From Bacteroidota bacterium (GTDB lineage Bacteria > Bacteroidota > Bacteroidia > JAIBAJ01), in assembly GCA_947475205.1 (NCBI GenBank), contig CANJNG010000006.1, positions 259-64,258 of the forward strand: a stretch of 64,000 bases of DNA. Reading direction: 5' to 3'. Shown here one piece after another: positions 1 to 64,000 of the stretch. The notes under the pieces are model-generated. The model ran no database searches, was not told the origin of the DNA, and was given only the letters and a program-made list of their open reading frames with translations. The translations under genes and the position numbers were made by a program. Within the stretch, counting starts at the first letter, position 1. Every line of letters starts with the position of its first letter.

Positions 1-213
1 AAAGACCACTTAACGGACTTCAAACCCCACTTCATGCTCTTCAAAAACCACTTAACGGACTTCAAAGACCACTTAAAGGGCTTCAAACCCCGCTGCATGC
101 TCTTCAAACCCCGCTTCACCTCATTCAAACCCCACTTCACACCCTTCAAATCCTGCTTAATGCCTTTCAAACCCTGTTAAGCCCTCTGCAAATCCCACTT
201 CGCCCATTTCAAA
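1..213. repeat. Degenerate 21-bp tandem array (>=10 units, runs off the window start)
   Basis: TTCAAA recurs at 19,40,61,82,103,124,145,166,(187 TGCAAA),208; consensus ~TTCAAAcccCaCTT(C/A)Annnnn. Confidence 0.9.
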
Positions 214-262
214 TTGCATCGTTTTAATCCTCAACCAATCTTTAACCTAAAAAATCAATAAA

Positions 263-1480
263 ATGAAAAACTCAACCACTAACCTCCTAAACATGATTCG
301 TGCAACCCTGTTGTATTGCACCAACAATGCCGCTATCACAGCACTCATTGCAGCTTTTGCCGCTGCCAAAACTGCCATCGACAACAAAATGGTTCTCATA
401 AGCCAGCTTGAACAAATTGCTTTGGGAACCTCCATCGGTGTAACCCTCGACACAAACGAAATTCGCACAGCAATGACAAACATTGCCTTCAAATGCTGCA
501 ATGCACTCACCGCCTATGCAGCATCTGTCAACAACAATACCCTCCTGCTTAAAGTCAATTACACAGCATCCGATTTCACACGATTCAAAAAAGAAGAAAT
601 CGAAGCAATATGCCAAACCATCCACAACGAAGCCAATACAAACCTCGTTGCGGCAGGCCCTTTCGGCTACGATGCCACCGATGTCTCCGACCTCCAAACC
701 GCCATCAACCTCTACGGAACATCCATCCAAAATCCGCGGCAGTCAGTAATCTCAAAATCCTTAGCCCTTGTCCAAATAGACTCCATGGTTCGCGACATAA
801 TCGATAGAGGTTTCAAACTCGGTTTAGATAAAATGACCAACACCCTTAAATTATCCCACCCCGTCTTCGTCACCGGATATTTTAAAGCCCGCGAAATCCT
901 CAACATTGGCACCACATCGGCCAAAATCCGGGGCTCCGTCCATAATCCTCTTGGAACCGTGCTTTTCGGTGTCAGGGTTTACCTCACCCAATCAGGGCAA
1001 AACACAGTAATCCTCGAAACCACTACCGATTTAAATGGCAAATTCTCCATCAACCATATCCCCGCCGCCGATTACGATGTCCATTATCAATTTGAAGGCT
1101 ACCAATCCTTCACCGAAACCGACCTCCACATTCCCGCTGGCAAAGAATTCACCCGAAACACAACCCTGCAATTCATAACCTCCTATTCAGTCGAAATTCC
1201 CGTAGGCGAGTTCCGAGTAATATTCTCCCCTTCCACCCCCGTTTGGCGTCCCGGCATTTCACTAAACTTCAAAAATATAATTCCCATCGTCACTCCATCA
1301 TCCGCCAGTGGCTACGAAGCTTACAGTCCCACCGACCCCGGCCCCGGCAGCGGCGATATTACTCTTCCAAGCGGTCAGAATATCACAATCTTAAGTATTC
1401 CCGCCGCAAACTTCAAACCCTACCTCTGCTTCGCAAACACAGGTTCAATCCCTGTCATCATCGAAATCACAATCTTATAA
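263..1480 (+). CDS. Hypothetical protein: ~215-aa Ala-rich helical N-terminal domain, carboxypeptidase-regulatory-like beta-sandwich, C-terminal domain
   Basis: 405-aa ORF; 'IRGSVHNPLG..LFGVRV...TTTDLNGKFSINHIPAADYDVHYQFEGY' resembles CarboxypepD_reg; no signal peptide seen. Confidence 0.75.
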   Translation: MKNSTTNLLNMIRATLLYCTNNAAITALIAAFAAAKTAIDNKMVLISQLEQIALGTSIGVTLDTNEIRTAMTNIAFKCCNALTAYAASVNNNTLLLKVNYTASDFTRFKKEEIEAICQTIHNEANTNLVAAGPFGYDATDVSDLQTAINLYGTSIQNPRQSVISKSLALVQIDSMVRDIIDRGFKLGLDKMTNTLKLSHPVFVTGYFKAREILNIGTTSAKIRGSVHNPLGTVLFGVRVYLTQSGQNTVILETTTDLNGKFSINHIPAADYDVHYQFEGYQSFTETDLHIPAGKEFTRNTTLQFITSYSVEIPVGEFRVIFSPSTPVWRPGISLNFKNIIPIVTPSSASGYEAYSPTDPGPGSGDITLPSGQNITILSIPAANFKPYLCFANTGSIPVIIEITIL

Positions 1481-1726
1481 GGCCGCAACCAGCTCGCAAC
1501 TCATTTCATAAAATCCATAATGCTTTTTTTATTTGTTGCTAATTTTTGTAAAACAGAAGAACTTAGGGTATGCGTTCAACTAATCAGTTGAGAGTATCTG
1601 GCGGTTAGGGAATGCTCTCAGGCCTCTACTTGAATGGGTTTAGCGTTTATATTTACCCTTATTTATCAAGGCTTTCAAAAACACGTCATTCAATTTAAAT
1701 TCCCGTTGCCCTATTCCGATTAAAAT

Positions 1727-1734
1727 TACATTTG
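1727..1734 (+). promoter_or_regulatory. Bacteroidota -7 promoter element upstream of accB
   Basis: TACATTTG matches TAnnTTTG, 23 nt before ATG. Confidence 0.55.
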
Positions 1735-1757
1735 CCCCCTGTTTTAAAACCAAAAAT

Positions 1758-2240
1758 ATGGAACTGAAAGAAATTCAGGAATTAATAAAATTTGTTGCCA
1801 AAAGCGGCGTTAGCGAAGTAGAAATTGAAGACAAAGGCTTCAAAATTTCGATTAAAACACCGGCACATGCTCAGCCCCTAACCCAAGTAGTAACTGTTGC
1901 TCCACAAGCAGCTCAAGCTCCGGTAGCCGCTGTTCAGGCGGCCGCCCCTGTAGCAGAAGCTCCCCCAGCACCTGCACCAAAAGCAGAGGCCGCTGCAAAT
2001 CTCATTACGGTAAAAAGCCCGATGATTGGCACCTTCTACCGTTCTGCCGGGCCGGACAAACCTGTATTTGCCAGTGTAGGCGATGAAATCAAAAAAGGAC
2101 AGATTGTTTGCATAATCGAAGCCATGAAATTGTTCAACGAAATCGAGAGCGAATTCTCCGGGCGGGTGGTGAAAGTATTGGTTGACGATGCCTCCCCAGT
2201 AGAGTATGACCAGCCTTTGTTTTTGGTAGAGCCAGCCTAA
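1758..2240 (+). CDS. accB: Acetyl-CoA carboxylase biotin carboxyl carrier protein
   Basis: Ala/Pro linker, 'SPMIGTFY', biotinylation motif 'IEAMKL'. Confidence 0.97.
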   Translation: MELKEIQELIKFVAKSGVSEVEIEDKGFKISIKTPAHAQPLTQVVTVAPQAAQAPVAAVQAAAPVAEAPPAPAPKAEAAANLITVKSPMIGTFYRSAGPDKPVFASVGDEIKKGQIVCIIEAMKLFNEIESEFSGRVVKVLVDDASPVEYDQPLFLVEPA

Positions 2241-2309
2241 TTTCTCTTTTTTTTTATGAATGAAAAGGCAACATTGTGTTGTTGATTCTTCCTTTTTGAT
2301 TTTCTAAAA

Positions 2310-3656
2310 ATGAAATTATTCAAAAAAATCCTGATAGCCAACCGGGGCGAAATAGCCCTTCGGGTAATTCGTACCTGTAAAGAAATGGGTATAAAAACGG
2401 TGGCCGTATATAGCACTGCCGACCGCGATAGCCTTCACGTTCGCTTTGCCGACGAAGCTGTTTGTATTGGTCCACCCAAAAGTGCCGACAGCTATCTCAG
2501 CATCCCTAACCTTATTTCAGCTGCCGAAATTACCAATGCCGATGCCATTCATCCCGGTTATGGGTTTTTGAGCGAGAATGCCAAGTTTTCGGCTATTTGT
2601 CGCAAACACGGTATTAAATTTATTGGTGCATCGCCCGAAATGATTGAGGGAATGGGCGATAAAGCCAATGCTAAAGACACCATGAAAAAAGCCGGAGTAC
2701 CTACAATTCCCGGTTCTGATGGCTTGATAAAAGATATTGCCGAAGGGAAAAAGATTGCCAAGAAAATAGGTTATCCCATAATTTTAAAAGCCACTGCCGG
2801 TGGTGGTGGACGAGGAATGCGGGTAGTGTGGGAAGAAAAAGAAATGGAAAAGGCTTACGATTCGGCACGTCAGGAGGCCGGTGCGGCATTTGGAAATGAT
2901 GGAATGTATCTCGAAAAATACATCGAAGAACCCCGCCACATCGAAATTCAAATAGTGGGCGACCAGCATGGCCAGGCTTGCCATTTAAGTGAACGGGATT
3001 GTTCTATTCAACGCCGCCATCAAAAACTGGTGGAAGAGTCTCCATCACCATTTATGATTCCCGAGCTTCGCGACAAAATGGGCGAAGCCGCCATTAAGGC
3101 TGCTTTAGCAGTGGACTACGAAGGATTAGGCACCATAGAGTTTTTGGTAGATAAACACCGCAACTTCTATTTTATGGAAATGAATACCCGTATTCAGGTG
3201 GAGCATCCCGTTACCGAAGAAGTTATTGATTATGATTTGGTGAAAGAGCAAATTTTGGTGGCAGCCGGAATGAAAATTAGCGGCAGCAATTACTATCCAA
3301 ATCTTCATGCTATTGAATGCCGCATCAATGCCGAAGACCCCTTCAAGAACTTTTCGCCCAGCCCGGGCAAAATTACCAGTTTTCACTCCCCTAAAGGGCA
3401 GGGTGTTCGAGTAGATACACACGTTTACAGTGGCTATACTATTCCGCCCTATTACGATTCTTTGATTGCAAAACTGATAGTAAAAGCCCGTACACGCCCC
3501 GACGCTATTACCAAAATGAGTAGAGCATTGGATGAATTTATTGTGGAAGGCATAAAAACCACTGTTCCTTTCCATCAACGATTAATGAAAGACGAACAGT
3601 TTAAAAGCGGGAATTACACCACCAAATTTTTGGAGAGTTTCGATTTAACGGAATAA
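2310..3656 (+). CDS. accC: Acetyl-CoA carboxylase biotin carboxylase subunit
   Basis: '[11 protein letters not shown]', 'GGGGRGMR', '[10 protein letters not shown]'; follows accB. Confidence 0.97.
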
Positions 3657-4820
3657 GTGGGAAGCCATTCGTTATCATTCAAGGAAAAAAAATGCTGCGT
3701 ACTCATTCCGACATATAACAATGCCGGAACGTTGCAAGCCGTCTTGGATGATGTCCTGAAATATACTTCCGACATAGTGGTTGTAAATGATGGCTCAAAA
3801 GACAATACCGCCGAAATACTTTCCCGATACAAAGAAATTACGGTTGTAACCCAGCCCGAAAACGGAGGCAAAGGCTTTGCTTTACGCACGGGATTCAAAA
3901 AAGCTATAGAACAGGGTTACGAATATGCCATCACCATTGATAGCGACGGACAACACTTTGCCTCCGACTTACCTGTTTTCTTAGATAGTTTAACGGCCAA
4001 TCCTAATGCGGTCATAATTGGCTCACGGAATATGGAGCAGGAGGCAGTACCCGGCAAAAGCAGCTTTGGTAACAAGTTTTCCAACTTCTGGTTTAAGTTA
4101 GAAACCGGAATTAATCTTCCCGATACCCAGAGTGGCTATAGGCTTTATCCTATTAAAAAGCTTAACAACTTTTACTGGATTACCCGCAAATACGAATTTG
4201 AAATAGAAGTAATTGTAAGGACCGCTTGGGCAGGCATTAATGTTTTGCCCGTTCCGGTAAAGGTGTATTATGCTCCGAAAGAAGAACGAATCAGCCATTT
4301 TCGCCCCTTTAAGGATTTCAGCCGCATTAGTGTGCTGAATACCTTTTTGGTATTGATTACTTTTCTCTGGATAAAGCCCCGCAACTTCTTTCGCTATCTC
4401 TTTTCTCGCAACCCTATTGAGATTGTAAAAGAACTCTTTCTCAATCCCAATGAAACAGACGCCGTTAAGGTGCTTTCTGTTGGGTTTGGTTTGTTTATGG
4501 GAGTCTTTCCTGTTTGGGGATTTCAAATGCTGATAGGTTTAGCTATTTGTCATCTATTCAAACTCAACAAGGCCGTGTTTCTGCTCTTTGCCAACATAAG
4601 CTTACCTCCTTTCATCCCATTTATTTTATGGGGTAGCCATTTTGTGGGTGGATATTTGGTTTCGCATCCAACCTCTATTCAGTTCGCCGAAGAACTTACC
4701 CTCGAAATGGTTCAGCAGCAGGGTCTGCAATATCTTTTTGGGGCTGTGGCTTTGAGTTTTATTTTGGGTTTTATTGGCTCAGTTGGGGCTTGGGGCTTAC
4801 TTATAATTCAGCGGAGGTAA
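3657..4820 (+). CDS. GT2 glycosyltransferase fused to DUF2062-like membrane domain
   Basis: 'IPTYNN', 'VVNDGSKD', 'DSDGQH', 'DTQSGYRLY'; hydrophobic C-terminus. Confidence 0.88.
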   Translation: MGSHSLSFKEKKCCVLIPTYNNAGTLQAVLDDVLKYTSDIVVVNDGSKDNTAEILSRYKEITVVTQPENGGKGFALRTGFKKAIEQGYEYAITIDSDGQHFASDLPVFLDSLTANPNAVIIGSRNMEQEAVPGKSSFGNKFSNFWFKLETGINLPDTQSGYRLYPIKKLNNFYWITRKYEFEIEVIVRTAWAGINVLPVPVKVYYAPKEERISHFRPFKDFSRISVLNTFLVLITFLWIKPRNFFRYLFSRNPIEIVKELFLNPNETDAVKVLSVGFGLFMGVFPVWGFQMLIGLAICHLFKLNKAVFLLFANISLPPFIPFILWGSHFVGGYLVSHPTSIQFAEELTLEMVQQQGLQYLFGAVALSFILGFIGSVGAWGLLIIQRR

Positions 4821-4859
4821 CACTTTTTGTTGCACAAGTGAATTCATTATTCGCCACAT

Positions 4860-6296
4860 TTGCACCCTTTGAATACATGTAATAACACCTTAAAGGGCCT
4901 ATTTTTTTGTCTAAGCCTTTTGCTTAGTGTAAATGTATTTTCACAGGAAGAAATTGGCTACACGGCTTCCAACTATTCGGGAGTTCAGGGTTTATTTCTT
5001 AATCCGGCCAAAGGCGTAGATTCCAAAACATACTTTGACTTCAACCTTATCGGGCTTGATTTATTTGTGCATAACAACTATGTGCTTTATAAAGCAAGCG
5101 AGTTTTACTTGTGGAAAAACATAAAAACAGAGTTCCCCAAACTGGCCGATAACACAACCAATGTGTATAAAAAAGCACAAGTTGTGCTAAATGTTACCGG
5201 GCCATCATTTCACATTAGTGTTGGTATTCACAGTATAGGATTGTTTACACGGGTGAGAAGTTACACCTCAGTAAAACTGGAAGAGCCAATAGCCAAGCAC
5301 ATTTTTGAGAGCTTTAAGTATCAGCCCCAGCTACGGCAAGAGTATAATCTCAATAATATGTATGTAAATAGCCTTACCTGGGCCGAATATGGCTTGAATT
5401 ACGGTTTAATAATCGTTCAGCGGGGCAAAACAATGATGACCGGAGCATTTAATATCCGCTATTTAACAGGAATAAATTCAATTGGTGCCGATATTCAAAA
5501 CCTAAACTATGAAGTAAAAGACAGCACCGATTTGCAGATATACAACTTCACGGGAGAGGTTAAAAATGCGTATCCGGCTTATGGTGCAGGCAAAGGCTGG
5601 GGTTTAGATGTGGGATTTGAATATAAAAGTATGCTTGAAGATGTAAGCCGCTACAAACCTAATACTGCCCGGGGTGGCTGCCGAAAGGTGGACTATAAAT
5701 GGAAGATTGGGGTTTCGGTGCTTGATGTTGGCAATATTAACTTCAATACAAATGCGGTTTTGCAAAACTTTGTAAATGCCGGAACGCTTTGGCACAAATA
5801 TGACTCAACCAACGTGAAAGGTTATGGCGGAGTAGATACTTTGATTAATCAGCTTTTAAATTCAGGCGGAACTGTAGCTCGGACAGTTGAATTTAAATCT
5901 TGGTTGCCTATGGCAGCATCGGTGCAGTTTGATTACAATTTCGAAAACCATTTTTACATTAATGCTACAGCTACTTATGGTCCACGATTAGGCAATAATG
6001 TAAATCGGGGTTGCCTTTTTGCTATAGTTCCCCGTTATGAACGCAAACGCTGGGAAATATCTGTTCCACTGTCGTTATGGAATTTTCAGTATCCGCAGTT
6101 TGGGATTCAGGTGCGGCTAAACAATATCTTGATAATAGGGTCAGACAGAATTATGCCTTTAATATATCGCTCAAATGTGTATGGAACAGATATATACTTC
6201 CACCTTAAATTTTCACTATACAGAAACCCTGCTTGTGGCAAAAAAGGCCGAAAAGGTCGACACAAAAAGGAAAGCGAGTGTCCTGCGTATAAGTAA
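4860..6296 (+). CDS. Outer-membrane beta-barrel protein, DUF5723-like
   Basis: Signal peptide, 'SNYSGVQGLFLNPA', 'GWGLDVGFEY', 'GVSVLDVGNI'; start uncertain. Confidence 0.7.
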   Translation: MHPLNTCNNTLKGLFFCLSLLLSVNVFSQEEIGYTASNYSGVQGLFLNPAKGVDSKTYFDFNLIGLDLFVHNNYVLYKASEFYLWKNIKTEFPKLADNTTNVYKKAQVVLNVTGPSFHISVGIHSIGLFTRVRSYTSVKLEEPIAKHIFESFKYQPQLRQEYNLNNMYVNSLTWAEYGLNYGLIIVQRGKTMMTGAFNIRYLTGINSIGADIQNLNYEVKDSTDLQIYNFTGEVKNAYPAYGAGKGWGLDVGFEYKSMLEDVSRYKPNTARGGCRKVDYKWKIGVSVLDVGNINFNTNAVLQNFVNAGTLWHKYDSTNVKGYGGVDTLINQLLNSGGTVARTVEFKSWLPMAASVQFDYNFENHFYINATATYGPRLGNNVNRGCLFAIVPRYERKRWEISVPLSLWNFQYPQFGIQVRLNNILIIGSDRIMPLIYRSNVYGTDIYFHLKFSLYRNPACGKKGRKGRHKKESECPAYK

Positions 6297-7598
6297 TTAC
6301 TCTTTCAAAGCTCCTAAACTTACTTTAGTTGGAGCTGAAACGGGATTAATTCGGAACATAGTATTTGCACCATCTTTAAAATCAACTTTAAAATCAGTCC
6401 AGCCCGGTTGTCCGGCTCGTGCATCGGCTTTGTAGTAATCTGTGCTGATGATGTGAGCTCCTCTCGCAATAGCTGCATCTAAATTAGAATAATCACCTGT
6501 GCGGGCTTCATCGGTATCTGAATCGCTACGGGTACGAACAATAAATCCTTTTGAAACAGCTTCAGCAATTTCGAGGCCTTTTCCATTAGGTGGGTCCTTA
6601 GGGCTATTTAAAATTATGAAAGAAGAGTAGTCGTCTGTTAGTTTATCGGTATAAACAAAGCAGGCTTTACCCGCCAGCACACTGCTTGATACCAAGTAAT
6701 CATCCGAGGCTGCTCCTTCTATAATAAATATCACTTTACCCCTAATGTCTTTTAGCTTAGGCCAGTTTCCGGCAGCTACAGCTTGAGGAAGTGTGGAGTA
6801 AGTTCCCCGAAGTTCGTCGGGTGAGAAAACATTTTCGAGTCCACTACCAAATACGGATTTTATTTCATCGTCTAAAGCCATAACAGCATTGGCATCAAAG
6901 GCTTTAGCTTTAGTTAGTCCACCCCCTATAGCACCAAGAGAAAAGGGTAAACCCGGAATAGTTAAACTTGATAGAGCATCAGCAGGAGTTTCTTCCTTGG
7001 TTTCAATGTTTACAAAAACAGGAATGTGGTTTGGATGTGCATCGCTCCATTCTTTTAATCGCATTAAGCCTCCTTTAAAGGTTAATTCAGAGGAGTTGTA
7101 ATCCAAGTCGGGAATGTGAAGCATTTTAAAGCCGGGATTATCCAACTCGGCAATGCCCGATGCAGTACTAAAATCCAGAACGATAAGCCTCCCTTGTCGT
7201 TTTGCAAATTGCCCACCATTGGGGTCGTAATAAATATCGTATTCCAAACCCCGAACACGGTAGTCTTGCAATTGCTCTTTTATTGGCAAATGTGAATAAT
7301 CCCAGCCGTTTGGATTTGGAATTGCAGAAAGTGCCCCAGTGGAATATAATTGCTGCACCCTATCGTATAAATCCTGGTCGGTGTGCAGACGATAACTATT
7401 GTGGCTGGCTATAACCTGAATTTCATTTAACTTCAATAAATCCATAGAATCTATTGGTCCGCCGCCCGAGCCATTTTGTCCGATGGCATCGGTGTTACCT
7501 AGTCCATACAAAATATCTTCAGGCTCGTGCTTACACGATACAAAAAGTGTAATAATAGAGCCAAGGCAGAAACTAAGTAGCAATTTGGTTTTGTTCAT
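6297..7598 (-). CDS. Ca2+-dependent phosphoinositide-specific phospholipase C-like lipoprotein
   Basis: Lipobox 'FVSC'; 'SHNSY', 'RGLEYDIYYDP', 'WSDAHPNHIP', 'GFIVRTRSD', 'GAHIISTDY'. Confidence 0.8.
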   Translation of the reverse strand: MNKTKLLLSFCLGSIITLFVSCKHEPEDILYGLGNTDAIGQNGSGGGPIDSMDLLKLNEIQVIASHNSYRLHTDQDLYDRVQQLYSTGALSAIPNPNGWDYSHLPIKEQLQDYRVRGLEYDIYYDPNGGQFAKRQGRLIVLDFSTASGIAELDNPGFKMLHIPDLDYNSSELTFKGGLMRLKEWSDAHPNHIPVFVNIETKEETPADALSSLTIPGLPFSLGAIGGGLTKAKAFDANAVMALDDEIKSVFGSGLENVFSPDELRGTYSTLPQAVAAGNWPKLKDIRGKVIFIIEGAASDDYLVSSSVLAGKACFVYTDKLTDDYSSFIILNSPKDPPNGKGLEIAEAVSKGFIVRTRSDSDTDEARTGDYSNLDAAIARGAHIISTDYYKADARAGQPGWTDFKVDFKDGANTMFRINPVSAPTKVSLGALKE

Positions 7599-7747
7599 TT
7601 TAAATAGTTAAAAGCGGCGAAAAGTACAAAATATATTATTGAATCGTTAAGCAAATGTTATTTGGGAAATTTGTCGTGCATCCAATTAGGCTTCCCCGCC
7701 TATCTTTGCTCCAAAATAGGCGAATACAAGCCCGGCTAAACAAAACA

Positions 7748-8614
7748 ATGGACCAGAAAATTCTTCAAAACGATAGCTTAGATGAGCAATTGCTTAGGGA
7801 AGGCTATGTAGTAGTGCCCTTTTTAAGTACGGAAGAAAACGATTCGCTTACAGCATTTTTCAACAAGGCTCACCCCCAGGCAACCGAAGGAATGTATGCC
7901 ACTGCCCACGTTCAGGATATAGCATTCCGAATGAAGATGAACGATTTCATTAAACAGGTTTTTGAACGACCCATAGCGGCCTACTTTCAAAACTGCCGTT
8001 CGTTGGGCGGTTCGTTTATTGCTAAAGGCAAAGGCGAACGGGGCACTATTAACCCACATCAGGATTGGAATATTGTGGACGAAGACAAGTTTCGCTCTTT
8101 CAACATTTGGGTGCCGCTTGTGGATTTAAACCCGGATAACGGTGCAATAATGGTGTTGGCCAATAGCCACACCTGGCTGAAAACCTACCGAAGTGCCAAT
8201 ATTTCATCGGCCTACCAAAAGGTGAGTCCCTTGCTTTGGGAAACTTTGCAGCCTTTATATATGAAAAAAGGCGAAGCTCTTATTTACGACCACCGTTTGA
8301 TTCACGCTTCGGGCGAAAATTTCAGTGATGCCTTGCGTTTAGCTGCCGTATTTGGCATTATCCCCCAAGAAGCCGAAATGCTTTACTATCACCAAGCCGA
8401 TGAAAACACAATAGAGGTTTTTGAGTCAAGTCCCGATTTCTTTCTCTATGGAAATATTTTTGAGGGGCCGAAAGGCTTAAAAACCCGCACAGAAATTCCA
8501 TACACACAAAACTGGAGTGAAGATGAGTTAAAGGCCATTGTTACTGGAATTCCATACAAAGCTCCAACACAAAATATATCGTTTTGGCAGAGGATATGGA
8601 ACTTTTGGAATTGA
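7748..8614 (+). CDS. Phytanoyl-CoA dioxygenase (PhyH) family protein
   Basis: 'PHQDW', 'IWVPLVD..PDNG', 'HRLIHAS'; start moved to ATG 7748, after TATCTTTG at 7701. Confidence 0.85.
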   Translation: MDQKILQNDSLDEQLLREGYVVVPFLSTEENDSLTAFFNKAHPQATEGMYATAHVQDIAFRMKMNDFIKQVFERPIAAYFQNCRSLGGSFIAKGKGERGTINPHQDWNIVDEDKFRSFNIWVPLVDLNPDNGAIMVLANSHTWLKTYRSANISSAYQKVSPLLWETLQPLYMKKGEALIYDHRLIHASGENFSDALRLAAVFGIIPQEAEMLYYHQADENTIEVFESSPDFFLYGNIFEGPKGLKTRTEIPYTQNWSEDELKAIVTGIPYKAPTQNISFWQRIWNFWN

Positions 8615-8653
8615 CCAGCAAAATCTCTTTCCCCCTGTTAACAAAAATGCATT

Positions 8654-8661
8654 TACCTTTG
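8654..8661 (+). promoter_or_regulatory. Putative -7 promoter element of the DAB operon
   Basis: TACCTTTG (TAnnTTTG) 10 nt before ATG 8672. Confidence 0.5.
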
Positions 8662-8671
8662 AACTTTCAAA

Positions 8672-9031
8672 ATGAAACTAACCAAAGCAAACTATCTAGC
8701 GTATTTCTTTACGCTTTGCTTTGTTGCCTTACTGGGTTTAAACATATACCGCAATTTTAATCGGTCGGTTCATACCTGGTTTGCTCAATCCTATTCGGTG
8801 TCGCTTCCCACAAACGATAATGACGTTTCGGGCGGTATGGATATAACGTTAGAAGAAACCGAGACCGAAAAAGAAACTGAAAAAGATTCGGATTTAGCCG
8901 ACTTAGCATTTATTCTTCCAAAATTGCTTTATGTTTTTGAACAGAAAGTAATTCATCATTTTTTGGCACACACCCTCGCCGAAAGCACCTCGAACCCCAT
9001 TTATATGCTGGTTCACAACTACCGTATCTGA
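8672..9031 (+). CDS. Small leader-like protein upstream of dabA (hydrophobic N-terminus, acidic cluster, C-terminal HNYRI)
   Basis: 119 aa; same architecture as 13521..13907. Confidence 0.7.
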   Translation: MKLTKANYLAYFFTLCFVALLGLNIYRNFNRSVHTWFAQSYSVSLPTNDNDVSGGMDITLEETETEKETEKDSDLADLAFILPKLLYVFEQKVIHHFLAHTLAESTSNPIYMLVHNYRI

Positions 9032-9144
9032 TTTCTTGTTTGTTTAGGCCGAGATAGCATCTAGGGCTGACTTTGGGTCAATTCTGTGCCCGATTTTCTG
9101 CATTTCACAAACAATTAATCATTCCGTTTCCTTTTTCCTGCTTA

Positions 9145-11646
9145 ATGAATACTTCAAATTCAGTTTTTGATGAACACACCGTTCTCCATGATTTGGGGCA
9201 TTTTCTTCCTGCTCAAAACCCACTCAAGGACTTTATTCATCACAACACACTTCACGCTTTTCAGCACCTGAAGTTTTTTGAAGGCTTAAAACAAGCGAAT
9301 GAAGTATTTGGCTACAAGGTACTTCTCGACATAAGCGAATACCGAGAGCTTTACAATGTAAAGCGAATCAGAAAAGACATTCTTCAGCAAAAGATTATGG
9401 AGAAGAAAGGAAAGGAAAACCTGGATTCATGGTATAAGAAACTCACACATAGCAACTATCCCTTAACCTGGTCCCCAAGGATTGGAAATTTAAGAGCAAG
9501 TTGGAAACGAGAATATTTCATCGACCTTGATTTGATTGTGCAACCTGCACTGTTTCGCACCCTTTGCAGCTATTTGGATCAGGGAATTTCTATCTGGAAT
9601 TTCCCAATTCCCGATTTGGGCTTGATGGCCTCTATTCGTGAATTGGAGCGAAATAGCTATGTGAGTTTCTTTAAAACCCAGCGGGCGAGAGATTTGATGT
9701 TGGCCAACGAAAGTTCCATTACCGATTTACTGAAAATATTGGTTGGCGACGAAACACTTTATTCCCACTACCTCTTCGATCAGCAATTTTCGCATCAGGG
9801 TTGGTCGGGAATGGTAGCCTCCATTGAACGCGAACCGGCAAGTTTGCTCGATACCAAAAAGGTTACCCTTCACGATTTAGTGCTGTTTGAGCTGCTTTTA
9901 GAAATTGATGCCCTCGACAATAAATTTGGGAAAGTATGGGCTCCATTGGCCAATGTAATTAAAGAAAAGCCGCTCGATTTGTTTGCCCCAATTGTGCAAT
10001 CCGAATTGAGCGAAGTGCTTGAAATATGGCAAAATGCTTTTGAATGGACATATTATGACCAAGTATTGGCTGGGCTGCAAGTAAAGACTACACCATCGAA
10101 AACCCCCGAATCAAAAAGTTTCCAGGCGTTTTTCTGTATTGATGACAGGGAATGTTCTCTTCGCCGCTATTTGGAAAATCTCGACCACAATTGCGAAACC
10201 TTTGGCACTCCAGGTTTTTTTGGCGTAGAGTTCTTTTACCGCCCCGAAGACGGCAAGTTTTTAACCAAACTTTGTCCGGCACCCGTTACACCAAAATACC
10301 TTATAACCGAAGGCGGCAACACCCTAAAGCGTGGCACCGAACCGCATTTCACCAAATATACCCATTCCTTATTGGGCGGAATGCTGGTAACACAAACCCT
10401 CGGTTTTTGGGCTGCTGCTCGTTTAGCATTAAATATTTTCCGTCCATCGGCAAGCACTGCAACGGTGTCTTCGTTCAAGCACATGGACAAGTTTTCTAAC
10501 CTTCAAATCGAGAATAAAAGCTTAGATGATAAGTTTGAAGGCTTGCAGGTTGGCTTCACGGTGGAAGAAATGGCCAACCGGGTAGAAGGTGTTTTGCGAA
10601 CCACCGGATTGTTGCAAGAGTTTGCCGATTTGATTTACATAATAGGTCATGGAAGCAGTAGCGTAAACAATCCTCACTATGCAGCCTACGATTGTGGAGC
10701 CTGCTGTGGTCGTCCGGGTTCGGTGAATGCCCGTGTGTTTTCGTTTATGGCTAATCATTTAGAGGTGCGAAAAGTGTTAGCCGGCCGAGGAATAAACATT
10801 CCAGCCTCCACTCAGTTTTTAGGCGGCTTGCACGATACCACCCGCGACGAAATTGTGTTTTATGATGAAAGTAATTTATCGCCTGAAAATTCAATTACTC
10901 ACCTCAAAAACAATCAAATCTTTCGAAAAGCCCTTGACCTAAACGCCAAAGAACGTTCACGCCGTTTCGAGGCTATCGACACCAAACAGTCGGCATCAAA
11001 AATTCACGAACTCATTCGGCGGAGGTCGGTTTCCTTATTCGAGCCCCGTCCCGAACTCAACCACGCCACCAATGCTCTCTGTATAATTGGCCGCCGTGAT
11101 GTGTCGAAGGGTTTGTTTCTCGACAGGCGTTCGTTTATGAATTCTTACGATTACCGCACCGATGGCAACGGGACTTACCTTTTAAACATAATGCGACCTA
11201 TCGGTCCCGTTTGTGGTGGCATAAACTTGGAATATTTCTTTTCCCGGATGGACAACCAAAAGCTGGGAGCAGGAACCAAACTTCCACACAATGTGATGGG
11301 TTTATTTGGTGTGGCCAACGGCACCGATGGAGATTTAAGACCCGGATTACCCAGCCAGATGATTGAAGTGCATGACCCTGTTAGGCTTTTAGTTATTGTG
11401 GAACATTATCCTGAAGTGGTGCTAAGTGTAATCAGCAAAGAAGCGGCAACCTACGAATGGTTTAAAAATGAATGGGTACATATTGCAGCCATTCATCCAG
11501 AAACCAAAGAGCTATTTGTATTTAATGACGGAATCTTTTCGGCTTACAAACCTTTGACCGAAAACGTGGAATTCATCCAAAATGTAGAGTCGGTAGTTGA
11601 ATTGAATCAGGAAAATTGTCCAGTTTATTGCCTAATTGAAAGCTAA
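9145..11646 (+). CDS. dabA: Inorganic carbon pump subunit DabA (DUF2309/UPF0753; MpsB-like)
   Basis: 'FIHHNTLHAF', Zn-site motifs 'FCIDDRE', 'GHGS', 'DCGACCG', 'HDTTRD', 'RPELNHA'; start moved to ATG 9145. Confidence 0.92.
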   Translation: MNTSNSVFDEHTVLHDLGHFLPAQNPLKDFIHHNTLHAFQHLKFFEGLKQANEVFGYKVLLDISEYRELYNVKRIRKDILQQKIMEKKGKENLDSWYKKLTHSNYPLTWSPRIGNLRASWKREYFIDLDLIVQPALFRTLCSYLDQGISIWNFPIPDLGLMASIRELERNSYVSFFKTQRARDLMLANESSITDLLKILVGDETLYSHYLFDQQFSHQGWSGMVASIEREPASLLDTKKVTLHDLVLFELLLEIDALDNKFGKVWAPLANVIKEKPLDLFAPIVQSELSEVLEIWQNAFEWTYYDQVLAGLQVKTTPSKTPESKSFQAFFCIDDRECSLRRYLENLDHNCETFGTPGFFGVEFFYRPEDGKFLTKLCPAPVTPKYLITEGGNTLKRGTEPHFTKYTHSLLGGMLVTQTLGFWAAARLALNIFRPSASTATVSSFKHMDKFSNLQIENKSLDDKFEGLQVGFTVEEMANRVEGVLRTTGLLQEFADLIYIIGHGSSSVNNPHYAAYDCGACCGRPGSVNARVFSFMANHLEVRKVLAGRGINIPASTQFLGGLHDTTRDEIVFYDESNLSPENSITHLKNNQIFRKALDLNAKERSRRFEAIDTKQSASKIHELIRRRSVSLFEPRPELNHATNALCIIGRRDVSKGLFLDRRSFMNSYDYRTDGNGTYLLNIMRPIGPVCGGINLEYFFSRMDNQKLGAGTKLPHNVMGLFGVANGTDGDLRPGLPSQMIEVHDPVRLLVIVEHYPEVVLSVISKEAATYEWFKNEWVHIAAIHPETKELFVFNDGIFSAYKPLTENVEFIQNVESVVELNQENCPVYCLIES

Positions 11647-13514
11647 TGACTACCTTAATCCATACCCTGATTTTCATTCCGCTGATTGGTTTTCTGGTCA
11701 GTCTGCTTATTCCTCAAAAGCAGGAAAGGCTGCTTTCGGGCGTTGCATTCATCACAATCGGCATCCATTTATTTTCCTTCCTTTCTTTTTTAGTTATATG
11801 GATTTTGAATGGCCACCAAACGCTTGATGTAAAAGACGTTTGCCTGTATCGTTCCAAAGAATATGTATTCTTAATTGACTTCTATTTTGACAAAGTAACG
11901 GCGGCCTATATTTTGGTTGGTGCGTTCCTAACCTTTTTGGTTTCCATATATAGCAGGGCTTATCTGCACCGTGAAGTGGGTTTCAAAAGGTTTTTCAATA
12001 CCATTCTTTTTTTCTATCTGGGTTACAATATCGCCATTTTCGCCGGAAACTTTGAAACGCTTTTTATAGGCTGGGAAATGTTGGGAATATCCTCGTTCTT
12101 GCTCATTGCCTTTTACAAAGACCGCTATTTGCCTGTAAAAAATGCCATAAAAGTTTTCTCTGTTTATCGAATTGGCGATGTGGGTTTGCTCCTGGCAATG
12201 TGGGCTAGCCATCATTTGTGGCACGAAAACATTACGTTTCTCGAAATGCACAACCCGGTATTTGTGAGCGACCATCTGCAAAATCACAGCTTTATCGGGG
12301 TATTTATTTCCCTGATGATACTGGTTACAGCAGCGGCTAAGTCGGCACAGCTTCCATTTTCCTCATGGTTGCCACGAGCGATGGAAGGTCCTACGCCTTC
12401 GAGTGCTATTTTTTATGGTTCCCTGTCGGTGCATTTGGGTGTTTTCCTGCTTTTGCGAACACATCCATTTTGGGAAAACCAAACTTCAGTAAAAATTATT
12501 ATCATATTATTAGGATTAACCACCAGCATTGTTACAACCTTAATTGCTCGTGTTCAGTCCACCGTAAAAAGCCAGATAGCCTATTCGTCCGTTGCACAAA
12601 TCGGGCTTATTTTTATTGAAATTGCTTTTGGCTTCGAAACATTGGCTCTGATTCATTTTGCCGGAAATGCCTTCCTTCGCACCTATCAGTTATTGGTTTC
12701 ACCATCGGTAGTGAGCTACCTCATCCGCGAGCAGTTTTTCAAGTTCACACCCCGCCAACTCACTATCGAAGACACCTTCCCCAAAAGGATAGAATATTCG
12801 GTGTATTTGCTCTCGCTGAAAGAGTTTAACCTAGATGCATTTATGAACCGAATTTTATGGAAGCCCCTAAAAGACACCGGTAAAATGCTCGATTTTCTCA
12901 CCATCAAAAGCCTTATTTGGATATTAGTTCCGGCATATTTGGGCGGTTTGTTCGTTTTATTTTATGAAGATTCATTCCCACCTTTACTTATTGGCTATTT
13001 GCCCACCATGTTTTCATTCATAGCTCTCATTTTTGTTTTGAAAGCTTTTTCGGAGCGTAATAGTGTGCGAATGGCTTGGCTGATGGTGATAATGAACCAT
13101 TTTTGGATTGCCTTGGCTATTTCCTTCAACGAACACTTCGACTACACCGAAATTTTGCTATACCTCAGTGGAATAGTTGTAATGGGGACACTGGGATTGT
13201 TCACCCTTAGAAGATTGAAAACTCAGGAAGAATGTGTGGATCTTAATCAATATCACGGCCATTCATTTGAACATCCCAAACTGGCTTTAATGTTCCTTAT
13301 TTGCAGCTTGGGTCTCACTGGATTCCCGATTACGCCTACGTTTATTGGCGAGGATTTAATCTTCAGCCATATTCATAAACATCAATTCTTATTGGCGTTT
13401 TTTGTTTCGAGTAGCTTTATTATTGATGGTTTGGCGGTTATACGCATCTACACCCGGGTTTTTCTCGGGCCACACAACAAACCCTATCACGAAATACCAT
13501 TTAGATCTTCTTAG
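11646..13514 (+). CDS. dabB: Inorganic carbon pump membrane subunit DabB (NuoL/ND5-like; MpsA-like)
   Basis: 'FIGWEMLGISSFLLI', 'RIGD', 'KSAQLPFSSWLPRAMEGPTPSSA'; TAATG overlap with dabA. Confidence 0.88.
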   Translation: MTTLIHTLIFIPLIGFLVSLLIPQKQERLLSGVAFITIGIHLFSFLSFLVIWILNGHQTLDVKDVCLYRSKEYVFLIDFYFDKVTAAYILVGAFLTFLVSIYSRAYLHREVGFKRFFNTILFFYLGYNIAIFAGNFETLFIGWEMLGISSFLLIAFYKDRYLPVKNAIKVFSVYRIGDVGLLLAMWASHHLWHENITFLEMHNPVFVSDHLQNHSFIGVFISLMILVTAAAKSAQLPFSSWLPRAMEGPTPSSAIFYGSLSVHLGVFLLLRTHPFWENQTSVKIIIILLGLTTSIVTTLIARVQSTVKSQIAYSSVAQIGLIFIEIAFGFETLALIHFAGNAFLRTYQLLVSPSVVSYLIREQFFKFTPRQLTIEDTFPKRIEYSVYLLSLKEFNLDAFMNRILWKPLKDTGKMLDFLTIKSLIWILVPAYLGGLFVLFYEDSFPPLLIGYLPTMFSFIALIFVLKAFSERNSVRMAWLMVIMNHFWIALAISFNEHFDYTEILLYLSGIVVMGTLGLFTLRRLKTQEECVDLNQYHGHSFEHPKLALMFLICSLGLTGFPITPTFIGEDLIFSHIHKHQFLLAFFVSSSFIIDGLAVIRIYTRVFLGPHNKPYHEIPFRSS

Positions 13515-13520
13515 AAACTA

Positions 13521-13907
13521 ATGTCTCGCGAAGTAAAAATATCAGACACCATTTTAAACTCTTCCCAATTCATGGGTAAGGGATTCAAAAGCTGCGTTTT
13601 TATTTTACTGTTGGCTTTCCTTAATGTGATAGCTGCAGCAGCCATGTCGGGGAACGGGTCGGGCTATAAGCCAAAGCCAACTTTTAACAAAAACCCTATT
13701 GGATTAGGTTCATTGTTGGTGTTTGAAGAGGACGAAGAGGATAGAATTGAAGATAACATCCACTTTAGCTTTATTCCGAATAAATATGGAATTGAAAATA
13801 TACATTCCTCTTATTCTTTACATAGGCTAAATCTAGGCTATACCCAAATAGTTCCAAATCATTTCCCAAGGAATATTGTCATTTATTTAAGAAATTTAAG
13901 ACTCTGA
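13521..13907 (+). CDS. Small leader-like protein upstream of sulP (hydrophobic segment, acidic cluster, C-terminal RNLRL)
   Basis: 128 aa; start may be the internal Met at 13572; parallels 8672..9031. Confidence 0.65.
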   Translation: MSREVKISDTILNSSQFMGKGFKSCVFILLLAFLNVIAAAAMSGNGSGYKPKPTFNKNPIGLGSLLVFEEDEEDRIEDNIHFSFIPNKYGIENIHSSYSLHRLNLGYTQIVPNHFPRNIVIYLRNLRL

Positions 13908-13986
13908 TTTTTTGTTGGTCTGCTTCTCGTGCTGCACCATTTTGGTGTTTATTATTCAACAAAAACAGTTTTAAAAATTCAATACA

Positions 13987-15600
13987 ATGAAAAACAATTC
14001 AAAAAGATTTATTCCTGCCGATGGTTTGGAAGGTCTAAAACAAAACTTCTCAAAAGATGCCCTTTCCGGGTTCTTAGTATTCTTATTGGCTTTGCCCCTA
14101 AGTTTGGGTATTGCCAAAGCGTCCGATTTTCCCGCCATATTTGGTTTGGTTACAGCTATCATTGGCGGAGTGGTAGTTAGTTTTTTTGCTGGTTCACGTC
14201 TTACGATTAAAGGACCTGCTGCCGGACTTATCGTTATTGCCAGCGGAGCAGTTTCTGCCTTTGGCGGTGGCGAAATAGGTTGGCACCTTGCCCTTGGAGC
14301 CATAGTGGTGGCCGGGCTTATCCAAATTTTATTCGGGGTGTTTAAATTGGGCAAACTGGCCGATTTCTTCCCGGGTGCTGCTATTCACGGAATGCTTGCA
14401 GCTATCGGTATAATCATAATGAGTAAGCAAATTCACAACCTACTGGGTATCGACCCCAAAATGCTGAAGGGCAAAGAACCACTTGAACTTTTGGCTATGA
14501 TTCCGGAAAGTATTATGCATGAAAATGCCCATGTCACCGAAATTGGTGTGGCTTGTTTGCTCTTACTTATTCTGTTTAGCTTTATCAAGAATCAAAAGAT
14601 AAAGAAAATTCCTGCTCCATTAATAGTGTTGGCGGTTGCTATCCCACTTGGACAGGCTTTGCACATCAAAACTGAAGGTGCCGTTGCCAATTTTGCTTTG
14701 GTGAAAGTGGGTAGCATTTTCGATAGCTTTCAAAACGGATTAATCAATGCTGATTTCTCGGGAATTCAATCTTATATGGGTGTTTTTATTGAATATGTGG
14801 TGCTTTTTTCTTTAATCGGAACGTTGGAGTCCTTGCTTACGGCCAAAGCAATTGATGGAATGGACCCATACAAACGCAAATCTGACTTCAATAAAGATGT
14901 TCTTGCGGTTGGAATTGGAAATACGCTTTCAGGACTTCTTGGAGGCTTGCCTATGATTAGTGAAGTGGCCCGTAGTTCGGCCAACGTTAGTAATGGTGCT
15001 GTTACGCGTTGGGCAAACTTCTTCCATGGGATGTTCCTGCTACTTGCTGTATTATTTGCAGTTTCGTTTATTGAGATGATTCCAAATGCCGCCCTTGCTT
15101 CTATGCTTATTTTTGTGGGATATAAATTGGCTAACCCCAAAGAGTTTATTCACATGTGGCAGATAGGCAAAGAGCAGTTTGTGATTTTCACCACTACAAT
15201 TGTTGTTACCCTCGCCACCGATTTGTTGATTGGTGTTGGTACCGGTATTGTATTAAAATTCATTATCCAATTATTGTATGGCACCCCTATAAAAGATTTT
15301 TTCAAGGTAAATATTAAGGTTTCAAATTCAGATGCTAAAAACTATGTGATGAAGGTAAATGGAGCCTTGGTATTCTCGAATATTATAGGATTGAAAACGA
15401 TATTTGCAACTATACCACAAGGCAAAAATGTTTTGGTAGATGTGAGAAATGCCCCCATTGTGGACCATTCCTCTATTATGGCTTTGAATGGTTTGGTGGA
15501 AGATTACAAAGACGGAGGTGGAACCATAGAAGTGGAAGGTTTCAGCAACCACAAACAACTGGGCCACGCCGCTACCTCTACACGGGTGAGGAAGAGGTAG
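13987..15600 (+). CDS. SulP/SLC26 anion (probably bicarbonate) transporter with C-terminal STAS domain
   Basis: 'SGFLVFLLALPLSLGIA', 'IKGPAAGL', 'GLPMISEVARSSAN', STAS-like tail. Confidence 0.93.
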   Translation: MKNNSKRFIPADGLEGLKQNFSKDALSGFLVFLLALPLSLGIAKASDFPAIFGLVTAIIGGVVVSFFAGSRLTIKGPAAGLIVIASGAVSAFGGGEIGWHLALGAIVVAGLIQILFGVFKLGKLADFFPGAAIHGMLAAIGIIIMSKQIHNLLGIDPKMLKGKEPLELLAMIPESIMHENAHVTEIGVACLLLLILFSFIKNQKIKKIPAPLIVLAVAIPLGQALHIKTEGAVANFALVKVGSIFDSFQNGLINADFSGIQSYMGVFIEYVVLFSLIGTLESLLTAKAIDGMDPYKRKSDFNKDVLAVGIGNTLSGLLGGLPMISEVARSSANVSNGAVTRWANFFHGMFLLLAVLFAVSFIEMIPNAALASMLIFVGYKLANPKEFIHMWQIGKEQFVIFTTTIVVTLATDLLIGVGTGIVLKFIIQLLYGTPIKDFFKVNIKVSNSDAKNYVMKVNGALVFSNIIGLKTIFATIPQGKNVLVDVRNAPIVDHSSIMALNGLVEDYKDGGGTIEVEGFSNHKQLGHAATSTRVRKR

Positions 15601-15638
15601 CGATGGTAATTAGGTTTGATCCCTTGGGAGAGGTCATT

Positions 15639-15864
15639 GCACACACAGGGATGACACCTGCACACGCAGGGATGACACCTGCACACGCAGGGATGACACC
15701 TGCACACGCAGGGATGATACCTGCACACGCAGGGACGATACCTGCACACTCAGGGATGACACCTGCACACGCAGGGATGATACCTGCACACGCAGGGACG
15801 ATACCTGCACACGCAGGGATGATACCTGCAAACGCAGGGACGATACCTGCACACGCAGGGATGA
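15639..15864. repeat. Near-perfect 21-bp tandem array (~10.8 units) of a REP/RPE-like palindrome
   Basis: Unit GCACACGCAGGGATGA(C/T)ACCT; hairpin core CCTGC-ACAC-GCAGG spans unit junctions. Confidence 0.95.
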
Positions 15865-15908
15865 AATCTTCGAGCCTGTTTATAAATAAAAACAACCTTT
15901 TAACAAAA

Positions 15909-17303
15909 ATGAAAAAATTAATCATATCCCTCGGCCTGCTATTCAGCTTCGGGACTGTCTTTTCACAAGTAAAAGACCCATCAGCACCCACACCCGTAAA
16001 GGATAAGGATGCCCTTAAATTTAACATCAGCGAAGATGGCACTCGCTATTTTCAAGCTACTTTCCTAAACCAAACCTGGTTAAGGTGGGACCAAAGCAAC
16101 CCTGGCACTACGGTGATGGGCAAACCTGCCGACAACACTTTTGACATTGGGTTGCGACGAACCCGTATTCAGTTGTTTGGGCAAATAACGCCTCGGGTGT
16201 TTCTTTATTTTCAGTTTGGGCAGAACAATTTCAACTATGCCTTTAATGCTAATAATGGTAACCGCAAACTAGCCGCATTTTTTCACGATGCAGTGTGCGA
16301 ATACAGGCTTAGCAAGCATAATGAGCTAAAAGTTGGCGGTGGACTAACCATTGCCAACGGCCTTTCACGCTTTTCGCAACCGAGCATCGGGACCATTATG
16401 ACCCTGGATGTGCCGGTGTTTATTCAGGCAACCGTGGATCAAACCGATGAATTTTCAAGGAAATTAAGCCTGTATGCTCGCGGACAAATTTGGAAAATAG
16501 ATTATCGCTTTGTACTAAGCGACCCTTTCCCAATTACCTCTAGCGGAATTACACCGGCCAAGTTTGGGGCTAATTCCACCTTTGCACAGTTGGGGCACAA
16601 CAAGCAATATCAAGCCTACCTCACCTACAACTTCTTTGAGATGGAAGGCCACACCACGCCCTATATGACCGGAACTTATCTGGGCAACAAAAAGGTGTGG
16701 AACATTGGCGGAGGGGCTATATTCCAAAACAATGCAATGTGGCAAAAGCAGCCCGCAGGCACTTCAGCTGCCGATACCATTAAATATAACCAAATGCTTC
16801 TGCTTTGTGCCGAAACCTACCTAGATATGCCCATCAAGAAAGACCGTGGCGATGCTATTTCGGCGTATTTCGGCTATTTCAATACCAATTATGGCCACAA
16901 CTATTTGCGGTATAACGGCATTATGAACCCCGCTACAGGCCTCAATACCGATGCTGCCAAAACCGCCATTGCCTCCAATGCCTATGGCAATGCCTTACCC
17001 ATGTTTGGCACCGGGCAAGTAGTGTATTCTCAAGTGGGATACCTGATGCCAAAGAAATGGCTTGGCGATAATGGCGGACAATTGATGCCTTATGCCACTT
17101 GGACGTATGCCTGCTACGATAGATTGGCTAAATTGCCTATAAATACCTATGCTATTGGACTAAACTGGTTCATCAAAGGCCACAAAGCAAAGATGACCCT
17201 CGATTATCAGAATCGCCCAACCTATAGTAGCGATAGTGGAGGTAATATCATTTTCGGTCCACGCAAAAGTTGCTTGACTTTGCAGTATCAGATTTTTATT
17301 TAA
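15909..17303 (+). CDS. Putative outer-membrane porin (beta-barrel)
   Basis: Signal peptide MKKLIISLGLLFSFGTVFSQ at 15909; amphipathic strands, 'GLRRTRIQL', C-terminal 'TLQYQIFI'. Confidence 0.75.
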   Translation: MKKLIISLGLLFSFGTVFSQVKDPSAPTPVKDKDALKFNISEDGTRYFQATFLNQTWLRWDQSNPGTTVMGKPADNTFDIGLRRTRIQLFGQITPRVFLYFQFGQNNFNYAFNANNGNRKLAAFFHDAVCEYRLSKHNELKVGGGLTIANGLSRFSQPSIGTIMTLDVPVFIQATVDQTDEFSRKLSLYARGQIWKIDYRFVLSDPFPITSSGITPAKFGANSTFAQLGHNKQYQAYLTYNFFEMEGHTTPYMTGTYLGNKKVWNIGGGAIFQNNAMWQKQPAGTSAADTIKYNQMLLLCAETYLDMPIKKDRGDAISAYFGYFNTNYGHNYLRYNGIMNPATGLNTDAAKTAIASNAYGNALPMFGTGQVVYSQVGYLMPKKWLGDNGGQLMPYATWTYACYDRLAKLPINTYAIGLNWFIKGHKAKMTLDYQNRPTYSSDSGGNIIFGPRKSCLTLQYQIFI

Positions 17304-17637
17304 TAGACTTGAATAAGTGTTAACTAACTAACACTGTAACGTGAATTGAATGAATACTTTCACTTTCTAGTCAATGCTAATATTATTTCCTGATGTTAAT
17401 GATATTGAAGAATTAAATCAGTTCTATTCGCCATTTCAAATTTTTCGGGAATCCAAACGCATTTGGGTATATTTATTGAATAGGCCATGCCAATACAGCA
17501 ACACAGGTGAAGAAATAAAAACAAAGATTACAAAATATACTTTTGAAGTACTCCCACCAAAATCAAACCTGCGATTCCTTTGTTGAGTGCATATATAAAA
17601 TCATTGAAGTAACCTTGATCCCATCATTGACTCCCCC

Positions 17638-18039
17638 CTACTTTATCTCCTGACAAAGCTCTATCAGCACACCAGAGCTATCTTTTGGGTGAACAAAACA
17701 CACTAATTTATTGTCTGCTCCTTTAAACGGTTCACTTCTAAGCAATGTAAAGCCTTCGCTTTTTAGCCTTTCCATTTCCTTTACGATATCATCAACATCG
17801 AAAGCAATGTGATGTAGTCCTTCACCACGCTTTTCAATAAATTTAGCGATGGCACTATCGGGATTTGTGGCTTCGAGCAACTCAATTTTATTTGTACCAA
17901 CTCCAAAGAAACTGGTATTTACCCCCTCAGAGGCTACCGATTCTGTTTTGTATGGAGCTTCACCCAATAGTTTGGTATAAATATCGTTTCCTTTTTCAAG
18001 GCTTTTTACGGCAATGCCGATATGTTCAATTTTATTCAT
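17638..18039 (-). CDS. mce: Methylmalonyl-CoA epimerase
   Basis: 'IEHIGIAV', 'GEGLHHIAF', 'FVHPKDSSGVLIELCQ'; start 18039 or 18042. Confidence 0.93.
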   Translation of the reverse strand: MNKIEHIGIAVKSLEKGNDIYTKLLGEAPYKTESVASEGVNTSFFGVGTNKIELLEATNPDSAIAKFIEKRGEGLHHIAFDVDDIVKEMERLKSEGFTLLRSEPFKGADNKLVCFVHPKDSSGVLIELCQEIK

Positions 18040-18059
18040 CATACGATAAAAGTATTTAT

Positions 18060-18092
18060 AAAAAAAATGCCAACCCGTTTTGGGTTGGCATT
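18060..18092 (-). terminator. Intrinsic terminator after 18111..18914
   Basis: AATGCCAACCC stem with GGGTTGGCATT and a T-run on the minus strand. Confidence 0.75.
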
Positions 18093-18110
18093 TCAAAGTA
18101 AGCAAAATGT

Positions 18111-18914
18111 TTACTTTTTAAATGTTCCTGTTTTATTGTCGTAGTTGAGGTAGTAAGTGCCTTTTTCAAGTTTAGAAACATTTGCACTTCCGGCCAAGCC
18201 TTTATCTACAATATTACCAAAAGAGTTATAAATTTCATACAATGTTTTGTCTGAGAATCTAATTTCATCAGCAGCTTTTTTGCCTTCACCAGGAGTCCAA
18301 GTGATTTCGGGCAGTGGTGAGCGGAACTTAGATTCCATGGAGTAACGGGGTTTCCCTGTTCCGTCCACTTGTTTCAAGCGGAAACGATTTTCGCCGCTAT
18401 GAATTGTGGTTATAGTATGGGTGTAATCTGTAGAAGTCGGGATTCCTTTTCCTTCAAATTCGCCAACATTTACCCATTTGTTCCAACGAAACTGCTCAAT
18501 ATAAAAAGTCAATTTTCCTACTTCACCTTTGGTTGTAACGTTTAGTGTTCCGTTTGGGCTAACTTTCATTGCTTCAACCTCAAATGTACTCATTGGTTTA
18601 AGCACTTCAGGGTTCAAAACCTTTGGCTTACACTCATCTTTGTGTTTGATTTTAACCTCAACTTTAGCCCCTAAAGGAAGCTGAAAAAATGAGAAATCCA
18701 CTTCAAAAGCACTTGACTGAATCTCGTCAGTAGTAACTTTTCCGTTAATCTGAACCTCATAAGTGCAGAAACCAACACCCGAAGATGCAAATGGGTTTTG
18801 AATATAAAGATTCTTACCCTGATAGTTTCCCTCGATGGTAATTACACCCGCAAATGCTTGAGAAACAAGCATGGAGAAAGAAACAAAAGCGGCGAATTTT
18901 AGTTTATTGAACAT
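18111..18914 (-). CDS. Secreted hypothetical protein (beta-rich, T9SS-CTD-like tail)
   Basis: Signal peptide; C-terminal 'YEIYNSFGNIVDKG...NVSKLEKGTYYL'. Confidence 0.65.
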   Translation of the reverse strand: MFNKLKFAAFVSFSMLVSQAFAGVITIEGNYQGKNLYIQNPFASSGVGFCTYEVQINGKVTTDEIQSSAFEVDFSFFQLPLGAKVEVKIKHKDECKPKVLNPEVLKPMSTFEVEAMKVSPNGTLNVTTKGEVGKLTFYIEQFRWNKWVNVGEFEGKGIPTSTDYTHTITTIHSGENRFRLKQVDGTGKPRYSMESKFRSPLPEITWTPGEGKKAADEIRFSDKTLYEIYNSFGNIVDKGLAGSANVSKLEKGTYYLNYDNKTGTFKK

Positions 18915-19053
18915 TGTTTTAAACTGTTTAAAATCAGACTACAATGTTAAGTGAATTTTGGTTTCAAAAATTTATTTTATTCAAAAATTTATTTCAATAC
19001 CTTTCGGCTTTCTTTAAAATATGTGTTGAAACCGTTTTCTAAACTCATCCAAA

Positions 19054-20088
19054 ATGAAATTACAATCGTCTGCCCTTGCCATTTATGCATTATTGACAAT
19101 TAGCTTTTTAGGTGTTTCGTGTGGAGATTCTAAAAACGGAGGTGAACGAAAAGCCAATGGTTCGGTTTCCTTGGGTGATACAATTAATGTAGCCGGACAA
19201 CCCGCCACATCGCTACTGCCTTATACAATTAACAATCAGCAATCGGCACAAATAGGGGTAAATGTTTTGGAGGGATTAACCAAAATTTCGCCCGAGGGAA
19301 AGGCTTTACCACTCATTGCCGAAAGTTTTGAGGTGGATAACTCGGGCTTGGTTTATAAATTTATACTTAAAAAGGGAATTAAATTTCATAACGATGCTTG
19401 TTTTTCGGGTGGCGAAGGGCGTGAACTAAATGCTGCTGATGTAATTTATTCGTTTCAGTTGCTTTGCAAAAATGTTCCCGAAAATGTGGCCTTTTCGTCC
19501 ACTTTTCAATATTTAATCGAAGGTGCTGAGGATTTTTATAACGGAAAGTCTTCGAGTGTTTCAGGATTTAAGTTGGTGGACGATTACACACTTTTGATTA
19601 CCACCACAGTAAAGAACGAAACTTTGCCCCTGCTCCTAGCAGGCATTCAAACTGCAATTGTACCTCACGAAGCTGTGGAACGCTATGGCGATAAAGCCAC
19701 AGTTGGAACAGGCCCGTTTTCTGTAAAAGTCACTGATGGGGCTATTAAGTTGCAACGAAACACTGCTTATTATATGAAGGATGAAATGGCCAATCAATTT
19801 CCCTATTTAGACGAGGTGGTGGTGAGCCATTTTCAATCAAAGACCAACGAAATCGAGGCGTTTTTTGCCGGGAAATTGGATTTAGTATCGGGTATAACCC
19901 AAGAAGCCGCTAAAGAAATAATGGAACAATACAGTGCCGATTTTGAAAGCAAAGCCAATAAATATGTAATGGAAAGCATGGGCGATGTGTCGAGCTCCGA
20001 TTTGTTTGTTATTCGTAAAGCCAATTTAAAGGGATATAAACTTAATTCGGAGGGCACAGTAAATTGGGCAAATGTGTTTGTGAAGTAG
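19054..20088 (+). CDS. ABC transporter substrate-binding family 5 lipoprotein (short, stand-alone)
   Basis: Lipobox 'GVSC'; 'PLIAESFEV', 'GIKFHND', 'AADVIYSF', 'VGTGPF'. Confidence 0.8.
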   Translation: MKLQSSALAIYALLTISFLGVSCGDSKNGGERKANGSVSLGDTINVAGQPATSLLPYTINNQQSAQIGVNVLEGLTKISPEGKALPLIAESFEVDNSGLVYKFILKKGIKFHNDACFSGGEGRELNAADVIYSFQLLCKNVPENVAFSSTFQYLIEGAEDFYNGKSSSVSGFKLVDDYTLLITTTVKNETLPLLLAGIQTAIVPHEAVERYGDKATVGTGPFSVKVTDGAIKLQRNTAYYMKDEMANQFPYLDEVVVSHFQSKTNEIEAFFAGKLDLVSGITQEAAKEIMEQYSADFESKANKYVMESMGDVSSSDLFVIRKANLKGYKLNSEGTVNWANVFVK

Positions 20089-20149
20089 GTTTTACGTCTT
20101 TCTTTCTATTGACCGATAGCAAGTACGAAAGCCGCAACCTCAAATTACC

Positions 20150-20539
20150 CTACTCCACCACCACTTTTCTGTTCATCACACCTGTTTCAAACGAAAGACG
20201 AGCCAAATAAACTCCGGCGGAAAGGCCGCTATAAGGCAAAGTAAACGTTTTGGTATTTGCAACAGACGAACTAAGCACCAATTGCCCCGACATAGCATAG
20301 AGTTCCACAGTTTCTCTTTCAATTTCTTTGTCTGAAACCACATTCAGTATATTGTCGAACATAAATTGCAAAGCATGATTTTGACTGGATACAGTTTGGG
20401 CTTCATCATTCCCTATTCGCAGAAAGAAGCGACCTGTTTCTTCATCGCCGGGAGAAATGGTAAACTCATAGCTATTTTGGTTTGTAAGACTATAGAAAAT
20501 GTTCAAATTTCTATCCTCCAAAATACATACATGTTTCAA
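20150..20539 (-). pseudogene. Remnant C-terminus of a T9SS type A sorting-domain protein
   Basis: 'VELYAMSGQLV...GLSAGVYLARL...KVVVE'; no signal peptide; upstream frame broken. Confidence 0.65.
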
Positions 20540-20782
20540 ACGACACTGAAAACCAATAGGAAATTATTGTCTTATACTTTCTGCGTTGTGGAATCTTAAC
20601 CACGAACTTACTAATCACTGACACCAAAGTTCCTATCATATGCATTTGAATACCGGTGTGACAAATTGTGGCAATTTATTTACCCAACAGGTCCCCACGA
20701 ATTTTATCACCTCACAAAATTTTACACCATTTAACAATAAAATGTAATCACATTCGTTCAAATAGTTATCTTCGTGTAAATT

Positions 20783-23476
20783 TTGGAAACCGCCAACAAA
20801 TCTTCAAACAACTGGAAATATCTGCGATGGGGGGTGTCTTCTGTTTTCGGTCTTTTGGTGTCGGCGGTTTTGGGCGGACTTGCCGTTAGCTATTTTTATG
20901 AGGATGAAATAAAAGCGTATGTTCTCCAAGAATTAAACAAAAACCTCAAAACCGAACTCAAGGTAGGCGACAACACCGAGGTTTCATTTATCCGAAAATT
21001 CCCTTACACCTCTGTTAAACTTAACGATGTGTATGCCCTTGAAGTAAGCAAGAAGACAAATAAAGATACGCTGTTTTCTTTCGATGGGGTGTTTTTGCAA
21101 TTCAATATTGTGGATATTCTCCGGCAGAATTACAATATCCGAAACGTTCAGGTGGAGGATGGTTTTGTGAGAATAAAAGTGGATAAAAACGGAGTAGGCA
21201 ATTACGACATTTTCAAGAAAACCGACTTCAAGCAGGGCTCTTTCTCCTTAAAATTAGATAAAGTGTTTTTGAAAGGAATTACTTTCAATTATGCTAACCG
21301 CTCCACCGACCTCGACTTTTCAGGCAAAGCCGATGAACTCAATTTGAGCGGAAATTTCTCCGACAAAGTGTATGATATGGACTTGCTGGGGCGGGCTATC
21401 TTATGGAATATCGACCACAAAGGAACTCGATTACTAAAAACAAAACGCATCCGTATTGAAGGCCAAGCCAAGGTGGACAATGTGTTAAAACAGTATATTT
21501 TTGAAGATGCTAGCCTGAAAGTAGCCGATTTGCAATTAGCTTTAAATGGGAAAATTGCCGAAAAAGGTGCTAATACGTTTGTGGACTTAAACCTTAGGGG
21601 CAAGGATATGAATATTGGCTCTATCCTGTCGTTGGTGCCGGAAAAATACAACGATGAAATTGAGCAATATAAAAGCACCGGAACATTCTATTTTACGGGG
21701 AACATTACCGGGCTGATAGGTCAGAACAAATTTCCGCAGGTGGAAGGCAGTTTTGGGATTAAGGATGCTGAGATAACTGCTGATGGAAAGGGCTTACCAC
21801 TCAAATCGGTTAATCTTACGGGATACTACACCAATGGCTTAAAGCAAAATGGAGAAACTACCCGCATAGAGATTAAGAAATTCCATGCCACAATGGGCAG
21901 CGGGAAAATTAATGGAAGCTTTTATGCCGAGAACTTTGCTTCACCAACGGTTAATTTGGCTTGCAATGCCAATTTGAATTTAACCGAATTGCAAAAGTTT
22001 GTGCAACTTGACACCTTGCAGGAAATAGCCGGACAAGTGGCTCTTAACCTCGATTTCAAAAGCCATTTGCTCAAACCCTGGCAACTCACCAAGGCCGATT
22101 TCAGCCATGCTGCAATTAGCGGGAAATTGGATGTTAAGGATGCTTACTTTATGCTGAAAGGCAATCCCAACGATTTCCGTGATTTTGATGGAACGTTTAA
22201 TTTTAAAGGTAATGAACTAAATATCGAAGATTTTTCGGGCTTTATTTCCGAAAGCGATTTCAGTTTAAATGGTTATTTCCGAAACCTGTTGCCTTACCTG
22301 TTGCTGGATAGAAGTGGTGATTTGTATATGAACGCTACCCTCACCGCCGACCGCATAAACATTGACGATATTTTGGCGAAGATGCCCAAGAATAGAAATC
22401 AGGACACTGTTTTCAATCTTAAAATACATCCTAATGCCGATGTGGTTTTACTGTTGGATGTAGAGGAAATTAATTTCAAGAAGTTTAAGGCTGCAAACGT
22501 TTCGGGTAACGTAATGATGAAGAATCAAATTGTGAATTTGAATGGCATCAACCTCGAAACATTGGGTGGAGAAATATCGCTTTCGGGTGAAATTGACGGC
22601 CGGAAATCGAATAAGATTATGGTGAACGGCCACACCTCGGTTCGCAATGCCGATATGGCTTCGCTTTTTACGAGTATGGATAATTTCGGACAGCAGTTTA
22701 TCACTGCCGAAAACATTAAAGGCACGGCAGGGCTTAGTGCTACGTTTGCTTTTCCGATGTCGCCTGCCCTGGAAATCAATACCAATGAGTTGGAGGCCGA
22801 AGCTAATGTTTCGGTTGAAAAGGGCGAGCTGCAAAACTTTATGCCTTTGCAGAAACTGGCTCGTTTTGTTGGCTTAGATGAATTGAAAAACATTCGCTTT
22901 GCAACGCTTCAAAATACTATCTCTATCAAAGACAGTAAAATCTCCATTCCGCAAATGGATTTGAACAATAATTTGCTGAACATAAAATTGGAAGGCACCC
23001 ATTCGTTTGACAATAGTATTGACTACCATTTCAATCTAAAACTGAGCGATGTTTTGGCTCAGAAAATGAATAAGACAGTAAATACGGAATTTGGCGAAGA
23101 AGAAAATGATGCCGGCAAAACTTCCATTTTCCTAAAAATGACCGGAAAGGCATCGAACCCAATATTTGCATATGATATGGGCGGAGTAAAACAAAAACTC
23201 AAAACCGACTGGAAGGCCGAAAAGAAGAACATAAAAACTACGCTTCGAAATGAGTTTAGCCGCCAACTGAACGATACCGTTACTAAAGCTTCTACAGGGC
23301 AAAAACCCAAGCTGAAAATGAGTTGGGAAGAATCGCAACCCGCCGAAAGCGATGAGCCTGAAATTTTAAAAGCCAAGCAACCCGGCTCTAAAATAGATAC
23401 ACCTAAAACCCGCAAGAATGGAAGGGCTAAAGAGCCTAAGGAAGAGGTGGAGAAGGCGAAGGTGGATTGGGAGTAA
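20783..23476 (+). CDS. AsmA-like protein
   Basis: N-terminal TM anchor, repeated beta-taco-like segments, 'GTHSFDNSIDYHF' C-terminal region. Confidence 0.85.
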   Translation: METANKSSNNWKYLRWGVSSVFGLLVSAVLGGLAVSYFYEDEIKAYVLQELNKNLKTELKVGDNTEVSFIRKFPYTSVKLNDVYALEVSKKTNKDTLFSFDGVFLQFNIVDILRQNYNIRNVQVEDGFVRIKVDKNGVGNYDIFKKTDFKQGSFSLKLDKVFLKGITFNYANRSTDLDFSGKADELNLSGNFSDKVYDMDLLGRAILWNIDHKGTRLLKTKRIRIEGQAKVDNVLKQYIFEDASLKVADLQLALNGKIAEKGANTFVDLNLRGKDMNIGSILSLVPEKYNDEIEQYKSTGTFYFTGNITGLIGQNKFPQVEGSFGIKDAEITADGKGLPLKSVNLTGYYTNGLKQNGETTRIEIKKFHATMGSGKINGSFYAENFASPTVNLACNANLNLTELQKFVQLDTLQEIAGQVALNLDFKSHLLKPWQLTKADFSHAAISGKLDVKDAYFMLKGNPNDFRDFDGTFNFKGNELNIEDFSGFISESDFSLNGYFRNLLPYLLLDRSGDLYMNATLTADRINIDDILAKMPKNRNQDTVFNLKIHPNADVVLLLDVEEINFKKFKAANVSGNVMMKNQIVNLNGINLETLGGEISLSGEIDGRKSNKIMVNGHTSVRNADMASLFTSMDNFGQQFITAENIKGTAGLSATFAFPMSPALEINTNELEAEANVSVEKGELQNFMPLQKLARFVGLDELKNIRFATLQNTISIKDSKISIPQMDLNNNLLNIKLEGTHSFDNSIDYHFNLKLSDVLAQKMNKTVNTEFGEEENDAGKTSIFLKMTGKASNPIFAYDMGGVKQKLKTDWKAEKKNIKTTLRNEFSRQLNDTVTKASTGQKPKLKMSWEESQPAESDEPEILKAKQPGSKIDTPKTRKNGRAKEPKEEVEKAKVDWE

Positions 23477-23478
23477 TT
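23447..23478 (+). repeat. Left copy of 32-bp direct repeat (3' end of AsmA-like gene)
   Basis: GTGGAGAAGGCGAAGGTGGATTGGGAGTAATT; 30/32 identical to 25739..25770. Confidence 0.9.
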
Positions 23479-23503
23479 CTACCGAAGAACAAGTATGTTC
23501 AAT

Positions 23504-23534
23504 AAAAAAGCGAAGCCAAGGCTTCGCTTTTTTT
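23504..23534. terminator. Bidirectional intrinsic terminator
   Basis: AAAAAAGCGAAGCC-AA-GGCTTCGCTTTTTTT between convergent genes. Confidence 0.85.
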
Positions 23535-23574
23535 GTGGACGCATAACATATTTATCCTCAAGACCAGCTACCCC

Positions 23575-23820
23575 TCAACTAATTCGTTTCACAATCCAGC
23601 CACTGCCATCGGGCATACGGCCCCGCTCGAAGGTGCGGCCATATTTGCGGCCCACTTTCTCTACTGCATCATAGGGTGGGCGTTTCGATTTCCAATCATC
23701 TCGGGTAATTATTAAGCCCTCTCCCACCTGCAATTGTTTTACAGCGGCAGTTACTATGGTTTCGCGGCCATTACTGATGGGGGTAATGGCTGATGCTTCT
23801 TCGGGCGGGAGTATTCGCAT
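23575..23820 (-). CDS. Small basic hypothetical protein (81 aa), possibly nucleic-acid binding
   Basis: Protein-like sequence 'QLQVGEGLII...GSGWIVKRIS'; own TAnnTTTG motif at ~23846-23853 and a downstream terminator. Confidence 0.7.
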   Translation of the reverse strand: MRILPPEEASAITPISNGRETIVTAAVKQLQVGEGLIITRDDWKSKRPPYDAVEKVGRKYGRTFERGRMPDGSGWIVKRIS

Positions 23821-23896
23821 GGTTTAATTGAGCATTAAAATTCAGGCAAAAATATTCAAATAACCATAACAACTCCGTAAAACAGTGAAATAACTG

Positions 23897-24085
23897 AGCA
23901 AAAAAGTAAATTATGTCAGTTTAGAAGTAATAAATAGCAGTTTAGATGTAATATAACGCAGTTTAGAAGTAAGTTTAATGAGCATATAAGTAAGTTAATT
24001 CAGTTTATGTGTAATATTTTGTAATATAGAAGTAATATAAAGCAGTTTAGAAGTAATAAATTTGACTACAGAAGTAAGTTTGATG
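23897..24085. repeat. Degenerate AT-rich 21-bp tandem array (~9 units), non-coding
   Basis: Units start at 23897,23918,23939,23960,23981,24002,24023,24044,24065; consensus AGTTTAGAAGTAAnnnnnnnn; stops in the frames checked. Confidence 0.85.
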
Positions 24086-24151
24086 TCGTTCAAAATACAT
24101 TAATTGAACTAATTGGCTAATTAACTTCGTAATGTATGTTCAATTGTAAAC

Positions 24152-24182
24152 AAAAAAAGCCCGCCAAAAGGCGAGCTTTTTT
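24152..24182 (-). terminator. Intrinsic terminator after 24201..24686
   Basis: AAAAAAAGCCCGCC-AAAA-GGCGAGCTTTTTT. Confidence 0.8.
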
Positions 24183-24200
24183 AATTAACGAAATACCCGT

Positions 24201-24686
24201 TTATGGGTTAGGAACGATAGGTGTTTGTGGACCTTGGCCTTCATAAGCACCTTTTAATTCATCAACCACCACATCGGCTCCCACAACTTGTCCGGTGTAG
24301 CGTTTGCCATTGTCATAGAGGTCGTCCATGTAGGTAAGGGCGGTGTTGCCAAGGTTTAGGCCGAGGTCTTGAAGCCTATCTTGCAATTCGGCTACTGCCA
24401 TTCCTAATTCTTTTAAAAACGCCCATGAATTAAGGGCATCTTGTGCCGAAACTGTGGGAATAGCCGGGCCAATAAGTGCCGGATAGGCCGGCCCGAGGTT
24501 GTTTACAGCCTTTAACACATACGGAATCCGTTCTTCGGCAACAGCATGTATGCTTTGCCTTTCTTCTTTGGTGAGGGTAACTACCTGCACAGCATTTAAT
24601 GCTGCTATTGCGGCGTTTACGTCACCTAAAATTGCAGTTTGTTGGGCTGGAGTAAACTGCACACTCAGTCTGTCTATTATTGCCAT
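24201..24686 (-). CDS. Hypothetical all-helical protein (161 aa)
   Basis: 'VTLTKEERQSI', 'ELQDRLQD...GNTAL'; promoter-like TATTTTTG upstream, terminator downstream. Confidence 0.8.
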   Translation of the reverse strand: MAIIDRLSVQFTPAQQTAILGDVNAAIAALNAVQVVTLTKEERQSIHAVAEERIPYVLKAVNNLGPAYPALIGPAIPTVSAQDALNSWAFLKELGMAVAELQDRLQDLGLNLGNTALTYMDDLYDNGKRYTGQVVGADVVVDELKGAYEGQGPQTPIVPNP

Positions 24687-25024
24687 TTTGTTTTTGATTT
24701 ATGCCTCGTTTGTTTCGGGGCGGTTAATAAAAATTTGATGAGGCAAAAATATTTCGACTTTTTATTTAATAGTTAATAGTTTTGTTAAAAAGTATTAAAA
24801 ATAGATAATTTTTTACTGATACACCTTCTGTGGCCTTCGGTGCTTTCCCTGAGAAATACTTTTTGCTCACAGAAAACGCAGAAAAGCACAGAAGCTATTA
24901 ATTGTCAATTGTCCATTTTACATTGTCAATTTCTTACTGATACACCACCCGCTCTGCCTTTAAGCCTTCGGTGGTTTCGAGTTGGAGGATGTAGATGCCT
25001 TTGGGGAGGGAAGAAATATAGAAA

Positions 25025-25648
25025 CTACAAACTATCCGTTTCCAGCACCCACCAGTTCCCATACCAGCTAAACGCTACTACCCCATATTGCTTATTGTAA
25101 TATAGCTCCGGGCAGCAATCAAATTGGTTTGTTGTAGAATGGTATAAATCATAAAATGTTTTAGACCCAAGTTGGGCACTGGCCATATCGGGAGCTTTAG
25201 GGATGGTTAAGGTGTGTCTAGAATAACAGGTATTACTTGAAAAACGCCCAATATCAATTCCAAAGTTGCTTTTCTCTATAAAGTTTGGGCTAATTAGATA
25301 GTTTATTACTAAAAGGGCATAGTTACTTGATCGAAAAGTAAGTCCTGCTGATTCGTAATAAAAACAGGTGTCATTTATTTTAGATGTGAAATTATCATAA
25401 TATCCACTGTATAGTGTATCAAACTTAAAGTATATGAGTGAGTCGGACGAGACACTTTTAAAATAATATCCTTCACTCTGGCCAGCACTATTAATATACG
25501 AAAAGTTCTCAGTAGAAAGTGCTGAAAAAACTGAAACACAAGTAGTATCTATTGGCGGTGGAGGCGGTGGTTTTACAATAGGATTATCAGGCTTATGGCA
25601 GGAAGCAATTATTACTAACAACAAAATAATGGCAACTCTGTTAATCAT
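25025..25648 (-). CDS. Hypothetical lipoprotein
   Basis: Lipobox 'IIASC', poly-Pro linker, 'LYYNKQYGVVAF' C-terminus. Confidence 0.75.
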   Translation of the reverse strand: MINRVAIILLLVIIASCHKPDNPIVKPPPPPPIDTTCVSVFSALSTENFSYINSAGQSEGYYFKSVSSDSLIYFKFDTLYSGYYDNFTSKINDTCFYYESAGLTFRSSNYALLVINYLISPNFIEKSNFGIDIGRFSSNTCYSRHTLTIPKAPDMASAQLGSKTFYDLYHSTTNQFDCCPELYYNKQYGVVAFSWYGNWWVLETDSL

Positions 25649-25738
25649 TGTATTGAAATTTTATAGTGATATACTTCTCTTCCCGCTTCAAAGATATAAA
25701 TTATATATACACCTCGTTGCAAGAGAGGGTAAGCGGGG

Positions 25739-25770
25739 GTAGAAAAGGCGAAGGTGGATTGGGAGTAATT
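25739..25770 (+). repeat. Right copy of 32-bp direct repeat (duplicate of AsmA-like 3' end)
   Basis: GTAGAAAAGGCGAAGGTGGATTGGGAGTAATT; encodes the same VEKAKVDWE-stop. Confidence 0.9.
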
Positions 25771-25861
25771 TTCTTTTAGTTTTCAACAATTATTCAAAGA
25801 AAAAAGAGAAACCTATATTTTTGTTTCCTAAAAATATTTTTAACCTAAAAATCACATTCAA

Positions 25862-26314
25862 ATGCCAAACGAAATAATTGGTCGCTTATTCAAATTTGCC
25901 GGAGAGAAAACAGGACAAGGCCAAAACGGCCCATGGATTAATTTAACGGTGGTGTTTGAAACCACTACCGATCGTTTTCCAAAGAAAGTTGCTCTACAGT
26001 TTTGGGGCGACAGGGCTACGGAAATCAAGAACTTTCAACCCGGCGACGAACTTCGGGTGTCTTTCGATATTGAAAGCCGCGAGTATCAGGACAAGTGGTA
26101 CACCGATGCCCGTGTTTGGAAAGTAGAACGCATTGGTGCCACAACTGCTCCCGGGGCTACTTATGTAAACACTCAGCAAGCTGCACCCCAGCAACAAGCC
26201 GCATCCGGATACAGCCAACCTGCTTCTGCTTATAGCCAACCTGCTGCACCTGCACCATCAGCCGATAGTTTTAACTCTACTATCGCACCTGCCGACGACG
26301 ATTTACCATTCTAA
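25862..26314 (+). CDS. DUF3127 family protein (OB-fold, SSB-like acidic tail)
   Basis: 'FPKKVALQFWGD', 'VSFDIESREY..KWYTDARVWKV', terminal 'DDDLPF'. Confidence 0.85.
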   Translation: MPNEIIGRLFKFAGEKTGQGQNGPWINLTVVFETTTDRFPKKVALQFWGDRATEIKNFQPGDELRVSFDIESREYQDKWYTDARVWKVERIGATTAPGATYVNTQQAAPQQQAASGYSQPASAYSQPAAPAPSADSFNSTIAPADDDLPF

Positions 26315-26419
26315 TTCTAACTAACGATTGGAGATTTTCTCCAATGGATTTTCTTAACCAAAAGTTTGGGTAGTTCATCTATTCAAACTTTTGGTTCTTT
26401 ATTTTAACCCTCTTTCACT

Positions 26420-27187
26420 ATGTCAAAACGCCCGACAATACTTGTAACCAACGATGATGGTATAACTGCACCCGGCATTCGTGCTTTGGTTGAAGCCATG
26501 AAAACCCTTGGCGATGTGGTGGTGGTTGCCCCCGATAGCCCGCAAAGTGCAATGGGACACGCCATCACCATAAGCAAACCGCTGAGGATGTATAAAACGG
26601 AAGTTCATGGCGAGGTGTTGGGTTACCAATGCAGCGGCACTCCGGTAGATTGTGTGAAATTGGCTGTAAACAAAATTCTGCACCGCTTGCCCGATTTATG
26701 TGTAAGTGGAATTAACCACGGCAGTAATTCTTCCATAAACGTAATTTATTCGGGAACGATGAGTGCCGCAATGGAAGGTGCAATAGAGGGCATACCCAGC
26801 ATTGGTTTCTCTCTATTAAATTATGCTCAGGATGCCGACTTCAGTGCCGCGAAAGAAATTGCCATAAAAGTAGCCAGTGAGGTGTTGAAGAACGGCCTTC
26901 CGAAAGACACCTTACTAAATGTGAATATACCCAATTTAAGTTCAGAGAATATTAAAGGAATTAAGATTTGCCGTCAGGCTCGTGCTAAATGGGAAGAGAA
27001 ATTTGACGAACGTAAAGACCCGCACGGACAGCCTTACTATTGGCTTACAGGCCAATTTATTAATATGGATAAGGGGGAAGATACCGATGAATGGGCTTTA
27101 GCCAATGGCTATGTATCTATTGTTCCGGTGCAGTTTGATTTAACTGCCCATCATGCAGTTTCTTTATTGAATCAGTGGGAGCTTTAG
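26420..27187 (+). CDS. surE: 5'/3'-nucleotidase SurE
   Basis: 'ILVTNDDG', 'SGTPVDCV', 'SGINHG', 'YSGT'. Confidence 0.96.
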   Translation: MSKRPTILVTNDDGITAPGIRALVEAMKTLGDVVVVAPDSPQSAMGHAITISKPLRMYKTEVHGEVLGYQCSGTPVDCVKLAVNKILHRLPDLCVSGINHGSNSSINVIYSGTMSAAMEGAIEGIPSIGFSLLNYAQDADFSAAKEIAIKVASEVLKNGLPKDTLLNVNIPNLSSENIKGIKICRQARAKWEEKFDERKDPHGQPYYWLTGQFINMDKGEDTDEWALANGYVSIVPVQFDLTAHHAVSLLNQWEL

Positions 27188-27211
27188 GCAGCACTGCTTT
27201 CTGTTTTCCTA

Positions 27212-28234
27212 CTAATGTTTCATTGCTTCATCCAAACTAAATTTCAGCAATTGGCCCATGGTTTTGGCGTGTTTAATTTGATCTGATTTGTAATACAGAC
27301 TAAGATCTTCGGCTAAAGTTGCAATCTTGTCGGGCGGGCTTATTGCATCGGTTTCCATCACATCGAGCAATTGATTTAGTTTGTCTTTTTCGGCTTTTAT
27401 GCGGCGAGAAATTGCACTGCGTTCCTCTTTTTGATATTGCTCAAAACTTTCACGAGTGAGCAATTGAGTACATAAATCTACAATGGTTTTGTTCTCTTTG
27501 AAAAACTGTGGCAGATACAGATTTTTGCGACCCTCGTAGCTTTGCTGGTCGAAATCAATGGCTCGGATACGGTATTGCAAATCATCGAAATCGGGCGTAA
27601 TGTCGATTACGTAATTATACGCTCGCATATCGCCCAGTAATCTCACGAGGCAGCGTTCGTTAAATTTCACAAACTCTTTGGCTAACCTCACTTTATTGGT
27701 AGGTTGTTGCAAAAGGTAGTTTTCCATAAAACTATCGCCCGGAATTCCGGCAATATGTTCTTCTATAAGCGTATTGTCGTTCGTTATATAGCTCATTCGG
27801 TTGGGCGACAGAATATGTTCTAATTCCAAGCCATAAACCCGTGAGGCATCGGCAGTTTTGATATAGAAATAATCATAGTTGTCGTTTAACTTATTCATTA
27901 TCCGCACCCGAAAAGGGTTGCTATTACCGAAAGTGCAATAATCAATACGCTCTACCTGCAAATGCTCCATCACATGCATATCGCCTTCGGTTTTCAGCAG
28001 GGCGTATATATGGGTTAGTCCTTCGTTGAGTTCTTTTGTTTTTTCGGGAGAATAAAATACCGTTTCCCAAAGCGTATCCTTTCCCTTCTTATCCAGCAAT
28101 GAAACCGATAATTCCCAGTTTTGCAGATGATTGTAATTAACGGGCAACTCTATTTCCCTGCCAAAAAATTCAAGATATTTCCTGAATTTTGGGATTATGC
28201 CAAAGGCGGGCTTTTTTTTGGAAATTTCGTTCAA
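27212..28234 (-). CDS. Conserved hypothetical protein with atypical kinase-like motifs
   Basis: 340 aa; 'FYIK', 'LLGDMRAYN', 'IRAIDFD'. Confidence 0.65.
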   Translation of the reverse strand: MNEISKKKPAFGIIPKFRKYLEFFGREIELPVNYNHLQNWELSVSLLDKKGKDTLWETVFYSPEKTKELNEGLTHIYALLKTEGDMHVMEHLQVERIDYCTFGNSNPFRVRIMNKLNDNYDYFYIKTADASRVYGLELEHILSPNRMSYITNDNTLIEEHIAGIPGDSFMENYLLQQPTNKVRLAKEFVKFNERCLVRLLGDMRAYNYVIDITPDFDDLQYRIRAIDFDQQSYEGRKNLYLPQFFKENKTIVDLCTQLLTRESFEQYQKEERSAISRRIKAEKDKLNQLLDVMETDAISPPDKIATLAEDLSLYYKSDQIKHAKTMGQLLKFSLDEAMKH

Positions 28235-28340
28235 ACAGATAGTAATTTGGGGGCAAATCTAATACTATGAAATGGATTTGAAATGCGTTATGGTGAAGGC
28301 ACAAGTTTAAGCTCAAAAAATACACATCTTTGCGGCAATT

Positions 28341-31196
28341 ATGAATAGCACAGCAGAAAGAGATTGGCGATTGCCATTACCTGTTTTTGTTGCACTATTA
28401 GCGGTTTCGCACTATATCAGGCATTTTTCAACTCCGCTTTCTCATTTCAACCGCCGGATTATTTCCGAAGCCACAATCCAACTTTACGATGTGGCATCAA
28501 GGGCAAGATTAGGAATAGCCGGTTTATTTCTGTTTTTAGCTGTCTTCTTTTTGTGTCGCTGGTTAATAATTACCGCTAATCGGTTTCTTAAACTTGCACC
28601 TTCTCCTGAATTTAAAGGTATTAACTCATTATCTATTGTAGGCAGTTTGCTATTGCCTTTGCAGGTATTTCAATGCAGTGTTTGGCCGCTGCTAAACATC
28701 CTGTTTAATGTGCAATTGGTTCTTGTGTTGGTATTTCTTATGCGGGTCAAACTCCTAAAGCAACCTAAACTATACGGGTTTGGCCTTTCAGAAATTGGGA
28801 TGCTATTATTGGCACTGTCGGGCTTGTATATTTTGCTCATTGCCGCAGGTCTTAAATTTAGCTTTGGTGGATTTTTTGTTATTACAAGTCTGTTGTCGTT
28901 TTATGTGCTTTTTCGCACAAAAACTTTCAGTAACTCGCAAACAAAATCTTTGTTGTTCAAGACGTTATTCGCGTTTTGTCTTGTACCTTGTTTAATAATT
29001 ATAACTCAGGAGCTCAATTATTTTTTAGCATTTCACCATCGTTCATTCATTTCCAATCAATCTGCTTTAGTTAGCATTACAGGTTTATCATTAACAGGCA
29101 TTTTTGTTTACAATTATTTCAAAAGAGATAGTTCATTTTCATCTTCTTTATTGCTTTCTTATCGTTATCTGCCTTGGTTTGTGGTAGGATGTGTGGCGTT
29201 GAATTCTTACAACCCTTTGGTAGAATCTACTGCCGAAACATTTGAATTGGGAAATCGCTTTTTACCTGTTTCGCACTTTGTATTATTTAATCGTTTACCC
29301 ATTTTCGACCTATTCAACTCGCACCTGTTTTCCGAAATTGCGGGTGGATTGATTTACACCGCTATTTATGGTTTGTACGGCCAGGATTTTTTGGTGTTTG
29401 ATTTCCTTTTTCCGATTATAAATTATGTGCTGGCTTATTGGGTTTTATTGAAATTTACCCAAAACCCCTGGGTGGCTTTTGGAATAACGTTAGTGTTTCC
29501 CTTTCCTTTCCTTTTCCCGGGTTATTTTGGTGCAGCACCGCTTTTGGTGTTAGGGCTATCGAAATTATTAGCAACAAAAAATCAAACATCAGGTATAGTC
29601 TGGTTTTTAATAAGCATCACATTTCTATGCTTATGGAGAGCCGATATTGCTTTTTCTGCGATTTCTGCCATAGTTGTAATAGTTGCCATTTTAACTGTTT
29701 CAGGAAGGATTACTAAAGATTTTCTGTCTCCTTTTATTAAAACTGCCGCTTGGTTTGGATTAGTTCTGACTGGGCTTTTAGGCGTTTTAATTCTGTTTAG
29801 AGGCCTTTCTGTTTTTGACAATTTGAACCAAGCCTTTCATTATTTAGATTCGGTACAGGCTTACGGCCATCTTAATGTGGGCAATAGCGAATCATTGCAG
29901 TATAAAATGCTTTACTTTATCTTCCCGGCCACAATTGGCGGAATACTACTGGCGATACTTTTACAGGTAAAATATTGGCAAGGCAACTCCCGATTGTTTT
30001 TTCCAATGATATGTTTGTTGGGCTTAGGGCTGTTCTATTTCTTTAATTTTTCAAGAGGTTTGGTTCGTCACGGCTTATGCGAAATCTGGGATAGTCCACT
30101 CACTTCTTATGCCTATTTTGTGATTCCTGCGGCTATTTCGTTTTATGGTTTCCCCAAAGCTAAAAACTTATTTTTCACCTCCTTTTGCTCTTTGGCTTTC
30201 GTTCTTGGGTTTTCATGCAAAACATACTCACCTGCCGAATACCAATCCATTTTAGACACATTCAAAGCCAAACTTGGTTCCTTTTCGTTTCACAACTTCA
30301 GCTCCGAAAACCTAAGCCGTACTATCGAAAGTCCCGAATATATCCAGCTTAAAGAAAGCTCCATAGTGAAGCAAGTCAAAAATATACTCAAACCGGACGA
30401 AACGTTTTATGATTTCACCAATCATCCAATGCTGTATTACTTTGCCGAAAAAGAGACCCCTTCCTATTTTGCTCAAACGCCACTAACAGTAATTGACGAT
30501 TATTTGCAAGAGAAAGAGCTAATTGCTATAAAAAGCCGGAAAGTTCCGATTTGTCTTTTTCCTGCACCACCCAAATTTGATGGCGATAACGTTGATGGAA
30601 TCCCAAATTCGCTGAGACATTACAAAATGGCGGAATATTTCTTTTATAACTACGAACCTTTCGCAGCCACCGATGGCTATTTGCTTTGGAAACAGAAAGG
30701 TTACAGGCTAAACGGTGAAGCAAGCCATGATTCTATTTTTGAATATCCACGGACATTTCAGTTGAACTATCTGCCCTCTTTGTGGTGGAAAAATGAGCAT
30801 ACCGATACCTCAAAAGCTTTAACAAAAGGAATTTCCAAAAATGATATTCTCAATCCGTTAAATCAGTCAGCTGAGATAGCTGCAAGTATTAACCCCGCTG
30901 ATAAGCAAAAGGGAAATTATATCTATTTTTCACTTAGAAATGTGCTATACTCCCCCAAGGATTCCGAAAAAACTTTCAAACTTGTACTTAACTATTATTC
31001 TCAAGGAAAGTGGCTTGGAGCTTTTCAGTTTGAAACTAAACCGGGAAAAGAAAAGGAAGGGGTGCTTATTCGGGCAAGCACTCAGGCAAATTGGTATTTG
31101 AGCAATGCGGATAGCTTTAGCTTAAAGTTAGATGGCGAAATGACTCCCGATGTAATGCTGAAAGTGTCGGAATTTAAAATTTTAAAAGGAGATTGA
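28341..31196 (+). CDS. Large polytopic membrane protein (possible GT-C type glycan modifier)
   Basis: Many hydrophobic segments in the first ~630 aa, soluble C-terminal domain; operon with methyltransferase and GT9. Confidence 0.6.
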   Translation: MNSTAERDWRLPLPVFVALLAVSHYIRHFSTPLSHFNRRIISEATIQLYDVASRARLGIAGLFLFLAVFFLCRWLIITANRFLKLAPSPEFKGINSLSIVGSLLLPLQVFQCSVWPLLNILFNVQLVLVLVFLMRVKLLKQPKLYGFGLSEIGMLLLALSGLYILLIAAGLKFSFGGFFVITSLLSFYVLFRTKTFSNSQTKSLLFKTLFAFCLVPCLIIITQELNYFLAFHHRSFISNQSALVSITGLSLTGIFVYNYFKRDSSFSSSLLLSYRYLPWFVVGCVALNSYNPLVESTAETFELGNRFLPVSHFVLFNRLPIFDLFNSHLFSEIAGGLIYTAIYGLYGQDFLVFDFLFPIINYVLAYWVLLKFTQNPWVAFGITLVFPFPFLFPGYFGAAPLLVLGLSKLLATKNQTSGIVWFLISITFLCLWRADIAFSAISAIVVIVAILTVSGRITKDFLSPFIKTAAWFGLVLTGLLGVLILFRGLSVFDNLNQAFHYLDSVQAYGHLNVGNSESLQYKMLYFIFPATIGGILLAILLQVKYWQGNSRLFFPMICLLGLGLFYFFNFSRGLVRHGLCEIWDSPLTSYAYFVIPAAISFYGFPKAKNLFFTSFCSLAFVLGFSCKTYSPAEYQSILDTFKAKLGSFSFHNFSSENLSRTIESPEYIQLKESSIVKQVKNILKPDETFYDFTNHPMLYYFAEKETPSYFAQTPLTVIDDYLQEKELIAIKSRKVPICLFPAPPKFDGDNVDGIPNSLRHYKMAEYFFYNYEPFAATDGYLLWKQKGYRLNGEASHDSIFEYPRTFQLNYLPSLWWKNEHTDTSKALTKGISKNDILNPLNQSAEIAASINPADKQKGNYIYFSLRNVLYSPKDSEKTFKLVLNYYSQGKWLGAFQFETKPGKEKEGVLIRASTQANWYLSNADSFSLKLDGEMTPDVMLKVSEFKILKGD

Positions 31197-31199
31197 AAA

Positions 31200-32066
31200 T
31201 TGGAACAGTGCAAAATATGTAACACGACTAATAACGGAATAGCCCTTTTAACTATCGAAGGACGGAATGTGCTTCGGTGCCAAAATTGTGAGTTGGAATG
31301 GCTATCGCCACAACTAAACGATGCCGAGATAACGGCGTTATATTCCGAAAATTATTACAAAGCCTGGGGCATAAAAGGCAGTACTGAAAACAGTGCAACC
31401 CTGAATATGAAAAAAGCTACGGCGAGGCTTCGGATTGCCTTGCTGAAAAAGCATATTACTTCGGGAAATATGCTGGATGTGGGCTGTGCGAATGGCTATT
31501 TTTTAGAGGCCGCAGTTGAACAAGGTTTTCAGCCTTATGGTGTAGAGTTGAGCGAGTATTCCTCCGGCTTAGCCAAGCAAAAGTTTGGAGCATCAAACAT
31601 ATATCACGGAATATTAGAAACCTGTGAGTTCAACGAAAGCTTTTTTGATGCCATAAATATGGCCGATTTACTCGAACATGTTAAGTCGCCGGAAGAAACG
31701 CTTAATAAAGCCCGCCAATTGCTGAAACCCAAAGGAGTTTTGATTATCACTACTCCCGATTCGGGTTCTTTCAGCAAAATGGTGTTTGGCAAACGCTGGC
31801 CCCATTACAAGTTGGAACATTTCTTTTATTTCAACACTAAAAACATAGAACAAATCGCCGATAAATGTGGTCTGAAATTAATTGAAGCCGAGAATTCTAA
31901 AAAAGCTCTCAATCTGGCTTATTTGAATACCCAGTATAAAGTATATCCACATTGGTTTTTCACCCCGGCATTTAAATCGTTAAACGTTTTACTGCCTAAA
32001 GCATTATTAAACTATAATTTCTATGTTCTCACCGGAGAAATTACCGTTTTGCTTACTCACAAATGA
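31200..32066 (+). CDS. Class I SAM-dependent methyltransferase
   Basis: N-terminal CxxC pairs, 'LDVGCANG', 'DLLEHV', 'LKPKGVLIITTP'. Confidence 0.9.
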   Translation: MEQCKICNTTNNGIALLTIEGRNVLRCQNCELEWLSPQLNDAEITALYSENYYKAWGIKGSTENSATLNMKKATARLRIALLKKHITSGNMLDVGCANGYFLEAAVEQGFQPYGVELSEYSSGLAKQKFGASNIYHGILETCEFNESFFDAINMADLLEHVKSPEETLNKARQLLKPKGVLIITTPDSGSFSKMVFGKRWPHYKLEHFFYFNTKNIEQIADKCGLKLIEAENSKKALNLAYLNTQYKVYPHWFFTPAFKSLNVLLPKALLNYNFYVLTGEITVLLTHK

Positions 32067-33301
32067 AGACCTCCACCAAATTATGGATTGACGAAAATGT
32101 GGGCAAGCCCATAATTTATTGCTTGAATTTTGTGGTGCAGCTTCTAGGGAAAATTCTACGAATTGACCATTCTTTCCAAAAGCCGGTTAAGACTATCGTA
32201 ATCTGTAAATTTAAAGGAATGGGAAGCATTGTGCAGGCTACCCCGTTAATTCAAACACTCAGAACAAACTATCCCGATGCCCGGATTTTGTTTGTTACAG
32301 AAAAAGCTAATCGTGGTATTTGCGAACTAATTCCGGCAATCGACAAGGTTTTAGTCCTTGACGACAGCACACTTTTTTCACTGGTAAAATCTATTTTTAC
32401 GGTGTTGCCTAAGCTTTGGGAAATGAAGGTTGATTATTATTTTGATTTAGAGATTTATTCCAATTTCAGTAGTCTGTTTACAACCGTGAGCATTGCACGA
32501 AACCGATTTGGTTATTTCTCGTCGGGAAAAGAATACAGGATGGGAATTTACACCCACATGATGTTCTTTAATGTAAATGCTCCCATTTCGGAAGTGTATC
32601 TTCAATTTGCTCGTTTAATAGGATGCCAAAAAATTGAATCAGCCCTCTGGAAGCCATCATCAACAAGCTTTTCGGAAAACTTAACTCAACAGCTTAGGCT
32701 GAGCCCAAATCAGAATATAATTGTAATAAATCCCAATGCATCCGATTTACGCATAGAACGCCGCTGGCCGGCAAGCAAGTTTTCAGAACTAATTTCCACC
32801 ATTCTTACCCAATATCCCGAATATAAAATTGTACTTATTGGGAACCGGGCTGAAGCCGAATATGTAAACAGCATTGCTAATGGATTTCAAAACAATTCAT
32901 CGGTTATCAATTCATCGGGGAAACTAAGCCTAACCGAATTGATTTGCCTTATTGCGAACAGTAAATTAATGGTAACGAACGACACAGGGCCAATGCATCT
33001 GGGCTTTGCCTGCCGGATAAAAGTAGTGGCCTTGTTTGGCCCCTGTTCTCCGGTTCAATATGGCGGTAGCGAGAACAGCATTTCACTGTATAAAAATGTA
33101 TATTGTAGTCCCTGCGTTCACGAGTTTCTTGTTCCACCGTGCAAGGGCAATAACGTTTGTATGCAGGGTATTCAATCCAAAGAAGTTATACTTGCCATAG
33201 AGCAAATATTAATGGGAAAAGCAAATTCATTGCCGACCAAAATCAGCTTCTTGATATCCGAGAATCAGAATGTATTGGGTGTGGTGCAGCGGGCGGATTA
33301 A
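32063..33301 (+). CDS. Glycosyltransferase family 9 (heptosyltransferase-like)
   Basis: 'GMGSIV.ATP', 'RRWP', 'VTNDTGPMHL', 'VALFGP'. Confidence 0.9.
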   Translation: MKTSTKLWIDENVGKPIIYCLNFVVQLLGKILRIDHSFQKPVKTIVICKFKGMGSIVQATPLIQTLRTNYPDARILFVTEKANRGICELIPAIDKVLVLDDSTLFSLVKSIFTVLPKLWEMKVDYYFDLEIYSNFSSLFTTVSIARNRFGYFSSGKEYRMGIYTHMMFFNVNAPISEVYLQFARLIGCQKIESALWKPSSTSFSENLTQQLRLSPNQNIIVINPNASDLRIERRWPASKFSELISTILTQYPEYKIVLIGNRAEAEYVNSIANGFQNNSSVINSSGKLSLTELICLIANSKLMVTNDTGPMHLGFACRIKVVALFGPCSPVQYGGSENSISLYKNVYCSPCVHEFLVPPCKGNNVCMQGIQSKEVILAIEQILMGKANSLPTKISFLISENQNVLGVVQRAD

Positions 33302-33396
33302 GAAATGCTGGTAAATTTCTATCCAATGGGAGATTAGGCCAACCAAATATTGACCGATTAATAGGGCAGAAAACTGCCTTTAGAACTCCTAAGTCC

Positions 33397-34758
33397 CTAA
33401 GCCAATTCCGCTTCTTCTTTCACGCACATCATCAAAGGTTCAAGTTCGCCGTGTTTAGGGTTCTTGATACGCTCGGGATATTTAACGTGATATTCAAACT
33501 CTTCGCGGAAATGGCGGATAGCACTTGCAACAGGCCAAGCAGCTGCATCGCCAAGCGGGCAGATAGTATTTCCTTCAATTTTTTTAGCAATATCAACTAA
33601 CAAGTCAATGTCTTCCATGTTTCCATGGCCACTTTCGAGGCGGTGAAGCACTTTTTCCATCCATCCTGTTCCTTCGCGGCAAGGGCTGCATTGTCCACAG
33701 CTTTCGTGATGATAAAAACGAGTAAAGTTCCAAAGGTTACGAACGATACAGGCCGTTTCATCAAACACAATAAATCCACCCGAACCCAGCATAGTTCCAG
33801 TAGCAAATCCACCATCTGAAAGGCTTTCGTAGGTCATTAGGCGTTGTTCGCCTTTGGCTGTACGGGTAATTAAATGTGCAGGTAGAATTGGAACTGAAGA
33901 GCCACCGGCCACAACAGCTTTCAATCGTCTTCCTTTCCAAACTCCGCCACAATATTCATCGGAATTAAGAAACTCTTCTACAGTAACCCCTAAATCTATT
34001 TCATAAATTCCGGGTTTATTTATATGTCCGCAGGCAGAAATGAGTTTTGTTCCTGTACTGCGGCCAACACCAATCTTAGCATATTCATCGCCCGTCATAT
34101 TTATTATATGAGGAACTACTGCAATAGTCTCTACATTATTTACCACCGTTGGGCAATTATACACACCACTGATAGCAGGAAAAGGTGGTTTTATTCTCGG
34201 ATTCCCTCGTTTGCCTTCCAAAGATTCTATCAGGGCAGTTTCTTCTCCACAAATATACGCTCCACCACCAGGATGAACATAAAGGTCTAAATCGTAACCG
34301 CTTCCTAAAATATTCTTACCTAAAAACCCTGCTGCGTATGCCTCGGCAATTGCTTTTTCAAGAATTTTCATTACATAAATCAACTCTCCACGAATATAGA
34401 TATACGCCGTGTTAGCCCCTAAAGCATAAGCCGACACTATCATTCCTTCCACCAATCCGTGTGGATTTTTCTGCATATAATAGCGGTCTTTGAAAGTTCC
34501 CGGTTCGCTTTCGTCGGCATTGCATACAAGGTAACGCGGGTTGGCCGATTTCTTATCAATGAAACTCCATTTCATTCCAGTAGGGAATCCTGCACCACCT
34601 CTACCACGAAGACCTGATTTCTTTACCTCTTCGGTAATGTCGTCGGGTTGCATTTTAATGGCTTTTTCCAACCCGGAGTATCCGCCATGTTTACGGAATA
34701 CTTCTATGGTTTCAATACCGGGAACGTTTATGTGTTCGGTTAAAATTTTCTTTGACAT
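33397..34758 (-). CDS. nuoF: NADH-quinone oxidoreductase subunit F
   Basis: 'SGLRGRGGAGFPTG', 'NADESEPGTFKDR', 'GAYICGEETAL', 'ESCGQCSPCREG'; start moved to ATG 34758. Confidence 0.96.
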   Translation of the reverse strand: MSKKILTEHINVPGIETIEVFRKHGGYSGLEKAIKMQPDDITEEVKKSGLRGRGGAGFPTGMKWSFIDKKSANPRYLVCNADESEPGTFKDRYYMQKNPHGLVEGMIVSAYALGANTAYIYIRGELIYVMKILEKAIAEAYAAGFLGKNILGSGYDLDLYVHPGGGAYICGEETALIESLEGKRGNPRIKPPFPAISGVYNCPTVVNNVETIAVVPHIINMTGDEYAKIGVGRSTGTKLISACGHINKPGIYEIDLGVTVEEFLNSDEYCGGVWKGRRLKAVVAGGSSVPILPAHLITRTAKGEQRLMTYESLSDGGFATGTMLGSGGFIVFDETACIVRNLWNFTRFYHHESCGQCSPCREGTGWMEKVLHRLESGHGNMEDIDLLVDIAKKIEGNTICPLGDAAAWPVASAIRHFREEFEYHVKYPERIKNPKHGELEPLMMCVKEEAELA

Positions 34759-34820
34759 GGTTAAGACTTGAGATGGGAGATGGGGGACTTGCAATAAGAG
34801 ATGCTAATGTAATTCGTAAA

Positions 34821-35348
34821 TTAAACTATGTTTCTTACGGGTGGAGGATTTCTTCTGAATTGTTCTAAAAGTTCGTCCACTTTTTCGGTGGTGAGGTCTT
34901 CAAAGTAGTGATCGCCACATTGGAACATCGGGCCGGTGCCACAGGCTGCCATACATTCAACTGTTTTGAGGGTAAACATTCCATCGGGGGTAGTTTGCCC
35001 GTCTTTAATGTTCAATTTGTTTTCGATGTGATTCACAATATCTTCGGCACCCCGCAACCAACAAGGACCTGTACGACAAACTTCAATCAGGCATTTGCCC
35101 ACAGGTTTCATGTTATACATGGTGTAAAAAGTGGCCACTTCATACACTTCGATGGGTTGAATTTTGAGAATAGAGGCCACATAATCCATTGTATCGGGGC
35201 TGAGCCATCCTCCAAATTCAGCTTGAGCTAAATGGAGAAGCGGGAGCAAGGCTGATTTCTGTTTCCCTTCGGGATAACGGGCAATTATGCGGTTGCAGAC
35301 ATTCAGACTTTCGGCTGAAAATTGTATCGTTTTAGTTTCGGTACTCAT
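34821..35348 (-). CDS. nuoE: NADH-quinone oxidoreductase subunit E
   Basis: 'SALLPLLH', 'VATFYTMY', 2Fe-2S 'CRTGPC...ECMAAC'. Confidence 0.95.
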   Translation of the reverse strand: MSTETKTIQFSAESLNVCNRIIARYPEGKQKSALLPLLHLAQAEFGGWLSPDTMDYVASILKIQPIEVYEVATFYTMYNMKPVGKCLIEVCRTGPCWLRGAEDIVNHIENKLNIKDGQTTPDGMFTLKTVECMAACGTGPMFQCGDHYFEDLTTEKVDELLEQFRRNPPPVRNIV

Positions 35349-35489
35349 ACTATTTATATGAAAATCGTTTTTTGAAATGCGTGGCGAAGGTAGGATTTTG
35401 GAAAATAAGGCAGAAGGGAAATTTTCAAAGATTGATTGGTGAGTTTTAATAAAATTTATCTTTAATAAAACACCCTAAATTCACCCTTC

Positions 35490-38270
35490 TTAATTGCCCT
35501 TCACCTTCTGTAATATAGCATCCAATGATTGTTCATCTTTAATAAGCACTTGCCGGGCTTTACTACCTTCATAGGGGCCGATTATACCATAGTTTTCCAA
35601 CTGGTCAATTAATCGCCCAGCACGGTTGTAGCCTAATTTCAGTTTTCGTTGTAGCAACGATGCTGAACCTTGTTGGGTTGCCACCATAATCCGAGCTGCA
35701 TCTTCAAACAAACTATCCACTTCTCCGGCTTCAAATTCTACTTCTTCACCTCCGGCTTCGCCCACATATTCCGGTAAACTAAAGGCTGAGCTATATCCTC
35801 GTTGCGAACCGATAAACTCGGTGATTTTCTCAGCTTCGGGAGTATCTACAAAAGCACATTGCAAACGAATTAAATCGCTACCGGTGCTTAAAAGCATATC
35901 TCCTTTACCAATCAATTGGTCGGCACCGCTCGAATCTAAAATAGTACGGCTGTCCACCTTCGAGATAACCCGAAATGCAATCCGGGCAGGGAAGTTAGCC
36001 TTAATCATACCTGTAATAATATTTACAGAAGGCCGTTGGGTAGCAATAATTAAATGAATCCCGATGGCACGAGCCAACTGTGCCAAACGGGCAATGGGCA
36101 GCTCCACTTCTTTTCCGGCAGTCATAATCAAATCGGCAAACTCATCCACCACCAATACAATATAGGGTAGGTATTGGTGTCCTTCGTTGGGATTTAAACG
36201 GCGGCCACAGAACTTCGCATTGTATTCTTTAATGGTTCTAACCTGTGCATCTTTCAGCAGGTTGTAACGATTATCCATCTCAATACACAAAGACTGAATG
36301 GTGTGAACCACCTTTTTGGTGTCGGTTATAATGGCTTCTTCGGTATCGGGCAGTTTGGCTAGGAAATGCCGTTCGATGCGGCTATACAACGTAAGCTCCA
36401 CTTTCTTAGGGTCAACCAACACAAATTTCAATTGCGATGGATGCTTTTTGTAAAGCAGTGAAACCAAAATGGCATTCAAACCAACAGATTTACCTTGTCC
36501 CGTAGAACCCGCCATTAGCAAATGGGGCATTTTGGCTAAATCGGCAATAAATACTTCGTTGTTGATGGTCTTCCCGAGGGCGACAGGTAAGTCCATTTTG
36601 GTTGTGAGGAACTTTTCCGAAGTAAGCAATGCCTTCATTGGCACTATGTCGGGATTGAGATTAGGAACCTCTATCCCGATAGTTCCTTTGCCCGGAATAG
36701 GAGCGATTATACGTATGCCAAGGGCTTTCAGACTTAATGCAATATCGTCCTCCAGATTTTTAATTTTAGAAATCCGCACTCCCGCAGCGGGAATTATCTC
36801 ATACAGCGTAACTGTTGGCCCTATGGTGGCTTGAATCTTCGATATTTCGATACCAAAGTTTTTCAGATTCTGTACAATCTGATTCTTGTTTCCTTCCAGC
36901 TCTTCTTTGGTAACATTCCCCGACGATGGGGGATAGTTAATCAGTAAATCGGGAACGGGATACTTATAATCGGCCAATTCAAGCGTAGGGTCGAATTCGC
37001 CATAGCGGGCTACCATAGCAGCTGCCAAATCTTCGGGCGACTCTAATCCTACGGCTACATTAGCGGCCAATCCTTTGGGTTCGGGATTAAAGTTTCCGTC
37101 TTTCTGAACACCGCCATTTGATGTAGAATCTTCCACCGTGAATGGTACTTCTTCGGCCTTTGGAGCAACAACGGTTAATTCTAAATCATCGTCATCATCT
37201 TCCTCATCCTCCTCTTCTTCAGAAACTTCTTCCGCTTTTTCAATCACTTCCAATTTCATTTCTTCGGGGTGGAAATCAATCTCTTCCGTAGTGGTGTATT
37301 CCGGTTCTTTCTTAATCACATTGTAAGGAATTTCTTCCTCCTCTTCTTCGGTCAGCTCCACCAATTCCTGTTCCTGCCTTAGTTCAGTCATTAATTCGGC
37401 TTCTACATCCTCGGTTAATGGCTCTGAATTGAGCTTTTCGGTTTGTTCGATGGCTTTGCGTTCAAACCAAGTTGCCGCATTTTCAAACGAGGGGTTCACA
37501 ACAAAAATGAGGTAGGAAATACCCAGAAACCCTACTAATAATGCCGTTCCGGTGCTTCCCCAAAGGCTGCTGAGCCACAAGGTAGATTGATAACCAAAAG
37601 CCCCACCCAAATTAAACGGGCTGCCGAAGAAGTAAGCCGTGGAAACCGAAATCCAAACGGAAAGAAAAAAAGAATGCCAAAATGCTTTTTGCGGCACAAT
37701 GAGGTTTACGCCAAACATCAGCTTAAAGCCCACTACAAAAACAGGCACTAACCAGCAGAAGGCCGCTACCCCAAAGGTTTTCTGAATAAAAAAATCGGAC
37801 AGAATAGCCCCGAATTTTCCCATCCAGTTTTCGGCCACCACATCGGTATCGGCCACAAAACTTCCGATGGGGCCGGTAACTTTATCGGCATCAATAATCC
37901 AGTTGAAATACCAGGACACGAAGGCCAGCAGCAAGTAAACCGATGAAAACACGAAGAACAATCCCGAAATGGAGCGTGTACGTCGGTCAGTAATAAAATT
38001 GGTAAACGATTCCCTAAAAGTGGTTTTGTCTTCATCCACTACCTTTTCTTTTGGAGCAGCTTTAGGCTTGGGTTTATCCTTAACTTCTTTGGTTTCCTTA
38101 GGCTTAGTGGATAAAACCGGCTGTGGGGTTTCGTCCTTCCACGGCACTTCTTCCACTATTTCCTCCTGCGGTGGCGGCGGTGGCGGGGTGCGGAATGTAT
38201 TGGGAGTGAAGGAGTTTTCTTTTACGGCCATTAGCTTTGATACCAAAGGCAAAGGTATTTTTTTGGCCAC
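35490..38270 (-). CDS. ftsK: DNA translocase FtsK
   Basis: N-terminal TM region, Walker A 'GSTGQGKS', 'VVDEFADL', 'ATQRPS', gamma domain 'LGYNRAGRL'. Confidence 0.96.
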   Translation of the reverse strand: MAKKIPLPLVSKLMAVKENSFTPNTFRTPPPPPPQEEIVEEVPWKDETPQPVLSTKPKETKEVKDKPKPKAAPKEKVVDEDKTTFRESFTNFITDRRTRSISGLFFVFSSVYLLLAFVSWYFNWIIDADKVTGPIGSFVADTDVVAENWMGKFGAILSDFFIQKTFGVAAFCWLVPVFVVGFKLMFGVNLIVPQKAFWHSFFLSVWISVSTAYFFGSPFNLGGAFGYQSTLWLSSLWGSTGTALLVGFLGISYLIFVVNPSFENAATWFERKAIEQTEKLNSEPLTEDVEAELMTELRQEQELVELTEEEEEEIPYNVIKKEPEYTTTEEIDFHPEEMKLEVIEKAEEVSEEEEDEEDDDDDLELTVVAPKAEEVPFTVEDSTSNGGVQKDGNFNPEPKGLAANVAVGLESPEDLAAAMVARYGEFDPTLELADYKYPVPDLLINYPPSSGNVTKEELEGNKNQIVQNLKNFGIEISKIQATIGPTVTLYEIIPAAGVRISKIKNLEDDIALSLKALGIRIIAPIPGKGTIGIEVPNLNPDIVPMKALLTSEKFLTTKMDLPVALGKTINNEVFIADLAKMPHLLMAGSTGQGKSVGLNAILVSLLYKKHPSQLKFVLVDPKKVELTLYSRIERHFLAKLPDTEEAIITDTKKVVHTIQSLCIEMDNRYNLLKDAQVRTIKEYNAKFCGRRLNPNEGHQYLPYIVLVVDEFADLIMTAGKEVELPIARLAQLARAIGIHLIIATQRPSVNIITGMIKANFPARIAFRVISKVDSRTILDSSGADQLIGKGDMLLSTGSDLIRLQCAFVDTPEAEKITEFIGSQRGYSSAFSLPEYVGEAGGEEVEFEAGEVDSLFEDAARIMVATQQGSASLLQRKLKLGYNRAGRLIDQLENYGIIGPYEGSKARQVLIKDEQSLDAILQKVKGN

Positions 38271-38415
38271 AGCCGGAAGGCTTTAAGCGGGGTTTATCAC
38301 GATTTTTATCAACGGCAAAATGTTGATAGGTAGGGTGGGTCTTTTAGAAGCAGAAATTGAGGGTGACTAATTATCTACCAAGCTATCCAACATTAAATAT
38401 GTTACATTTGTCCGA

Positions 38416-39402
38416 TTGAAAAAGCTTCGTTACCTCTTTATCATATTGGGAATTTTGATTCCCACCCTGCTTCCCGAGCTGTCTTACAGTTGGGGGTTTT
38501 TCGGGCATAAGCGTATAAACCGGATGGCAGTAATGACCCTGCCTCCCGAAATGGTTGGGTTTTACAAACGCAATATTGATTTCATTACAGAACATGCTGT
38601 GGATCCCGATAAACGCCGCTATGCCAATAAAGATGAAGCACCTCGCCACTACCTAGATGCCGATCATTACGGAGCAGAACCCTTCAAAGTATTGCCCCGA
38701 AAATGGAGAGATGCTGTGGCTAAATTTAGCGAAGACACCCTGATGGCTTATGGCATTGTTCCTTGGCACATCGAAAAAATGTATGTGAGGTTAAGAGAAG
38801 CATTTGTAAAGGGGGATGTGGATAGAATTTTGTTTCTTTCTGCCGAAATAGGCCACTACATTGGAGATTCGCATGTTCCGCTTCACACCACCGAAAACTA
38901 TAACGGTCAAATGACCGGACAACGAGGCATACACGGTTTTTGGGAAAGCCGCATACCCGAACTAAAAGCCGAAGACTACGATTATTTGGTTGGTCGGGCT
39001 CGGTATATTGATGAACCCTTAATGTTTGCTTGGAAAGCCGTTGAACAAAGTTTCTCTGCCCTCGACAGCGTTTTGAGTTTTGAAAAGAAGCTAAGTGAAA
39101 CATTTCCTAAAGACCGAAAATATGCTGTGGAACAGCGGGGAGCGACCACTGTGCAAGTGTATTCGGTGGAATACACCAATGCCTACAACGAGATGCTTAA
39201 CGGGATGGTTGAACGCCGGATGCGACAAGCTATTATTGGGGTTGGAAGTATTTGGTACACTGCTTGGAAGGATGCCGGACAACCAAACTTGGATAAGTTT
39301 TACAATAAAGCTATTTCGGATTCATTGAAACAGCAATTTGCCCAAGAAGAAATTCTTGAAAGTGGCGAAACAAAAGCCAAAGGCAGAGATTGCGAGCATT
39401 AA
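38416..39402 (+). CDS. S1/P1 nuclease / zinc-dependent phospholipase C family protein
   Basis: Signal peptide then 'WGFFGH'; 'HYIGDSHVPLHT', 'IHGFWES'. Confidence 0.87.
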   Translation: MKKLRYLFIILGILIPTLLPELSYSWGFFGHKRINRMAVMTLPPEMVGFYKRNIDFITEHAVDPDKRRYANKDEAPRHYLDADHYGAEPFKVLPRKWRDAVAKFSEDTLMAYGIVPWHIEKMYVRLREAFVKGDVDRILFLSAEIGHYIGDSHVPLHTTENYNGQMTGQRGIHGFWESRIPELKAEDYDYLVGRARYIDEPLMFAWKAVEQSFSALDSVLSFEKKLSETFPKDRKYAVEQRGATTVQVYSVEYTNAYNEMLNGMVERRMRQAIIGVGSIWYTAWKDAGQPNLDKFYNKAISDSLKQQFAQEEILESGETKAKGRDCEH

Positions 39403-39490
39403 GCTAATACCTACATGGTATCTTTATTATCACTGCTATAGCTTATTCCAATGTAGCTGCATAGGCTGAGAAGGAATATGTATTTCTGAA

Positions 39491-40204
39491 TCAGAAGTTT
39501 GGCTTTAAGCCATATTGCTTATAAAACTCTACAATACTACTCACTGCATCTTCGGGACTATCCACCAACTGTATTAAATCTAAATCTTTGGGCGAAACAT
39601 ATTTATGTTGCTCTAACAGTTGTTCTTTTGCCCAATCAAGTAAGCCTTTCCAGTATTTACTATCCACCAATATAATGGGAAAGCGGCCAATTTTTCCCGT
39701 TTGAATTAAGGTTATTGCTTCAAATAGTTCATCCAAGGTTCCAAAACCGCCGGGCAAAACAATGAACCCCTGGGCATATTTCATAAACATTACTTTACGA
39801 ACAAAGAAATAGTCAAACATCAGCATCTTGTCGTGGTCTATATATTTGTTGGCATACTGCTCAAACGGTAACTCAATATTTAATCCTACTGATTTCCCTT
39901 TACCTCGATTTGCTCCTTTATTGGCAGCCTCCATTATCCCGGGTCCACCACCTGTAATTACACCATAACCTTCCTGCGTTAAACGAAAGGCAATATCTTC
40001 GGCTAAAGCATAATGAGGGCTTTCAGGTTTGGTGCGAGCACTTCCAAAAATACTTACGCATGGGCCAATCTTTCCAAGTTTCTCAAAACCTTCAACAAAC
40101 TCGGCCATAATTTTGAAAATTTGCCAGGAATTGTTGGTTTTAATTTCTGCCCAGTCTTTATTTTCAAACGCTCTAGTTATTCTATCATCATCGGGTGTGG
40201 TCAT
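39491..40204 (-). CDS. LOG family (TIGR00730) nucleotide phosphoribohydrolase
   Basis: 'ITGGGPGIMEAAN', 'FFVRK', 'PGGFGTLDELFE'. Confidence 0.93.
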   Translation of the reverse strand: MTTPDDDRITRAFENKDWAEIKTNNSWQIFKIMAEFVEGFEKLGKIGPCVSIFGSARTKPESPHYALAEDIAFRLTQEGYGVITGGGPGIMEAANKGANRGKGKSVGLNIELPFEQYANKYIDHDKMLMFDYFFVRKVMFMKYAQGFIVLPGGFGTLDELFEAITLIQTGKIGRFPIILVDSKYWKGLLDWAKEQLLEQHKYVSPKDLDLIQLVDSPEDAVSSIVEFYKQYGLKPNF

Positions 40205-40306
40205 ATTTACATTTCTATTATAATTGGGCGAAAATATACATTTGGCTCAAAAGCCAATAGCATTTAGTTAAGGGTATATTTCACAGAAATTAAAAACAGC
40301 ATTAGG

Positions 40307-40771
40307 CTAAACGTCTTCGTAAAATTCAGCTACCAAGCCATCGTCCTGATAGTGTATCTCGATACAATAGCCGTCTTCAAATTCAAATAAAATGGCTTCG
40401 TTACTATATAGCCCGTTGCTCATTTTCTCGGTTTTTACGCTTTTTATTTGCTGTCCGATAGCCTGTTTCCAAAGGTTACCCGCATTCATCACTTTTGTGT
40501 AAAGCGTGATTACGCCTTTAAATTGTAGCAATAAATCCAACTTCATTTTCTCTACATCATCGCTTTGGTTGTTTACTGTTATGCCCACTGCATCTTCGGT
40601 TACGCCAAGTATTACAGCCTTTTCCCCCCTTGCTAAAATCTCTATTTTATCAATAAATGTAAAAGGAGCTGCTGCATTAGTTCTGTTGTGCCAAATATGA
40701 TATGTAATGCTTTCTAAGGTTTTACCCTCTAAGCTAAGTAAAGTTTTAAGTTCGTTGAAAAGTAGCGTCAT
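40307..40771 (-). CDS. Hypothetical protein
   Basis: 154-aa ORF filling the gap between genes; no motif recognised. Confidence 0.65.
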   Translation of the reverse strand: MTLLFNELKTLLSLEGKTLESITYHIWHNRTNAAAPFTFIDKIEILARGEKAVILGVTEDAVGITVNNQSDDVEKMKLDLLLQFKGVITLYTKVMNAGNLWKQAIGQQIKSVKTEKMSNGLYSNEAILFEFEDGYCIEIHYQDDGLVAEFYEDV

Positions 40772-40970
40772 AAACCGATAATGTTTTATCTAAAAAGTAA
40801 AGGTATATCAATACTTCCATCGTGTTTGGTTGAAATAAACAAATGTGGATTAGGGGATGCATTTCTTAATCTTTCCCCATTCTTGATTATTAACATTAGA
40901 TGCTTGATAATTACCAAGTATTAAATTATCCGCTGCCTTTTATTTCTTTCCTTTGAACTAAATTTCTGCA

Positions 40971-41426
40971 TTGAAAAAGCTGGCCTTCATCTTTCTGTTT
41001 CTTCCTGCTGTGGTGCTGTTTAGCACTTGCCGCAAAGCTGAAGAAAATAATTTTATGAAAGGAACTTGGCGGATTACCGATTGCAAAATGAATAAAGACA
41101 CCGCCGATGCTTTGCGGCTTTTCTTGCCGGGTTACACCGGAAATGGCAATTGTTGCGATTATGAGTTAGATTTTGCCGAAAACAAAACCGTAATTGCTAC
41201 CTATACTTTTCAAGATACGCTGGCATATACCAAAGAGGGCGAATGGGAATTAGTAAAGAAGGATGAAATGCATCTCTATCTGGACATGTTTATTAATGCT
41301 ACGTTTAAGCTAACCAAACTCGACGACGATAATTACACCTTTGCTTCCAACTCCGATTCAAATTATGTGGAAGCCTTAGATTCGATTGTAAAATTGACTC
41401 TAAAATTTAAAAGGAATACAAATTAA
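40971..41426 (+). CDS. Lipocalin-like lipoprotein
   Basis: Lipobox 'FSTC', 'GTWRI', 'EGEWEL'. Confidence 0.65.
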   Translation: MKKLAFIFLFLPAVVLFSTCRKAEENNFMKGTWRITDCKMNKDTADALRLFLPGYTGNGNCCDYELDFAENKTVIATYTFQDTLAYTKEGEWELVKKDEMHLYLDMFINATFKLTKLDDDNYTFASNSDSNYVEALDSIVKLTLKFKRNTN

Positions 41427-41605
41427 GTTTTGCTCTAAACATATTGCCTTAACAACAGGCAATTGCAGCTCAAACAATTTCCAGCAAGAATGTTCAATTT
41501 CTGTTGAAAAATTGCAAAATCCTCCCCTTTGATTTTAAGTTTGCTTTGTGTTCAGCCATTAATTTAGCCGAACATTTTTAGCCCAATTCGGCACAAACAC
41601 TCATT

Positions 41606-42943
41606 ATGGCGGTAAAACAAAAAGAGAAAAAAATATTTGTACTTGATACCTCAGTAATTATATACGACCACCTTGCAATTCTGCAATTTGCCGAACATGA
41701 TGTAGCCATACCCATCACGGTTTTAGAAGAATTAGATAACTTCAAAAAAGGAAACGATACTAAAAACTTTTCGGCTCGGGAGTTTATCCGCTTTATAGAT
41801 AGTGCATCGGATAAAGAAACGCTCGACCACTGGATTCCTTTGGCCGGAAAAGGCTTAGGGAAGTTTAAGGTGGTGATGCAAACTAAGAATCCGGGCTTAG
41901 ATGCCAATCAGATTTTTGGGGAACGCAAAGCCGACCACCAAATTCTGAATGCTGCTTTAACCTTAGTGAACGAATACCCCGACCGCAAGGTAGTATTGGT
42001 TACCAAGGATATAAACTTACGATTAAAAGCCAAATCGTTGCACCTCACCGCCGAAGATTTTGAAAGCGGTAAGGTGAAAGATGTGGATTCGCTGCACACA
42101 GGGCGAACCACTATTTCGGGGATTTCGGCAGAAACTATTGACAGAATATATCAGGATGGTTATTGCTCGCCTAAAGAAGTGGGACTGAAAGAACCGCAGA
42201 ACAATGGCTACTACATAATCAAGAACGGAAAAAGTTCGGTATTGACATACTACAACGCTACATCCGAAAACATTGAACGCGTTGAAAAAACATCGGCTTT
42301 TGGGATAAAACCCCTAAATGCCGAACAGGTTTTTGCTTTGCACGCTTTGTTAAATCCCGACATTAAACTCGTAACAATTCAGGGTGTGGCCGGAACAGGA
42401 AAAACGCTTTTGGCTTTGGCCGGAGCTTTGGAACAGAAGAAGGATTACCGCCAAATTTATCTTGCTCGTCCCATTGTTCCGCTAAGCAATAAAGACATAG
42501 GTTACCTGCCCGGCGATATTAAAAGCAAATTGAACCCCTATATGGAGCCGCTTTGGGATAACCTGAAGTTTATTCAAAGTCAGTTTCCCGAAAGTGATAA
42601 ATCCTATAAAAAAATACAAGAATTGGTGGATCAGGAAAAGCTGATGATTACGCCCTTAGCCTATATAAGGGGTCGAAGCCTTAGTAATATCTTTTTTATT
42701 GTGGACGAAGCCCAAAACCTTACACCCCACGAAGTGAAAACGATTATAACCCGTGCCGGAGAAGGAACTAAAATTGTGTTTACCGGAGATATTTTCCAAA
42801 TAGATACGCCTTATTTGGATACTCAAAGTAATGGCCTGAGTTATTTGATTGAAAAGGTGAGAAACCACCGCCTTTATGCCCATATTAGTTTAGAAAAGGG
42901 CGAACGAAGCGAGTTAGCTAATTTGGCTAATGAGTTGTTGTAG
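41606..42943 (+). CDS. PhoH family protein with N-terminal PIN domain (PhoH2/YlaK type)
   Basis: 'FVLDTSV', 'VLEELD', 'TKDINLR', Walker A 'GVAGTGKT', 'IRGRS', 'DEAQN'. Confidence 0.93.
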   Translation: MAVKQKEKKIFVLDTSVIIYDHLAILQFAEHDVAIPITVLEELDNFKKGNDTKNFSAREFIRFIDSASDKETLDHWIPLAGKGLGKFKVVMQTKNPGLDANQIFGERKADHQILNAALTLVNEYPDRKVVLVTKDINLRLKAKSLHLTAEDFESGKVKDVDSLHTGRTTISGISAETIDRIYQDGYCSPKEVGLKEPQNNGYYIIKNGKSSVLTYYNATSENIERVEKTSAFGIKPLNAEQVFALHALLNPDIKLVTIQGVAGTGKTLLALAGALEQKKDYRQIYLARPIVPLSNKDIGYLPGDIKSKLNPYMEPLWDNLKFIQSQFPESDKSYKKIQELVDQEKLMITPLAYIRGRSLSNIFFIVDEAQNLTPHEVKTIITRAGEGTKIVFTGDIFQIDTPYLDTQSNGLSYLIEKVRNHRLYAHISLEKGERSELANLANELL

Positions 42944-43107
42944 GCTTTCTTCATGATATTACAACAGACTATAGGTCTTGCACACTGGGGGAGCCTTTAG
43001 AAATAATACCCGAGGCTGAGAAGTTGGCAGAAAAAGGTGATATTTGTCTGGGATGATTTATTCCCTTTGATTAAAACTATTGGAGGAGTTTGGACAGTCC
43101 TCTCTTT

Positions 43108-45006
43108 CTAAATTTCACCCCCCTCATCAACAGGAATACTAAAACCAATTACAGTTCCGCTTAAAGAACTTGAAATAGCAAAATGACCACTGATTTCTTC
43201 AATTCGGGATTTCATGTTTCGCAGGCCATTTCCCTTTTTATTGCCAGTATCAAAGCCAAGCCCATTGTCGGAAATTTCAAAAGAAAGAACATGATTTTGA
43301 AAACTGGCAGAAATCCTAATGTTTTCAGCCTTACTATACTTAATGGCATTATTGGTAGCTTCTTTGCACACCAATACTACGTTTCGCCGGGTGCTATTGC
43401 TCAGTTTTATCAATGGATAATCTTCAGGGAAGGAAATTTCATAGGCTATTTCGGCATACTCTAAAAGCTCGTTTAACTCTTCCCGTATGTAAGGCAGAAC
43501 TTGCTCTAAGGTTTGAGTTTCGGGATTCATACTCCAAATTATGTCGCTCAGATTGTTGGCCAATTTTCGTCCGGCGTAAGCAATTTGGTCGAACTCATCC
43601 ACCAATTTATGCTTCCTTCCGGCAGAGTCGCTCATGAGAGTTATGAGCGTTAATCCCGCTCCGAAATCATCGTGAAGTTCCTTGCTTATTCGTCGGCGTT
43701 CGGCATCCTGTGTTTCAATAATCCGCTGATTTATTTGCTTTTGCTGCTCAAGATACGATATCAGCATGTTTTCTTTTTCCTGTTTGTAGATATAGAACTG
43801 CTTGGTTATTCCGGCTGTCATAAGCACCACTTCAATCAAAATCCCGCAAATCATAAACGCACCCGAAGAAATAGGGATATTTACAAAACCACTGTGCCGA
43901 GCGGTAATAATGGTGGTGAATGAAAGGGCCGTAATGACAGCAATGAAATAGTAAAACACCACCGAATTCTTCTTTATAGACACATAAAGCAGGTAACACG
44001 ACAGCAGGAAAACAGTCAAGAAATTCAGGGTAAAATGCACCGACATATAAGTGGACATAAAGCCGGGTTCGAGGCTGTTAATTCCCGGCAGAAAGGGAAG
44101 CAAGCCCAAGCCGAAAAAGAAAGTGGCAAGCCCTAGTAAGAACTTTCTGAAATTAGAACTGGACTCATAAGGTTTACAAAACTCTAAGCAAGTGAACATA
44201 AAAAAGCTTAGGCAAAAAACGCTTGTTGGTGGCCCCAGCTTTGTGGCATACACCGGGTAATTGGGCCACAAATATTGAAAGCCAAAACCCTCGGTAGCCC
44301 AGAGCCAAAATGTTACAGAAAATATATATAAACTGTAAAACACAAACAGGCGGTTGCGGGAATTAAAGAAGAAGAAAATCCCAAAACAAAAGCTTATAGC
44401 CAATACTCCGGTTGTGAGTCCAAGAAACAAATAGTTTTTTTCAATGGTTTGAAATTGTCCCTTTTCGCTCAATATGGAAATAGGTAATTGAAGCGTACTG
44501 CCTTTGTGCCGGATGTGCATATACACTACCGTTTCGACATTTGTGTTTAGCTGAAAAGGGATTGAAAACAGGTTATTATTCAATAACCGACTATCAAAGG
44601 GATAATAATCGCCGATGGTAGTAGTGAATAGCACAGAATCGTTTTCAAGAAAATAAACATCAGCCTCATTTATTCTTGGGTTTTCGAGATTGAGATAGAG
44701 TTTCTCGTGGCCTGGTGTTTGGTTTAAGATTGAAAGCCGAATCCAATAATTGTCTTTGGCTATTCCTAAATTCAAATTAGATAAGATGTTTGGAATAAAC
44801 GACCCTTTTGCGAAACTTTGCTTGGCTTTTTCGAGCGTAGTTACCGAATCGCCACAAGCAAGGTATTGAATATGCTCAAATCCTACGCTTATAGTATTTT
44901 CTCCGGCATAAACAAAGCTTTGAGCCTCAGCTTTAATTCCTATTCCCAGGAGGAGGAATAGCAACAGAAGGCGATTTACCCAAACGTCAATTTTGTATGT
45001 GGACAT
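43108..45006 (-). CDS. Sensor histidine kinase (7TMR-DISM extracellular and 7TM, HisKA_3, HATPase)
   Basis: 'ERRRISKELHDDFG', 'EATNNAIKYS', 'DNGLGF', 'GNGLRNM'; start moved to ATG 45006. Confidence 0.88.
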   Translation of the reverse strand: MSTYKIDVWVNRLLLLFLLLGIGIKAEAQSFVYAGENTISVGFEHIQYLACGDSVTTLEKAKQSFAKGSFIPNILSNLNLGIAKDNYWIRLSILNQTPGHEKLYLNLENPRINEADVYFLENDSVLFTTTIGDYYPFDSRLLNNNLFSIPFQLNTNVETVVYMHIRHKGSTLQLPISILSEKGQFQTIEKNYLFLGLTTGVLAISFCFGIFFFFNSRNRLFVFYSLYIFSVTFWLWATEGFGFQYLWPNYPVYATKLGPPTSVFCLSFFMFTCLEFCKPYESSSNFRKFLLGLATFFFGLGLLPFLPGINSLEPGFMSTYMSVHFTLNFLTVFLLSCYLLYVSIKKNSVVFYYFIAVITALSFTTIITARHSGFVNIPISSGAFMICGILIEVVLMTAGITKQFYIYKQEKENMLISYLEQQKQINQRIIETQDAERRRISKELHDDFGAGLTLITLMSDSAGRKHKLVDEFDQIAYAGRKLANNLSDIIWSMNPETQTLEQVLPYIREELNELLEYAEIAYEISFPEDYPLIKLSNSTRRNVVLVCKEATNNAIKYSKAENIRISASFQNHVLSFEISDNGLGFDTGNKKGNGLRNMKSRIEEISGHFAISSSLSGTVIGFSIPVDEGGEI

Positions 45007-45111
45007 ATATTTCCACAAAAATAGTAGAATTGGAGCGAGTTGGTTGTTTTGTTCTTGATGGTGAATTTTAAAACTAAGCCAAGAAATCATTAATAAACTC
45101 TCACCAAAATT

Positions 45112-45294
45112 TCAGTAGGGAAATGAAAATTCAATTGGAAAATTTACGATTTCGTGCTTTTCAATCAAAATGCTCAAAATTTCCAACTCATCGCCTTCCT
45201 GAGTTTCCTTTTTAGCATCAAAAAGCTCCTCTAATCTTTGCAGAGCTTGCTTATAGTCTGTTTCTGTTTTAATCGGTTTGATTTGCTTTTTCAT
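45112..45294 (-). pseudogene. Truncated HigA-type antitoxin (N-terminal half, no HTH)
   Basis: 'IKPIKTETDYKQALQRLEELFDA...GDELEILSILIEKHE' then stop after 60 aa; no toxin upstream. Confidence 0.7.
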
Positions 45295-45446
45295 TCTAAA
45301 ACTTTGGGTTAGCAAATGTAAGGGGAAATGAAAATAAATGTTCATGATTCCTTCAAAAAGCTCAACTCTTCTTTGAGTAGCAAATCCGACTGAATAGAAC
45401 CCCGAATCAAGATTTCCCCTTACTTTGCAATCCATTAGCCCTACTG

Positions 45447-47513
45447 TTGAACTTCTCCAACCACAAACTCCAAAAATCCTTTCCCATGGAAGGGAATTCG
45501 GAATCTAAGCCTTCATACACTGAAACGCCAATTTGCACACAAGCCGGAATAGCCTCCTTTCTTCGAGGCCCTTATGCCTCCATGTATTTGGTAAAACCTT
45601 GGACTATTCGGCAATATGCCGGATTCAGCACTGCCACAGAAAGTAATAATTTTTACCGAAAAAATTTGGCTGCCGGGCAAAAAGGACTTTCGGTTGCTTT
45701 CGATTTAGCCACCCACCGGGGCTATGACAGTGATCATCCCCGTGTAACAGGTGATGTAGGCAAAGCGGGGGTAGCTATTGATTCTGTTGAAGACATGAAA
45801 GTGCTCTTCGACCAAATTCCGCTCAACGAAATGTCGGTTTCGATGACAATGAATGGGGCAGTTTTGCCCATATTGGCCTTTTATATTGTTGCCGCCGAAG
45901 AGCAGGGTGTTTCACCCGATTTGCTTTCCGGCACCATTCAAAACGATATTCTGAAAGAGTTTATGGTTCGCAACACCTATATATATCCGCCCGAACCAAG
46001 TATGCGGATTATCAGCGACATATTCTCATATACTTCCCGCTTTATGCCCAAATTTAACAGCATAAGCATATCGGGTTATCATATTCACGAAGCAGGAGGC
46101 ACTGCCGAAATAGAGTTGGCTTACACTCTAGCCGATGGGTTAGAATATATCCGCACAGGATTGGCTTCGGGTTTAAAGATTGACGAATTTGCTCCACGCC
46201 TCTCCTTCTTTTGGGCTATAGGAATGAATCATTTTTTAGAGATTGCCAAACTCCGAGCCGGGCGGTTGCTTTGGGCCGAAATGGTAAAACAGTTTGAGCC
46301 TAAAAGCGAGAAATCGCTCCCTTTGCGAGCTCACTGCCAAACTTCGGGCTGGAGCCTCACCGAACAAGACCCATTTAATAACGTTGCCCGAACCTGCATC
46401 GAAGCATTAGCGGCGGCTTTCGGTGGCACACAATCTTTACACACCAATGCTTTAGACGAAGCCATTGCCCTGCCTACGGATTTCTCGGCACGCATTGCCC
46501 GAAACACCCAAATTTATTTGCAGGAAGAAACCTATATCACCAAAGCAATCGATCCTTGGGGCGGTTCGGTGTATGTTGAAAATCTCACCATTGAATTGGT
46601 TGAAAAAGCAAAGAAATTGATTGCCGAAGTGGAAGAATTGGGTGGAATGTCGAAAGCCATCGAAACCGGATTGCCCAAGATGCGGATTGAAGAAGCCGCT
46701 GCCCGTCGTCAGGCAAGAATTGACAGCGGTTTAGATGTTATAGTGGGTGTGAATCGGTATGGGATAGAAGAAAACAGTGAATCGAAATTGGAAGTGCGGG
46801 ATGTGGACAACAATGCGGTAAGAGAACAGCAGATTGCCGGATTACATAAACTAAAAGCTGAGCGAAATAGTGCCGAAGTAGCTTTAGCCTTAGAAGCCAT
46901 AACCGAATCGTGCAGAACCAAACAGGGAAACTTGCTGGAGTTAGCCATTGATGCCGCCCGAAAGCGTGCAACTTTGGGTGAAATTTCTTCGGCCTGCGAA
47001 AAAGTATTCTCCCGATATTCGGCCACCATACGAGCCATTTCCGGCGTATATTCAAACGAAATGCCTAAAAACGAATTTTTCATAGCTGCTCAAAGCCTTA
47101 GCGATAAGTTTGCTGTACTAAACGGTCGTCGTCCACGAATTCTTGTTGCCAAAATGGGACAAGATGGTCACGATAGAGGTGCAAAAGTGATTGCTACTTC
47201 CTTTGCCGATATTGGGTTTGATGTGGACATCGGTCCTTTGTTTCAAACTCCCGAAGAAGTTGCCCGCCAAGCTGCCGAAAACGATGTGCACATTCTTGGA
47301 GTATCGAGCCTTGCAGCAGGACACAAAACCCTCATTCCTCAGGTAATTTATGAACTCAGGAAATTAGGCCGGGGGGACATTTTGGTGGTAGCCGGAGGGG
47401 TGATTCCCAAGCAGGACTATGAATTCCTCAAATCTGCCGGAGTGTTAGGTGTCTTTGGACCGGGAACAAATATCTCACAAGCAGCCATTGAGATTTTGAA
47501 TTTGATGATGTAA
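45447..47513 (+). CDS. scpA: Methylmalonyl-CoA mutase (B12-dependent, large subunit)
   Basis: '[10 protein letters not shown]', '[10 protein letters not shown]', 'RIARNTQ', B12 motif 'GQDGHDRG'. Confidence 0.95.
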
Positions 47514-47675
47514 ACAAAATATCATCTTTGGATAAACTCTTATGAAGTGAGGCTTATAAACCTCAAAGCAATCATAAGTCTCTCACAAAACAATAAACCT
47601 ACTGTTCACAATTCATTTACTTTTGTGAAACGCATTTCGATTCACGAAAACCCCAACAGGAACTATCTTTTACGA

Positions 47676-48800
47676 TTGAGAACAATTATACTTTTAGATG
47701 CCCTTAGCCTGGGCGGAGCAGAAAAACAGGCACTGCTATTTGCTGCCTGGTTACAAAACGAGAAAAAATGCACCGTCGAAATCTGGCACTTTATGCCTGG
47801 CGATGGCTCTGCCCGAATAGTGTGCGACCGCTACAATCTCAAAACCCGCGAAATTGGATATTTCCGTGGTTTAGCTCGGTTGTTATGGCCAAAACAGATT
47901 TTAGAATATTCCAAACTATTCAAAGAATTTAAACCTGATGTGCTTTTAGGTTACACCAACCAACCCGATTTGCTATTGGGATTAATATGGAAATATACCG
48001 GGGCTAAATACTTTATCTGGGGACAGCAGGGCATTGAGGCGGGAGGATATAAATTTGATAAAAAATCAGATAAATTAGCTTTAGAAAGCACTCCACTTTT
48101 TGTATCCAATTCGCAAAACGGTGCCGACTTTCTTGTGAAGGAACTTAAAGTGCCTGCCACAAAAGTGAAAGTGATTTTGAACGGCCCCGAAAAGATTGAA
48201 CCTCTTTTTAGCCCCGAACACTGGAACGAGAAACTGGGAATGAAATGCACCGATTTCAAAGCCCTGATGGTTGCCCATATTGCCTTGCGAAAAGACCATG
48301 ACACCCTACTTCGGGCTTGGAAAATTGTGAAAGAGCAGCTTGCCCCAAAAGGCATAAATCCGGTGTTGCTATTGGCTGGGATTTTAGGAAATACTACTCA
48401 GGATTTAATCAACCTGTCCATTGAACTCGGCATTTATGGAAATGTAAGATTTCTTGGCAACCAAAAAGATATTGCGGGTCTAAATCAAGCCTCCGACATT
48501 CATATCCTGAGTTCGGTAACCGAAGGGCTGCCCAATTCGCTTTTAGAAGCAATGGATTGGGGTTTGCCTATTGTGGGTACCAATATTCCGGGTATTCGTG
48601 AGGCTGTTGGCGAACAAAATTCAGAATGGCTTTCGCCGCCAAAAGATGCAGCAAAACTGGCCGAAAACATAATCCGTTTGGCCTTAGACAAAGAGCTTAG
48701 AAAAAGTGTTGGGGAACAAAATCGGCTAAGGATTAAAACCCACTTCCAATTAGACAAGATGTGTGAAGAACATTGGGAAATAATGCAAAAGTTTTGTTAG
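47676..48800 (+). CDS. GT4 (group 1) glycosyltransferase
   Basis: 'LGGAEKQ', 'RKDH', 'EGLPNSLLEAM'; start uncertain (TTG 47676). Confidence 0.88.
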   Translation: MRTIILLDALSLGGAEKQALLFAAWLQNEKKCTVEIWHFMPGDGSARIVCDRYNLKTREIGYFRGLARLLWPKQILEYSKLFKEFKPDVLLGYTNQPDLLLGLIWKYTGAKYFIWGQQGIEAGGYKFDKKSDKLALESTPLFVSNSQNGADFLVKELKVPATKVKVILNGPEKIEPLFSPEHWNEKLGMKCTDFKALMVAHIALRKDHDTLLRAWKIVKEQLAPKGINPVLLLAGILGNTTQDLINLSIELGIYGNVRFLGNQKDIAGLNQASDIHILSSVTEGLPNSLLEAMDWGLPIVGTNIPGIREAVGEQNSEWLSPPKDAAKLAENIIRLALDKELRKSVGEQNRLRIKTHFQLDKMCEEHWEIMQKFC

Positions 48801-50011
48801 GGATTGCCAAAAATATCCTTCAACGCCTTCACTTATACTCCATCGTAACAAGGCTCTACGACTGGACAAACATTAAATTGCTTATTGCCCGGAATATTGT
48901 CCGGGTTCTGACCACAGCAAACAAAGAAGGAGTTTTTGTTTTCATTCCCTATTACCACACGGGTGGTGCCGAAAAGGTGCATTTGGAAATTGTAAATGCA
49001 ATAAAAGACAAACACCCTTGGGTGATATTCACCCTTCCCTCTTCCGACAATTGTTTTAAGAACAGTTTTAGCGAAATGGCTACCTGCTTTGAGCTTTATC
49101 CCTTAATAAAGCATAAGCATTGGCTGGGAAATGTTTTTCTGCAAGCCTTGATTTTTAAGATAAACCAATCTCCCAAGGCCCTTGCTTTTGGGGGAAATTG
49201 CATGTATTTCTACAGCATTATTCCAAAACTTAGGCCGACCGTAAAGTGCATTGACCTCATTCATGCCTTTGTCCATAAAGGTGAAATAGGAGTGGAGTAT
49301 GAAAGTCTTCCCTTGGCAAACAGGATAAACCAGCGGATAACAATAAACGAAAAAACAAAAGCCAATCTTGCGTTGCAGTATCAGGAAAGCAATCTTTCGC
49401 CTCAATTAAACGAGCGGGTTATTACGATTACCAATAAAGTAAATGTCCCTGCAAAGCCTACACCGAAAAGCAGTATCAAAAAGCCGAACATTGTTTTTGT
49501 GTCACGCAACAGCCCGGAAAAGCGGATTCATTTGGCCGGGAAGTTATCCAGCCTTTGTTGGGCTGAATGGGCCGTAAAGATTAACTTTATCGGTGGAGGA
49601 TTATCCGATGCCGTGCTGGAAGAGGATAAACCTAATTGCACGTTTTTAGGGAACATTACCGATGAGGTGCGATTATCGGAACTATACAGCAATGCCCATA
49701 TCCTTATTCTTACCTCTGATAGGGAAGGAATGCCTTTGGTGATAATGGAAGCAATGGCTCACAATGTAGTGTGCCTAAGCACCAATGTTGGTGGGATTGC
49801 TGAACACCTGAAAGAGGACTACAATGGCTATTTGATTGAAAATGCAAGTGAAGAGCAGATTGTAAAAGAACTATTCTCTAATTTGAGCCTCCTGCATTCC
49901 AATCCCGAAAAATACCAATACCTTAGCACAAACAGTTTTGAATACGCCCGGCAGCATTTTACTGCTGAACGATTTAACAGGGAATGGAAACATGTTTTTG
50001 AAAACGATTAA
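48773..50011 (+). CDS. GT4 glycosyltransferase
   Basis: 'GGAEKVH', 'EKR', 'EGMPLVIMEAMA'. Confidence 0.88.
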   Translation: MGNNAKVLLGIAKNILQRLHLYSIVTRLYDWTNIKLLIARNIVRVLTTANKEGVFVFIPYYHTGGAEKVHLEIVNAIKDKHPWVIFTLPSSDNCFKNSFSEMATCFELYPLIKHKHWLGNVFLQALIFKINQSPKALAFGGNCMYFYSIIPKLRPTVKCIDLIHAFVHKGEIGVEYESLPLANRINQRITINEKTKANLALQYQESNLSPQLNERVITITNKVNVPAKPTPKSSIKKPNIVFVSRNSPEKRIHLAGKLSSLCWAEWAVKINFIGGGLSDAVLEEDKPNCTFLGNITDEVRLSELYSNAHILILTSDREGMPLVIMEAMAHNVVCLSTNVGGIAEHLKEDYNGYLIENASEEQIVKELFSNLSLLHSNPEKYQYLSTNSFEYARQHFTAERFNREWKHVFEND

Positions 50012-50014
50012 GCA

Positions 50015-50827
50015 ATGAATATAAACGAACTTCCCATAGTTTCTGTGATAATCCCCTGCTTTAATCATGGTAAATATATTGATGAGGCCATTGATTCGGT
50101 TTTTAATCAGGAGTATTCCAATACTGAAATTATTGTGATTGACGATTGCTCAACCGACGAGGCAACGAGAACAAAACTAAAAAACTACAACCGTCCGGGG
50201 GTGAAAGTGATTTGCTTAGAAACGAATTCAGGCCCTAGCGTTGCCCGAAATATTGGCATAGCCCAAAGTAAAGGAAAGTACATTCTTCCGCTCGACGGGG
50301 ACGATATGCTTGGAGAAAACTTTTTGAGCGAAGCCGTTGCTATTTTGGAAAACTCCGGTTCAGTGTCGGTGGTGTATGGCAACGGACAACAGTTTGGATC
50401 CTCAAATGACTTTCTAGACGTCCCCAAATTTGACCAATTTAACTTCGTAACCTACAATGTGCTTTTTGTTACGGCGGTAATCAGAAAAGCCAGCATTCTT
50501 GGGGTTGGAGGATATGATGAATACCTTAGTAAATTGGGTCTTGAAGATTGGGACTTATGGATTGGCTTTGGAGAAAAGAAATTTGAGTTTCGGAAAATTG
50601 AGATCGTGCTACTTAAAATCCGCATCCTTGATTCCTCCCGCACCTTTCAGGTAGCCAATAAAAACCTAGACACCCTTATTGCTTATATCCGGCAAAAACA
50701 CGCTAATTTTATTATCGAAACCCTGCTGAAATACAAAATGGACTATACCAATGTTCTGAAATCGAGAGAATATACTTTGGGAAACAAGTTGTTGAAGCCT
50801 TTGCGTTGGTTAATGGGGAAGGTTTAA
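50015..50827 (+). CDS. GT2 glycosyltransferase
   Basis: 'VSVIIPCFN', 'IDDCSTD', 'ARNIGI', 'LDGDD', 'EDWDLW'. Confidence 0.92.
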   Translation: MNINELPIVSVIIPCFNHGKYIDEAIDSVFNQEYSNTEIIVIDDCSTDEATRTKLKNYNRPGVKVICLETNSGPSVARNIGIAQSKGKYILPLDGDDMLGENFLSEAVAILENSGSVSVVYGNGQQFGSSNDFLDVPKFDQFNFVTYNVLFVTAVIRKASILGVGGYDEYLSKLGLEDWDLWIGFGEKKFEFRKIEIVLLKIRILDSSRTFQVANKNLDTLIAYIRQKHANFIIETLLKYKMDYTNVLKSREYTLGNKLLKPLRWLMGKV

Positions 50828-50898
50828 ACAGCGATTGCTACTTTAGGGTCTGCTGAGGTTTTGCTAAGAGCAAAACTCAATGGGAATCTTGATTTGCA

Positions 50899-51351
50899 CT
50901 ATCGGCGTAATCCATCAGCCAACTTTTCAAACATCCCTTTATGAATATTTGAAAGCAGATTGATGAAATAGTTCGCAATAAGTACGTTTCCTGTTACTTC
51001 TACCAATTCCGTTACGCTTACTCGATTCAGATCGGGATTTGTTTCAAACTTGAAGTCAATGGTCAGGTGAATGCCTTTTTGCACCTGAGAAAGGTATCGG
51101 ATGTGCTTATTCTTTTCTAATTCTAATATCTCTGCCTTGTAATAAGGCTTCATTTTAATAACCCAAAGCAGGGCTATTTCTTCAAACACTTCGTATTCTT
51201 TCCCTCCGTTTGAGCCTACTCCCAAATGATTTACAACCTTCATATTCGGGTGCAAGTGGCCAAAGGTTTTGAAATCGGAGATGTAAGGGTAAATTGTTTC
51301 TAATCCGGCAGCGAACTGATAAGTAAGCACCCTATTTGCCTTGCCACTCAT
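50899..51351 (-). CDS. SRPBCC/START-like protein
   Basis: 150 aa; 'IYPYISDF..F..LHP' typical of the polyketide cyclase/SRPBCC fold. Confidence 0.65.
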   Translation of the reverse strand: MSGKANRVLTYQFAAGLETIYPYISDFKTFGHLHPNMKVVNHLGVGSNGGKEYEVFEEIALLWVIKMKPYYKAEILELEKNKHIRYLSQVQKGIHLTIDFKFETNPDLNRVSVTELVEVTGNVLIANYFINLLSNIHKGMFEKLADGLRR

Positions 51352-51375
51352 TATACTATGAATATAAAGATTATC

Positions 51376-52020
51376 CTATTTTCCCCACTCACCCGGATTC
51401 TCTCTCCAGTTCTTCAAGGTGCTTAAATCTTTTTCAAGAATCAGATTATTTTCCAAGGCGGAACTAATCATCAACTCATAATCGCAAAGGGTAATGAGCG
51501 GGCATTTTGCTTTTTTGAAGGCATCGGTAGCAGTTTGAAACCCGTAAGTAAAAATAGCGGCCATTCCTTTTACATCGGCTCCGGCATTTCGGAGTGCTTC
51601 CACCGCCTTGAGGCTACTACCACCCGTAGAAATTAAGTCTTCAATCACCACAACAGTTTGCCCTTTTTCTATCTTCCCTTCAATCAAATTGGCCATTCCA
51701 TGTTCTTTCGGAGCGGAACGCACATACACAAACGGAAGTCCCAATTCCTGAGCCACCAATACTCCTTGAGCAATTGCTCCGGTAGCTACTCCGGCAATAA
51801 GGTCGGGTTGGCCAAACTTTTCGGTTACCGCTTTTGCCAGTTCCTGTCGGATAAATGTGCGGATATTTGGGTAAGAAAGCGTTACACGATTGTCGCAATA
51901 AATAGGTGATTTCCAGCCCGAAGCCCAGGTGAATGGCTGGTTGGGTTGTAGCTTAACGGCTTGGGCTTGCAATAGAAATTGTGATACTTTAGCAGCAATA
52001 TTCCGGTTGTAAATACTCAT
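51376..52020 (-). CDS. pyrE: Orotate phosphoribosyltransferase
   Basis: 'FTWASGWKSPIYCDNR', PRPP motif 'VVVIEDLISTGGS'. Confidence 0.96.
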   Translation of the reverse strand: MSIYNRNIAAKVSQFLLQAQAVKLQPNQPFTWASGWKSPIYCDNRVTLSYPNIRTFIRQELAKAVTEKFGQPDLIAGVATGAIAQGVLVAQELGLPFVYVRSAPKEHGMANLIEGKIEKGQTVVVIEDLISTGGSSLKAVEALRNAGADVKGMAAIFTYGFQTATDAFKKAKCPLITLCDYELMISSALENNLILEKDLSTLKNWRENPGEWGK

Positions 52021-52044
52021 TCGGCAAACCTACTTAAAAAATCT

Positions 52045-52635
52045 ATGGTGCAAGTTTATGTGAACAATATCCCTGTTATTTCTTCTGAAAAAAATAAAAA
52101 CAGGGCTAAAAATGAAGGAAAAAGCGTTTTAGAAATAATCAAAGCTATTGAATCAGGTGAAGTTTCTGAGTCGGTGTCCGTTGCCTTATCGCAAACGGAA
52201 TTGTTGGACGAAATATTAAGAGAAGCCAAATTGGTAGAAGCTGCCGGAGGGATAGTGTTTGAACCGGATGGGAGATTTCTCCTCTTCTTTAGGCGGGGAT
52301 GGTGGGATTTGCCCAAAGGAAAAATTGATAAGGGCGAAAGCCCGGAGCAAGCTGCATTGCGGGAGGTGTGGGAAGAATGCGGATTGGAGAACCTGAAAAT
52401 AAAAGCACCTTTACCCGATTCGTATCACACATACCGTGAAAAAGGCAAATTGATTTTGAAGAAAACCTATTGGTATTTTATGAGCATCCCCGAAAAGCAA
52501 AACCCTATACTGCAAACCGAGGAAGATATTGAGGATTCGGTATGGGTAAGTTTTGAAGAGATGGATGCGTATCAGTATAAAACCTACCCGAATATTTTGG
52601 AAGTGGTGAGAAGCAGTCAGCAATTACTATCATAA
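52045..52635 (+). CDS. NUDIX hydrolase
   Basis: Nudix box 'GKIDKGESPEQAALREVWEECG'. Confidence 0.92.
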   Translation: MVQVYVNNIPVISSEKNKNRAKNEGKSVLEIIKAIESGEVSESVSVALSQTELLDEILREAKLVEAAGGIVFEPDGRFLLFFRRGWWDLPKGKIDKGESPEQAALREVWEECGLENLKIKAPLPDSYHTYREKGKLILKKTYWYFMSIPEKQNPILQTEEDIEDSVWVSFEEMDAYQYKTYPNILEVVRSSQQLLS

Positions 52636-52726
52636 TTAGGCATAATAACTTTGTCCTTTTAAGTAATGAAAATTGGACAGAATTTGCCCTTTCCGCTAAA
52701 TTTGCCGTCTTAAAACTTTTGCTTTT

Positions 52727-53212
52727 ATGATTATATCGCTCATTGCTGCTGTTTCTGAAAATTTCGCTATTGGTAAAGACAAAAAACTGCTTTGGCATTT
52801 ACCCGCCGATCTAAAGTTCTTTAAAGAGAAAACGCTCGGGCATTGCATTATTATGGGTCGGAAAACCTTTGAATCGGTGGGTAAACCGCTACCCGGCCGA
52901 AGAAACATTGTAATTACCCGCAACGAAAACTGGAAAGCCGAAGGAGTGGAAGTGGTTAAATCGCTTGAGGAAGCTCTTAGCTTATCTAAAGATGATGCAG
53001 AACCAATGATAGTGGGTGGTGCAGAAATTTATACATTAGCCTTGCCCTTAGCCAACCGAATATACTTAACACAGGTGGAAGTACACATTGAAGGAGATAC
53101 TTTTTTCCCATATATTTCTGTAGAAGACTGGACGGTTACTTCCGATGTATTTCATCCAAAAGACGAAAAGAATACCTTGGATTTTAGCTTTGTTCAGTTG
53201 GATAGGAAATAG
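52727..53212 (+). CDS. folA: Dihydrofolate reductase
   Basis: 'WHLPADLKFFK', 'IMGRKTFESV', 'PLPGRRNIV', 'GGAEIY', 'GDTFFP'. Confidence 0.96.
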   Translation: MIISLIAAVSENFAIGKDKKLLWHLPADLKFFKEKTLGHCIIMGRKTFESVGKPLPGRRNIVITRNENWKAEGVEVVKSLEEALSLSKDDAEPMIVGGAEIYTLALPLANRIYLTQVEVHIEGDTFFPYISVEDWTVTSDVFHPKDEKNTLDFSFVQLDRK

Positions 53213-53304
53213 TTTTGGGTTGCAGAAATTAAACTTGATACTTCTAAATGCAAAATGCCGGTTGTGACTAAAACTACTTACTTCTTCTGCGAACCATTGT
53301 TTTC

Positions 53305-55149
53305 TTAGTTTACCTTATCACCCCTTAACTCCCGGAAACGTTTACGGGCTTCAACCGTAAGTAAACTACCGGGATAGCGTAACAGAAACTCCTGATACAA
53401 GTCCCGGGCTTTGTCTTTATTGGCCAAACGGGTTTCATTTAGTTCGGCTAATTTAAACAGTGCATCGTCGGCTAATATTTCATCCGGATAGGTTTGATAA
53501 ATGGCACTCAAATAGCTGGCAGCCGTGTCGTTTTGGTTTCGTTTCAGGGCAATTTGGTATTTAATAAACAGAATATCATCGGCCAGCATATTTCCCGGAA
53601 ATTGCGGATTGATGGAATCTAAAACTTGCAGAGCTTCACTGTCTTTATTCTGAAATTTCAGCAAATCAGCTTTCGCGAATAAAATCAATGCTCCACCGGT
53701 GCTGTCTTCAATAATGTTATCGCCGATGAGTAATGCCAAGTAGAGTGCATCGTTGGCTATGAGTTGCGAAGTGGCCGATTTCAGCACGTTAAGCTGAGCC
53801 TGTGCCCATTCAAATTCTCCTTTAAAATAGGATAGTCGGGCGTTTCTTAGTTTTGCTTCCTGACCAATGGGGTCGTTCTTAAACATCTTCTCGGCTTGCG
53901 AATACATTAAACTGGCATCCCACACTTCGCCAATAAACAAAAGGGCATCGCCCAACTCCATTTTGGCTTCGGCCAGTTCGCGTTGGTTAATTCCGGGAAT
54001 ATCGATGCATTGTTCAAGCAGCGAAATGGCCGAATCGGGTTTGTTTAGTGAAAAGGTTTCTAAATGTGCCCATCCCCGAATGAGTTTTACCGTTTGCTGG
54101 GTTTTCCCCAATTCGTTTACCGTTGTCCGATACAGCGTTTCTAAATCTGTAATGTCCTTTTGGGTGAAATTTCCACTTTCAGTTATCTTTTTATTCATAA
54201 CCTCCACCAAATCCATTTTAGCCGGAATATAATACCCGTTTTCATCCCCTTTATCTATAACATATTTAAGGCATTTCACCGCCACATCCCAAGCCTGATT
54301 TGTCCGGCAGAGCGAAGCTAAGTTCATCAGGCGTTGTCCTTCTTCTTTAAACCGTTTATCTAAAGCCTTACTTTGAACAAAGGCCGATTCAAAATCTTTA
54401 GCCTGAATATATTGCCAGATAAGCAAATCACTGAACACATTCCTGTCGGGGTTTTCCTGAATTTTTCGTATCAAAAGTTCCATTAAAAACGTATTCTTCT
54501 TCCCGTTTGAATCATCGGCAAGCATAGTTTGCAGGGCATTCTGCACATTTTGAAGCAGGCCTTCGTTTTCGTTTACGGCATCTATATATTCATTGAAAAC
54601 CTTCGGAACATCTTTTTTAGCTGCGTAAATATCGGCCAGCTCGAAATGAAAAGCTAAAATTCCGCCAAATAGTTTCCTGCCCTTTTCATACGTTTTTATG
54701 GCATAATCAGCTTCGCCTCTGTCTTGAAATGCCTGAGCCGTGTTGCGGATTTCCTGTTCATTTGCTCGGAGTAGTTTCAGAGCCTTATCGTATTGCTCGT
54801 AGCCCTTATCCTTTTCACCTTTCAAGAGATGGATATAGCCCAAATCAATAATGTAGGGGTTTTCGTAGGGATATTTTTTTACTTGCTTTTTGGCCAACTT
54901 CTCAGCATCGGCAAAGTTTTGAAGCTCCATCAGACAAGCCAGATAATCGTTGTAATAAATCTCTCCACCCCGATTATCGTATAGCTTTTCGTAGAGTTGC
55001 AAAGCCTTATCAAATTCTTTGTTTTGAAGATATTGCCTAGCCAGCTTTTCATCAGTTCCTTTCTGAGCCAATAAACCCGCCGGCAACAGGAAAACAAAAA
55101 ATAGCAGGGATAAATAGTGTCTCAAAATTTCGGAAGGAATTCGATGCAA
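53305..55149 (-). CDS. Tetratricopeptide repeat protein (exported)
   Basis: Signal peptide, multiple TPR-like helical repeats; start uncertain. Confidence 0.85.
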   Translation of the reverse strand: MHRIPSEILRHYLSLLFFVFLLPAGLLAQKGTDEKLARQYLQNKEFDKALQLYEKLYDNRGGEIYYNDYLACLMELQNFADAEKLAKKQVKKYPYENPYIIDLGYIHLLKGEKDKGYEQYDKALKLLRANEQEIRNTAQAFQDRGEADYAIKTYEKGRKLFGGILAFHFELADIYAAKKDVPKVFNEYIDAVNENEGLLQNVQNALQTMLADDSNGKKNTFLMELLIRKIQENPDRNVFSDLLIWQYIQAKDFESAFVQSKALDKRFKEEGQRLMNLASLCRTNQAWDVAVKCLKYVIDKGDENGYYIPAKMDLVEVMNKKITESGNFTQKDITDLETLYRTTVNELGKTQQTVKLIRGWAHLETFSLNKPDSAISLLEQCIDIPGINQRELAEAKMELGDALLFIGEVWDASLMYSQAEKMFKNDPIGQEAKLRNARLSYFKGEFEWAQAQLNVLKSATSQLIANDALYLALLIGDNIIEDSTGGALILFAKADLLKFQNKDSEALQVLDSINPQFPGNMLADDILFIKYQIALKRNQNDTAASYLSAIYQTYPDEILADDALFKLAELNETRLANKDKARDLYQEFLLRYPGSLLTVEARKRFRELRGDKVN

Positions 55150-55209
55150 AGCTATGCGAATTGGGGGTAGTGGGGATGGGACGAATAATATTACTGAATG
55201 GCTCTATTC

Positions 55210-55872
55210 CTATGTTATACTTTCCAAAAACTCCACCAAAAACCCCGAAAGATTTTCCACTGCCCCTTTCAAATCCCATTTTCGTTTATCGCGTTCGCCC
55301 ACATAGTTTGAAACCGAGCGTATTTGAATGCATTGCGTTTTAAATAGGGTAGCGGCATAAAACACCGCCGCCCCTTCCATACTTTCCAGTTTGGGTTTAA
55401 ACTGTCGTTGCAGGTAGGATATGATTGATACCCTTCCCGAGCCTGTATTCTTGGTAATAGCAATAGCTTTAGGAAGGTGTTCGAACCTTTGCTTAAAATC
55501 ACCCGGGTTCGCCATTAACTGAATATCCTCCTGCCTGGCCAAGCCTAATTGCGTTATGGGTATAAACTTCTGCCCCATTTCCACGCCTAGGTCAGCAATA
55601 GAATCAGTTTCCACATAAAAGAGTGATGCCAGTGCAACCGTTTTATCAAACGAACCGGCAACGCCAATATTCAGGACCAAATCATATTTATTTACTGCTA
55701 ATTCTCCGGCGACAACCGCCGCAGCTGCAACCATTCCAACTCCCGTTATTAATAACCTTAAAGAGGTTGCTTCAATTTGGAATGTACTGTTTTCGGCGGT
55801 AATATCAATATTTAGCTTCCTTAAAAAAGGCTCAATCTCAAGCCTAGTTGCGGATACAATCAGTAATTTCAT
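55210..55872 (-). CDS. mqnB: Futalosine hydrolase
   Basis: PNP/MTAN fold 'ITGVGMV', 'NIGVAGS', 'ESMEGAA', 'IRSVSNYV'; coupled to mqnD. Confidence 0.85.
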   Translation of the reverse strand: MKLLIVSATRLEIEPFLRKLNIDITAENSTFQIEATSLRLLITGVGMVAAAAVVAGELAVNKYDLVLNIGVAGSFDKTVALASLFYVETDSIADLGVEMGQKFIPITQLGLARQEDIQLMANPGDFKQRFEHLPKAIAITKNTGSGRVSIISYLQRQFKPKLESMEGAAVFYAATLFKTQCIQIRSVSNYVGERDKRKWDLKGAVENLSGFLVEFLESIT

Positions 55873-56684
55873 CAGCTAACAACTGGTTTTGAAACAATGG
55901 AATCCATTAATTCAATTGCTTGTCTTCCTTCTTTGCCTAAGCTCAGCGAAAAGTCATTTACATATAAATCAATATGTTTCTGCATTACCGCTTCATCCAT
56001 TTCCTGAGCGTGCTGCCGAACAAAGAGCATAACCCTATCCGTGTTAGTTCTTGCATACAGGATACTCTGAAGTAAAATATCAGAGACTAAATCAGCAAAC
56101 TCTTTACCTAAGTTTTTCTTAGCAACTATGCCTCCCAGTGGTATTGGTAATTTAGTTTTCGATTCCCAATATTCGCCCAAATCCACAATCTTTTTTAATC
56201 CTTTATCCTGATAGGTAAATCTGTTTTCATGAATAATTACGCCACAATCTACCAGTTCGTTTATAATGGCACCTTCAATTTCGTTAAAGATCATAAACTT
56301 CTTAGCCACCTCGTCATGTTGAAAGTAAGAAAATAGAAAATTCGCAGTTGTATCTTTCCCGGGAATTGCAACAGTAACATTGCTAGGCAAAGGCACCTCC
56401 ATATTAAATTCGGACTTAGCCAAGGTAACCAATAAGGGACCTACACCTCTTCCTAATGCACTTCCTGAATCAAGTAGGTTGTAATTGTCTTTTACTTGGC
56501 AATAGGTGTAGAAGCTCAATTTGGTAATGTCTATTCCATCATTCAACGCAAGCTTATTCAGTTCCTGAACATCCTTCATCACTGGGATAAATGTTATTCC
56601 GTGGGTATCCACCAAGCCTTCCAGCATCGCACAAAACATAAATGTGTCGTTCGGGCAGGGCGATAGACCAATTTCAAATTCCAT
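55872..56684 (-). CDS. mqnD: 1,4-dihydroxy-6-naphthoate synthase
   Basis: 'SPCPNDTF', 'GSALGRGVGP', 'IIHENRFTY', 'LPIPLG', 'HIDLYVN'. Confidence 0.93.
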   Translation of the reverse strand: MEFEIGLSPCPNDTFMFCAMLEGLVDTHGITFIPVMKDVQELNKLALNDGIDITKLSFYTYCQVKDNYNLLDSGSALGRGVGPLLVTLAKSEFNMEVPLPSNVTVAIPGKDTTANFLFSYFQHDEVAKKFMIFNEIEGAIINELVDCGVIIHENRFTYQDKGLKKIVDLGEYWESKTKLPIPLGGIVAKKNLGKEFADLVSDILLQSILYARTNTDRVMLFVRQHAQEMDEAVMQKHIDLYVNDFSLSLGKEGRQAIELMDSIVSKPVVS

Positions 56685-57185
56685 CTATACTGTAGCTATT
56701 CCGTTAATTTTACAAAGTAAACCTAAGTGCCCACAATGAACACCTTCGTGTCGAATAGTATGTTGAAATATTGCTCTTACTGAATCATCTCCTGAAAAGC
56801 TTAGGGCTTTGTAGTTCTTCATGGCTAATTGTTCATCAGTTAGCGTAATTGCATTTTCAAGAACGTACTGGTGAACTAACTTAAAGAAATCTAAAACACT
56901 TTTGAAAGGAGGAAGTTCGGCAGAGTCGGAAATTTTACTTCCGATGGAGAATAGTTTTAACCATTCAGGAGCATCCATCTTTTGATTTAAGCAGGAACGT
57001 ACAATCAAAAAATATTCGGCCCAAGCCAAGTGGCCAATTATCCAATAATAGGAATTTAAATCAACCCCATCAAAGGTATAGGTCTTTAATGGATCAATTT
57101 CTTTGAGTTTTGATAAGTAATATTTGGTTAGCTGTCTTTGCGAATCAAATATTTCGGTTAGTATGTCGGCTTCTGATTTTGGCAT
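56685..57185 (-). CDS. DinB family protein
   Basis: 'WIIGHLAWAE', 'RHEGVHCGHL'. Confidence 0.8.
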   Translation of the reverse strand: MPKSEADILTEIFDSQRQLTKYYLSKLKEIDPLKTYTFDGVDLNSYYWIIGHLAWAEYFLIVRSCLNQKMDAPEWLKLFSIGSKISDSAELPPFKSVLDFFKLVHQYVLENAITLTDEQLAMKNYKALSFSGDDSVRAIFQHTIRHEGVHCGHLGLLCKINGIATV

Positions 57186-57225
57186 GGATATTTTGTGCTA
57201 AGATAAACGGGCTTTAGTAAATGTC

Positions 57226-57264
57226 AAAAAAGAAGCCCTTCGAACTTAATCGAAGGGCTTCTTT
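57226..57264 (-). terminator. Intrinsic terminator after the OmpA-family gene
   Basis: AAAGAAGCCCTTCGA-ACTTAA-TCGAAGGGCTTCTTT with T-run on the minus strand. Confidence 0.85.
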
Positions 57265-57285
57265 AAATTTAATACTATGAGATTA

Positions 57286-58788
57286 TTATTTTACAATAAC
57301 GAAATCTACACGACGATTTACATTGTATGCATCTTTAACACCTGTTAGTGGCTCAGAATTACCACGTGTTTCAGTAGTGATACGTCCAGCATCAACACCG
57401 TAAACTTTCTTCAAGTTATCAGCAGCAGCTTTAGAACGTTTTTCAGCTAACGTTTTGTTGTAGCCTTCTGAACCTGTTTGGTCAGCGTTACCAATAATTC
57501 TTAGTTTAGCACTTGGTGCAGCTTTCAACGCTTGAGCAACTTCAGCTAACTTGTCGTAACTAGACCAGTAGTCGATTTGTGAGCTATTAACTTTGAAGTA
57601 GATTGAAGGTAAGCCACCAGAAACATAAGTTGTTGAAGATTCAGCAGCAGCTTTGCCGGGTTGAACTTCAATTTTCTTGCCTTGGAAGTTAACTAAAGCA
57701 CCAGCTGGAGTGTTAGGCTCTAGGTCTTTGCTGTCGCCAACACCGTCTCCGTCAGAATCAAGTTCTTTACCGTCTGAACCAACTTTTGCACCTTTAGCTG
57801 TGAATGGATCAGCATCTAAATGATCTGGAACACCATCACCATCAGTATCCATTGCACGACCTGCACCATCAACTGTTACACCAGCAGCAGTATTAGGCTC
57901 TTTGTCGAAATGATCACCTACACCATCACCGTCAGTATCTTTAGTTAAACCGTCAATATTGGTTTGAACCTCGTCCATGTTAGTAGCAATATCAGCATAA
58001 GGGTTAGTCCATTCAGCAGCTTCTTCAGCACCTTTCTTGCCAAATTTCATAGCTAAACCAAGGCTGGTGTACATATATTTGTCTCTAGATGTTAGAGCCT
58101 TTGCTGTCGCATCCAATTTATCAGAGTTAACATTATATAGCGTGTTTTCTATTGTCAAATCCAAAGATTTACTTAAACGAAATTTTATGCCTAATCCAAC
58201 TGGAATTACTACCTCACTGGTCATTGCTTTCTTTTCTGTGCCTTGTGTTTTATAGCCTTGTGAAGCAATCCAAACATCATCCTTTAAACCTTTCTTTAAG
58301 GTACGGAAATGCATCAAACCAACTCCGGCAAGCCCATAAACTGTAATTTTGCGAGCTTTTGTTTTGTCAGAGAAGAACATGTTTGATATGTTTGCAGTAA
58401 GGGTCAAATCATATTCAATAAGTTTAGTGTTAATGTATGATCCACCATGGTTTGCAACACTTGGAGTGGTAGCTCTTTTCATCCCGGCCAATGTTCCATA
58501 CATCAATGAACCCCTTACTCCCCAAATATTGCCTAAGGTACGAGATACATTGCCTTGAACTCCAAAGCCCAATTCAGAGCGGCTTGAGCCATTTTTGTGC
58601 ATTACCGGAGCCCAATCGTATTGTTTTATGTCTCCATAAAACATATTTACTCCTCCGTTAATCCCAACAGACCATTTTTTGTAGGCTTTTTTAGGGATTG
58701 CTGTCCCTCCCGCTGCAGCAGCACCTTGACCGAAGGTAGTGGATGCCATTGCTGATACTAATGTTAGTAATAATAATTGTTTTTTCAT
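57286..58788 (-). CDS. OmpA family outer-membrane protein with thrombospondin type 3 repeats
   Basis: Signal peptide, beta-barrel, 'DTDGDGV.D..D' repeats, 'YNKTLAEKRS', 'NRRVDF'. Confidence 0.92.
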   Translation of the reverse strand: MKKQLLLLTLVSAMASTTFGQGAAAAGGTAIPKKAYKKWSVGINGGVNMFYGDIKQYDWAPVMHKNGSSRSELGFGVQGNVSRTLGNIWGVRGSLMYGTLAGMKRATTPSVANHGGSYINTKLIEYDLTLTANISNMFFSDKTKARKITVYGLAGVGLMHFRTLKKGLKDDVWIASQGYKTQGTEKKAMTSEVVIPVGLGIKFRLSKSLDLTIENTLYNVNSDKLDATAKALTSRDKYMYTSLGLAMKFGKKGAEEAAEWTNPYADIATNMDEVQTNIDGLTKDTDGDGVGDHFDKEPNTAAGVTVDGAGRAMDTDGDGVPDHLDADPFTAKGAKVGSDGKELDSDGDGVGDSKDLEPNTPAGALVNFQGKKIEVQPGKAAAESSTTYVSGGLPSIYFKVNSSQIDYWSSYDKLAEVAQALKAAPSAKLRIIGNADQTGSEGYNKTLAEKRSKAAADNLKKVYGVDAGRITTETRGNSEPLTGVKDAYNVNRRVDFVIVK

Positions 58789-58894
58789 TTTCTTTATAGT
58801 GTTTACTTTAGGTGTTTTGTTCTACAATTAAGTAGGGGCAAAAGTAGAAAAAAAAATATACGGTTAACAAGTTTGTAATATTTTTTTGATATAA

Positions 58895-59521
58895 CTACTT
58901 TAAAGTGATTCCGTAATCATAGTCTAATGAAATTAAGTGCTTGATATTCAAGTAGTCATTACTGTTCGATACGAAGTCAATAGTATCTGTATTTATCATT
59001 AAAATTCGTTGATTAGTGAGTTGTTTAAGGTAGTTAAGGTAGCCTTTTTGGATATTTTCTAGGTATTCTACTGTTATATTCTGTTCATAACTGCGTCCCC
59101 TTTTTTGTATATTCTTTAAAGCCTTTTGCGGGTCAACGTGCAAATATATCCATAAATCAGGTTTTGGTATTTGATGGAAGATGATTTTATAAATAGTAGT
59201 AAACAATTTATATTCATCGGTCGTTAGGTTGTTTTGTGCAAAAATTAATGACTTTATAATATGGTAGTCGGATATGGTGAAATTATGAAATAAATCCTGC
59301 CCGGTTAGTTCGTTGGCGATATGTTGGTAGCGTTCGGCTAAGAAGGACATTTCGAGCGGGAAGGAATATTGTGCCGGGTTTTCGTAGAACTTTGGCAGAA
59401 ATGGATTGTCGGCAAATTTTTCTAAGATAAGTCGCCCATTAAATTCTTCAGCTAACATAGTGGCAAGCGTTGTTTTCCCCGAGCCAATAATCCCTTCAAT
59501 AACTATGTAATTATACTTCAT
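58895..59521 (-). CDS. Deoxynucleoside kinase
   Basis: 'IEGIIGSGKTT', 'NPFLPKFY', 'KRGRSYE'. Confidence 0.92.
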   Translation of the reverse strand: MKYNYIVIEGIIGSGKTTLATMLAEEFNGRLILEKFADNPFLPKFYENPAQYSFPLEMSFLAERYQHIANELTGQDLFHNFTISDYHIIKSLIFAQNNLTTDEYKLFTTIYKIIFHQIPKPDLWIYLHVDPQKALKNIQKRGRSYEQNITVEYLENIQKGYLNYLKQLTNQRILMINTDTIDFVSNSNDYLNIKHLISLDYDYGITLK

Positions 59522-60612
59522 ACTACATATTCAACTCCGGAAACAGAGTCGGTTTTGGCACCGGTTACTGATTTTAATACATTTATTTGGTTAGCCATTT
59601 TTAAGCATCCTAAAAAACCAAATATTAAGGCTTCTTTAAAATTGATGGTCTTCGAATCGGGAATTGTTACACGAATTGATGTTTCAGCTTTGATTGACTC
59701 AATATAAAAATCATTATACGCTCCGCCTCCCGTTACTAAGAGACTTTTAATGTTGTGCTGCGTTATAGTATTTATTAAAGTTTGTACAAAATGCCTGGAA
59801 AGGGTTACTAAGAAGTCTTCATTAGTTACACCGTATTGATTTAGAATAGGGAAATATGCTTGATTGATTTTTTCTATTCCCATTGATTTAGGGAAAGGCT
59901 CAGAAATAAAAGGCAGCTGATTCAGTTTGTCTAAAAGTTCTTCGTTTACTATTCCCGATTCAGCAAATTTCCCACCATCGTCAAAAGGGCTTCCTAATTG
60001 GTTAGCATAATGATTGAACAATATGTTAAAGGGTGAAATATCTCCGGCAATGTGCTGGCCGTTGTGTTCAAATGAAATGTTGGCAATGCCTCCTAAATTC
60101 AAACAGGCATTATATTCCCCAAAAAGCAATTTGTCGCCAATAGGAACGAGTGGAGCCCCTTGTCCGCCCAAAGCAATATCTAGGCTGCGAAAATCGGCAA
60201 TGGTGCGAATTCTGGTTTTGGCCACAATGCAATTACCATCACCTATCTGTAAGTTTAACCCCAAATGTGGTTCATGGAAAACGGTGTGGCCGTGTGATGC
60301 AATATAGTCGGGCTTTGGGAGGTTATACTTACTAATAAAGCTATTGACCATTTCGCCACTAAAGTTGCCGAAGTTCTTATGCAGTAAAGTGAGGTCTCGG
60401 CCTGAAAGTGTATTGGCTTTACTTAACGATTCCTGCCAAAATGCTGTGTAGGGAATGGTTTCTGCTTCTAAGATTTCAAAGTGCCATTTGGCTTCTGAAA
60501 AACGAAAAGTGCAGTAGCAAATATCAAGTCCGTCGCAGGATGTGCCCGACATTAGCCCTATTGCCCGAAAAAACAAATGGTTTTCTTTTTTCAAAAGAGT
60601 ATCTACGTTCAA
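59518..60612 (-). CDS. anmK: Anhydro-N-acetylmuramic acid kinase
   Basis: 'GLMSGTSCDG', 'SHGHTVFH', 'GGQGAPLVP', 'NLGGIANI', 'KEA'. Confidence 0.94.
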   Translation of the reverse strand: MNVDTLLKKENHLFFRAIGLMSGTSCDGLDICYCTFRFSEAKWHFEILEAETIPYTAFWQESLSKANTLSGRDLTLLHKNFGNFSGEMVNSFISKYNLPKPDYIASHGHTVFHEPHLGLNLQIGDGNCIVAKTRIRTIADFRSLDIALGGQGAPLVPIGDKLLFGEYNACLNLGGIANISFEHNGQHIAGDISPFNILFNHYANQLGSPFDDGGKFAESGIVNEELLDKLNQLPFISEPFPKSMGIEKINQAYFPILNQYGVTNEDFLVTLSRHFVQTLINTITQHNIKSLLVTGGGAYNDFYIESIKAETSIRVTIPDSKTINFKEALIFGFLGCLKMANQINVLKSVTGAKTDSVSGVEYVV

Positions 60613-60642
60613 AAGAATTAGTTTTGCGGCAAATTTTAAAAA

Positions 60643-61131
60643 ATGAATAAACGATTAGCAATAAATGCTTGTATTTATCTTTCCGTGATGGGTTTTGTGG
60701 CCTGTGGCGGAAAACAAACGGCCAAAGATACTATCTCAACCGAAACGGTAGAAAATTCCCAATCAGCAAATGCTGAAACTGCTACCGACACGGCAAATGC
60801 TCCAGTAATGACTTTCGAAAAGGAAAAATATGAATTTGGAAAGATTATCCAAGGTGAGAAAGTTTCGTTCTCTTTCAAATTTACGAATACAGGTAAAACT
60901 GATTTGTTGATTTCAAGTGCTACAGCAAGTTGTGGTTGCACAGTTCCAACATATTCTAAAACTCCTGTAAAGCCGGGCGAAAATGGAAAAATAGATGTCG
61001 TTTTCGATAGTGATGGAAAAAAAGGGACGGTTACCAAACACGTTACTGTTTTGGCTAATACTAATCCTAATTCAAAGGTGTTGGAATTGTCAGGTGAAAT
61101 TCTTGTGCCAGCAGGTTCAGAGCAAAAATAA
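60643..61131 (+). CDS. DUF1573 domain lipoprotein
   Basis: Lipobox 'FVAC'; 'FKFTNTG', 'ASCGCTVP'. Confidence 0.88.
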   Translation: MNKRLAINACIYLSVMGFVACGGKQTAKDTISTETVENSQSANAETATDTANAPVMTFEKEKYEFGKIIQGEKVSFSFKFTNTGKTDLLISSATASCGCTVPTYSKTPVKPGENGKIDVVFDSDGKKGTVTKHVTVLANTNPNSKVLELSGEILVPAGSEQK

Positions 61132-61150
61132 AATTTAAATAATAAACTAA

Positions 61151-61471
61151 ATGTTCAATACTCTTTTAATGGGGCAAGCCCAAGGTGGCAGTGGTGTTTC
61201 GTCGTTGATAATGATGGGGATGATAATGGTGGTGTTTTACTTCTTTATGATTCGTCCTCAAATGAAAAAGTCGAAAGATGAAAAGAAGTTTCGGGAGGAA
61301 ATTAAGAAAGGCGATAAAGTGGTAACAATGGGTGGTATTCATGGTAAGATTGCCGAAATACGCGACACTACTTTTATAATTGACACCGAAGGCGGCGGGA
61401 AACTGAAAATTGAAAAAGCAGCTGTTTCGATGGGATTCACCGGAACGCTGAGCGAAGGTGGCGAGGCTTAG
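61151..61471 (+). CDS. yajC: Preprotein translocase subunit YajC
   Basis: 'FYFFMIRPQ', 'KGDKVVTMGGIHG'. Confidence 0.95.
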   Translation: MFNTLLMGQAQGGSGVSSLIMMGMIMVVFYFFMIRPQMKKSKDEKKFREEIKKGDKVVTMGGIHGKIAEIRDTTFIIDTEGGGKLKIEKAAVSMGFTGTLSEGGEA

Positions 61472-61542
61472 CGTTATTTGAGATTTGCGTTATTGCGAGT
61501 TTCTAAATTTTTTAAATAGTCTTTGATGACTGTTTACATACT

Positions 61543-62382
61543 TTAAGCCCTCACATTATCAATTAACCTCACATCGCCTAACCAAACGGCTAAACATATA
61601 ATATAGTTTAGTCCGGCCTCAATTTTATTTGCTGCTTTCAACGATTCCGCTTCCGAAATTTCTAAATATTCCGCTTTCAAAAAGCCGGAGCTATTTAATC
61701 GTTCAATTGCCTTTTTCTTAACCACTTCAACGCCATTTGTGGCCAATTCCTCTTTTGCTTGTTTTAGTGTTTCATAAATCACTTTGGCATTCTCACGGTC
61801 AGTAGTATTTAAGCGTTCATTGCGTGAACTCATTGCAAGGCCGTTGGCTTCCCGTAAAATTGTGCAAGGAACAATCTTCACTTTTAAAGCCAATTGTTTC
61901 ACCATAGCATTAATAATAGCCAATTGCTGAAAATCCTTCTCGCCAAAATAGGCATTATCGGGCATCACGATCTCAAATAGCCGACTTACCACTTGAGCTA
62001 CACCATTAAAATGTCCAGGGCGGTGTTCACCTTCCATTACTTTTTCTAAATCACCGAAATCAAATTTTCGAATATCTGGAGTAGGATAAATTTCATTTAC
62101 AGAAGGAAAAAACATCAAATCTACGCCCACATCTCTCAGCATTTCGCTATCACGGTCAAATGTTCTGGGGTATTTTTCCAAATCCGCAGCATTGTTGAAT
62201 TGATTCGGATTCACAAAAACGCTCACCACCGTGCGGTCATTATCTTCCAAGCTTTGCTTCACCAATGAAATATGTCCGGCGTGCAATGCCCCCATTGTAG
62301 GCACAAAACCAATTTTAAGTCCGTTGCTTTGCCAGTTTTCAATCTGTTTTTGCGTTTCCGAAACCGTTGTAAAAACTTGCAT
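61543..62382 (-). CDS. panC: Pantoate--beta-alanine ligase
   Basis: 'VPTMGALHAGH', 'RPGHFNGV', 'FGEKDFQQ', 'GLAMSSRN', 'RLIDN'; start moved to ATG 62382. Confidence 0.96.
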   Translation of the reverse strand: MQVFTTVSETQKQIENWQSNGLKIGFVPTMGALHAGHISLVKQSLEDNDRTVVSVFVNPNQFNNAADLEKYPRTFDRDSEMLRDVGVDLMFFPSVNEIYPTPDIRKFDFGDLEKVMEGEHRPGHFNGVAQVVSRLFEIVMPDNAYFGEKDFQQLAIINAMVKQLALKVKIVPCTILREANGLAMSSRNERLNTTDRENAKVIYETLKQAKEELATNGVEVVKKKAIERLNSSGFLKAEYLEISEAESLKAANKIEAGLNYIICLAVWLGDVRLIDNVRA

Positions 62383-62507
62383 AAATGAAGCGGTGATAGA
62401 GTTATTCGTAGAAATTGTAGAGAGCAAAGAAAAAGAATTTTGTTGATTGGAAAATTTGTACTTAATTTTGCATAATATTTTTAATTTATTAATTAACTCA
62501 TTTAAGA

Positions 62508-63332
62508 ATGAAGAAAGCAAAAGTCTTGTTCGTATCACAGGAAATATTCCCGTATGTTGAAGAATCACCCATGTCAAAAACATCCCGATACCTTCCTCAG
62601 GCGATACAGGAAAGAGGGAAAGAAATTAGAACTTTTATGCCAAGATTCGGGCTAATTAATGAAAGAAGAAACCAACTTCACGAAGTAATCCGCCTTTCAG
62701 GGATGAATATAATCATGGATAACAATGACCATCCATTAATTATAAAAGTAGCTTCCATTCAAAGTGCACGCATGCAGGTGTATTTTATTGATAACGACGA
62801 TTATTTTCAACGTAAATTTATGACCTATGACAAAGACGGTAATTTTTACAGAGATAATGACGAACGCACGGTGTTTTTTGCTCGTGGAGTGATTGAAACT
62901 GTCCGTAAACTAGGATGGATGCCTGATATTATTCATTGCCATGGCTGGATGAGCAGCATTTTGCCGATGATTGTAAAAAAAGCCTTGAAGGAAGACCCAT
63001 TGTTTGCCGATGCTAAATTTGTGCTATCACTTTATGATGACGATTTTCCGGGTGAGTTCAAGTCAAGTTTTGCTAAGAAAATTGTGATGGAAGGCATCAA
63101 GAAACCCGATGTGGCTCATTTAGCCAGCACCGATTACACTACCTTGATGAAAAACGCCATTGATTTTGCAGATGGGATTATTTATGCCGCAGAAAATATC
63201 AACCCAGAAGTGCAAGCACATGTAAAAGCATCTGACTTGCCTTTGCTTACTTATCAAGACCCCGAGAATTACTTCGATGCTTACAACGAGTTTTATAACG
63301 AAGTAATGGTTGGCCAGCCTGAATTAGCCTAA
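62508..63332 (+). CDS. Glycogen/starch synthase N-terminal-domain protein (Bacteroidota type)
   Basis: 'EIRTFMPRFG', 'VYFIDNDDYF', 'PDIIHCHGW'; 274 aa only. Confidence 0.88.
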   Translation: MKKAKVLFVSQEIFPYVEESPMSKTSRYLPQAIQERGKEIRTFMPRFGLINERRNQLHEVIRLSGMNIIMDNNDHPLIIKVASIQSARMQVYFIDNDDYFQRKFMTYDKDGNFYRDNDERTVFFARGVIETVRKLGWMPDIIHCHGWMSSILPMIVKKALKEDPLFADAKFVLSLYDDDFPGEFKSSFAKKIVMEGIKKPDVAHLASTDYTTLMKNAIDFADGIIYAAENINPEVQAHVKASDLPLLTYQDPENYFDAYNEFYNEVMVGQPELA

Positions 63333-63365
63333 GATTTGCAGAACTATAAATAAATCTAAAAAATT

Positions 63366-63406
63366 AAATTGCGGGAAGAAATAGCCTTTCTTTCCGCAAT
63401 TTTTTT
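63366..63406 (+). terminator. Intrinsic terminator
   Basis: AAATTGCGGGAAGAAA-TAGCC-TTTCTTTCCGCAATTTTTTT. Confidence 0.7.
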
Positions 63407-63479
63407 GATTACACATCTATTGTCAATATCTAATTTCCACAGGCAATCGCATTCTAATCGCATTCTAATTAGTTTAAAG

Positions 63480-64000
63480 ATGTTAGCTTTGTGCCTTCAA
63501 AAACCAAATTTGCGTTTTACCAACAGAAATATTTCGTTATACGCTAGTTTCTCGCTTCTAATCCTGGTTACTTTAAATTCTTGCAAGAAAGAAAATCAAG
63601 CTTTGGGTTTAGATTTGTTGCCCGAAGGCGATATGATGGAAGCTACTTATAACACGGGGTCAACTATTAAGGCTTGGAGTATTGTTGATACAGCCGCAAA
63701 ATCAAGCACTAAATCGGTGGTTTTAGGTTCAGCTTTTGATCCAATTTTTGGCAAAACGGAAGCCTCATTTTATGCTCAGCTTCGTCCCGACAATCTCATT
63801 GCCGATTCAGTTTTCGCTTCCACTTTTCAAAATTCCACCATAGATTCCTTGGTGCTTTCGTTCGTTTATAATAGCTCATTGGCTAATATCTACGGTAATG
63901 GAAGTAAAAGCGAAGCTGCCCAATTGGTTAAGATTTACCGCCTCACCGAAGCAATGAATGGTGATTCCAGTTATAATTCAAACCGTGATTTTGCTTATGA
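63480..64000 (+). CDS. DUF4270-like lipoprotein, partial (runs off window)
   Basis: Open frame with lipobox 'LNSC', 'GLDLLP', 'DPIFGKTEASFYAQL'; usual neighbour of the glycogen-synthase-like gene; start uncertain. Confidence 0.75.
   Translation, partial: MLALCLQKPNLRFTNRNISLYASFSLLILVTLNSCKKENQALGLDLLPEGDMMEATYNTGSTIKAWSIVDTAAKSSTKSVVLGSAFDPIFGKTEASFYAQLRPDNLIADSVFASTFQNSTIDSLVLSFVYNSSLANIYGNGSKSEAAQLVKIYRLTEAMNGDSSYNSNRDFAY

What the first reader, a model, noticed from the sequence alone, without database searches (positions are those of the whole stretch)
8654..13987. Paired leader ORFs before dabA and sulP: candidate ribosome-stalling attenuators of inorganic-carbon uptake
Seen: ORFs 8672..9031 and 13521..13907 share a plan of hydrophobic signal/TM segment, acidic cluster (EETETEKETEKD; EEDEEDRIED) and similar C-termini (IYMLVHNYRI-stop; IVIYLRNLRL-stop). 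Both end in TGA inside a 13/14-identical stretch, TCTGATTT(C/T)TTGTT (9027-9040; 13903-13916). Each precedes a transporter gene by ~80-115 nt. Established: SecM, MifM and CruR-type leaders combine an N-terminal targeting segment with a C-terminal arrest motif, and TnaC arrests at its stop codon. Inference: an N-x-R-(I/L)-UGA termination-arrest leader family coupling DAB and SulP expression to CO2/HCO3-, pH, metal or membrane-export state. I know of no description of this system.
Basis: partly seen in the sequence, partly recalled or inferred. Interest (0 to 1): 0.82.

Follow-up and report, generated by a model that had tools for sequence, protein, structure and literature searches.

The report
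Exported leader peptides before carbon-uptake genes
The two small genes in front of dabA and sulP belong to an undescribed Bacteroidota family of small exported peptides with a conserved tail that ends at the stop codon, and they most likely act as built-in regulatory leaders for the operons behind them, though this has not been shown experimentally.

Summary
ORFs 8672..9031 and 13521..13907 are real genes under purifying selection. They belong to an uncurated Bacteroidota family: 282 representatives at 50% identity, and no Pfam or NCBIfam match. The plan is a signal peptide, an acidic cluster 46-60 residues from the end, a hydrophobic patch, and the tail P-I-Y-(L/I)-x-V-(C/R/H)-N-F-R-I.

A family ORF is the promoter-proximal cistron in 45 of 80 Bacteroidota dabA loci. 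Family ORFs also sit before sulP and, in two genomes, before ureABC. A profile comparison shows that the same tail ends the HYC_CC_PP family, which heads metal-transport operons.

Where the tail abuts the stop codon, TAA is depleted and TGA enriched (28 of 48 clusters against an 18.5% background). TGA is followed by T in 27 of 30 cases. UGA is therefore preferred, not obligatory; the same-genus genomes use TAG.

The intergenic spacers are more structured than shuffled sequence and are enriched in terminator-like hairpins. The downstream start sites are not predicted to be sequestered.

My best reading (confidence about 0.5) is a cis-acting leader that pauses at termination, analogous to CruR/CutF but with a new tail and a new sensory segment. 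The main rival is a trans-acting small envelope protein. Ribosome stalling itself is untested.

The parts
8654..8661 (+). TACCTTTG, which matches the Bacteroidota -7 promoter box TAnnTTTG, 11 nt before the ORF1 ATG. It is the likely promoter of the whole unit.
   Evidence: this is the only + strand match between 8455 and 9921, and neither spacer has one; the same box lies within 120 nt upstream of the small ORF in 24 of 45 related loci, against 1 of 45 in the spacer. The consensus itself is recalled, not taken from a call.
8672..9031 (+). Leader ORF1, 119 aa. Hydrophobic signal/TM segment (helix 2-38), disordered acidic segment, helix 74-105, conserved tail, TGA stop.
   Evidence: AF2 pLDDT 69.9, pTM 0.31; family profile E 1.8e-20; representative search, E 2.9e-16.
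8852..8893 (+). Acidic cluster of ORF1 (E61-D74: EETETEKETEKDSD), 46-59 residues from the C-terminus.
   Evidence: In the family, acidic residues make up 35-46% of positions -46 to -60.
8993..9031 (+). Tail NPIYMLVHNYRI plus the TGA stop (9029-9031), followed by T.
9032..9144 (+). 113-nt spacer. In the predicted structure the 15 nt from the stop codon onward pair with ACAAACAA about 30 nt before the dabA ATG. The start region itself is unpaired.
   Evidence: pairing of the first 15 nt 0.84, z 2.2; start region 0.09, z -3.6. No Rfam match.
9145..11646 (+). dabA.
   Evidence: PF10070, E 1e-214.
11646..13514 (+). dabB (NuoL/Mrp-like membrane subunit).
13521..13907 (+). Leader ORF2, 128 aa (or 111 aa from 13572). 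It starts 6 nt after dabB, so it is an internal leader on the same transcript. Acidic cluster at 13725-13754; tail NIVIYLRNLRL and TGA at 13869-13907.
   Evidence: (profile E 8.7e-13). The same arrangement is seen in L027.
13908..13986 (+). 79-nt spacer. The stem TTTTTGTTG...CAACAAAAA begins 1 nt after the stop. Inside it is the small hairpin GCACCATTTTGGTGT with a T-rich tail.
   Evidence: (pairing 0.67, z 1.5).
13987..15600 (+). SulP-family anion transporter. The substrate is not established; bicarbonate is inferred from context.
   Evidence: DauA, sulP and BicA models all score below their cut-offs.

Best explanation
ORF1 and ORF2 are cis-acting regulatory leader peptides. They belong to a Bacteroidota class that is functionally analogous to CruR/CutF and SecM/VemP but is not homologous to them.

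Proposed course of events (inferred, not shown):
1. The transcript starts just upstream of ORF1.
2. The nascent leader is targeted to the Sec/YidC pathway by its N-terminal signal segment.
3. When the ribosome reaches the end of the ORF, the tail P-I-Y-L-x-V-x-N-F-R-I fills the upper exit tunnel. This slows peptide release at the adjacent stop codon, which is preferentially UGA-U, an RF2-only codon.
4. At that moment the hydrophobic patch (-36 to -45) and the acidic cluster (-46 to -60) lie at the ribosome-translocon junction. How readily they are pulled across the membrane sets how long the ribosome stays. That could depend on membrane potential, pH or cation binding.
5. Ribosome dwell time at the stop then determines what happens in the structured spacer. 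The ribosome could disturb the stem that starts right after the stop, or the terminator-like hairpins, and so allow transcription or translation to proceed into dabAB. ORF2 would do the same for sulP.

Shown here: family membership, operon position, peptide-level selection on the tail, selection on the stop codon, a structured spacer, and a tail shared with metal-operon leaders.

Inferred: stalling, its release by export, the signal that is sensed, and the read-out.
For: Position:
- 46 of 46 family ORFs found in 80 dabA loci are co-directional. 44 lie directly before dabA. One (L037) has a single ORF between it and dabA. One lies directly before sulP.
- Loci found from the tail motif, not from dabA or sulP: 3 of 4 lie before dabA and 1 of 4 before sulP.
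- Two related ORFs head ureABC.
- The -7 promoter box is upstream of the small ORF in 24 of 45 loci, against 1 of 45 in the spacer.
- Genes upstream of the leader are unrelated to one another.

Peptide-level selection:
- The penultimate Arg is encoded by AGA 14, CGT 6, CGA 4, CGC 2, CGG 1.
- pN/pS is 0.13 in the last 12 codons, against 0.43 in the middle and 0.48 at the N-terminus.

Stop codon:
- The tail abuts the stop in 129 of 147 representatives.
- For tail-abutting ORFs, weighted by cluster, TGA accounts for 28.25, TAA 10.25 and TAG 9.5 of 48. The background is TGA 18.5% and TAA 64% (binomial p about 1e-9 for each).
- Members whose tail does not abut the stop use TAA in 8 of 11 clusters.
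- TGA is followed by T in 27 of 30 cases, against 18 of 35 in the background.

Shared module:
- hhalign of this family against HYC_CC_PP aligns only the 13-column tail (probability 92%, E 6e-7).
- HYC_CC_PP genes precede RND pumps (8), HMA proteins (8), TonB receptors (3), HMBD proteins (2) and a P-type ATPase (1) in 29 loci. They have the same promoter and spacer layout.
- The same tail therefore serves unrelated operons, while the middle segment tracks the type of operon.

Other evidence:
- There is no globular fold (pTM 0.31).
- The acidic cluster keeps a fixed distance from the C-terminus (55.8 +/- 3.9 aa), unlike its distance from the N-terminus (67.4 +/- 9.1).
- Spacers are structured: MFE z averages -2.33 and is negative in 46 of 47. 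Terminator-like hairpins occur in 24 of 51 spacers, against 6.1 +/- 2.3 in shuffles.
- In leaderless dabA loci, 8 of the 33 upstream ORFs scanned (34 such loci) encode a histidine kinase or a LytTR regulator.

Precedents read:
- CruR (PMC9426467, passages).
- CutF (bioRxiv 10.1101/2025.02.05.636593, abstract and discussion).
- Stop-codon arrest uORFs in Bacteroidota (PMC10987492, passages).
- Membrane potential pulling acidic residues and releasing SecM arrest (review PMC6028853, passages).
Against: - No stalling, toeprint, Ribo-seq or expression data exist. No RNA run was listed.
- The tail contains no Pro-Pro, RAPP or other proven arrest motif.
- 14 of 59 DAB-type members carry 2-8 residues after the motif and use TAA at about the background rate (11 of 14). 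Three members (two of them in that group) have spacers of only 23-31 nt with no predicted structure (L077, L090, L092). A stop-codon mechanism cannot be universal.
- The downstream start regions are predicted to be open, not sequestered (mean z -0.42; W_dab 0.09). Pairing of the 15 nt from the stop codon onward is not general (mean z +0.39). It is strong only in the six loci of this genus and about eight others.
- The terminator criteria were loose, and the window scan found no excess (14 found against 11.5 expected).
- Purifying selection outside the tail (pN/pS 0.43-0.48) also fits a working protein.
- UGA-U is, from recall of E. coli data, a relatively efficient UGA context. This sits badly with a simple 'weak stop' reading.
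- Clustering at 40% identity only partly removes phylogenetic dependence.
- L066, which is included in several counts, is not a profile hit.
Confidence: 0.5

Rival explanations
1. The small ORFs encode trans-acting small envelope proteins, exported or membrane-anchored, that work as an accessory subunit, chaperone, ion or metal handler, or regulator. The conserved tail would then be a protein-protein contact or a degradation tag, for example a hydrophobic-x-hydrophobic C-terminus read by a PDZ protease.
For: - The whole ORF is under purifying selection (dN/dS 0.16-0.41).
- There is a signal peptide and a second predicted helix.
- Operon membership is conserved.
- The last three residues are hydrophobic-x-hydrophobic. 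Resemblance to class II PDZ ligands is recalled, not from a call.
- HYC_CC_PP relatives carry invariant Cys and Pro motifs, as metal-binding proteins might.
Against: - The same tail heads operons with no common product: DAB, SulP, cytoplasmic urease, RND pumps, TonB receptors, a P-type ATPase. One shared partner would not give operon specificity.
- There is no globular fold (pTM 0.31).
- Selection on the identity of the stop codon and on the base after it has no reason under a pure protein-function model.
- The ORF is always the first cistron and is never found downstream or apart from an operon in the loci examined.
Confidence: 0.3
2. The tail is a C-terminal sorting, anchoring or processing signal for small secreted proteins of Bacteroidota, unrelated to gene regulation.
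For: - The motif sits at the extreme C-terminus in 129 of 147 representatives.
- It is found here only in Bacteroidota sequences. All 80 dabA loci are Bacteroidota records by their titles apart from two binned under odd names.
- An N-terminal signal peptide is present.
Against: - At twelve residues, with no transmembrane stretch or basic end, it is shorter than the sorting signals I recall (LPXTG, PEP-CTERM and the type IX C-terminal domain).
- This reading does not explain the TAA depletion, the UGA-U preference, the fixed operon-leading position or the structured spacers.
Confidence: 0.1
3. The real element is at the nucleic-acid level, such as a riboswitch, attenuator RNA or promoter overlapping the ORF end, and the peptide conservation is a by-product. 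Alternatively, the ORFs are chance frames.
For: - The spacers are structured and hairpins with T-rich tails are enriched.
- ATT-TGA contains TTTG, which is the recalled -33 box.
- The 13/14 nt identity within the window.
Against: - Synonymous codon turnover in the tail, including CGN/AGR switches.
- pN/pS is 0.13 in the tail, with pS 0.55.
- No Rfam match at E <= 1.
- The -7 box is nearly absent from the spacers (1 of 45 and 3 of 29).
- The nucleotide stretch after the stop is not conserved in the same-genus genomes.
- The family profile recovers 282 representatives.
Confidence: 0.05

Closest known systems
CruR (Bordetella pertussis) and CutF (Rhodobacter capsulatus), DUF2946 family uORF proteins
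   Same: - Small first-cistron ORFs with an N-terminal signal peptide, a sensory motif in the middle, and a conserved motif at or near the C-terminus.
- Poorly structured.
- They head operons of related physiology.
- The spacing between the two motifs matters.
- The read-out is through the spacer: Rho termination for CruR, and a stem-loop over the RBS for CutF.
Sources: PMC9426467 passages; bioRxiv 10.1101/2025.02.05.636593 abstract and discussion.
   Different: - No DUF2946 match.
- No CXXC/CXXXC motif and no RAPP/PPP motif.
- The tail ends exactly at the stop codon.
- The middle segment is acidic.
- The downstream genes are for inorganic-carbon uptake or urease, not copper.
- The phylum is one in which Cu-related RAPP uORFs were reported not to be found (PMC12992588 passage).
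HYC_CC_PP family (NCBIfam NF047658)
   Same: - The same C-terminal tail (hhalign probability 92% over 13 columns).
- The same size, signal peptide, promoter-proximal position, structured spacer and TGA preference.
- The window's own genome has one on contig C188, ending APIYLLDRVFRI-TGA-T.
   Different: - ORF1 and ORF2 do not match the NF047658 model.
- They lack the HYC, CC and PP motifs.
- HYC_CC_PP genes precede metal-transport genes.
- A full-text search found no paper naming the family.
SecM, VemP and MifM (monitoring substrates of Sec/YidC)
   Same: - N-terminal export or membrane segment plus a C-terminal conserved motif, about 95-170 aa in all.
- They sit upstream of the regulated gene.
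- Release is by pulling force during export.
These features are recalled; the general model is also in the passages.
   Different: - The downstream genes here are not secretion machinery.
- The downstream start site is not predicted to be sequestered.
- The tail sequence is unrelated.
Bacteroidota uORFs with NSP-stop, NAP-stop and DGMK-stop ends (Fujiwara et al. 2024)
   Same: - Found in the same phylum.
- Arrest occurs with the stop codon in the A site and depends on the stop codon (PMC10987492 passages). This shows that Bacteroidota ribosomes can use termination-stage arrest.
   Different: - Those lie upstream of secA/secDF and end in Pro or Lys.
- The present tail ends in R-I.
- Their supplementary sequence lists could not be read, so overlap with this family cannot be fully excluded.
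TnaC (E. coli)
   Same: Termination-stage arrest at a UGA codon, with an aromatic residue roughly 9-12 positions from the peptidyl-transferase centre (recalled).
   Different: - TnaC has 24 residues, no export signal, and is induced by free tryptophan.
- Its read-out is Rho-dependent.
- No sequence similarity was seen.

Membership tests
Regulatory arrest-peptide leaders (functional class: SecM, MifM, VemP, CruR, CutF) | ORF directly upstream of, and co-transcribed with, the regulated gene | tested here: met
   46 of 46 family ORFs are co-directional and upstream. The promoter box is upstream in 24 of 45 loci, against 1 of 45 in the spacer. In the window the box is at 8654-8661 and neither spacer has one. 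Co-transcription itself is inferred.
Regulatory arrest-peptide leaders (functional class) | N-terminal signal peptide or membrane segment | tested here: met
   A hydrophobic segment lies near the N-terminus in 44 of 45 listed members. AF2 predicts helix 2-38 with pLDDT 84-98. No dedicated signal-peptide predictor was available.
Regulatory arrest-peptide leaders (functional class) | Conserved C-terminal motif while the rest diverges | tested here: met
   pN/pS is 0.13 in the last 12 codons against 0.43-0.48 elsewhere. Position profile. Mean column identity of the family alignment is 16%.
Regulatory arrest-peptide leaders (functional class) | Demonstrated ribosome stalling (peptidyl-tRNA accumulation, toeprint) | not testable with these tools
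   No RNA or Ribo-seq run was listed. The only indirect sign is stop-codon selection.
Regulatory arrest-peptide leaders (functional class) | Downstream expression depends on the stall in cis, through a spacer structure, Rho or a terminator | tested here: inconclusive
   Spacers are structured (z -2.33) and terminator-like hairpins are enriched (24 of 51 against 6.1). The start regions are open, and pairing of the 15 nt from the stop codon onward is not general.
DUF2946 (PF11162; CruR/CutF) | Match to the Pfam model | tested here: not met
   No Pfam family for ORF1 or ORF2 at E <= 0.1. None for 43 members at E <= 0.01 beyond two chance singletons. The ESM Atlas nearest named cluster, DUF2946/CzcI at 0.91, is only a lead.
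DUF2946 (PF11162; CruR/CutF) | CXXC/CXXXC copper motif and C-terminal RAPP or PPP motif | tested here: not met
   Neither motif is present in the ORF1 or ORF2 sequences.
HYC_CC_PP (NF047658) | Score over the NCBIfam cut-off; invariant HYC, CC and PP motifs | tested here: not met
   No NCBIfam hit for ORF1 or ORF2 or for 43 members. The motifs are absent. Only the tail is shared.
Bacteroidota NSP-stop / NAP-stop / DGMK-stop uORFs | C-terminal N-S-P, N-A-P or D-G-M-K directly before the stop; located upstream of secA or secDF | tested here: not met
   The ends are NYRI and NLRL and the downstream genes are dabA and sulP. The feature 'motif directly before the stop' is shared.
DAB inorganic-carbon pump operon (dabA-dabB) | Adjacent DabA (PF10070) and NuoL/Mrp-like DabB | tested here: met
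   DabA E 1e-214, Proton_antipo_M E 4.4e-40. The two genes overlap by one base.

The most novel reading that the evidence does not exclude
Bacteroidota have a modular class of exported 'sensor-leader' peptides. A common C-terminal module (P-I-Y-L-x-V-x-N-F-R-I followed by UGA-U) delays RF2-dependent release. Interchangeable middle segments set what is sensed: a Cys-rich segment in HYC_CC_PP for metals, and an acidic cluster plus hydrophobic patch in the family described here.

In the acidic version, the cluster sits about 46-60 residues from the peptidyl-transferase centre when the ribosome reaches the stop, so it would lie in or at the translocon. Its electrophoretic pull by the membrane potential, or its protonation or cation binding, would release the pause. 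Expression of DAB, SulP and urease would then be tuned directly to membrane energisation or external pH and carbonate chemistry, without any protein transcription factor.
Probability: 0.2. Interest if true: 0.9.

Novelty: new variant of a known kind. Interest (0 to 1): 0.78.

Why it matters
- **Regulation of DAB pumps.** DAB pumps and SulP transporters supply bicarbonate to many heterotrophs as well as autotrophs. How they are regulated outside model autotrophs is largely unknown.
- **Extension of a known principle.** A leader peptide that is exported and read out at its own stop codon would carry the CruR/CutF principle to a new phylum, a new arrest sequence and a new class of signal. Published surveys did not find Cu-related RAPP uORFs in Bacteroidota.
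- **A function for HYC_CC_PP.** The link to HYC_CC_PP suggests a regulatory role for a family present in 61 of 101 sampled genomes of the class. That tally includes one unpublished genome, G540, none of whose sequence was used.
- **Ribosome and translation studies.** It would give workers on Bacteroidota, whose translation initiation is unusual, a natural termination-stage pause sequence with a marked UGA-U preference.
- **Annotation.** If the trans-acting rival is right instead, the family is still a new, uncurated and widely conserved envelope protein of carbon-uptake operons.

Tried and rejected
**Searches that missed relatives**
- Direct BLASTP of ORF1 against ORF2 gave nothing (E 20). Homology only appeared through profiles.
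- Single-protein searches of 40 relatives found no homologue of ORF1 and only two weak chance-level hits for ORF2. The family evolves too fast for that approach. Neighbourhood inspection found the same-genus copies.
- The search for homologous proteins with the six-sequence alignment returned only genus-level proteins (9 hits).
- The A2 profile on 400 phylum genomes gave only one further full-length hit. Only 11 candidates per genome were scored, so this is not evidence of rarity.

**Urease**
- ureA was found in 2 of 301 class genomes, and neither has a leader. The urease link therefore rests on two genomes of one family.

**Structure and RNA-element checks**
- SecM-like RBS sequestration is not supported.
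- A general stem involving the 15 nt from the stop codon onward is not supported across the family (mean z 0.39).
- The sigma-70 promoter and terminator scan of the window showed no excess.
- Covariation analysis of seven close spacers gave one small hairpin with a few compensatory changes, which is too little to build on.
- Rfam gave no match. PDB sequence searches gave no match below E 0.1.

**Alternative readings of the UGA signal**
- SECIS or read-through of the UGA is rejected. Homologues use TAG or TAA at the same place, and by direct reading the frame closes within about 10 codons (11 for ORF1).
- A promoter -33 box inside ATT-TGA is rejected, because the matching -7 box is missing from the spacers.

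**Tools and data not available or not used**
- RNA evidence: no RNA holder was listed.
- Supplementary files of the papers were not opened. The uORF lists of PMC10987492 and PMC12992588 could contain members of this family. I searched the full text only for 'HYC_CC_PP' (0 papers), 'arrest peptide'+Bacteroidetes+upstream, DabA+DabB+Bacteroidetes and 'arrest peptides'+Bacteroidota. No description of this family turned up.

Full report
**1. What is in the window**

The ORF listing and the raw sequence show ORF1 at 8672..9031 (119 aa) and ORF2 at 13521..13907 (128 aa; a later ATG lies at 13572).
- Both have a basic and hydrophobic N-terminus.
- Both have an acidic cluster: E61-D74 in ORF1 and E69-D78 in ORF2.
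- They end NPIYMLVHNYRI-TGA and NIVIYLRNLRL-TGA.
- The 14-mers at 9027-9040 and 13903-13916 are 13/14 identical.

The genes behind them are:
- dabA (9145..11646; PF10070, E 1e-214);
- dabB (11646..13514);
- a SulP-family transporter (13987..15600; PF00916, E 6e-67).

ORF2 starts 6 nt after dabB. The two ORFs do not resemble each other by BLASTP. Neither matches Pfam or NCBIfam.

**2. The ORFs are conserved**

The two other genomes of the genus (DabA only 59-61% identical) carry small ORFs in the same places.
- Before dabA the ORFs end ...YLDIRVLRI and ...FLQIRVIRI.
- Before sulP both end ...FIELRVLRI.
- All four have a hydrophobic N-terminus and an acidic cluster (alignment A1).
- They stop with TAG, and the bases after the stop differ from those in the window.

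I then fetched 80 Bacteroidota dabA loci and read the frames upstream. A 43-sequence alignment (A2) was turned into a profile.
- The profile finds a family ORF in 45 of the 80 loci. That is 46 ORFs, of which 37 were in the profile and 9 were not.
- All 46 are on the dabA strand.
- 44 lie directly before dabA.
- One (L037) lies between two dabA copies, with a 208-aa ORF in between.
- One (the second copy in L027) lies between dabB and sulP, exactly as in the window.

A scan of metagenome contigs seeded with the tail motif, not with dabA or sulP, gave 4 loci: 3 before dabA and 1 before sulP.

The only other full-length hit in a 400-genome phylum sample is an ORF ending APRYILYHSLQIAGC, 150 nt before ureA-ureB-ureC. 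A second genus of that family has the same arrangement.

In the window's own genome the profile finds only ORF1 and ORF2.

Against 1.84 billion representatives it finds 282 proteins at E <= 0.001 and 16 at E <= 1e-10. Of the 147 new ones listed:
- 109 end in [RK][ILVM];
- 20 end in hydrophobic/x-[ILV];
- 18 end otherwise.

None of the 43 aligned members matches a curated family. No solved structure is related.

**3. Anatomy**

Counted from the C-terminus in 115 non-redundant members whose tail abuts the stop:

| Position | Content |
|---|---|
| -11 | P, 86% |
| -10 | I or L |
| -9 | aromatic, 98% |
| -8 | L or I |
| -6 | V or I |
| -5 | C, R or H |
| -4 | N, 61% |
| -3 | F, I or L |
| -2 | R, 83% |
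| -1 | I, 86% |
| -12 to -35 | polar linker |
| -36 to -45 | hydrophobic patch |
| -46 to -60 | 35-46% acidic residues |
| -61 to about -90 | polar stretch |
| from about -91 towards the N-terminus | signal segment |

The centre of the acidic cluster lies 55.8 +/- 3.9 residues from the C-terminus but 67.4 +/- 9.1 from the N-terminus. This is for 51 ORFs, including L066, which is not a profile hit.

AlphaFold2 with the family alignment gives an N-terminal helix, a disordered acidic stretch, a second helix at 74-105 of moderate confidence, and no globular fold (pLDDT 69.9, pTM 0.31).

**4. They are translated, and the tail is selected as a peptide**

- In 27 ORFs ending [RK][ILV], the Arg codon is AGA 14, CGT 6, CGA 4, CGC 2 and CGG 1.
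- In 12 close pairs, dN/dS of the small ORF is 0.16-0.41, against 0.04-0.10 for the adjacent dabA.
- Pooled pN/pS is 0.48 for the first 30 codons, 0.43 for the middle and 0.13 for the last 12 codons.

**5. The stop codon is selected too**

Long ORFs in the same loci end in TAA 121, TGA 35 and TAG 33. I took 88 tail-bearing ORFs (59 of the DAB type and 29 HYC_CC_PP) and clustered them at 40% identity into 65 clusters.

| Group | Clusters | TGA | TAA | TAG |
|---|---|---|---|---|
| DAB-type, tail abuts stop | 28 | 14.25 | 7.25 | 6.5 |
| HYC_CC_PP, tail abuts stop | 20 | 14 | 3 | 3 |
| DAB-type, tail does not abut stop | 11 | 2 | 8 | 1 |

- Together, 28 of 48 tail-abutting clusters use TGA, against 18.5% expected. 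10 of 48 use TAA, against 64% expected. The binomial p is about 1e-9 for each.
- The base after TGA is T in 27 of 30 tail-abutting ORFs, against 18 of 35 in the background.
- In the window's own genome all three tail-bearing ORFs read (A/C)TC-TGA-TTT, while TGA ends 16% of long ORFs.

**6. The tail is shared with HYC_CC_PP**

A regular-expression scan of the genome turned up a third ORF, on contig C188, ending APIYLLDRVFRI. It matches NCBIfam NF047658, HYC_CC_PP.
- That family occurs in 61 of 101 sampled genomes of the class (this tally includes the unpublished G540).
- Its members end in tails such as PPVYLLNCIFLI, PPIYLNHRVLII and DIPVFVQSFLI.
- hhalign of A2 against a 19-sequence HYC_CC_PP alignment aligns only the 13 tail columns (probability 92%, E 6e-7).

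The genes directly downstream in 29 loci (L121 left out) match these families, as members matching each Pfam family, so one protein can count under more than one:
- RND pumps, 8;
- HMA-domain proteins, 8;
- TonB-dependent receptors, 3;
- HMBD proteins, 2;
- a P-type ATPase, 1;
- others.

The same tail therefore heads operons with unrelated products, while the middle segment differs with the type of operon.

**7. Operon layout**

- The Bacteroidota -7 box TAnnTTTG (consensus recalled) lies within 120 nt upstream of the small ORF in 24 of 45 loci, mostly 10-40 nt before the ATG. It lies in the spacer to dabA in 1 of 45, over similar total lengths.
- For HYC_CC_PP the figures are 17 of 29 and 3 of 29.
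- In the window the box is at 8654-8661, and neither spacer has one.
- Genes upstream of the leader are unrelated to one another: MOSC, MatE, UvrD, LepA and so on. No histidine kinase or response regulator is among the 25 families listed for 39 loci; 28 singleton families were not shown.
- In the 34 dabA loci without a leader, 33 upstream ORFs could be scanned. 6 of them are histidine kinases, 2 are LytTR regulators, 3 are SulP and 2 are beta-carbonic anhydrases.

**8. The spacers**

- 47 spacers of 60-260 nt have an MFE z of -2.33 on average against dinucleotide shuffles, and 46 of 47 are negative. Four spacers were dropped for length.
- Hairpins with a T-rich tail occur in 24 of 51 spacers, against 6.1 +/- 2.3 (maximum 10) in 50 mononucleotide shuffles. 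For HYC_CC_PP the figures are 9 of 29 against 3.5 +/- 1.6.
- The start region of the downstream gene tends to be unpaired (mean z -0.42).
- Pairing of the 15 nt from the stop codon onward is not general (mean z +0.39). It is strong in all six loci of this genus (z 1.5-2.8), where different sequences form a stem that begins within a few bases of the stop.
- No Rfam family matches.

**9. Reading**

Taken together, these observations fit a cis-acting leader better than a free-standing protein:
- the fixed first-cistron position;
- a tail selected as a peptide and placed exactly at a stop codon that is itself selected;
- a tail shared across operons with unrelated products;
- a middle segment held at a fixed distance from the end;
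- no globular fold;
- a structured spacer.

The published precedents are close in plan:
- CruR and CutF have a signal peptide, a Cys motif, and a C-terminal RAPP or PPP motif, and their read-out is by Rho or a stem-loop.
- Bacteroidota uORFs before secA and secDF arrest with the stop codon in the A site.
- A proteome survey reports Cu-related RAPP uORFs in many lineages but not in Bacteroidota.
- A review reports that membrane potential moves acidic residues through SecYEG and thereby releases SecM arrest.

The position of the acidic cluster, 46-60 residues from the end, would place it at the translocon when the ribosome reaches the stop. That geometry rests on recalled tunnel lengths and is an inference.

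I put the cis-leader reading at about 0.5. The trans-acting small envelope protein is at about 0.3, a sorting or processing signal at about 0.1, and an RNA-only or chance explanation at about 0.05.

**10. Limits**

- No stalling or expression data exist.
- The tail has no proven arrest motif.
- 14 of 59 DAB-type members extend beyond the motif and use TAA normally, and a few members have very short, unstructured spacers.
- The read-out in the spacer is unresolved.
- The statistics are only partly corrected for relatedness.
- The urease link rests on two genomes.

Noticed in passing
window 15638-15864: A tandem repeat of 21 nt, 10.8 copies, 93% matches, lies between sulP and the next gene. In the 566-aa frame 15603..17303 it reads as repeated AHAGM(T/I)P heptads ahead of what looks like the true signal peptide (MKKLIISLGLLF...). 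The opposite strand is also open.
   Followed up: partly
window 15603-17303; L010:1-1458 (minus); L015, L045, L052, L056, L078 upstream of dabA: A porin-like outer-membrane ORF with no Pfam match, ending ...LQYQIF(I/F), recurs next to sulP in genome G001. It lies directly upstream of dabA in several loci that lack the leader. It may be an envelope partner of the carbon-uptake unit.
   Followed up: partly
G000 contig C188:4661-5044 (L123:1498-1881): The window's own genome has one HYC_CC_PP gene ending APIYLLDRVFRI-TGA-TTT. It sits 114 nt before a gene for a secreted protein with a type IX sorting tail; two downstream proteins in the 29-locus set match Por_Secre_tail. The contig ends inside that gene.
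   Followed up: partly
L095:1495-1860 and L104:1480-1851: These are urease-linked relatives of the family. They have a signal peptide and an acidic stretch, end in P(R/K)YILYHSLQIA(G/Y)C with a TAA stop, and lie 100-150 nt before ureA-ureB-ureC. Two other urease operons in the class sample have no such ORF.
   Followed up: partly
upstream of the small ORFs in L014-L092 and L105-L134: The TAnnTTTG box often starts only 9-30 nt before the ATG of the small ORF. If the box is the -7 element, many of these leaders would have very short 5' untranslated regions.
   Followed up: no
L082 versus L087: The dabA genes of this pair are close (pS 0.22, pN 0.023), but their leaders are far apart (pN 0.385, pS 0.78). 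This suggests replacement or very fast divergence of the leader alone.
   Followed up: no
L037:1-5496: There are two dabA copies in tandem. A leader ending TNPIYISVCNFRI-TAA and a 208-aa ORF of unknown function lie between them.
   Followed up: no
L021, L070, L072, L076, L086, L093 and two LytTR loci: dabA loci without a leader often have a histidine kinase or a LytTR response regulator directly upstream (8 of 33 upstream ORFs scanned). This hints that two alternative control devices occupy the same position.
   Followed up: partly
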